Assembly (NCBI RefSeq): GCF_000981785.2
Contig: NZ_CP011304.1
Span: forward strand, 3,870,001-3,902,000
Reading direction: 5' to 3'
DNA from: Microcystis aeruginosa NIES-2549
GTDB taxonomy: Bacteria; Cyanobacteriota; Cyanobacteriia; Cyanobacteriales; Microcystaceae
DNA: 32,000 nt
A model generated the notes under the pieces. It saw nothing but the letters and a program-made list of their open reading frames with translations. It had not been told where the DNA came from and did no database searches. A program made the position numbers and the translations under genes. This document shows, one piece after another, positions 1-32,000 of this stretch; position 1 is the stretch's first letter; each line of letters starts with the position of its first letter.

Positions 1-139
1 AAGTAAAAAGCCAAAAATTAGCAAAGGGTTTGACCGTTTCGGGTTGGGAAGTGGGGAAAAAAGGCCGACGGCTGATAATTCCTGGCTGCAAATTAGCCTA
101 AAATACGATTAATTGGCCAGAATTTTGGAGAGATAGTTT

Positions 140-547
140 ATGGAACGCGGGTTATTGTGGACACCTTTATTAATTCTATTTATTTGGTTGGCTTGGAGTG
201 GTTGGAATGAATACCAAAAAGTGGAAATCTATCGACAATGGGCGGAAAACTTCGATCGAGCTAAGTATGATATATATTCTGTCTTAGGTCAAAAAGATAA
301 AATTATCACTTGGGGAAAGCCAACTCGTAAGGGAGTGATTAATTTACAAACTTTTTCCCTAGAGGAGGTAAAAGAAATCCGTCTGTTAGTTAATAATCAA
401 GTGGTGGATTTAGATGCTCTTCCCCCGCAGGGTTCTCCTTTTCTAGAATTTATCTTTAAGGAGCGATCACCTGAAAAAATTCCCTTTACTGAAGTTGAAT
501 TGGCTAGTCGGTGGGCGAAATTTTTACAACAACAAATCTTAATTTGA
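140..547 (+). CDS. hypothetical small membrane protein (single N-terminal TM helix)
   Basis: 135-aa ATG ORF. Hydrophobic N-terminus (LLWTPLLILFIWLAWSGW) followed by a soluble region. No family recognised. Confidence 0.55.
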   Translation: MERGLLWTPLLILFIWLAWSGWNEYQKVEIYRQWAENFDRAKYDIYSVLGQKDKIITWGKPTRKGVINLQTFSLEEVKEIRLLVNNQVVDLDALPPQGSPFLEFIFKERSPEKIPFTEVELASRWAKFLQQQILI

Positions 548-559
548 TTGCGATAATTT

Positions 560-2209
560 CTACCGCAATCTCCCTGATCGCAGGATACCGACAACTAACC
601 ATAAACCGATTAAACTAGCTGTAGCAAATAATACGGTACTAATAATAGTTAATTGCCGAGATTGGGCACTGGCTGTGACAATGGCAGCCCCGATAATTAA
701 GGAACCAATAATCACACTAAAAGCTAGTCGATTGGCGGAATTATCTAAACTGCGACGGAGATTATCTAAGTCGCGAATTTTCAGATTAACATTTAAAGTT
801 TCGGAGGTTAAACCATCTAGTAAAACTTCAATTTGACGGGGATATTTCAGGGAAAAAGATTTCAAGTCTAAAACTGTTCTTAGGGCAGTTTGTAGGGGAG
901 TGCTACCGATTAACTGTTGTTCAAGAATATTAGTTAATAGCGGTTTGACTTCTTCTAGGATATTAATATCAGGATTAAATTTTCGGGCAGTTCCTTCTAG
1001 ATTAGCGAGACTTTTGGCAAATAAACCTAAATTACCCGGAAGTTTAATTCTATTGCGACGGGCAATTTGCAAAAGTTCATAAACCACCTGACTAAAGTTA
1101 ATTTGATTTAAATTGAGGTTATAATATTTTCGCAGCATCCGCTCATAATCCACCTCTAATTGTACTAAGGTAATCGGGACTACTGACTCGGATAATTTAA
1201 TAGTTAGTTGACTGCATCTTTTCGCATCTAAGTCAACAATTGCCAATAACAATTCTGTTAAGATTTGTTGAGTTTGTGGGTCTAATCTGCCCACCATACC
1301 ACAGTCAATTAAAGCTACTCTACCATCGTCAAGATAGAAAATATTACCCGGGTGAGGATCGGCATGAAAGAAGCCATCAATATAAATTTGTTGAAAAAAT
1401 GACCGAAACAAAATCCTAGTTATTTCGCTTTTTCTTTGGGAAATTGTTTGCTCGGTTTCTGGTCTAGAAACATCGGCATCTAAAATTTGTTTTCCTTCTA
1501 ACCATTCTAACACTAATAGCTTGGAATTAGTTAAGTCCCAATAAATTTTAGGAATAACTAACTGTTTGGGTTCTGACCACCGACTCTGGGTTAAATTATA
1601 GCGTAATTGGTCAGTATAATGACCTTCTTGGGTGAAATCTAATTCCGCATTGACTGCTTTAATAAACTCCTCTGCTAAGTTAACAACGTCATAACTTTGA
1701 CCAAATTCTGTGAGGGCAACTAAATCAGCAATTACCTTAATTAAGGCACTATCTTGGGCGACAATTTTTTCGATCCCCGGACGCAAGACTTTAATCGCTA
1801 CTTCCTCCCCAGATAATAAAGTTGCCCGATGAATTTGCCCGATCGATCCTGCGGCGATCGGTTGGGGATTAATATACTTAAATACCTGTTTAATCGGTTT
1901 TGCTAACTGTTCGGTGATGACTATTTCTATATCCGTCCAAGCAACGGGAGGAACTTGCGCTTGTAGAGCAGTTAAAGCCTCGATATAATTAGCAGGTAGC
2001 AGATCGGGACGGGTACTAAGTAACTGTCCCAATTTGACATAAAAAGGCCCCAATTCCACGAGAATTTTTTTGAGAACTTCTGGGGTGGGAATCTGGGGAT
2101 TTTCTGTTTTTCCTAGGGTTAAAACCCCGCGCATATAGTCCCAACCGTTGCCGAGAACTATCTCAAGGATTTCTTTTTGTCTTTGACTGGTTTGGGGGAG
2201 TGAGAACAC
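560..2209 (-). CDS. ABC1/UbiB (AarF) family atypical protein kinase
   Basis: 549-aa ORF with ABC1-family motifs in the translation (LGPFYVKLGQLLSTRPDLLP, AAGSIGQIHRA, VAIKVLRPG, HADPHPGNIF, IDCGMVGRL). Hydrophobic C-terminal helices. The GTG start at 2209 is 4 nt from a heptamer array. Confidence 0.9.
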   Translation of the reverse strand: MFSLPQTSQRQKEILEIVLGNGWDYMRGVLTLGKTENPQIPTPEVLKKILVELGPFYVKLGQLLSTRPDLLPANYIEALTALQAQVPPVAWTDIEIVITEQLAKPIKQVFKYINPQPIAAGSIGQIHRATLLSGEEVAIKVLRPGIEKIVAQDSALIKVIADLVALTEFGQSYDVVNLAEEFIKAVNAELDFTQEGHYTDQLRYNLTQSRWSEPKQLVIPKIYWDLTNSKLLVLEWLEGKQILDADVSRPETEQTISQRKSEITRILFRSFFQQIYIDGFFHADPHPGNIFYLDDGRVALIDCGMVGRLDPQTQQILTELLLAIVDLDAKRCSQLTIKLSESVVPITLVQLEVDYERMLRKYYNLNLNQINFSQVVYELLQIARRNRIKLPGNLGLFAKSLANLEGTARKFNPDINILEEVKPLLTNILEQQLIGSTPLQTALRTVLDLKSFSLKYPRQIEVLLDGLTSETLNVNLKIRDLDNLRRSLDNSANRLAFSVIIGSLIIGAAIVTASAQSRQLTIISTVLFATASLIGLWLVVGILRSGRLR

Positions 2210-2213
2210 GGTA

Positions 2214-2290
2214 TTATCAGTTATCAGTTATCAGTTATCAGTTATCAGTGATCAGTTATCAGTTATCAGTTATTAGTTATTAGTTATCAG
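2214..2290. repeat. STRR-like heptanucleotide array (TTATCAG/TGATCAG/TTATTAG, about 11 units)
   Basis: Direct reading shows uninterrupted 7-nt periodicity, ending in CAGTGGGGAAG. Confidence 0.95.
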
Positions 2291-2316
2291 TGGGGAAGTT
2301 AGGTACTTATCGATGG

Positions 2317-2590
2317 CTGCATCCCACATTTGCAGAAATACCGATAATCAGCAATTATCAGTGACTCTTAAATTATTACAGATATATCAGCAGCTGCGTG
2401 TAAGCATCCCACAAAAAAACTAATGCGCAGGGGGTTCGGGGGAGGCGCTTCGTCCCCCGACGGGGGGTTTGGGGGGTAGAACCCCCCAAAAGCTTGGATT
2501 GAGCGATAAAACCGAAAGTAACGCCCGATTTTAGTAGAGAGTTTCCCTTAAAAAATCCCAACTTAGTAGATTTACAAAAATGAGATGTAC
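2317..2590 (-). mobile_element. MITE-like non-autonomous element, copy 1 of 4 in the tandem array
   Basis: About 274 bp bounded by imperfect terminal inverted repeats (CTGCATCCCACATTTGCAGAAA ... reverse complement of GTACATCTCATTTTTGTAAATC). No credible ORF. A homologous inverted copy lies at 30360-30640. Strand is arbitrary, set opposite to that copy. Confidence 0.7.
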
Positions 2591-2681
2591 CCCTTTCAGT
2601 TATCAGTTATCAGTTATCAGTTATCAGTTATCAGTTATTAGTTATTAGTTATCAGTGGGGAAGTTAGGTACTTATCGATGG

Positions 2682-2955
2682 CTGCATCCCACATTTGCAG
2701 AAATACCGATAATCAGCAATTATCAGTGACTCTTAAATTATTACAGATATATCAGCAGCTGCGTGTAAGCATCCCACAAAAAAACTAATGCGCAGGGGGT
2801 TCGGGGGAGGCGCTTCGTCCCCCGACGGGGGGTTTGGGGGGTAGAACCCCCCAAAAGCTTGGATTGAGCGATAAAACCGAAAGTAACGCCCGATTTTAGT
2901 AGAGAGTTTCCCTTAAAAAATCCCAACTTAGTAGATTTACAAAAATGAGATGTAC
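2682..2955 (-). mobile_element. MITE-like element, copy 2 of 4
   Basis: Same sequence as copy 1, shifted by 365 bp. Confidence 0.7.
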
Positions 2956-3046
2956 CCCTTTCAGTTATCAGTTATCAGTTATCAGTTATCAGTTATTAGT
3001 TATTAGTTATTAGTTATCAGTGGGGAAGTTAGGTACTTATCGATGG

Positions 3047-3320
3047 CTGCATCCCACATTTGCAGAAATACCGATAATCAGCAATTATCAGTGACTCTTA
3101 AATTATTACAGATATATCAGCAGCTGCGTGTAAGCATCCCACAAAAAAACTAATGCGCAGGGGGTTCGGGGGAGGCGCTTCGTCCCCCGACGGGGGGTTT
3201 GGGGGGTAGAACCCCCCAAAAGCTTGGATTGAGCGATAAAACCGAAAGTAACGCCCGATTTTAGTAGAGAGTTTCCCTTAAAAAATCCCAACTTAGTAGA
3301 TTTACAAAAATGAGATGTAC
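3047..3320 (-). mobile_element. MITE-like element, copy 3 of 4
   Basis: Same sequence as copy 1, shifted by 730 bp. Confidence 0.7.
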
Positions 3321-3411
3321 CCCTTTCAGTTATCAGTTATCAGTTATCAGTTATCAGTTATTAGTTATTAGTTATTAGTTATCAGTGGGGAAGTTAGGTA
3401 CTTATCGATGG

Positions 3412-3685
3412 CTGCATCCCACATTTGCAGAAATACCGATAATCAGCAATTATCAGTGACTCTTAAATTATTACAGATATATCAGCAGCTGCGTGTAAGC
3501 ATCCCACAAAAAAACTAATGCGCAGGGGGTTCGGGGGAGGCGCTTCGTCCCCCGACGGGGGGTTTGGGGGGTAGAACCCCCCAAAAGCTTGGATTGAGCG
3601 ATAAAACCGAAAGTAACGCCCGATTTTAGTAGAGAGTTTCCCTTAAAAAATCCCAACTTAGTAGATTTACAAAAATGAGATGTAC
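3412..3685 (-). mobile_element. MITE-like element, copy 4 of 4
   Basis: Same sequence as copy 1, shifted by 1095 bp. Confidence 0.7.
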
Positions 3686-3691
3686 CCCTTT

Positions 3692-3841
3692 CAGTTATCA
3701 GTTATCAGTTATCAGTTATCAGTTATCAGTGGGGAAGTTATCAGTGATCAGATTTGAGTTTTAAGTTAGCAGTATTAAATAGAGGTTTCCTACTGTCTTT
3801 TCACTGATTACTGTTTACTGATCACTGATTACTGAAAAAGC
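3692..3841 (+). repeat. composite heptamer element: (CAGTTAT)n, diverged core, (CTGATTA/CTGTTTA/CTGATCA)n, CTGAAAAAGC
   Basis: Direct reading. The left array is at 3692-3751 and the right array at 3801-3841. The architecture matches 15587-15716 and 19297-19384. Confidence 0.85.
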
Positions 3842-3859
3842 TGGTAACTAATATCAATC

Positions 3860-4933
3860 CTATAACAATTTCTCTAATTTGGGAGCGGTTTGTAATTGCT
3901 TGAGAACTTGTTTAATATCTTGGGTACGATCTTTGTGGACAACGAGAGTTGCTTTACCGTCGCGAACAATTACCAGATCTTTTAAACCAATAGTAACGAT
4001 CACTTCCTCCTCATCACTAGCATAGATAATAGAGCCTTCCGTATCCAAACCGACATGATTGGCCAGTTCAATATTTTTGCCCTTTGCTTCTAGTAATCTT
4101 TCCAGAGAATTCCAATCTCCCAGATCATCCCAACCAAAATTAGCGGGTAAAACGTAAGCGAGTTGGGTTTTTTCCATCAAAGCATAATCGATACTTTTTT
4201 TCTCTAAATCCTCATAGGCAGCGATGCCCCGATCGATCAGAGGCTGTAAAATATTATTAGCGTGGGTTTTTAGCTCCTCTAAAACCACTTGTCCCTGAAA
4301 GATAAACATTCCGCTATTCCAGCTAAAAAGTCCCGTTTCTAGGAAATTTTCGGCCGTGGTGCGATCGGGTTTTTCCGTAAAACGACTCACTTTATAGACG
4401 GGTAAACCATTAAATTCGCCCTGATTTTCTCCCTGTTCGATATAACCGTAACCGGTGGAGGGATAATCGGGTTTAATCCCTAAAGTAACGATCGCTTTTT
4501 GGCTGACGGCCACTTCTACGGCCGCTTTTAAAGTGTTAATATAAGCCTCTTGATTACCAATATAATGATCGGCAGGAAAAAAACCGATCGCCACTTCCTT
4601 ACCATAACGTTTTATCACTTCTAAGGTGGCCCAAGTCACAGCCGGGGCCGTATCCTTGCCCACCGGTTCCACTAATAGGTTACTCTCCGGTAAATCGGGC
4701 AGTTGTTCGCGGACACCATCAGCGATCGCACTAGCGGTAATTACCCAGAGATTTTCCCAACCTGCCCCTAAAGATAATAGACGATCGGCTGTTGCTTGTA
4801 AAAGACTGCGACCACTACCATCAAGACAGAGAAACTGTTTCGGACGCGCTAGACGACTGAGAGGCCAAAAACGTTCCCCTTTACCACCGGCGAGAATGAC
4901 TGGAACAAGCGACTGATTCATAAAAATTGACAC
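3860..4933 (-). CDS. mannose-1-phosphate guanylyltransferase (ManC/CpsB-like nucleotidyltransferase, no cupin/PMI domain)
   Basis: 357-aa ORF. N-terminal sugar-nucleotidyltransferase signature VILAGGKGERFWPLSR. Family-typical FPADHYI and GYGYIE segments. Confidence 0.85.
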   Translation of the reverse strand: MSIFMNQSLVPVILAGGKGERFWPLSRLARPKQFLCLDGSGRSLLQATADRLLSLGAGWENLWVITASAIADGVREQLPDLPESNLLVEPVGKDTAPAVTWATLEVIKRYGKEVAIGFFPADHYIGNQEAYINTLKAAVEVAVSQKAIVTLGIKPDYPSTGYGYIEQGENQGEFNGLPVYKVSRFTEKPDRTTAENFLETGLFSWNSGMFIFQGQVVLEELKTHANNILQPLIDRGIAAYEDLEKKSIDYALMEKTQLAYVLPANFGWDDLGDWNSLERLLEAKGKNIELANHVGLDTEGSIIYASDEEEVIVTIGLKDLVIVRDGKATLVVHKDRTQDIKQVLKQLQTAPKLEKLL

Positions 4934-5000
4934 TTATCGGTTAAGTTGAACCGATTGTATCAGACGGCAGCGATCGGTGAGCATTTTCCTGACTCAAAGC

Positions 5001-5029
5001 TAAAAAGCGGGCAAATAACCCGCTTTTTA
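5001..5029 (-). terminator. intrinsic terminator after petA (symmetric, could act in both directions)
   Basis: AAAAAGCGGG-caaataa-CCCGCTTTTT. The 6-bp GC stem is flanked by an A-run and a T-run, 25 nt downstream of the petA stop. Confidence 0.75.
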
Positions 5030-5053
5030 GCAAAAATAACCGAAATATTGCGA

Positions 5054-6040
5054 TTAGAAATTCATTTCGGCCGCTTGTACTGTTTCCACTTGTTTTTTCT
5101 TAATAACTAAGAGGATTTGGCAGAGCATAATACCACCGAGGAATAAAACCAATCCTTTGATCCGGCCGGGATTTTGTAGGACAACTTCCGTCTCTTTTTG
5201 ACCAAAACCGCCGACATTGGGGTTACTGGTTAAAAATTGTCCCACTTCGATGGCCTGACCTTCCGAGACGATTAACTCAGGACCTGCGGGAATATTTTCC
5301 ACCACGGGGCCAGCTTCAGAAGTGATGGTGACTTCATAACCACCGGCTTCGGTTTTGCTGATCTGGCTAATTGTACCTGCGGTAGAAGCTTTGAAAGCGT
5401 TATTATTGCTCGGTTCACCGGTGGGGTACACTTGACCGCGACCGCGATTGGCCCCTAAATGCACAGCATATTTACCGAAGTGAATAGCTTTATTTTGGCT
5501 AGGATCGGGGGCCAGGACGGGGAAAACGATTTCTTTGTATTGATCCCCGGGTAAGGGGCCGACGATAACCACGTTATCTTGACCTTCTTTGTAGGATTGG
5601 AAATAGACTCCACCGAGTTTTTCCTGCATTTCTTCGGGAATGCGATCGGGTGGCGCGATTTTAAAACCATCCGGTAGCATTAAGACTGCACCGACGTTTA
5701 AACCCCCCTTCGATCCGTCTCCTAACACCTGTTGACTGGCGGGATCGTAGGGGATTTTTACCACTGCTTCAAAGACGCTATCGGGTAATACCGAGTGGGG
5801 GATTTCAATTTCGGCGGGTTTTTGGGCTAAATGGCAGTTCGCGCAGACAATCCGACCGGTTGCTTCTCTGGGGGTTTCCGGGGCGGTTTGTTGCGCCCAA
5901 AAAGGATATGCTTGGGCAGATTGGGGGTTAATGACATCGCTGGTTAGGAGTAGGGAAACGGTAGCGATCGCCACGAGGACAGCTTTCACTAGGGCCTGTC
6001 TGTGGACTTGCGGGAAGCTTAAAAAGTTGAATGTTCTCAT
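5054..6040 (-). CDS. petA: cytochrome f (apocytochrome f precursor)
   Basis: Signal peptide ending AQA followed by mature YPFWAQQ. Heme motif CANCH. C-terminal TM anchor. I place the start at the ATG at 6040 (MRTFNF...) because the longer ORF to 6172 would overlap petC. Confidence 0.95.
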
Positions 6041-6083
6041 CTCTATCGGTTGAATAATTCCAAATCTCGTCACATTGAATAAT

Positions 6084-6623
6084 CTAGGACCACCAGGGTT
6101 CTTCACCGGTGCGGAAGTCGGTTTCCGTCCAAGTGGAGAAGACGACTTTATCATTATCGGTGACGTTGGCATGGGCGAGGGCTAAGGATAGAGGCGCTGG
6201 ACCGCGAACTACTTTTCCTTCGGCATTGTACTGGGAACCGTGGCAAGGACACATGAATTTTTCTTCGCTGGCATTCCAAGGCACCACACAACCTAAGTGG
6301 GTACAGACGGCGTTAATTCCGTAGTTGGCCAGGGTTTTGTCCTCTTGGACGACTAAATAGGTGGGGTCGCCTTTTAAGCCTTGGGCTAAGGTGCGATCGC
6401 CAGCGTTATGGCTGGTCAGAAATTGACTGACAATCACATCATTGCCTAGGGCATCTTTAGCGGTGACACCGCCCCCCGTACCACCGGCCGAGGGGGGAAT
6501 AAAATACTTGACAATCGGATACAAAGCACCCGCCGCTACTCCGGTAATTGTACCAAAGGTCAACAGGTTCATAAATTGACGACGACCCAAATCGGGAACA
6601 TCTGTACCGGAAACTTGACTCAT
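6084..6623 (-). CDS. petC: cytochrome b6-f Rieske iron-sulfur subunit
   Basis: 179-aa ORF with Rieske boxes CTHLGC and CPCHGS. N-terminal TM helix. Lies 43 nt upstream of petA, the classic petCA operon order. Confidence 0.95.
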
Positions 6624-7168
6624 TGCTCCTTATCTCCAAATGTAAATTTTTGTAAACTAATTCTCATCTAAGGGCGATTTTGTGCATCTCGATCAAGACG
6701 AAAACCCAGAGCTTAAAGAAGGTTTACAAGGGCTGTATTAGATTATTACAGATATTGAGTCACGGACAATTGCCACAGCAAAGCTGCGTCAAATGCGATC
6801 GCTGTTTTCTCGCTTTTGCCGAGATGAGAAACCGCAAACATCGAAAGAATCTTAAAAAATTTGATCCAATGGAAAAGTTAAGTCTCCATATACCTTTAAC
6901 GTGGATACAGGGAAATATTGAGGGAGCAAGAGAATTATGGATAGAGACGGTTTATCATAGTGGCAAAAAAGCAATTCCTTTACCTTCTCAAAGTTGACAT
7001 CCTCACCGCCGTAAACGGACGGTGATTCCTTACCACGCCGCCTTTTTAGAATGGTCGCTGAATGGGGATAACTTTCCCCGATCTGCAAGCCGGAGGAGAC
7101 AAAACTGGTTTATGCTAGAAAGGGTTACTCTTAACGTAACTTTACAAAGTCATCGATCGCCCACATTT

Positions 7169-8035
7169 ATGGATTGCATCATCAATCGTCGAGCGCGGTT
7201 TTCAGCCAGCCATCGCTATTATCTACCAGAATGGGACGAAGCCGAAAATCAAAGACTTTTTGGTCTTGGTAGCCGTTTTCCCGGTCATGGTCACAATTAC
7301 GAATTATACGTCTCCCTATACAAAGAACTCAATCTTTATGGCATGGTGGAGAATCTCTCCACCGTTAAACAGGTAATTAAACAAGAGGTAACCAGTCAAT
7401 TAGACTACTCCTATCTCAATCAAGTCTGGCCGGAATTTCAGCAAACCCTACCCACCACAGAAAATATCGCTAGAGTTATCTGGCAAAGATTAGCACCCTA
7501 TTTACCATTGGTCAAAATTCAACTATTTGAACACCCCGAATTGTGGGCAGAATATCAAGGAAAAGATATGGAAGCAACTTTAACCATCAAAACCCATTTT
7601 AGCGCCGCCCATCGTTTGGCTTTACCGCAATTAACCCTCGAACAAAACTCGGAAATCTACGGCAAATGCGCCAGGGTAAACGGTCATGGCCATAATTATC
7701 ACCTAGAAGTATCCGTGGCGGGAGAAATCGATCCCCGCACCGGTATGATTGTAGATCTAGGGGATTTACAAAAAGCGATCGATGAATTGGTAGTGGAACC
7801 CTTCGATCATGCTTTTTTAAATAAGGATATTCCCTACTTTGCCGAAGTGGTTCCCACCGCCGAAAATATTGCCTTATATATCGCTCAACTATTGGAGGAA
7901 CGGATCCGCCAATTAGGAGCCGAATTAGATAAAGTTAAACTGATTGAAAGTCCCAATAATTCTGCGGAAATCCACTGTCGTGGTTCGGTTCAAGCTCCCC
8001 GACAACTTCTAGAAAAAACCCTGACAGCCGTTTAA
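7169..8035 (+). CDS. tandem two-domain 6-pyruvoyl-tetrahydropterin synthase / QueD-like protein (COG0720 fold duplicated)
   Basis: Two PTPS-like halves. Half 1 has FSASHRY...PGHGHNY...LDYSYLN. Half 2 has FSAAHRL...GKCARVNGHGHNY...FDHAFLN. Start placed at the ATG at 7169 (MDCIINRR), just before the first domain. Confidence 0.85.
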   Translation: MDCIINRRARFSASHRYYLPEWDEAENQRLFGLGSRFPGHGHNYELYVSLYKELNLYGMVENLSTVKQVIKQEVTSQLDYSYLNQVWPEFQQTLPTTENIARVIWQRLAPYLPLVKIQLFEHPELWAEYQGKDMEATLTIKTHFSAAHRLALPQLTLEQNSEIYGKCARVNGHGHNYHLEVSVAGEIDPRTGMIVDLGDLQKAIDELVVEPFDHAFLNKDIPYFAEVVPTAENIALYIAQLLEERIRQLGAELDKVKLIESPNNSAEIHCRGSVQAPRQLLEKTLTAV

Positions 8036-8057
8036 TTGCCTGTTGGTGAAGGTGATT

Positions 8058-8078
8058 AGGGTGAGCATGGCTCACCCT
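8058..8078. terminator. hairpin between convergent genes (possible bidirectional terminator)
   Basis: AGGGTGAGC-atg-GCTCACCCT, a perfect 9-bp stem between the PTPS stop (8035) and the SDR stop (8097). There is no strong U-tract. Confidence 0.45.
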
Positions 8079-8096
8079 GATAGATTTAATTAAACC

Positions 8097-8906
8097 CTAG
8101 TTAAACACTTCTCGCCATCCTCGCTTTCCTTTGCTTTGGCGTAAGGGAGAAGCTAAATCGACAATTTTCTCAAGCAGTTTCGGGGCCAATTTTTGGCACC
8201 AAAGAGCTAGATGACTTTGCCAACCGACGACAATTTCCGTTTTTTCCCTATTTAAGCCGGTAATTAGAGTTTGGGCGACTTCTTCGGCGCTCATTGGTTT
8301 TAACCATCGAAATAACTGCAATTCTCGCACCATATCCGTATCGGTTAAAGAGGGTAAGAGGGTGACAACTTTGATGTTATGTTCCCGTAATTCCGACCTG
8401 AGAGCTTGACTAAAACCCAAAATGGCAAATTTGGTGGCCGAGTAGGTAGAGAAGCTAGGAGCGGCAATTTTACCCATCATGCTGGAAACATTGACAATGG
8501 TTCCCTGTCCCCGAATTGCCATCCGGCGGGCAATTAAGCGAGTAACCGTGTACATGGCCATCAGATTTAAAGATATTTCTGCTTGCACTTGCGAAAATTG
8601 CGAGCGTAGAAAGGGGGTTTGATGGGCAATACCGGCACAGTTAACGAGGATATCGATGCCGAGGCATTCTTGCCAAACACGGATAATTGAAGCACTAACA
8701 AGGTCATTTTCGGTTAAATCTAGGGCTAAAGGTGTGGCAATGACCCCTAGTGACTCAATTTCTTTCGCTAGTTTTTCTAATCGCTCTTGATCTCTGGCGA
8801 CAATCACAATTCTGCTTAAACCTTGTCGGGCTAATTCTAAGGCGATCGCTCGTCCAATGCCCCGGGATGCCCCCGTGACTAGGGCTGTTTTTCCCTGTAA
8901 TTTCAT
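8097..8906 (-). CDS. SDR-family NAD(P)-dependent oxidoreductase
   Basis: Cofactor motif TGASRGIG, NCAG, and catalytic YSATK in the translation. The start is the ATG at 8906 or 8912. Confidence 0.9.
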   Translation of the reverse strand: MKLQGKTALVTGASRGIGRAIALELARQGLSRIVIVARDQERLEKLAKEIESLGVIATPLALDLTENDLVSASIIRVWQECLGIDILVNCAGIAHQTPFLRSQFSQVQAEISLNLMAMYTVTRLIARRMAIRGQGTIVNVSSMMGKIAAPSFSTYSATKFAILGFSQALRSELREHNIKVVTLLPSLTDTDMVRELQLFRWLKPMSAEEVAQTLITGLNREKTEIVVGWQSHLALWCQKLAPKLLEKIVDLASPLRQSKGKRGWREVFN

Positions 8907-9173
8907 GATCAAACTCCTGTTTTAAGCAACAGTACAGAAATTTATTGGTTTTGCTTCTAAAATCTTTGATTTGTGCATCTATACCCTACATAAGTAGTGA
9001 AGCAATCGAGGGATAGATGGATAGGTTAGGGTGCATGGGATTTTTCCTCCTTCAAAGCGCACTCTTGAACCCACGGTAACAGTTGTCTTTACAAACAGCA
9101 ATCTTTTTTAACACTTTTCTGGAAAATCACTCGATCGGATGAACGCTCAGGGTGATCCTCAATCCTATGGAAG

Positions 9174-9194
9174 GGGAGAGGGGAGAGGGGAGAG
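9174..9194. repeat. heptamer microsatellite (GGGAGAG)x3
   Basis: Direct reading. Confidence 0.9.
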
Positions 9195-9240
9195 GTAGGG
9201 TTGATTCATGAATCAACCCTACTATGAATCAACCCTAGGG
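9195..9240. repeat. 28-bp perfect palindrome GTAGGGTTGATTCATGAATCAACCCTAC plus partial re-duplication
   Basis: Self-complementary over 9195-9222. Followed by TATGAATCAACCCTAGGG. The identical 28-mer recurs at 30470-30497. Confidence 0.9.
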
Positions 9241-9286
9241 CAGAGGGGCAGCAGAAAAAAAAATTGTGGTCCCCCTATCGTTCATC

Positions 9287-9860
9287 TCAATTTAGGTGTT
9301 CAATCTCGGTAATAATCGGTAAAATCACCGTGATCTTTGTGCCTTTTCTTTCCTCACTTTCCAGGTGAATTTGTCCTTTGTGCGCTTCCACACAGCGTCC
9401 GACAATGGCTAATCCTAATCCCGTTCCTTGAATATTATCGACATTACTACCGCGATAAAAAGGTTTAAATAAATTTTCTTTATCTTTGCTGGGAATACCA
9501 ATTCCTCGATCGATAATTTTAAAGACTACCTGCTCGGATTCGACAATAATCTTAAATTCTATGGGGTTGCCTTAGGGTGAATATTTTAGAGCATTTCCTA
9601 GTAAATTTGTCAAGATATGTTTAATTAAATTAATATCCCAAAGTCCTTTTTCTAAGCTGCCCTCAACTTGGAAAATAATTGCTGATTGCGGCTCCAGCTT
9701 AACAATAAAATATTCTACCAATTTTTGACAATAATCGAGCAAATCCACCAGATCAAATTGACAGTATAATCTACCAGAATCGGCCTAGCCAATTAATAAC
9801 ACTTCTGTGAGCAATTGATCCAGGTCTTTAATGGCCGATCGAATCATGCGAAAATAGCTA
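9287..9860 (-). pseudogene. sensor histidine kinase, 3' fragment (part of DHp plus HATPase_c) with two nonsense codons, 5' end removed by IS
   Basis: Minus-strand translation: ...YFRMIRSAIKDLDQLLTEVLLIG*ADSGRLYCQFDLVDLLDYC...LIKHILTNLLGNALKYSP*GNPIEFKIIVESEQVVFKIIDRGIGIPSKDKENLFKPFYRGSNVDNIQGTGLGLAIVGRCVEAHKGQIHLESEERKGTKITVILP. N, G1, F and G2 boxes are present. In-frame TAG at 9785-9787 and TAA at 9572-9574. Confidence 0.85.
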
Positions 9861-11538
9861 GGGTTTGCTGAATAACTGTGAAATACTTATGATATAAGGA
9901 TTACAGCCAGATTAAATTCCCAAAAAGTCAAGAAAAAGGGACAGAAAACGGCTAAAATTGCTAAAATACCCTTGCACTTATCCGACAAGAACAGATGTAC
10001 CGAAAAACGAACGAGTCTTCAATAGCCCCAGAAAACTTTGAGTTGCCTTTTGAGGGAAAATTATCAGCAGATAATCGCTGGATAATAATGGCAGAGTTAA
10101 TTCCCTGGGAAGAATTTGAAGAAGAATATGCCCAAAATTTTGACGAAGAAATGGGTGCGCCAGCCAAACCATTTAGGATGGCATTAGGAGCATTAATTAT
10201 TAAGGAAAAATTAAAAACAAGCGACAGGGAAACCATAGAGCAAATCAAGGAAAACCCCTATTTACAGTATTTTCTAGGGATGTCAGCCTATAGTAATGAA
10301 GCTCTATTTGATGCGACAATGTTCGTTAATTTTCGTAAAAGAATCAGTAAGAATTTAATCAATAAAATTAATAAAAGAATGGTGATGAGAGAGAGAAAAA
10401 AGAAGGAAATTGAAAAAAAAGTCAAAGAAAAGAAGAAGAAAAAGAGAGTCAAATAAAAAATAAAGGAAAATTAATATTAGATGCAAGTTGCGCAGCTGCT
10501 GATCTAAGTTATCCCCAGGATTTAGGGATATTAAATCAAGCAAGAAAGAAAACAGAAAACATTCTAGATTGTCTCTATCAAAATTTGATAATCAAGCTGA
10601 AGAAAAATCCAAGAACTTATAGAAAAAGAGCGAGAAAAGATTATTTAAAAGTAGCCAAAAAACGTCGTTGTTCTCAAAAAGAAAGACGAGAAGCTATCAA
10701 GAAGCAACTGCAATATATCAAAAGAAATCTATCTCAAATAGAGAAATTAATCGAGGGGGGATCAGAGTTAAGTAGTCTCAGCAAAAGAAACTACAAAATG
10801 TTGTTAGTGGTGACAGAAGTTTATCGTCAACAATTGTGGATGTGGGAAAATAAATCATCGAGAATTGATGATAGAATTGTGAGTATAACCCAACCACACA
10901 TCCGCCCTATCGTTAGAGGAAAAGCCGGAAAACCAGTTGAATTTGGAGCAAAAATCTCAGTAAGCTGTTTTGAGATTTATGTATTTTTAGACCATTTAAG
11001 TTGGGATAATTTTAATGAATCTTGGGACTTACAAGCGCAAGTAGAAGAGTATAAAGAATTCACAGTATATTATCCAGAATCAGTTCATGTTGATAAAATT
11101 TATCGAACTAGAAAAAATTTAGCTTGGTGTAAAGAAAGAGGAATTAGAATCAGTGGAGTTCCTCTAGGAAGACCACCTAAAAATATTAGTAAAGAAACTA
11201 AAAAACAAGCTCTTGAGGATGAAGGAATTCGGAATGCAATTGAAGGTAAATTTGGTCAAGCAAAAAGAAGATATAGTCTTGATTGTATCATGACAAAACT
11301 TGATAAAACTTCAGAAACTTCCATTGCCATTGCTTTTTTAGTCATCAATCTTTCTAACCTGCTTAGACAGGTTAACTGTCTTTTTTTGTCCCTATTTCTT
11401 TATACATCTAAATTTAGCTTTATTCATCCCTCTTTGATTAGAAAAGATGATAAAAAAGCTGATTATCAACAGAAAAACTTATCTTAAATTCGGGCTGATT
11501 TTTGAGAGTTTTTGTTTTTTACTTTTTGCCGCAAACCC
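9861..11538 (+). mobile_element. IS5-family insertion sequence (about 1.68 kb)
   Basis: Ends are GGGTTTGCTGAA... (9861) and ...GCAAACCC (11538), an inverted match of at least 8 bp, or 10 bp if the flanking TA is included. The interior encodes a DUF772/InsH-N plus DDE transposase. The element is markedly more AT-rich than its flanks. Confidence 0.8.
9995..11487 (+). CDS. IS5-family transposase split over two overlapping frames (orfA 9995-10456; DDE part open from 10414 in the -1 frame to 11487)
   Basis: The N-terminal part (FELPFEGKLSADNRWIIMAELIPWEEFEEEY...PFRMALGALIIKE) is InsH-N/DUF772-like. The second frame gives LILDASCAAADLSYPQDLGIL, IRPIVRGKAGKPVEFGAKISVS, VHVDKIYRTRKN and RNAIEGKFGQAKRRYSL, which are DDE-type landmarks. 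The frames overlap at an A8 run. Confidence 0.8.
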
Positions 11539-12130
11539 TATGTAAATGGCATGGGATTTCGAGGCATTGAGAGAGTGACAGGAGTCTCACGAACAACCAT
11601 TATGGATTGGGTCAAACAAGTGGGAAAACTGCTGCCTGATTCCTATAATTCAGAAACGATTCCAGAAGTGGGAGAACTAGATGAATTAGAGACCTTTGTT
11701 GGTAAAAAAAAGAACAAAATCTGTATAGGGACGGCTGTTGACCACTTTCGAGATGGAATTCTTGGATGGGTAATTGGTGGTCTCGCAAGGCGAGTGCCTT
11801 CGGCAACATAGTGCAGACACATTTCAACGTTTATGGCAAGCTATCTCATTTTGGCAATGTTATTTTTGGGTAAGTGATGGAAATCCATTGTATCGAATAT
11901 TTATCCCTGACGGGGATCAGATTGTTAGCAAAACTTATAGGACAAGGGTAGAGGGAGAAAATACAAGATTACGTCATTACTTAGCGCGTCTTCATCGTAA
12001 GACTTTCTGCTATTGAAAATGTGTCAAAATGTTAGAAAATTCCCTACCGCTTCTAATTCATTACCTTAAGTTTAAGGATGTTCCAGTTCCCTACACTTTT
12101 GCTTGATTCATCTTTACATCTGACAACGCC
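11539..12130 (+). pseudogene. IS1-family element remnant (InsB-like transposase, 5'-truncated, frameshifted, with nonsense codons)
   Basis: Translation fragments GFRGIERVTGVSRTTIMDWVKQVG, ELDELETFVGKKKNKI, FQRLWQAISFWQCYFWVSDGNPLYRIFIPDGDQIVSKTY.TRVEGENTRLRHYLARLHRKTFCY*K.VKMLENSL.LLIHYLKF match IS1 InsB architecture. They lie in two frames with internal stops. The right boundary is approximate. Confidence 0.7.
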
Positions 12131-12292
12131 CAATTTTTAACCGATGTTACTCGCTGGTATTGGCGTAATGTGTGAGGGGTTGAAACCTAAACTCATCTAG
12201 AAACAGACCCGTTCCTTTTTTTGATTGTTCGGCCAAGTTTCACAGAGACGAAATTTCGCCTCTGTTAGCCAGACCGATAGCCGATGGAATTC

Positions 12293-13717
12293 CTAATAAT
12301 TTTCTTGCGGATTTGTGGCAGCAGCATTTTCTTGGTAGGAAAGGCTGCTACCGAACTCGAATTCCTGTCCGTAGGCTTCCTCTCCGTGTTGAGGCACGTC
12401 TAACCCTTCTGCTTCCGTATTCGGTTTAACCCGCAGGTCCATAAATAAACCGAGAACTTTCAGGATAACAAAAGTACCGACAGCAGCAAAGATATAAGTA
12501 GCGGCAACGCCAACAAATTGCGTCCACAGTAACCCCGGATTCCCAAAAAATAAACCATCATTTCCGGCTGAATTAACCGCTTTTGTGGCAAAAAGCCCCG
12601 TAAGCAGCGCCCCTATGGTCCCGCCGACACCATGGACGGGATAGGTATCCAAAGAATCATCAAAGCGCAATTTTGCCCGCAGACTAACCGCAAAAAAACA
12701 ACTAAGGGCAGTAATCGAACCGATGAGAATCGCCCCAATCGGCAGCACATAACCGGCAGCTGGAGTTATACCGACTAATCCCCCCAAAAATCCACTAGCA
12801 ATACCGATCGCCGTCGGTTTACCGCGTAAAATCCATTCTATCAGCATCCATGTCAAACCACCGGCCGAAGCTGCGATACTGGTATTAACAAAAGCTGTCG
12901 TGGCTAGGGAACTAGAGGAAAGCGCACTACCCCCATTAAAACCAAACCAACCGAACCAGAGTAAACCGATACCCAGAAGAACAAACGGCACATTATGGGG
13001 TGCATAGGCTTGGACACCAAAACTACGCCGCGGACCGATCACCCAAGCGGCCACCAGTGCGGAAATCCCAGAACTAATGTGAACAACGGTTCCACCGGCG
13101 AAATCCAGCGCCCCAGTGGCTGCCAACCAACCCTTACCCCAAACCCAGTGAGCTAGGGGAGAATAGATAAAGGTGGACCAAAGCAGTAAAAACCAAAAAT
13201 AGGCTTTAAAGTTGACCCGTTCCACGATCGCCCCCGAAATTAAAGCCGGGGTGATGATGGCGAACATCATCTGATAGACCATAAACACTTGATGGGGAAC
13301 GGTGGGTGCATAACCGATATTGTCAGGTGCGGCCGCGGTGACACCGTTAAGAAAAATCCAATCTAGTCCCCCGATAAAAGCTTCAATTCCCTCGCCAAAA
13401 CCACTTTTACCCGGGGTGACATCGAAAGCGAGACTATAACCCCAAAGCACCCAAGTTACACCGATGACGCCCATGGCCACCAAACTCATCATCATGGTGT
13501 TGAGGACGTTACGCGAACGCACTAAACCCCCATAAAAAAAAGCCAGTCCGGGGGTCATTAATAAAACTAAAGCCGACGAGATCAGCATCCAAGCGGTATC
13601 TCCAGCACTAATCGGATTGGGGGGAGCGGCGGCGATGGTTTCCGCAAAAACTGGGGCAACTCCGCAATTGAATCCCAGTCCCAGCAAAAGTATGGTTATT
13701 CCTACGATCTTTTTCAT
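12293..13717 (-). CDS. amt: ammonium transporter (Amt/MEP family)
   Basis: Multi-TM ORF with Amt signatures (DFAGGTVVHISSG, GWFGFNGGS, VHGVGGTIGALLTG). Start placed at the ATG at 13717 (MKKIVGITILLL, signal-like) rather than the ORF maximum at 13801. Confidence 0.9.
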   Translation of the reverse strand: MKKIVGITILLLGLGFNCGVAPVFAETIAAAPPNPISAGDTAWMLISSALVLLMTPGLAFFYGGLVRSRNVLNTMMMSLVAMGVIGVTWVLWGYSLAFDVTPGKSGFGEGIEAFIGGLDWIFLNGVTAAAPDNIGYAPTVPHQVFMVYQMMFAIITPALISGAIVERVNFKAYFWFLLLWSTFIYSPLAHWVWGKGWLAATGALDFAGGTVVHISSGISALVAAWVIGPRRSFGVQAYAPHNVPFVLLGIGLLWFGWFGFNGGSALSSSSLATTAFVNTSIAASAGGLTWMLIEWILRGKPTAIGIASGFLGGLVGITPAAGYVLPIGAILIGSITALSCFFAVSLRAKLRFDDSLDTYPVHGVGGTIGALLTGLFATKAVNSAGNDGLFFGNPGLLWTQFVGVAATYIFAAVGTFVILKVLGLFMDLRVKPNTEAEGLDVPQHGEEAYGQEFEFGSSLSYQENAAATNPQENY

Positions 13718-13892
13718 TGACGGTTGGTGCCTAGTAGCAAGATTAATTTTTTCTGTCCGGAAAGAGACAAAAAACCGAAAGAGAAAAGGTTTAGAAGCCA
13801 ATTATAGCCACCGATCGCATCGGGGCGAGGTCTTCTTCCTTTTCTCTTTAACTTTTTTCGGGGTAAATTAATCTATCTTTACAAGGTTTACC

Positions 13893-15329
13893 CTAACGAC
13901 TGCTAGGCGTTTCCATGTCAACACTGGAAGCATAATGGCCACCAGCAACGATATCGGACTCCTTGACGAAACCGCTATAGGCTTCCATCCCGTGTTCGCC
14001 TATATCCAAACCTTCCATTTCTTCTTCGGGAGTAACACGAATACCGAGGGTAGCCTTGAGGATTGTCCAAACAATACCACTAACAATCACGGTAAATGCC
14101 CCTACTGCTACAATCCCGATAATTTGGTTAATAAACAGTTGGAATTGACCGGTGATTAAACCCGCATCTTTGTTGAAGATACCCACGGCTAAAGTTCCAA
14201 ACACACCACAGACGAGGTGAACGGAAGTGGCACCCACGGGATCATCAATTTTCAGGTTATCGAAGAAAGCCACCGAGTAAACCACGACCACACCAGCAAT
14301 TAAACCGATAATTAAGGCCGACCAATAGGATACACCATCACAACCGGCAGTAACGGCTACTAAACCGGCGAGAATACCGTTAATAATCATCGAAAGGTCG
14401 GGTTTACCATCTTTCGCCCAAGCGGTAAAGGTAGCGGCAATGCCACCCGCGGCCCCGGCGAGGTTAGTGGTGACAGCGATATAGGGTACAGTTTCATTAA
14501 CTGCCAAAGTAGAACCGGGGTTAAAACCAAACCAGCCAATCCAGAGAATTAAACAACCCAAGGTCGCAATACTCATGTTATGGCCGGGTAAGGCACTGGT
14601 GCGACCGTTGATGTATTTACCCATTCTCGGGCCGAGAATTGCCGCCCCGGTTAAGGCAGACCAACCACCGACCGAGTGAACCACCGTCGAACCGGCGAAG
14701 TCCTTAAAACCAAGGTCGGCTAACCAACCGCCACCCCAAACCCAGTGACCGGTGATCGGGTACATGATACCAACGATAATTAAGCTAAAAACGAGGAAAT
14801 CGACGAATTTAATCCGTTCTGCCACGGCCCCGGATACAATGGTTGCCGCCGTTCCCGCGAAAGCGACTTGGAACAGGAAGAACACCGAGGTGGGCAAAGA
14901 GGCAGGCATAACGTAGGTGGCGGGATCGCTACTGCTGAGGAACCAGCCTCCTGTACCGAAAAATTCGTTACTGACAGACCCAAACATCAGGGAGAAACCG
15001 ATTGCCCAAAATGATATGGTGGAGAGGGCGAAAACGATCAGGTTTTTAGCCAGAACGTTAACGGCGTTTTTCTGGCGACAGAATCCCGTTTCTAGCATCG
15101 CAAACCCCGCATTCATAAAGATAACGAGGATGGAGGCAATTAAAACCCAGATTGTATTGAGGGCGTTTTGGACATCTTCGGGGGTTAGGGGTTTCGCATC
15201 TTGGGCCTGTACGGCTGTGTTCCAAACCACGAAAATAATCGCGGACAAAGGAACACAGGCTAACCAGACAGGGTTAATTTTCGGTAACAAACCGACAAGT
15301 TCCCCAGATTTTCGAGCAATTCGTTTCAT
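13893..15329 (-). CDS. amt: ammonium transporter (Amt/MEP family), paralog in tandem
   Basis: 478-aa multi-TM ORF with [22 protein letters not shown] and [14 protein letters not shown]. Confidence 0.92.
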
Positions 15330-15528
15330 CGTTAATTCGTTTACTTTGTTGAGTTAGTAGGTCGATTCATTACTTTTGAAAATAATCACCGAGCAATTAT
15401 GTCCGTTCAACCGCTAAATCCTAGGAACAGAGGTCAATCATTTCAGAAGACCAAACACCTAGGGATTTATCTTGATGTGTGAGTAGTCAATGTTTTTTGA
15501 TCTTTGTTTTTTTTTATTTGAGATTTCT

Positions 15529-15542
15529 GTATCCTCTGATAC
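15529..15542. promoter_or_regulatory. candidate NtcA binding site GTA-N8-TAC
   Basis: GTATCCTCTGATAC is an exact match to the GTAN8TAC consensus. It lies in the divergent spacer between the amt gene (start 15329) and ribD (start 15745). I found no canonical TAN3T box at the usual 22-nt spacing on either strand. Confidence 0.4.
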
Positions 15543-15586
15543 GTTTCACTTTAAAATAATAATAGTAGAGAAGTGATCAAGAATTT

Positions 15587-15716
15587 AGTTATCAGATGTG
15601 AGTTTTCAGTTCACTGATTACTGTTTACTGTTTACTGGACGGCTACGCCGTGCCTTTGGCAACACTGAAAAAAGCTTCCCACTGATTACTGTTTACTGTT
15701 TACTGATCACTGATCA
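15587..15716 (+). repeat. composite heptamer element(s) with conserved core CAGATGTGAGTTTTCAGTTCACTG and CTGAAAAAAGC junction
   Basis: Direct reading gives GTTATCAG, the core, (CTGATTA/CTGTTTA)n, then CACTGAAAAAAGCTTCCCACTG, then (ATTACTG/TTTACTG/ATCACTG)n. The element ends 29 nt before the ribD ATG. Confidence 0.85.
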
Positions 15717-15744
15717 AGTCTCCCCTCCTTTGGAGAAATCAACC

Positions 15745-16842
15745 ATGGCCCAGGCAACGGAATTCGATCGCACAATGATGCAAAGATGTCTAACCCTTGC
15801 TAGGCAAGCCTTGGGGCGCACTTCTCCTAATCCTTTGGTGGGTTCTGTGATCGTTCAAGAGGGGACAATTATCGGCGAAGGTTTTCACCCGGGGGCCGGA
15901 CAACCCCATGCGGAAGTTTTCGCCCTGAGACAGGCAGCAGAAAAAGCCCGTGGTGCCACTTTATACGTCAATCTTGAACCCTGTAACCACTATGGACGTA
16001 CTCCCCCCTGTAGCGAGGCAATTGTGCAAGCAGGCATTAAAAAAGTGGTGGTGGGGATGATCGATCCTAATCCCTTGGTGGCGGGGAAAGGCATTCAAAG
16101 ATTAGCATCGGCAGGGATCGAGACGCTGGTGGGGGTGGAGGAGTCCGAATGTCATCAACTCAATCAGGGTTTTATCCATCGCATCACCGCTAAAAAACCC
16201 TTCGGTATTCTCAAATATGCCATGACTCTCGATGGCAAAATTGCCGCTACTAGCGGTCATAGCACTTGGATTACTAGCCCCGCTTCTCGCCAAATCGTCC
16301 ATCAATTGCGGTCGGCCTGTGATGCGATTATCGTCGGCGGTAGCACTGTCCGTCAAGATAATCCCCACCTCACCACTCACGGCCTCTCCGATCATAATCC
16401 CCTGCGCGTGGTCATGACTCGATCGCTTGATTTACCTCCCTCGGCCCATCTTTGGGATACCAGTCAATTTCCCACGCTTGTCTATACACAAATTGATTCT
16501 AATGTCAAGCTTAAGCAACAATTATTAACAAAAGGCGTGGAAGTGATCGAACTAACCGAGGTGACACCCACTTTAGTGATGGAAAATCTTTATCAAAGGG
16601 GATTTTGTCAGGTTTTGTGGGAGTGCGGTGGCGGTTTAAGTGCGGCAGCGATCGCTGAGGGCATGGTACAAAAAATTATCGCTTTTATCGCACCCAAAAT
16701 CATCGGGGGAATCCAGGCACCCACTGCCGTGGGTGATTTAGGATTCCAGTTAATGAGTCAAGCTTTACAGCTAGAAAATGTCACGGTTAATTATCTCAAT
16801 CCCGATATTTTGATTGAGGGATATCTGCCAAGTGAAAAGTAG
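15745..16842 (+). CDS. ribD: bifunctional riboflavin biosynthesis protein RibD (pyrimidine deaminase / uracil reductase)
   Basis: Deaminase zinc motifs HAEVFAL and PCNHYGRTPPC. C-terminal reductase domain (KYAMTLDGKIA). Start at the ATG at 15745, preceded by GGAG. The upstream ORF extension runs through repeat DNA. Confidence 0.93.
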   Translation: MAQATEFDRTMMQRCLTLARQALGRTSPNPLVGSVIVQEGTIIGEGFHPGAGQPHAEVFALRQAAEKARGATLYVNLEPCNHYGRTPPCSEAIVQAGIKKVVVGMIDPNPLVAGKGIQRLASAGIETLVGVEESECHQLNQGFIHRITAKKPFGILKYAMTLDGKIAATSGHSTWITSPASRQIVHQLRSACDAIIVGGSTVRQDNPHLTTHGLSDHNPLRVVMTRSLDLPPSAHLWDTSQFPTLVYTQIDSNVKLKQQLLTKGVEVIELTEVTPTLVMENLYQRGFCQVLWECGGGLSAAAIAEGMVQKIIAFIAPKIIGGIQAPTAVGDLGFQLMSQALQLENVTVNYLNPDILIEGYLPSEK

Positions 16843-17101
16843 AGCTACTGCAATTCTGGCTCAATCAGCAAATCTCAACCAACCGCTTGTAAAAGTAAAA
16901 AAGTCATCGATAACCCCGATAATCTGGCACTTACCCCTAATTTTTGCGATCAAGTTCTAGAAATCGCCCTGCTGCCGTTAAATCCCTTTATCGGTACGGT
17001 TATCACCCTAAAAGAAGTTGGGCAATCGCTCTCTGATCAATAGTGCCATCTTCGAGCAAAATAAAAAAGTTAGAATAGTCAAGCCCTTACTGATTGAACG
17101 T

Positions 17102-19075
17102 ATGACGGTACTCGAAAAAGGTAATATCACGATTCATACCGAGAATATCTTCCCTATTATCAAAAAATCTCTCTACACTGACCATGAAATTTTTCTGCGG
17201 GAATTGATATCCAATAGTGTTGATGCCATCTCGAAATTAAAAATGGCTTCTTTAGCAGGAGAAGCGAGAGCAGAAGTACCCGAACCAGAAATTAATCTCG
17301 CCATCGATAAAGAAAATCGTACCCTATCAATTACCGATAATGGCATCGGGATGACGGGGGAAGAAATCAAGAAATATATTAACCAAGTTGCCTTTTCCAG
17401 TGCGGAAGAATTTATCAATAAATATCAAAAATCAGCCAACGATTTAATCGGTCATTTTGGACTAGGCTTTTATTCGGCCTTTATGGTGGCTAAAAAGGTA
17501 GAAATTGATACTCTTTCCTATCAAGAAGGTGCTACCCCAGTCCATTGGTGCTGTGATGGTTCTCCGGAGTTTGAACTAACCGATTCTTCCCGCAGCCAAA
17601 TCGGCACCACTATCACCCTAACTTTAATGGATGAGGAAGGGGAATATTTAGAACCTGCCCGCATTCGCCAGTTAGTCAAAACCTACTCAGATTTTATGCC
17701 CGTTCCCATTAAAATTGATGGGGAAGTGATTAATCAACAACGGGCTTTATGGAAAGAATCTCCTCAAAATCTGACGAAAGAAGACTACCTAGAATTCTAT
17801 CGTTATCTCTATCCTTTCCAAGAAGAACCTTTACTCTGGGTACATCTGAATACCGATTATCCTTTCTTGCTCAATGGCATTCTTTATTTTCCCAAACTCA
17901 GACCGGATGTAGATGTCTCAAAAGGACAATTAAAGTTATTCTGTAATCAGGTTTTTGTCAGCGATCATTGCGAGGAAATTATTCCCGATTTTCTGATGCC
18001 CTTGCGAGGAGTTATCGACAGTCCAGATATTCCTTTGAATGTGTCTCGAAGTGCTTTAACCAAAGATCGCACCGTTCGCCGTATTGCCGATTTTATTGCC
18101 AAAAAAATTGCTGATCGCCTCAAATCTCTCTACAACGAAGACGCAAAAGAATATATTCGTTGTTGGGGAGATGTGGGGACTTTTATTAAATTTGGTTCCT
18201 TGAAAGAGGATAAATTTAAACAGCAGGTAGAAGATATTTTAATCTATCGCACTACCTACAAACCCCCAGAAACCCAGGTACAATTGGAAGCGCAAACCGC
18301 CGAAGGTGACGCATGGCAAGAAGCAACGGTGAAAACTCCCCTAGAAGCGATCGAACAGGAAGGTTATACTACTCTCAAAGCCTACCTAGAACGCCATAAA
18401 GAACGCCACGAAAATCGAGTTTTTTACTGTACCGATCCTCATAGTCAATCCACCTACGTTGAACTCTACAAAAATCAAGGCTTAGAAATACTTTTCTTTG
18501 ATTCTTTCATCGATACTAATTACTTTATTCCTTTCCTAGAAAGAGAATACTCCGATGTGAAATTCACCCGGGTTGATTCTGAATTAGACTCGACGCTGCT
18601 CGAACAGGATCAAGCTAGTGAAATTATCGATCCCGCCAGTAATAAAACCCGGGCTGAATTGATCAAAGAAATCTTCGCCAAAGCCCTCGATAATTCCCGC
18701 ATCAATATCAAAACTGAAGCCTTGAAATCCGATGATCCCCAAGCTACTCCCCCGGCAATTGTCTTACTTCCAGAAGCAATGCGACGCTTACAGGAAATGA
18801 CGGCAATGATGCAACAAAAAGCCATGGCTTTCCCCGAAGAACATATTCTGATGATTAATACTAATCATCCCTTAATTCAACAGATTATCCAGATTAGTCA
18901 GGGAAGTATTGTTACCGGTAGCGGCGAATCTCCATCGGCGCAATTAGCGAAAATGCTCTGTCAGCACGTTTATGATTTAGCTTTAATCGCTCAAAAAGGA
19001 TTTGATGCCGAGGGAATGCAAGCTTTTGTGGAACGTTCCAATCGCGTTCTGACTAAGCTAACCGAAAAGATTTAA
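17102..19075 (+). CDS. htpG: molecular chaperone HtpG (Hsp90)
   Basis: Hsp90 N-domain motifs (YTDHEIFLRELISNSVDA, DNGIGMT, IGHFGLGFYSAFMVA) and typical length. Start at the ATG at 17102 (MTVLEKG). Confidence 0.95.
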   Translation: MTVLEKGNITIHTENIFPIIKKSLYTDHEIFLRELISNSVDAISKLKMASLAGEARAEVPEPEINLAIDKENRTLSITDNGIGMTGEEIKKYINQVAFSSAEEFINKYQKSANDLIGHFGLGFYSAFMVAKKVEIDTLSYQEGATPVHWCCDGSPEFELTDSSRSQIGTTITLTLMDEEGEYLEPARIRQLVKTYSDFMPVPIKIDGEVINQQRALWKESPQNLTKEDYLEFYRYLYPFQEEPLLWVHLNTDYPFLLNGILYFPKLRPDVDVSKGQLKLFCNQVFVSDHCEEIIPDFLMPLRGVIDSPDIPLNVSRSALTKDRTVRRIADFIAKKIADRLKSLYNEDAKEYIRCWGDVGTFIKFGSLKEDKFKQQVEDILIYRTTYKPPETQVQLEAQTAEGDAWQEATVKTPLEAIEQEGYTTLKAYLERHKERHENRVFYCTDPHSQSTYVELYKNQGLEILFFDSFIDTNYFIPFLEREYSDVKFTRVDSELDSTLLEQDQASEIIDPASNKTRAELIKEIFAKALDNSRINIKTEALKSDDPQATPPAIVLLPEAMRRLQEMTAMMQQKAMAFPEEHILMINTNHPLIQQIIQISQGSIVTGSGESPSAQLAKMLCQHVYDLALIAQKGFDAEGMQAFVERSNRVLTKLTEKI

Positions 19076-19108
19076 TCTATTGCCAAACTTTAGCTGTTTC
19101 GATATGCT

Positions 19109-19137
19109 GAGAGTGTGTTAGTTCACACTCTTTTTTT
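19109..19137 (+). terminator. intrinsic terminator of htpG
   Basis: GAGAGTGTG-ttagtt-CACACTC followed by T7, 34 nt after the stop. Confidence 0.85.
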
Positions 19138-19231
19138 AACCTGATCAATATGATCTAGCGATAAGCTATCTTGCCGCCGTCAGCCTTGAATCAGTTAAGT
19201 AGTCGTGCAAAATTAATTTCCTAGTGAAGAT

Positions 19232-19262
19232 AGGCAAGAGGCAAGAGGCAAGAGGCAAGAGG
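19232..19262. repeat. heptamer microsatellite (AGGCAAG), about 4.4 units
   Basis: Direct reading. Confidence 0.9.
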
Positions 19263-19296
19263 TGGTTAGATATGTGTAATTAATTTTGCTCAGGTA

Positions 19297-19384
19297 CTTA
19301 TCAGTTATCAGATGTAAGTTTTCAGTTCACTTATACTGTTTACTGTTTACTGATAACTGTTTACTGTTTACTGATAACTGAAAA
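19297..19384 (+). repeat. composite heptamer element ending flush with the helicase ATG
   Basis: CTTATCAGTTATCAG, core CAGATGTAAGTTTTCAGTTCACT, (CTGTTTA/CTGATAA)n, then CTGAAAA followed by ATG at 19385. CAGTTATCAG and CTGATAACTG are exact reverse complements. Confidence 0.9.
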
Positions 19385-20887
19385 ATGCGCTTACCCACCC
19401 TCAAATATGAGCGAGGAACCTTAATTCTCCATCCACCACCAAAGGGGAAAAAATGGCTAGATTTTGCCACTTGGGATGATCGTATCGAAAGATTTCGCAT
19501 TTTGGCCATTCATTATCGTCCTCTCGTGGAAACTCTACAGGAGGAGGGCATTAACTTCCAAGATGAAGCAAAAGCTTTCAACAATTTAGAATTAATTGCC
19601 AGTTTTGAACGGGAACCCTACCCCCACCAAACGGAAGCGTTAATCGCTTGGAAAAAATCCCAGAGAAGGGGTGTTATCGTCCTTCCCACCGCTGCTGGTA
19701 AAACCTATCTTGCCCAATTAGCTCTACAATCGACTCCCCGCAGCACCTTAATTATCGTGCCGACTATTGATTTAATGCACCAGTGGTATGCCCAGATGTT
19801 GGCGGCTTTTCCCGATGCCGAGGTGGGATTATTAGGGGGAGGTTCCAAGGATAATAGTGCTATTTTAATCGCCACCTATCAAAGTGCGGCAATTTATTCA
19901 GAAACTCTTGGCAATCGTTACGCTTTTTTGATTTTTGATGAATGTCATCATTTACCATCGGATTTCTTTCGGAAAATAGCGGAAGATTCGATCGCACCCT
20001 ATCGTTTAGGCTTAACAGCAACACCGGATCGCGGTGATGGTAGTCATCAAGATTTAGATTATCTTATCGGTACAATTGTTTATCAAAAAAGTCCCCAAGA
20101 CTTGTCAGGAAAAGCCCTAGCGGATCACGAAATAATTCAAATTAAAGTGAAACTATCTGCCAAAGAACAGGAAAAATATCAAGAAGCAATTAAAATTCGC
20201 AATGATTTTTTAAGAAAAAATAATCTCAGTTTGTCTGGTTTAGATGGTTGGCAAAATTTTGTCATGATTAGTGCCAGAAGTAGCGAAGGGCGCCGGGCGA
20301 TGTTAGCGCACCGGGAGTCGAAGGAAATATCCTCCGGAACCCAGGGAAAATTGCGGGTTTTAGCCGAGTTAATCTGTGAACACCATCCGGAACCAATTTT
20401 GATTTTTACCAACGATAATGCCACAGTTTACCGCATTTCCGAGAGCTTTTTAATACCTGCCATAACCCATCAAACTCCCGTGAAAGAACGCCATGAAATC
20501 CTGACCCGTTTTCGTCAGGGAGAATACAAAATTCTGGTGACTTCCCATGTTCTCAATGAAGGGGTTGATGTGCCGGAAGCAGGCATCGCGATTATTTTAT
20601 CGGGAACCGGTTCCACCCGGGAATATATTCAGCGTTTGGGACGGGTGTTAAGAAAAGGCCAACAAGAGGATAAACGGGCGATTTTGTATGAAGTGATAGC
20701 CGAAAATACCACGGAGGAAAAAACCTCCCAACGACGACGGGGAGAGCAGAAAAATAAAACTAGCTATAAAACCGCTAATCGACAATTGGAATTATTGCCT
20801 TCTCCTCCAAAAAAATCTTTTTCTTTCCCGAAAGCTGCCGAATCTTCTACCCCTTGGGTAAGTTCTCCAGAGTCAGAGGAAGAATAG
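19385..20887 (+). CDS. XPB/Rad25 (ERCC3)-like superfamily-2 DNA helicase
   Basis: Motifs I PTAAGKT, Ia IIVPTIDLMHQW, II DECHH, III GLTATPDRGDG, V SHVLNEGVDVPEA and VI GSTREYIQRLGRVLR. An N-terminal domain of about 70 aa precedes the core. The C-terminal tail is basic then acidic. Confidence 0.85.
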   Translation: MRLPTLKYERGTLILHPPPKGKKWLDFATWDDRIERFRILAIHYRPLVETLQEEGINFQDEAKAFNNLELIASFEREPYPHQTEALIAWKKSQRRGVIVLPTAAGKTYLAQLALQSTPRSTLIIVPTIDLMHQWYAQMLAAFPDAEVGLLGGGSKDNSAILIATYQSAAIYSETLGNRYAFLIFDECHHLPSDFFRKIAEDSIAPYRLGLTATPDRGDGSHQDLDYLIGTIVYQKSPQDLSGKALADHEIIQIKVKLSAKEQEKYQEAIKIRNDFLRKNNLSLSGLDGWQNFVMISARSSEGRRAMLAHRESKEISSGTQGKLRVLAELICEHHPEPILIFTNDNATVYRISESFLIPAITHQTPVKERHEILTRFRQGEYKILVTSHVLNEGVDVPEAGIAIILSGTGSTREYIQRLGRVLRKGQQEDKRAILYEVIAENTTEEKTSQRRRGEQKNKTSYKTANRQLELLPSPPKKSFSFPKAAESSTPWVSSPESEEE

Positions 20888-20947
20888 AAAATTTCTCTGG
20901 GGGATTTTCCTCTATAATAAAGATAAAAAATCTGGATTGATACCCCT

Positions 20948-21298
20948 ATGACCGAACTTGCCCAACAAAAATGTCAACCTTGTCAATCGGGTTCTTCTCC
21001 TATCACTGCCGAAGAAATTACCGCTTTACAGGCTAAAATTCCCGATTGGAATCTCTTAGAATACGAGGGTATTCCCCGTCTGCAAAAACTCTATAAATTT
21101 GCCAATTTTCAAGGGGCAATCGCCTTTACTAATGCCGTGGGAGAAGCGGCGGAAAAAGAAGGCCATCACCCCGCTTTATTGACAGAATGGGGCAAAGTTA
21201 CCGTTTCTTGGTGGACCCATGACGTGGGCGGATTACATCAAAATGACTTTATCATGGCTGCCCGTACCGATGATATTTATCGTCAACAAAAGGCTTAA
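20948..21298 (+). CDS. 4a-hydroxytetrahydrobiopterin (pterin-4a-carbinolamine) dehydratase
   Basis: 116-aa ORF. The canonical PCD signature is intact: E-KEG-HHP-ALLTE-W-GKVTVSWWT-H-DVGGLHQN-D. Confidence 0.88.
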   Translation: MTELAQQKCQPCQSGSSPITAEEITALQAKIPDWNLLEYEGIPRLQKLYKFANFQGAIAFTNAVGEAAEKEGHHPALLTEWGKVTVSWWTHDVGGLHQNDFIMAARTDDIYRQQKA

Positions 21299-22173
21299 TC
21301 GTAGGCACGAATCATCGCTTGGGTTCCCTGTTTAATTCCCTTGCCTTCGTCCAATTCCGCTACTACTTTAAATAGAGTTTCCGCTAAATCTGTCCCGGGC
21401 AGAATTTCCCCGGCTGTCTGGGCAGTTTCTTTGACTAATCGCAAATCTTTTAAAATATGTTCAATCATAAAAGCCGGCTGTAAATCTTGGGCGAGGATTT
21501 TTGGTCCCAAATTTTCCAAAGCCCAAGAACCCGCCGCCCCCGTTTTACAGACTTCTATGACTAAATTGGGGTCTAATCCTTGAATTTTTGCCATTTTTAG
21601 AGCCTCACATAGCGCCACCATGTGAACCGCCCCCAAGACTTGATTACAGAGTTTTACCGCTTGTCCGTTGCCGATTTCGCCACACCAGCGAATAGTTTTA
21701 CCCATGGCTTGAAAACAGGGCAAACAAGTCTGAAAATCCGCTTCTTTCCCTCCCACCATAATAGTTAAAGTGCCGTTTTTCGCCCCAATATCGCCCCCAG
21801 AGACGGGAGCATCGAGAAAACGGAGATTATTTTCCTCTAGCTTTTTACCAATCATCCTAGCGGCTTGAGAGCCAATGGTACTCATATCCACCACCAGAGT
21901 TCCCACGACTGCCGATTCCATGACACCCCCAGGTCCTAAAATTACCGCTTCCACGTCAGGCACATCCCCGACGCAGGTAAAGACAATCTCGGCATCCCTG
22001 ACGGCGGCGGCGATACTAGAACAAATGTTCGCACCAGAGGACCCGGCAATGGTTATCCCCGGCGCCTCTGGGGTACGATTCCAAGCATTGACAGCAAAAC
22101 CTCGACGGACAAGATTAGTCGTCATCGGCGCTCCCATTACTCCTAATCCTAAAAAGGCAATTTTTTGACTCAT
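21295..22173 (-). CDS. NAD(P)-dependent beta-hydroxyacid dehydrogenase (HIBADH / 2-hydroxy-3-oxopropionate reductase family)
   Basis: N-terminal Rossmann motif IAFLGLGVMGAPMTTNL. Family-typical DAPVSGG and a catalytic Lys region. Start at the ATG at 22173; the ORF-track start at 22188 is TTG. Confidence 0.88.
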   Translation of the reverse strand: MSQKIAFLGLGVMGAPMTTNLVRRGFAVNAWNRTPEAPGITIAGSSGANICSSIAAAVRDAEIVFTCVGDVPDVEAVILGPGGVMESAVVGTLVVDMSTIGSQAARMIGKKLEENNLRFLDAPVSGGDIGAKNGTLTIMVGGKEADFQTCLPCFQAMGKTIRWCGEIGNGQAVKLCNQVLGAVHMVALCEALKMAKIQGLDPNLVIEVCKTGAAGSWALENLGPKILAQDLQPAFMIEHILKDLRLVKETAQTAGEILPGTDLAETLFKVVAELDEGKGIKQGTQAMIRAYD

Positions 22174-22197
22174 AATTTTGGTAATCAAGGGAAAGGG

Positions 22198-22330
22198 GAA
22201 TTATGAATTATGAATTATGAATTATGAAGTGGGGTATATTTTCAGTGAACAGTAAACAGTGAACAGTAAACAGTTAACTGATAACTGATAACTGATAACT
22301 GATAACTGATAACTGATAACTGATAACTGA
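22198..22330 (-). repeat. heptamer arrays: (GAATTAT)x4, then (CAGTGAA/CAGTAAA)x5 and (CTGATAA)x8
   Basis: Direct reading. On the minus strand this reads (CAGTTAT)n, (CTGTTTA/CTGTTCA)n, CTGAAAATA, pointing toward the dehydrogenase ATG at 22173. Confidence 0.9.
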
Positions 22331-22331
22331 T

Positions 22332-24224
22332 TTAGGATTCTACCATTTGCAGAAATTGGGCTTCTGAAATGGTTTTTATGCCTAATTTTTGAGCCTTTTT
22401 GAGTTTCTCACCGGGAGCTTTACCGAGGAGAATATAATCAGTGTTCGCACTGGGGGAACCGGTAACAGTACCACCGACATTAATAATCAATGATTTCGCT
22501 TTCTCGCGACTGATTTTGCTGAAGGTTCCTAGTATAACTACGCTTTTTCCCTTTAGGGGATTTTCTGCGGATTCTTGACTCGTTTGGACTATCTCCGCTG
22601 CGGGTTGCACTTCTAAACTTGTGTCGGCAACCGGGATTTTTTCTGCTGCTACTACAGGGGTTTCCTTGGCAATCACCGGGGGGGTTTCTGGTTCTTCTAC
22701 TACCGGAGTTTCACTAATAATTGCTTCTGGTTCATTAGTGTTAATGGGGGCAGTTTGTCGAGAAAAATCGTCTCTTTCTTGTTGGAGGTTTTGAATTTTA
22801 ACCTCTAAAGCGGCGATTTCTTCTTGCTTAGTTGCTAACTCACCCTCAAACTTAATTTTTTCCTTTTCTAAAGCTTTAGCTGCCGTTTTTTGGACTTCTA
22901 AATCTTGAGTTAGTTGGCGATTTTGTTGGCTTAATTCCTCGATATGACGGGAAGTTGTGGTCTCTAATTGGTCTTTTTCGGCACTTAACTGGTGTAGTTG
23001 AATCTCTAAATTAGAAATGTTTTCCCGATAGGTTTCTAGCTGTTGCGGTAACTGGGTTAATTCCTGTAATTGCCCTTCTAAATGGGCAATTTTTGCCTGA
23101 GAATCGGCCAATTGTTGGGGTAACTGGGTTAATTCCTGTAATTGCCCTTCTAAATGGGCAATTTTTGCCTGAGAATCGGCCAATTGTTGGGGTAACTGGG
23201 TTAATTCCTGTAATTGCCCTTCTAAATCAGCAATTTTTTCAGCAGCAGTGGTTAATTCTGCCGATAATTCCCCTTTCTGGGCTGCTAAAGCTTGTAACTC
23301 CAGTTTAGCGGCTTCGAGATGAGCGCCGAGACTGTCCTTTTCGGCGGTTATGGCTGTCACTTGAGCGACGGTTTCTTGAAGTTTTATAGTTAAATTGTCG
23401 CATTCTTGGCCTAAAGAGAGCGATCGAGTTTGACTTGCGGCTAAATCTTCGCTGAGAGACTTTTTTTCCCGCTCTAACCCGCTAATTTGACCCTGTAAGC
23501 TGGCTATTTCCTGCTGTCCTCGCTCATACTGTTCTGTTTGGTGAGCCAGATTCTGTTCTAAGGTTTGAATTTGACCTTGCAAGCTGGGAATTTGGGCGGC
23601 TAAATCGCTTAATTCTCGGTTTTTATGCTCTAAATCGGCCACTTTTGCCCTTAATTCCTCGGCTTTTTCTAGTTCTTGCTGTAAGAGAGCTTTATCCTGT
23701 TCTAGGGTCTGAATTTGGCTATAGAGAGAGGTGGTCTGTTTTTTGGTCAAATCAAATTGACGGTTAATTTCACCTTTTTGCTGCTCTAAAGTTTGAATCT
23801 GTGCCTCTAGGCTAGTAATTTGGGCTTTTTCTCGCTCTAATTGCTCCATCAAACCAGCTTTCTCCGCTTCTATTTCCTTAGCGGTGGTTTTCAGGTGTTC
23901 GATTTCACCCTCACCTATCTGGACAGCTTGCTGGAGGGACTGGAGAGAATTTTCTAAATCCGTAGCTTTGTGCTGTAATTGGGCGGAATGTTGTTCTATG
24001 TAAATTATTTTGGCGTGCAGCTGCTGATTTTCGTCTTTTAAGTCTGATTGCGCCACATCTAAACCCTTGACTTGAGCCAATAAATCTGAGTTACTTTGCT
24101 GTAATTGCGCTTGTGCGACTAAAAGGGCGGTATTTTTGCTGACGAGACCAGAGCGCGACCAGAGGAATAGTCCTCCGAAAACAGCACTTAAACCTAATCC
24201 TTCATAAATTAATTCGTTGAGCAT
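22332..24224 (-). CDS. membrane-anchored long coiled-coil protein with C-terminal LigA-type BRCT domain
   Basis: TM helix (GLGLSAVFGGLFLW). About 470 aa of heptad-rich Q/E/L sequence. A Pro/Glu/Thr-rich linker. C-terminus KGKSVVILGTFSKISREKAKSLIINVGGTVTGSPSANTDYILLGKAPGEKLKKAQKLGIKTISEAQFL closely resembles the BRCT of NAD-dependent DNA ligase. Start at the ATG at 24224, preceded by AGGAGG; the track start at 24257 is GTG. Confidence 0.8.
   Translation of the reverse strand: MLNELIYEGLGLSAVFGGLFLWSRSGLVSKNTALLVAQAQLQQSNSDLLAQVKGLDVAQSDLKDENQQLHAKIIYIEQHSAQLQHKATDLENSLQSLQQAVQIGEGEIEHLKTTAKEIEAEKAGLMEQLEREKAQITSLEAQIQTLEQQKGEINRQFDLTKKQTTSLYSQIQTLEQDKALLQQELEKAEELRAKVADLEHKNRELSDLAAQIPSLQGQIQTLEQNLAHQTEQYERGQQEIASLQGQISGLEREKKSLSEDLAASQTRSLSLGQECDNLTIKLQETVAQVTAITAEKDSLGAHLEAAKLELQALAAQKGELSAELTTAAEKIADLEGQLQELTQLPQQLADSQAKIAHLEGQLQELTQLPQQLADSQAKIAHLEGQLQELTQLPQQLETYRENISNLEIQLHQLSAEKDQLETTTSRHIEELSQQNRQLTQDLEVQKTAAKALEKEKIKFEGELATKQEEIAALEVKIQNLQQERDDFSRQTAPINTNEPEAIISETPVVEEPETPPVIAKETPVVAAEKIPVADTSLEVQPAAEIVQTSQESAENPLKGKSVVILGTFSKISREKAKSLIINVGGTVTGSPSANTDYILLGKAPGEKLKKAQKLGIKTISEAQFLQMVES
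23041..23235. repeat. in-frame 72-bp tandem repeat (2 full units plus about 0.6) inside the coiled-coil CDS
   Basis: Units start at 23041, 23113 and 23185. Units 1 and 2 differ at one nucleotide. Each encodes LQELTQLPQQLADSQAKIAHLEGQ. Confidence 0.9.
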
Positions 24225-24547
24225 ATCTACCCTCCTAGACAAGCGAAAAACAGCCACCTAACCGAACTGATGCGGCAATTTTGGTTATAGACCTACATCT
24301 CTACTTATATCAGTTACGGGGTACATTCGGGGGAAGGGCGGCGAAAAAGTCACTTCTTTCATCCCAGTGTAAAAGGTGATTTAGCTATTCGCGTCATGCT
24401 AACTTGTACCTGATCCCATTCTTGGGTGATTTCCAGGTCGATTTCTTCCTGATGATCAAAATAGTAAGCAACATTTTAGTCGTGTCAGTCCACTACTGGA
24501 TCGGCGATCGCATAAATATTACCACAGTAGCTTAACAGGAGTCGCAC

Positions 24548-24734
24548 TCAAGGTTCTGGTATTTGTAAATCTCGACAAATTTTTCGCATCAAGAATTCAT
24601 TGATTTCACGATGGCGCGGAATGGCTGAAGATTTCTGATGGACACGATTTACATAAATCTTATGATTGCCGCCTTCTCTTAAGAATTCACAGCCACTATG
24701 TTTCTAAATGACGAATTAAGTTTATGCGTTTCAT
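24548..24734 (-). pseudogene. hicA: HicA-family toxin gene inactivated by a 1-nt frameshift
   Basis: The ATG overlaps the hicB stop (ATGA). Frame 1 reads MKRINLIRHLET*. The remainder is in the next frame: KHSGCEFLREGGNHKIYVNRVHQKSSAIPRHREINEFLMRKICRDLQIPEP*. The span is 187 nt, which is not a multiple of 3. Confidence 0.7.
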
Positions 24735-24955
24735 GCAGCCCAAAAAGTAACAGACTCTCGAATCACTTCTTGTCCTTGCAGTTGCTCTTCAGCTAACATA
24801 CGATTAGCTTCTAAAACTAGCTCAATTGCTTCCTCTAAATTGCTTCTACTTTCTTCTAGAGTCTCTCCTTGAGTATTAGCTCCTGGCAATTCTTCGACAA
24901 AACCAATATAGCCTTTGGGAACTTTCTGGAATATTTTTGTTAGTTTTAGCTGCAT
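24731..24955 (-). CDS. hicB: HicB-family (UPF0150) antitoxin
   Basis: 74-aa ORF. KGYIGFVEELPGANTQGETLEESRSNLEEAIELVLEA is typical of the HicB N-terminal fold. Translationally coupled to the hicA remnant. Confidence 0.7.
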   Translation of the reverse strand: MQLKLTKIFQKVPKGYIGFVEELPGANTQGETLEESRSNLEEAIELVLEANRMLAEEQLQGQEVIRESVTFWAA

Positions 24956-25084
24956 GATTTACCTCAGAATTTTAAATTATATAACCCACCATCATTAAAG
25001 TTAGCGGTGCGTTAACATAGCGTAACGCACCCTAAAGAGGTGATCTCTCAACGTAAAATGCTTACTATGTAAGGATTTTACTCG

Positions 25085-25430
25085 ATTTGAGCCTTGTTTA
25101 GCGTTTAAGTCCCATTAGTTTCCAGCCAGAAGTTTTGTACTCTACAGATTTTGAAAACTTTTTGAATTTGGGATAGCCTTTTTTTGCTAAACCTTTTTGG
25201 CTCTTCTCGACTTTGTGTGATAATTTTTGCTTATGGAATCCTGAAGTGCTTATTGGGCCAGACTTTTAGGACTATTTTGCGGATATTCTATCAGTATAGA
25301 CCTTGTTTCCACACAGAAACCAGAAGAGCCCCTTTTTTACAGTTATCATAAAAACGGGATATAGAAAACCAAGCTCTTTCAGCACTTGCTTGACGAGCCA
25401 TAGAGTTGAGTTTACCAACAAAAGACAGGG
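25085..25430 (-). pseudogene. IS200/IS605-family TnpB (OrfB) N-terminal remnant
   Basis: Minus-strand fragments lie in different frames: KLNSMARQASAERAWFSISRFY (resembles the conserved TnpB segment before the FF/GYP motif) and AKKGYPKFKKFSKSVEYKTSGWKL. They are interrupted by stops. No RuvC-like C-terminal half is present. Confidence 0.45.
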
Positions 25431-25696
25431 CAAGCGCATCTTAACAATCCTTGACAAAATGCACTTTGTGTGATTTGCTTACCCAGAGGGCGATTCAGAC
25501 ATATTTGAGGAGAATTTGCTCTCTCAATTGTTAAGCAAAAATCGACCAAATGTTAAGATTTCGTAACTATTCTGATTGACTGGTATCACCTGAAATGCCC
25601 ACACAGTAAGCGGATCACAAAATTGGCCAATTGTCAATAGCTTTTGAGATGCTCTCACCCTGCTTTTAAAGCTTTTGTCAGCAACTAATTTCATTC

Positions 25697-25915
25697 TTAT
25701 TCATCATCTAACAAATAAGCCATTATCTCTTCAGCGCTGCCTTTTTTTGCTGTTCCCATTGCTAAAGACTTTAAGGTTTCTTCGCCATTTTTAGCCATCT
25801 CATAGCGGCGTTTCTCAATGCGTCTTTTACGAATTAGTTCAAACAAATAATCTTGGTCTTCAATGGATAGACTCTCTACCGATTCGATCAGATCTTGAAA
25901 AAATGCGATACTCAT
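25697..25915 (-). CDS. small acidic hypothetical protein, possible antitoxin-like
   Basis: 72-aa ATG ORF (MSIAFFQDLIESVESLSIEDQDYLFELIRKRRIEKRR...). A 56-aa ORF begins 2 nt after its stop. No family recognised with certainty. Confidence 0.4.
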   Translation of the reverse strand: MSIAFFQDLIESVESLSIEDQDYLFELIRKRRIEKRRYEMAKNGEETLKSLAMGTAKKGSAEEIMAYLLDDE

Positions 25916-25967
25916 TAAATTTTACTACTGTTAGTTAACTTTTTTTCCTGATATTTTATCACCAGAT

Positions 25968-26150
25968 AGTCAAGTAGGGTGCGTCAGGCAATCCCTTGTT
26001 TTTAGGGAAAAAATCAAGAGCTAAATATTGCCGTAACGCACCACAAAGAAAGGTTTCAGCAGTCAAGTAGGGTACGTTAGACAATCCCTTGTTTTTAGGG
26101 AAAAAATCAAGAGCTAAATATTGCCGTAACGCACCACAAAGAAAAGTTTT
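25968..26150. repeat. 93-bp direct tandem repeat x2, each carrying a GGTGCGT...GTAACGCACC hairpin
   Basis: Units start at 25968 and 26061. In unit 1 the arms GGTGCGTCAGGCAAT and ATTGCCGTAACGCACC pair. In unit 2 the left arm carries 3 substitutions. A related hairpin lies at 25006-25031. Confidence 0.9.
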
Positions 26151-26159
26151 TAGCTACTT

Positions 26160-28211
26160 TTATAAGCCGCTATGACGGAGGAGAGGCTCGGTACTAGGTT
26201 CGCGACCGCGGAAAGCTTTAAAAACATTCATAGGATGAGAACTTCCCCCCATAGCTAAGACAGTATCGCGAAAACGGCGGCCGATCGATTTCACTGCTTC
26301 TTCGTTATCTAATCCCACTTCCTCGAAAGCGGCAAAAGCATCGGCGCTGAGAACTTCTGCCCATTTATAACTATAGTAACCCGCCGCATAACCGCCGGCG
26401 AAAATATGCCCAAAAGAACACAAGAAAGCATCTTCCGGCAGGGGAGGAATTATCGTCGTCGTCGCCGCCAAACGCTGTCTAACTTGTTTAGGAGTTTCGC
26501 TGCCATTGGGTTGATAACGATGGTGTAATTCCAAATCTACTAAAGACAAATGTAACTGACGCAGCATAGCCGAACCGCTCATATAATTCTTAGCTAGAAG
26601 CAGTTTTTGATAGTAATGTTCGGGGAGAGTTTCACCGGTTTCGTAGTGTTTGGCCATACTCATTAAAGTAGGGCGATCATAACACCAATTTTCCATAAAT
26701 TGACTGGGCAATTCCACCGCGTCCCACTCAACGTTATTAATACCCGCTGCGCCGGAATAGTCCACAGTGGTTAACATATGCTGTAAACCGTGGCCAAATT
26801 CGTGAAATAGGGTAGTTACCTCCTCAAAGGTCATTAAACTGGGGTTTCCGTCCACTGGAGGCGTTTGATTGCAGATTAAATAAGCCACAGGTAAACGCAC
26901 CTCGGTGCCGGTTTTGGCCCGACCGATACAGACATCCATCCAAGCACCGCCGCGTTTTTCGGCGGGACGACTGTAGGCATCGAGGTAGAAATAGGCGATT
27001 TTTTCGCCCTTTTCGTCGTTAATCTGGAAATAACGCACATCGGGATGCCAGATAGGGGACTGACCGTCGGCGGCGATAATTTCTACCGCAAAAATCCGTT
27101 TAGCGAGGCTAAATATGCCTTCTAAAACCCGTGGTAGGGGGAAATAGGGGCGTAATTCCTCGGCACTAAAGTTAAACTTGGCCTGACGCTGTTTTTCTGA
27201 CCAATAGGCTATATCCCAATGCTTGAGATCGTCGGTTCCCGCAAAAGTTTTTAAGGCCTCTAAATCCTGTTTTGCCGCTTCATAGCTTACTTGCCGCAAA
27301 TTGTCAAGCAATTTCTCGATTTCATCCACAGAATTGGCCATTTTCCTGGCAAGACTGACCTCGGCGTAGGTACTATAACCTAAAAGATGGGCCTGTTCCT
27401 GACGAAGTTGCAAAATGCGATCAATTAAGGGATTATTATCCAATTCTCCCAGATCTGCCCGACTAACGTAGGCTTTATAGAGTTTTTCGCGCAATTCCCG
27501 ATTATCGCTGTACTTCATAAAGGGGAAATAACTGGGAAAATCGAGGGTAATCACCCAGGGGCCGGTTTCGCTGCTGGCGTTAGTTTCCCCTTGGGTGCGG
27601 GCGGTTTGGGCGGCTAAACTAAGGAGACTAGGGGGTAAACCGGCGATATCTTCTGGGGTTGTTAGTTTCAGTTGGAAAGCTTTGGTGGCATCGAGGATGT
27701 TATTGGAAAATTTCGTGGTGATTTCCGCTAATTCCAGTTGAATCGCGTTAAATCTGTCTTTTTTCTCCCCTACTAATCCCACCCCGGCCAATTGGGCATC
27801 CCGCAGGGAAGCTTCGACAATGCGCTGTTGTGCCTCGTCTAATTGCCCCCAGCTTTCTCCTTGGCGCAGGGACAAAAATGCTTCATAAATGGGTTTACTT
27901 TGGCTTAAACGGCTAATAAACTCGACTACCTGTGGTTGTACGGTTTCGTAAGCTTGACGCAATTCTGGGCTATTTTTTACCCCCATCAGATGACCGATAA
28001 TCCCCCAACTCCAGCTTAAACGTTCTTCGATCCGGGTGAGGGGTTCGACTAATTTTTCCCAAGTGGGGGCAATCTGCGCTTCTAGATCGGTTAATTCTCG
28101 GGCCAGTTCCTGCAAAAGTTGCGTCATGCCAGGGACAATCAGGCCGGGTTGGATTTGGTCAAAAGCCGGTAATCCTTGACCGGCAAGCAGCGGGTTACTG
28201 GTGTTCGTCAT
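26160..28211 (-). CDS. prlC: oligopeptidase A (M3-family zinc metallopeptidase)
   Basis: 683-aa ORF with zinc motif HEFGHGLQH and M3-typical length and architecture. Confidence 0.92.
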   Translation of the reverse strand: MTNTSNPLLAGQGLPAFDQIQPGLIVPGMTQLLQELARELTDLEAQIAPTWEKLVEPLTRIEERLSWSWGIIGHLMGVKNSPELRQAYETVQPQVVEFISRLSQSKPIYEAFLSLRQGESWGQLDEAQQRIVEASLRDAQLAGVGLVGEKKDRFNAIQLELAEITTKFSNNILDATKAFQLKLTTPEDIAGLPPSLLSLAAQTARTQGETNASSETGPWVITLDFPSYFPFMKYSDNRELREKLYKAYVSRADLGELDNNPLIDRILQLRQEQAHLLGYSTYAEVSLARKMANSVDEIEKLLDNLRQVSYEAAKQDLEALKTFAGTDDLKHWDIAYWSEKQRQAKFNFSAEELRPYFPLPRVLEGIFSLAKRIFAVEIIAADGQSPIWHPDVRYFQINDEKGEKIAYFYLDAYSRPAEKRGGAWMDVCIGRAKTGTEVRLPVAYLICNQTPPVDGNPSLMTFEEVTTLFHEFGHGLQHMLTTVDYSGAAGINNVEWDAVELPSQFMENWCYDRPTLMSMAKHYETGETLPEHYYQKLLLAKNYMSGSAMLRQLHLSLVDLELHHRYQPNGSETPKQVRQRLAATTTIIPPLPEDAFLCSFGHIFAGGYAAGYYSYKWAEVLSADAFAAFEEVGLDNEEAVKSIGRRFRDTVLAMGGSSHPMNVFKAFRGREPSTEPLLRHSGL

Positions 28212-28302
28212 AATTGTTGGTCTGCAAGGGTGGGTAATCTGTATCTTTTACCACCCTAACCTAAATCCCTGACCATCTATCCAGGCGATCGAACGCCGGA
28301 GC

Positions 28303-28342
28303 TTTTTCAGTGATCAGTGATCAGTAATCAGTGATCAGTGGG
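28303..28342 (-). repeat. heptamer array (CAGTGAT/CAGTAAT)x4 with CAGTGGGGA and TTTTTCAG flanks
   Basis: Direct reading. The minus strand reads CCCCACTG-(ATCACTG/ATTACTG)n-AAAAAGC, about 95 nt upstream of the prlC ATG and pointing toward it. Confidence 0.9.
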
Positions 28343-28839
28343 GAGATGGGGAAGTGGGGAAATTGAACTAAAACCCCAAAACACTAAAACTCCAACACCT
28401 AAAACCTGTCTCCTATCTCCTGAATACTGTCTCCCGACTTGGAGAATACTGACTTCTAACCCAATGTGGGACAAAGATAAGCAAAAATTATTTATTGACT
28501 GCAAAAGATTGAGAATATTTAAATTAACATTCCGCAATATTTACAAATTCTTAAGAATTAATTGAGAAAGATTTTTATTTAACAACGATGTTACAAGGGT
28601 TACAGCGATTTGATAGAATTTCATAGTGGGTTATTCTGTGCTTTTTTGGGCAGCAATGGTTGAAACCCTTGCCACACCTAGAAGGTATTCCTAATTAGGA
28701 CGGTTAAATCAGTCAATTTCACCCATAACGATGATCTTTTTTTTGTGTAGTTTTATTGCAAAAAAAAAGTTTTTTTGACAAAAAGCACAAAGTATGATAT
28801 GGACAACGTATTTCTGGCTGCGAGTAATTATTGTAGAGG

Positions 28840-28860
28840 GGGAGAAGGGAGAAGGGAGAA
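28840..28860. repeat. heptamer microsatellite (GGGAGAA)x3
   Basis: Direct reading. Confidence 0.9.
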
Positions 28861-28899
28861 TAAATAAAAATAATCTCCCTAACCCCAGGAAAAACTTCT

Positions 28900-29934
28900 T
28901 CAGCAAACCCTAGTTAAGGCCTGCTCGATTCTCTGACTATCGAGGGAGCGGCCGATAAAGACCAAGCGAGTTTGCCGCATTTCCGTGGATTGCCAGGGTC
29001 GGTCGAAGAAAGAATCAAAGCGATCGCCGACTCCCTGTAACACCATACGCATCGGTTTATGGGCCACGTTAACAAATCCCTTGACCCGATAGATTTCTTC
29101 TCGGGCCACCAATTCTTTGATCCGTTGGGTCAAAATTCGGGCATCTACGGGAGAATCGAGGCAAAACTGCACGGAATTGATATCCTCATCGTGATCGTGT
29201 TCTTCCTCGTGATCATGATGACTAGGACGACTAGCTAAATCATCCTCGACGGCGGCATTAAATCCCAGTAGCACATCGGGGCTAATTTGTCCATCAGCAC
29301 AAGTAACTATTTTGACCGTTGATCGCAGTTGTGTTTTCAGCCAATTAATAATTTTTTCTAATTCAATTTCGCTGATGAGATCGGTTTTAGTTAAGAGTAC
29401 CAGGTCAGCGCAGGCTAACTGATCCTCAAATAACTCCTCAATGGGCGTTTCGTGTTCTAAATTGGGGTCTGCTTGCCTTTGTGCCGTTAAAGCGTCCAAA
29501 TCCGCCACCAGACGACCCCTAGCGACAGCAAAACCATCCACCACCGTGATTACTCCGTCCACCGTCGCACCGTTGCGGATTTCCGGCCAGCGAAAAGCTT
29601 GAACCAGAGGTTTAGGTAAAGCTAATCCCGAAGTTTCGATCAGCATACAATCCAACTGTTGCCGTCGCTCCAGCAATTTCTGCATGGTGGGTAGAAATTC
29701 TTCCTGTACTGTGCAGCACAGACAACCGTTGGTCAATTCCACAATATTATCGTTAGGGTTGTCATCGCAGGTCTGACAACTTTTCAATAAATCACCATCA
29801 ATTCCCACTTCTCCGAATTCATTGACCATAACGGCCACCCGTCGGCCTTGATTATTTTGTAGTAGATGACGGATGAGGGTAGTTTTTCCCGCACCCAGAA
29901 AACCCGTGATCACAGTAACTGGAATTTTGTGCAT
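28900..29934 (-). CDS. COG0523-family (CobW/YeiR/ZigA-like) metallochaperone GTPase with His-rich insert
   Basis: P-loop GFLGAGKTTL. Metal-binding GCLCCTV (CxCC). Switch/NKxD-like LTKTD. His/Asp/Glu-rich stretch SRPSHHDHEEEHDHDED. CobW C-terminal domain. Confidence 0.9.
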   Translation of the reverse strand: MHKIPVTVITGFLGAGKTTLIRHLLQNNQGRRVAVMVNEFGEVGIDGDLLKSCQTCDDNPNDNIVELTNGCLCCTVQEEFLPTMQKLLERRQQLDCMLIETSGLALPKPLVQAFRWPEIRNGATVDGVITVVDGFAVARGRLVADLDALTAQRQADPNLEHETPIEELFEDQLACADLVLLTKTDLISEIELEKIINWLKTQLRSTVKIVTCADGQISPDVLLGFNAAVEDDLASRPSHHDHEEEHDHDEDINSVQFCLDSPVDARILTQRIKELVAREEIYRVKGFVNVAHKPMRMVLQGVGDRFDSFFDRPWQSTEMRQTRLVFIGRSLDSQRIEQALTRVC

Positions 29935-30137
29935 AGATAGAGCGATCGATCATGTTTCTAGATCAATCTATCAGAGTTCCGGTCTAGGGTTGAGGGTTTC
30001 AGCGCTAATTCTTTAGGATTGCGCCACCAATTGCCGGACTGTCACAAACTAGCTGAAATTTTCCTAGTTAGTCGTTATTCTGGTAAAAGTTTCAGCCGGC
30101 TAAAATAATCGCTGAAAAACTTTTGTGGGAGTGGATC

Positions 30138-30326
30138 ATGTTACAACGTCTTTTTTTAGCTTTTACCCTCGCTTTTCCTCTTTATTTAAGCATTGCTATT
30201 CAACAAACTTCTCCTGTAGCGGATAGAGTAAATCGGCCTTCTTCTCGCGGAATCAATAAAATTGAGCAGACGGTAAAAACTATCCAAAAGCAATTAAAAC
30301 AAGAGCATTCGGTTCAATTAGATTAA
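30138..30326 (+). CDS. hypothetical small secreted/membrane protein
   Basis: 62-aa ORF from the ATG at 30138, with a signal-like N-terminus (MLQRLFLAFTLAFPLYLSIAI). No family recognised. Confidence 0.35.
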   Translation: MLQRLFLAFTLAFPLYLSIAIQQTSPVADRVNRPSSRGINKIEQTVKTIQKQLKQEHSVQLD

Positions 30327-30359
30327 TAAGTTTTGGCAACAAGAGGAGAGGTAAAACGG

Positions 30360-30640
30360 GTGCATCTCATTTTTGTAAATCTACTAATTTGGGATTTTTA
30401 AGGGGAAACTTTCTCCTAAAATTGGGCGTTACTTTCGGTTTTATCACTCAACCCTAGGGTTGAGTGATAGTAGGGTTGATTCATGAATCAACCCTACCCA
30501 AACCCCCCGTTGGAGCCCAAACCCCGGAGCGCATTAGTTTTTCGGTGGGATGCTTACACGCGATTGTTCATATTTTTGTACTAATTTAAGAGTCACCGAT
30601 AATTCCTAATTGTCGGTATTTCTGCAAATGTGGGATGCAC
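30360..30640 (+). mobile_element. diverged copy of the MITE-like element, inverted relative to the 2.3-3.7 kb array, with a nested 43-nt insertion
   Basis: Aligns by eye end to end with the reverse complement of 2317-2590. The TIRs are GTGCATCTCATTTTTGTAAATCTAC and the reverse complement of GTGCATCCCACATTTGCAGAAATAC (17/25 match, first 7 identical). Confidence 0.75.
30442..30497. repeat. two abutting 28-bp perfect palindromes (TATCACTCAACCCTAGGGTTGAGTGATA and GTAGGGTTGATTCATGAATCAACCCTAC)
   Basis: Self-complementarity was checked base by base. The second palindrome is identical to 9195-9222. Confidence 0.9.
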
Positions 30641-30659
30641 TAGCTAAAACTCCTTTCTT

Positions 30660-32000
30660 TCACTTTTGACTTGACAAACTACTGACTATTTGCTGCGAGG
30701 GACGGTATTCGGGAACTAAATCTTGTAGGGACTTAACTAAGCCCTGACGGTCATTAAGTTGAATATAATTAAGCAGTTGCTCTAATTTGGTTTGCAATTT
30801 GTCCCAAGCAAGAAAGTGTTCATGAGCGCAAAAAATTTTGGGGTGAGCAGTGGGACGAGCTTTATCGGTATCGATTAATAATTCTTCGTAGAGTTTTTCC
30901 CCCGGTCTTAATCCAGTGATTTCAATATCGATATCTTGCCCCAATTCCAAGCCACTTAAACGAATCATCTGTAGGGCCAAATCGTAAATTCTTACCGGTT
31001 CACCCATATCTAACAGGAATACCTCACCCCCTTGGGCCATGGCTCCCGCTTGTATAACCAAACGCACCGCCTCGGGAATAGACATAAAATAGCGAATAAT
31101 ATCGCGATGGGTGAGGGTAATATTCTTACGTTGAGCGATTTGTTCCCGGAAACGCGGCACCACGGAACCGCTGCTATCGAGAACATTGCCAAAGCGGACG
31201 ATAGCGCAACGGGTGAAACTGTTGGGTAAAGCGGCCAAAGCTTGCACGACTAACTCAGCACAGCGTTTACTGGCCCCCATAATGTTAGTCGGTCTGACGG
31301 CCTTATCGGTGGAAATGAGAACTAAATTACTAACCGAATTCTTGATCGCGGTCTGAGCGACATTTAAAGTTCCCCAAACATTAGTATAAACACCCTGACT
31401 AGGATTGGCTTCCACAAGGGGAACGTGCTTATAGGCGGCCGTGTGATAAATTGTCTCAATTTGGTGTTGTTGGATGACTCGGGCCAGATGATTGCGGTCA
31501 AGAACATTGCCTAGATAGGCATACTTGTGTAAATCGGTATAATTTTCGCTTAAATCGAGATCGATTTTGTAGAGGGAAAACTCGTTTAATTCGTAGATTA
31601 CCAAGCATTTTGGCTTGAGGAAGGCGATTTGTCGGCATAATTCCGAACCGATGGAACCACCACCCCCGGTAACTAACACCGCTTTACCGGTGACATTTTT
31701 TCCCAAAAGTTCGGGATGGGGTAGAATTTCTTCCCGTCCTAATAATTCCGAGACATCGACACTGCGAATCTGATTGATGGTCGCTTCTCCCGATAAAATC
31801 TTTGAGAGGGGAGGGACGGTTTTAATGTCGATGGGTAAAGTTTCTAGACTTTCGATGATTTGCCGCTTTCTGGCCTTGTCTAGGTTCGGAATAGCGAGAA
31901 CAACCCAGTCAAAGGCCCGTTTTTGGTGCAGTAGTGCCAATTGAGAGGGGGAGTAAACCCTAATGCCTTGGATAACTCGCTGCTGCAAATTGGGATTATC
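30660..32000 (-). CDS. polysaccharide biosynthesis protein, CapD/PglF/WbpM-like NDP-sugar 4,6-dehydratase (5' end beyond the window)
   Basis: Rossmann motif VTGGGGSIGSEL, catalytic AAYKHVP (YxxxK), ISTDKAV. The frame stays open to the window edge, so the N-terminal membrane domain is probably outside. Confidence 0.88.
   Translation of the reverse strand, partial: DNPNLQQRVIQGIRVYSPSQLALLHQKRAFDWVVLAIPNLDKARKRQIIESLETLPIDIKTVPPLSKILSGEATINQIRSVDVSELLGREEILPHPELLGKNVTGKAVLVTGGGGSIGSELCRQIAFLKPKCLVIYELNEFSLYKIDLDLSENYTDLHKYAYLGNVLDRNHLARVIQQHQIETIYHTAAYKHVPLVEANPSQGVYTNVWGTLNVAQTAIKNSVSNLVLISTDKAVRPTNIMGASKRCAELVVQALAALPNSFTRCAIVRFGNVLDSSGSVVPRFREQIAQRKNITLTHRDIIRYFMSIPEAVRLVIQAGAMAQGGEVFLLDMGEPVRIYDLALQMIRLSGLELGQDIDIEITGLRPGEKLYEELLIDTDKARPTAHPKIFCAHEHFLAWDKLQTKLEQLLNYIQLNDRQGLVKSLQDLVPEYRPSQQIVSSLSSQK

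Follow-up and report, generated by a model that had tools for sequence, protein, structure and literature searches.

A probable strain-specific tandem amplification of a resident MITE and its flanking heptamers upstream of an ABC1 kinase gene in Microcystis aeruginosa NIES-2549

In M. aeruginosa NIES-2549, the spacer between a ManC-like gene and an ABC1 kinase gene contains a 365-bp unit repeated four times, head to tail, and composed of a MITE and flanking heptamers. How did so regular a block arise, and does it serve the gene next to it? The array occupies positions 2214–3751 of the window, the 32,000-nucleotide stretch of contig NZ_CP011304.1 analyzed here (3,870,001 to 3,902,000, forward strand), to which all coordinates refer. 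TRF over 2231–3730 returned a period of 365, 4.1 copies, and 99% matches. The units start at 2232, 2597, 2962, and 3327, and the two positions at which they vary, unit offsets 18 (G/T) and 35 (C/T), are within the heptamer tract. TRF and the comparison of the units thus agree with the exact period and the four near-identical units of the preliminary description, and the repeat cannot be a product of chance. The features of the locus, together with one diverged MITE copy elsewhere in the window, are as follows.

560–2209, minus strand: ABC1/UbiB-type atypical kinase, 549 aa, GTG start (Pfam PF03109, E = 5.9e-71)
2214–2290, unstranded: left (ABC1-proximal) heptamer tract, 11 × TTATCAG-type (TRF and sequence anatomy)
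2291–2314, unstranded: spacer TGGGGAAGTTAGGTACTTATCGAT, found again at 2656–2679, 3021–3044, and 3386–3409
2315–2593, plus strand: MITE copy 1, 279 bp, GGCTGCATCCCACATTTGCAGAAAT...ATTTACAAAAATGAGATGTACCCC (alignment to other copies)
2594–2655, unstranded: junction tract 1, TTTCAG and 8 heptamers, pattern cccccttc, with a right-flank-like start and a left-flank-like end (hybrid)
2680–2958, plus strand: MITE copy 2, 279 bp, identical to copy 1
2959–3020, unstranded: junction tract 2, TTTCAG and 8 heptamers, pattern cccctttc, one C/T different from tract 1
3045–3323, plus strand: MITE copy 3, 279 bp, identical to the other copies
3324–3385, unstranded: junction tract 3, identical to tract 2
3410–3688, plus strand: MITE copy 4, 279 bp, identical to the other copies
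3689–3751, unstranded: right (ManC-proximal) direct-repeat arm, TTTCAG, 5 heptamers, TGGGGAAG, and TTATCAGTGATCAG
3860–4921/4933, minus strand: ManC-like mannose-1-phosphate guanylyltransferase-type nucleotidyltransferase (Pfam PF00483 and PF22640)
30358–30642, minus strand: diverged MITE copy, ~77–83% identity, flanks GTTTTAGC / GTTTTACC (7/8 TSD)

The Pfam matches agree with the flanking genes as initially named. The ABC1 kinase matches the ABC1 family protein of M. aeruginosa NIES-2549 at 100% identity. Relative to the direction in which both genes are transcribed, ABC1 lies downstream of the array and the ManC-like gene is the upstream neighbor of the array. Read from the ATG at 4921, the ManC-like gene encodes 353 aa, the length at which its orthologues elsewhere in Microcystis are called. 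From the GTG of ABC1 (minus strand, 2209–2207), GGTA (2210–2213) leads into the 11 heptamers of the left tract, followed by four blocks of the 24-nt spacer and the 279-bp MITE. TTTCAG and 8 heptamers stand between successive blocks, and the fourth block is followed by the right arm, which ends at 3751. The array is 4 nt from the ABC1 GTG and 109 nt from the ManC-like stop, in line with the 4 nt and about 110 nt given before. The composition of the unit proposed at first, a repeated element with a spacer and heptamers, also holds, but the heptamer counts along the array are 11/8/8/8/5 rather than 9–11, and the element is 279 bp rather than ~274 bp. The spacer, listed before among the parts of the unit, does not belong to the element: it comprises TGGGGAAG, a variant module of the heptamer tract, together with host sequence and one copy, the left one, of an 8-bp TSD, TTATCGAT.

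Judged by its sequence, the core of the array is a genuine 279-bp MITE, and the label it received at first is upheld by its TIR, 8-bp TSDs, dispersed copies, small size, and lack of a transposase. Copies of the family are 247–286 bp long, below 600 bp, and carry no transposase gene. The bounding TIR (~23 nt; GGGTGCATCCCACATTTGCAGAAAT / GGGGTACATCTCATTTTTGTAAAT) is present as described, but it is imperfect, as is apparent when GGGTGCATCCCACATTTGCAGAAAT is aligned with the reverse-complemented right end GGGGTACATCTCA-TTTTTGTAAAT, and an exact-seed repeat finder did not report it. Both ends are kept in all 17 aligned copies and pair in the predicted fold. Perfect 8-bp TSDs flank the MITE at independent loci (TTCTCCCT at L059, TTCTCGTT at L045, GATTACTG at L054, and CCCAGAGA at L043) and also at L003 (TTATCGAT). 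TSDs matching at 7 of 8 positions flank the copy at 30358–30642, which contains a nested palindromic insertion, and the copy at L022; none was found at L033 and L023, where one was sought. A 25-nt MITE terminus occurs in 19 genome stretches and 25 metagenome stretches, all of them from Microcystis, in which the MITE has at least 10 distinct genomic contexts, and the plasmid and phage collections contain no match to the 365-bp unit. The sole ORF of the unit, of 61 aa on the minus strand, matches nothing in Pfam, and indels disrupt it in other copies; since it is not conserved among the copies, we rejected a coding role. No parent IS with matching TIRs was found in the DNA examined, including L025, L031, and L039, which share only the first 38–45 nt of the MITE. 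The ISL3 element of L039 was rejected as the parent because its TIR (GGCTCTTCG) is different and it is a nested, unrelated insertion in a related element.

The MITE of NIES-2549 resembles known Microcystis MITEs in that it is small, non-coding, multi-copy, intergenic, restricted to Microcystis, and bounded by TIRs. It may belong to the same family as one of MaeMITEa–h of NIES-843, with reported lengths of 176–429 bp (Kaneko et al. 2007, PMC2779907), to which it was compared by description only. In the MITE passages of a paper on PCC 7806, a 187-bp ISL3-related MITE has a TSD of the same length, 8 bp, but its TIR, GGCTCTTCG, differs from the GGGTGCATCC... of the NIES-2549 MITE (PMC11448079).

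Other strains provide a series of alleles at the ManC–ABC1 locus, where the MITE shows a presence/absence polymorphism, with both empty and filled alleles. L004-type loci and two complete genomes, L001 and L067, have an empty site. L003, L006, and L029 carry the primary insertion, with a perfect TTATCGAT TSD on both sides. In L012-type loci, L036, L042, L052, and L056, a single MITE has heptamers and TGGG[G/T]AAG on both sides. In L042, both arms carry the NIES-2549 variant, TGGGGAAG, and the MITE shares 98.9% identity with that of the window. The heptamer tract, which has between 1 and 17 units depending on the strain, is the only sequence upstream of ABC1 common to all alleles. The start and end of the array match the single-copy alleles exactly, and the right-arm sequence has the same ending in these alleles and in the empty site.

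None of ~70 other stretches has a tandem MITE copy, and the NIES-2549 window alone contains more than one. The cross-strain comparison of copy number called for in the preliminary description gives 0 or 1 copy at other Microcystis loci, most of which are short-read assemblies that can collapse an identical array to a "1.18-copy" form or break there, so that other strains may also carry arrays. Confident values of 0 or 1 come from three long-read genomes only (L001, L067, and L030). The contigs of L070 and L071, with the closest ABC1 variants (P0002 and P0007), begin within the heptamer tract, 32 nt before ABC1, and are uninformative on copy number; those of L018 and L068 terminate within the MITE. 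The tandem-junction pattern had 0 matches in the metagenome collection, a weak result since short-read assemblies seldom keep such junctions.

The near-identity of the units and the absence of the array from every other assembly would also fit an over-expansion of one MITE unit by the assembler. However, NIES-2549 was assembled with HGAP and Quiver from PacBio RS II reads of a 10-kb size-selected library at ~123× (PMC4447913), and single reads span the 1.5-kb array many times over. In addition, unit 1 and units 3–4 have private heptamer variants, which a spurious expansion of a single unit would not make, and short-read assemblies are not expected to display such an array. Given the 123× PacBio coverage and the size selection, we consider an artefact very unlikely.

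In bacteria, unequal recombination between flanking direct repeats leads to tandem duplication and amplification, and the mechanism of amplification itself is ordinary. The substrates for it are visible at this locus. The left tract and the TGGGGAAG that follows it form the left arm of the direct repeat bracketing the single-copy MITE, and progenitor-type alleles, in which direct repeats lie where the array begins and ends, are found in L042, L056, L036, L012, and L052. The junction tracts open like the right arm, with TTTCAG and runs of c-type TTATCAG, and close like the left arm, with ...TTATTAG TTATTAG TTATCAG TGGGGAAGTTAGGTAC (ttc + TGGGGAAGTTAGGTAC). All three junctions contain 8 heptamers, and the period is therefore constant at 365. 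The allele series and the hybrid junction tracts lend good support to the recent unequal-crossover amplification, seeded by the heptamer tracts, that was suggested at the outset. We consider it likely that the array arose when a resident MITE was amplified in tandem, along with the short repeats on its flanks, in this strain specifically, and that it most probably has no function of its own.

This amplification can be arranged in four steps. The 279-bp non-autonomous element first inserted in the ManC–ABC1 spacer at TTATCGAT, as is seen in the primary-insertion alleles. A rearrangement of the heptamer tract may then have placed the single MITE between direct repeats of (TTATCAG)n and TGGGGAAG, 40–100 bp long; the alleles of this step are observed, and their order is inferred. 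As the anatomy of the junctions suggests, an unequal exchange between the two arms of this repeat, right and left, would have produced a two-copy allele with a hybrid 8-heptamer junction. Further unequal exchanges, in register by whole 365-bp units, may have raised the number to four, and the three internal junctions would be equal in length because these later exchanges were in register. Replication slippage is an alternative route to unequal homologous recombination. Recency of the amplification, rather than conservation, seems to account for the identity of the units. We regard the amplification as recent and probably neutral, where neutrality is an argument from absence of evidence. A perfect 1.5-kb direct repeat is expected to be unstable, and the 123× consensus still has four copies, which is compatible with recency and also with weak selection.

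As in bacterial amplifications in general, the array ends in two direct-repeat arms and has hybrid junctions, a fixed period, and near-identical units. Unlike the usual ones, its unit is geneless and very short (365 bp). Since the amplified segment contains no gene, dosage selection, the usual reason why such amplifications are seen, is not obviously applicable. The STRR heptanucleotide repeats of cyanobacteria, reportedly described by Mazel and coworkers in 1990, are tandem heptamers in intergenic regions. The (TTATCAG)n tracts are likewise tandem and intergenic, numerous in the window, and polymorphic in length among strains, and their heptamer is presumably none of the consensus units of STRR1–3 of Calothrix and Anabaena. 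In contrast to STRR, the heptamer tracts of NIES-2549 are the recombination substrate and not the feature itself. Elsewhere in the window, a second small element at 25968–26149 differs in tandem copy number among strains, and such events therefore seem common in the NIES-2549 genome.

Eukaryotic satellites derived from transposable elements similarly have as their head-to-tail monomer a MITE or other TE with a microsatellite-like flank (PMC12628747, PMC9659126). Those arrays are often long and present at many loci, whereas that of NIES-2549 has four copies at one locus in one strain. The earlier statement that a tandemly amplified MITE is not a standard bacterial class is consistent with a 2024 review of prokaryotic MITEs that lacks the word "tandem" (PMC10969869). 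The word also has 0 occurrences in PMC2779907, and the MITE passages of PMC11448079 do not mention tandem repeats of MITEs.

The position of the array directly 5′ of ABC1, on the transcribed side and 4 nt from the GTG, raises the question of whether the MITE repeats influence ABC1 expression in cis and whether selection keeps four copies. Each unit might contribute a weak outward promoter, or the GC-rich hairpins, stacked along the array, might insulate ABC1 from petC-petA-ManC read-through, attenuate that read-through, or stabilize the 5′ region of ABC1. Promoters on other bacterial MITEs are documented, for example on Correia elements (PMC10969869). Each unit of the array contains two strong GC hairpins (e.g., TTTGGGGGGT/ACCCCCCAAA), and the predicted fold of the MITE is somewhat more stable than that of shuffled sequence (z = −2.2 and −2.6). 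An extra GC hairpin, present in the long form of the element, retains its pairing via compensatory variants among the copies. However, a scan with a simple sigma-70 consensus, which can miss cyanobacterial promoters, found no promoter-like site inside any unit; terminator-like sites are also absent from the units, and such sites are rarer in the region as a whole than in shuffled sequence. Since no T run follows the GC hairpins, they were rejected as intrinsic terminators. Strains with no copy or a single one at the ABC1 site, complete genomes among them, do well, and what all alleles share upstream of ABC1 is the heptamer tract and not the MITE. A cis-acting role under selection is thus unlikely, and with no promoter-like site in the units and no tandem copy at any other sampled locus, the multi-copy promoter of selected copy number put forward earlier is not sustained. 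A bolder version, in which the array is a bacterial "proto-satellite" whose copy number is selected as a rheostat of ABC1 expression or as an insulator against petCA-ManC read-through, seems to us more unlikely still. If true, it would give Microcystis a heritable, reversible expression switch made from a transposon remnant.

The array was also likened to that of NsiR1, a 60-nt RNA encoded near hetF in 12 tandem copies, each with a heterocyst-type promoter (PMC4030482). In both, direct repeats stand in tandem beside a gene, in intergenic DNA of a cyanobacterium, and by layout alone the units of NIES-2549 could be sRNA genes with their own promoters. The units of NsiR1, however, are short sRNA genes with a conserved promoter each and are conserved across heterocystous genomes (PMC4030482), whereas the NIES-2549 array has no promoter or terminator consensus and is not conserved across strains. 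Its unit core is transposon-derived, with TSDs, and occurs at many unrelated loci. TCCGGA, the heterocyst-promoter motif, is not present in the unit. An Rfam 15 scan of 1500–4500 at E ≤ 10 found no cyanobacterial sRNA family, and its matches (snoR21, blv_FSE, PhotoRC-I, and others) were at chance level, far under the gathering scores. The array is also missing from all other Microcystis loci sampled, which have 0–1 copy and are mostly short-read assemblies in which collapse is possible. We conclude that the parallel with NsiR1 does not extend beyond layout and that sRNA genes of this type are extremely improbable here.

The array is real, but as a structural variant it is ordinary, and nothing points to a function for it. 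Its effect on the cell is likely incidental, namely ~1.1 kb of extra hairpin-rich DNA between ManC and ABC1. For annotation, the 1.5-kb block should be labeled as repeat_region or mobile_element copies and not be mined for genes or RNAs. Insertions, deletions, and rearrangements are concentrated in the ManC–ABC1 spacer of Microcystis, a hot spot at which short-read assemblies systematically break or collapse. The value of the locus is modest: it offers a clean, fully reconstructable case in which a MITE among microsatellite-like heptamers became the monomer of a bacterial tandem array, a route that is well known for eukaryotic satellites and hardly documented in prokaryotes.

Tandem Repeats Finder detected a repeat with a period of 365 bp at 2231-3730 (4.1 copies, 99% matches), and a register-by-register comparison of the units starting at 2232, 2597, 2962 and 3327 revealed just two variable positions, both in the heptamer tract. 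The 365-bp tandem repeat of the preliminary description is thus real and was accurately described. The array and its flanking genes are arranged as follows.

Array and flanking genes in the window
560-2209, minus: ABC1/UbiB-type kinase gene (PF03109, E = 5.9e-71)
2209-2207, minus: GTG start codon of ABC1
2210-2213: GGTA, between the GTG and the heptamers
2214-2290: left heptamer tract, 11 units of the TTATCAG type
Repeated block, four times: 24-nt spacer TGGGGAAGTTAGGTACTTATCGAT and a 279-bp element
2315-2593: 279-bp element, copy 1
2680-2958: 279-bp element, copy 2
3045-3323: 279-bp element, copy 3
3410-3688: 279-bp element, copy 4
Inter-block junctions: TTTCAG and exactly 8 heptamers
Array close, ending at 3751: TTTCAG, 5 heptamers, TGGGGAAG and TTATCAGTGATCAG
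3860-4921/4933, minus: ManC-like nucleotidyltransferase gene (PF00483 and PF22640)

Since both genes lie on the minus strand, the array follows ManC and immediately precedes ABC1 in the direction of transcription. The window's ABC1 product is 100% identical to the ABC1 protein of Microcystis aeruginosa NIES-2549, and this identifies the genome. For NIES-2549, a 10-kb size-selected library was sequenced on PacBio RS II to ~123x and assembled with HGAP/Quiver (PMC4447913). Since the 1.5-kb array is short enough to be spanned by single PacBio reads, and two private heptamer variants distinguish its units, an assembly artefact is unlikely.

A BLAST search of the window with the unit turned up a fifth core copy, diverged and lacking heptamers, at about 30354-30639 (minus), which sets the boundaries of the dispersed element. 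Its 25-nt left terminus occurs in 19 stretches, every one from Microcystis, when one genome per species is scanned, and in 25 further stretches of the metagenome collection. At independent loci, full-length copies are flanked by 8-bp target-site duplications, which are perfect in L059 (TTCTCCCT), L045 (TTCTCGTT), L054 (GATTACTG, itself within a heptamer tract) and L043 (CCCAGAGA) among the comparison loci, and match at 7/8 positions at window 30358-30642 (GTTTTAGC/GTTTTACC) and in L022. An imperfect inverted repeat of ~23 nt (GGGTGCATCCCACATTTGCAGAAAT / GGGGTACATCTCA-TTTTTGTAAAT) terminates the element on both sides; it is kept in 17 aligned copies, and the two ends pair in predicted folds (z = -2.2 and -2.6). 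Since the copies are dispersed, with duplications and inverted-repeat ends, and the 61-aa ORF found in every unit lacks a Pfam match and is disrupted by indels in other element copies, the 279-bp element is by definition a MITE. The family exists in a short form of ~247 bp and a long form with an extra 32-33-bp GC-rich hairpin (columns 115-148 of alignment A2; window 2793-2825 in unit 2), the stem of which varies by compensatory changes (GGGGGA..TCCCCC, GGGGACG..CGTCCCC, GGGGGCG..CGCCCCC).

Microcystis genomes are MITE-rich: NIES-843 carries 517 copies of MaeMITEa-h (PMC2779907), and a 187-bp ISL3-related MITE is described from PCC 7806 (PMC11448079). No parent IS of the array's MITE was found. 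An ISL3-family IS in L039 (5700-7290; terminal repeat GGCTCTTCG, 8-bp duplication TGTATTCA) was rejected as the parent, since it has different ends and is merely nested in a related element, which has only its first ~38 nt in common with the array's MITE. The ends of this IS agree with those reported for the PCC 7806 MITE (PMC11448079).

Orthologous loci, selected by near-identical ABC1 or cytochrome f proteins, provide a series of alleles at the ManC-ABC1 spacer.

Alleles at the ManC-ABC1 spacer
State a, empty site: L004-type, ABC1-GGTA-(TTATCAG)n-TGGGGAAG-TTATCAGTGATCAG-ATTTGAG...; complete genomes L001 (without TGGGGAAG) and L067 (TTATCAGTTATCAG after TGGGGAAG)
State b, primary insertion: L003, L006, L029; perfect TTATCGAT on either side of the MITE, with the right-hand copy directly next to the stop codon of ManC
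State c, single bracketed MITE: L012-type, L036, L042, L052, L056; one direct repeat, heptamers and TGGG[G/T]AAG, brackets the MITE on both sides
State d, other variants: right arm missing (L027-type, L030); other small elements present (L066); different upstream DNA joined at or near the MITE (L019, L021, L069)

ManC and ABC1 lie 280-592 bp apart in these strains, versus 1650 bp in the window. State b alleles reveal that the spacer noted in each unit consists of host DNA and a single copy of the target-site duplication. L042 is a state c allele in which both arms carry the NIES-2549 variant TGGGGAAG, and the MITE is 98.9% identical. The different upstream DNA in L019, L021 and L069 suggests MITE-mediated rearrangements, or assembly chimeras in the metagenome scaffold. 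The spacer (L001 5720-6001, L004 9692-10001, L066 8182-8775, L019 6617-7067, L021 4013-4655, L069 2917-3442) is a hot spot, and three other unrelated small palindromic elements reside there in different strains.

The start of the array matches the left (ABC1-proximal) arm of state c exactly and its end matches the right (ManC-proximal) arm exactly, while the three internal junction tracts are hybrids, which start right-arm-like (TTTCAG, then TTATCAG units) and end left-arm-like (TTATTAG TTATTAG TTATCAG TGGGGAAGTTAGGTAC). Such junctions are the signature of unequal exchange between the arms of the bracketing repeat. This exchange would have created the first tandem copies, and later copies may have been gained by in-register exchanges of whole 365-bp units rather than by new events in the length-variable tracts; 8 heptamers would then be expected at all three junctions. 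The four 279-bp MITEs and four 24-bp spacers contain zero substitutions, which points to a recent origin of the array; gene conversion inside an older array is a formal alternative explanation for the identical units. The array is best explained, with good probability, by a recent amplification of a MITE-containing segment through recombination between the heptamer-based direct repeats on either side of it, and the unequal crossover first proposed is well supported by the allele series and the hybrid junctions.

A 93-bp unit at 25968-26149, directly downstream of ORF 26160-28211(-), is likewise present in two tandem copies (96% identity), and within it lies a small palindromic element (GGGTGCGTCAGGCAAT...ATTGCCGTAACGCACC). 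At orthologous loci, the copy number ranges from one to three (one in L055; two in tandem and a third nearby in L060 6500-6805), which fits a general tendency of the NIES-2549 genome toward tandem amplification. The (TTATCAG)n tract at 2214-2290 stops 4 nt short of the ABC1 GTG, ranges in length from 1 to 17 units across Microcystis strains (L001-L071), and is the only ABC1-upstream sequence common to all alleles. Many further heptamer tracts (ACTGATT/ACTGTTT/TAACTGA/TCAGTGA types) are found at gene ends or close to them across the window (3786-3855, 15589-15740, 19311-19387, 22239-22336, 28300-28349), and the L054 MITE copy is inserted within a tract of such a type. These further tracts resemble the STRR-type repeats of other cyanobacteria. 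At 22985-23257, a 72-bp repeat (about 2.8-3 copies, 97% to 73% identity) within the long ORF 22332-24257(-) would encode a 24-residue protein repeat.

A selected role as a promoter or sRNA array had also been considered. No Rfam family matched, even at E<=10, and a consensus scan found no promoter-like or terminator-like sites inside any unit; no T runs follow the GC-rich hairpins. The sole promoter-like match (CTGATA-17-GATAAT, minus, 2241-2213) sits beside the GTG in the heptamer tract present in every allele, and its -10 hexamer stops 3 nt short of the GTG, which leaves too little room for a normal leader. Zero-copy and one-copy strains are frequent, complete genomes among them. We infer from this lack of signals that the array is probably neutral, and the selected role finds no support. 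The suggested likeness to NsiR1 also fails. NsiR1 is a 60-nt sRNA whose 12 tandem copies each have a promoter of their own, and it is conserved in heterocystous genomes (PMC4030482); the array is unlike it on each defining feature examined, with no promoter-like site inside any unit, no RNA family match and no tandem copies in any other stretch of the genome and metagenome scans. A tandem-junction-specific pattern had no match in the metagenome collection.

Copy number is zero or one in the other strains compared, mostly short-read assemblies, in which an identical array may collapse to state c or break the contig; four contigs (L018, L068, L070, L071) end within the MITE or heptamer tract. 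That the array is unique to NIES-2549, the sister strain of which is NIES-2481 (PMC5865083), therefore holds firmly only in comparison with the three long-read genomes (L001, L067, L030).

The array adds a further instance of processes that are already known and does not amount to a new kind of system. Tandem arrangements go unmentioned in a 2024 review of prokaryotic MITEs (PMC10969869), and a MITE turned into a tandem monomer is a mildly unusual case for a bacterium.
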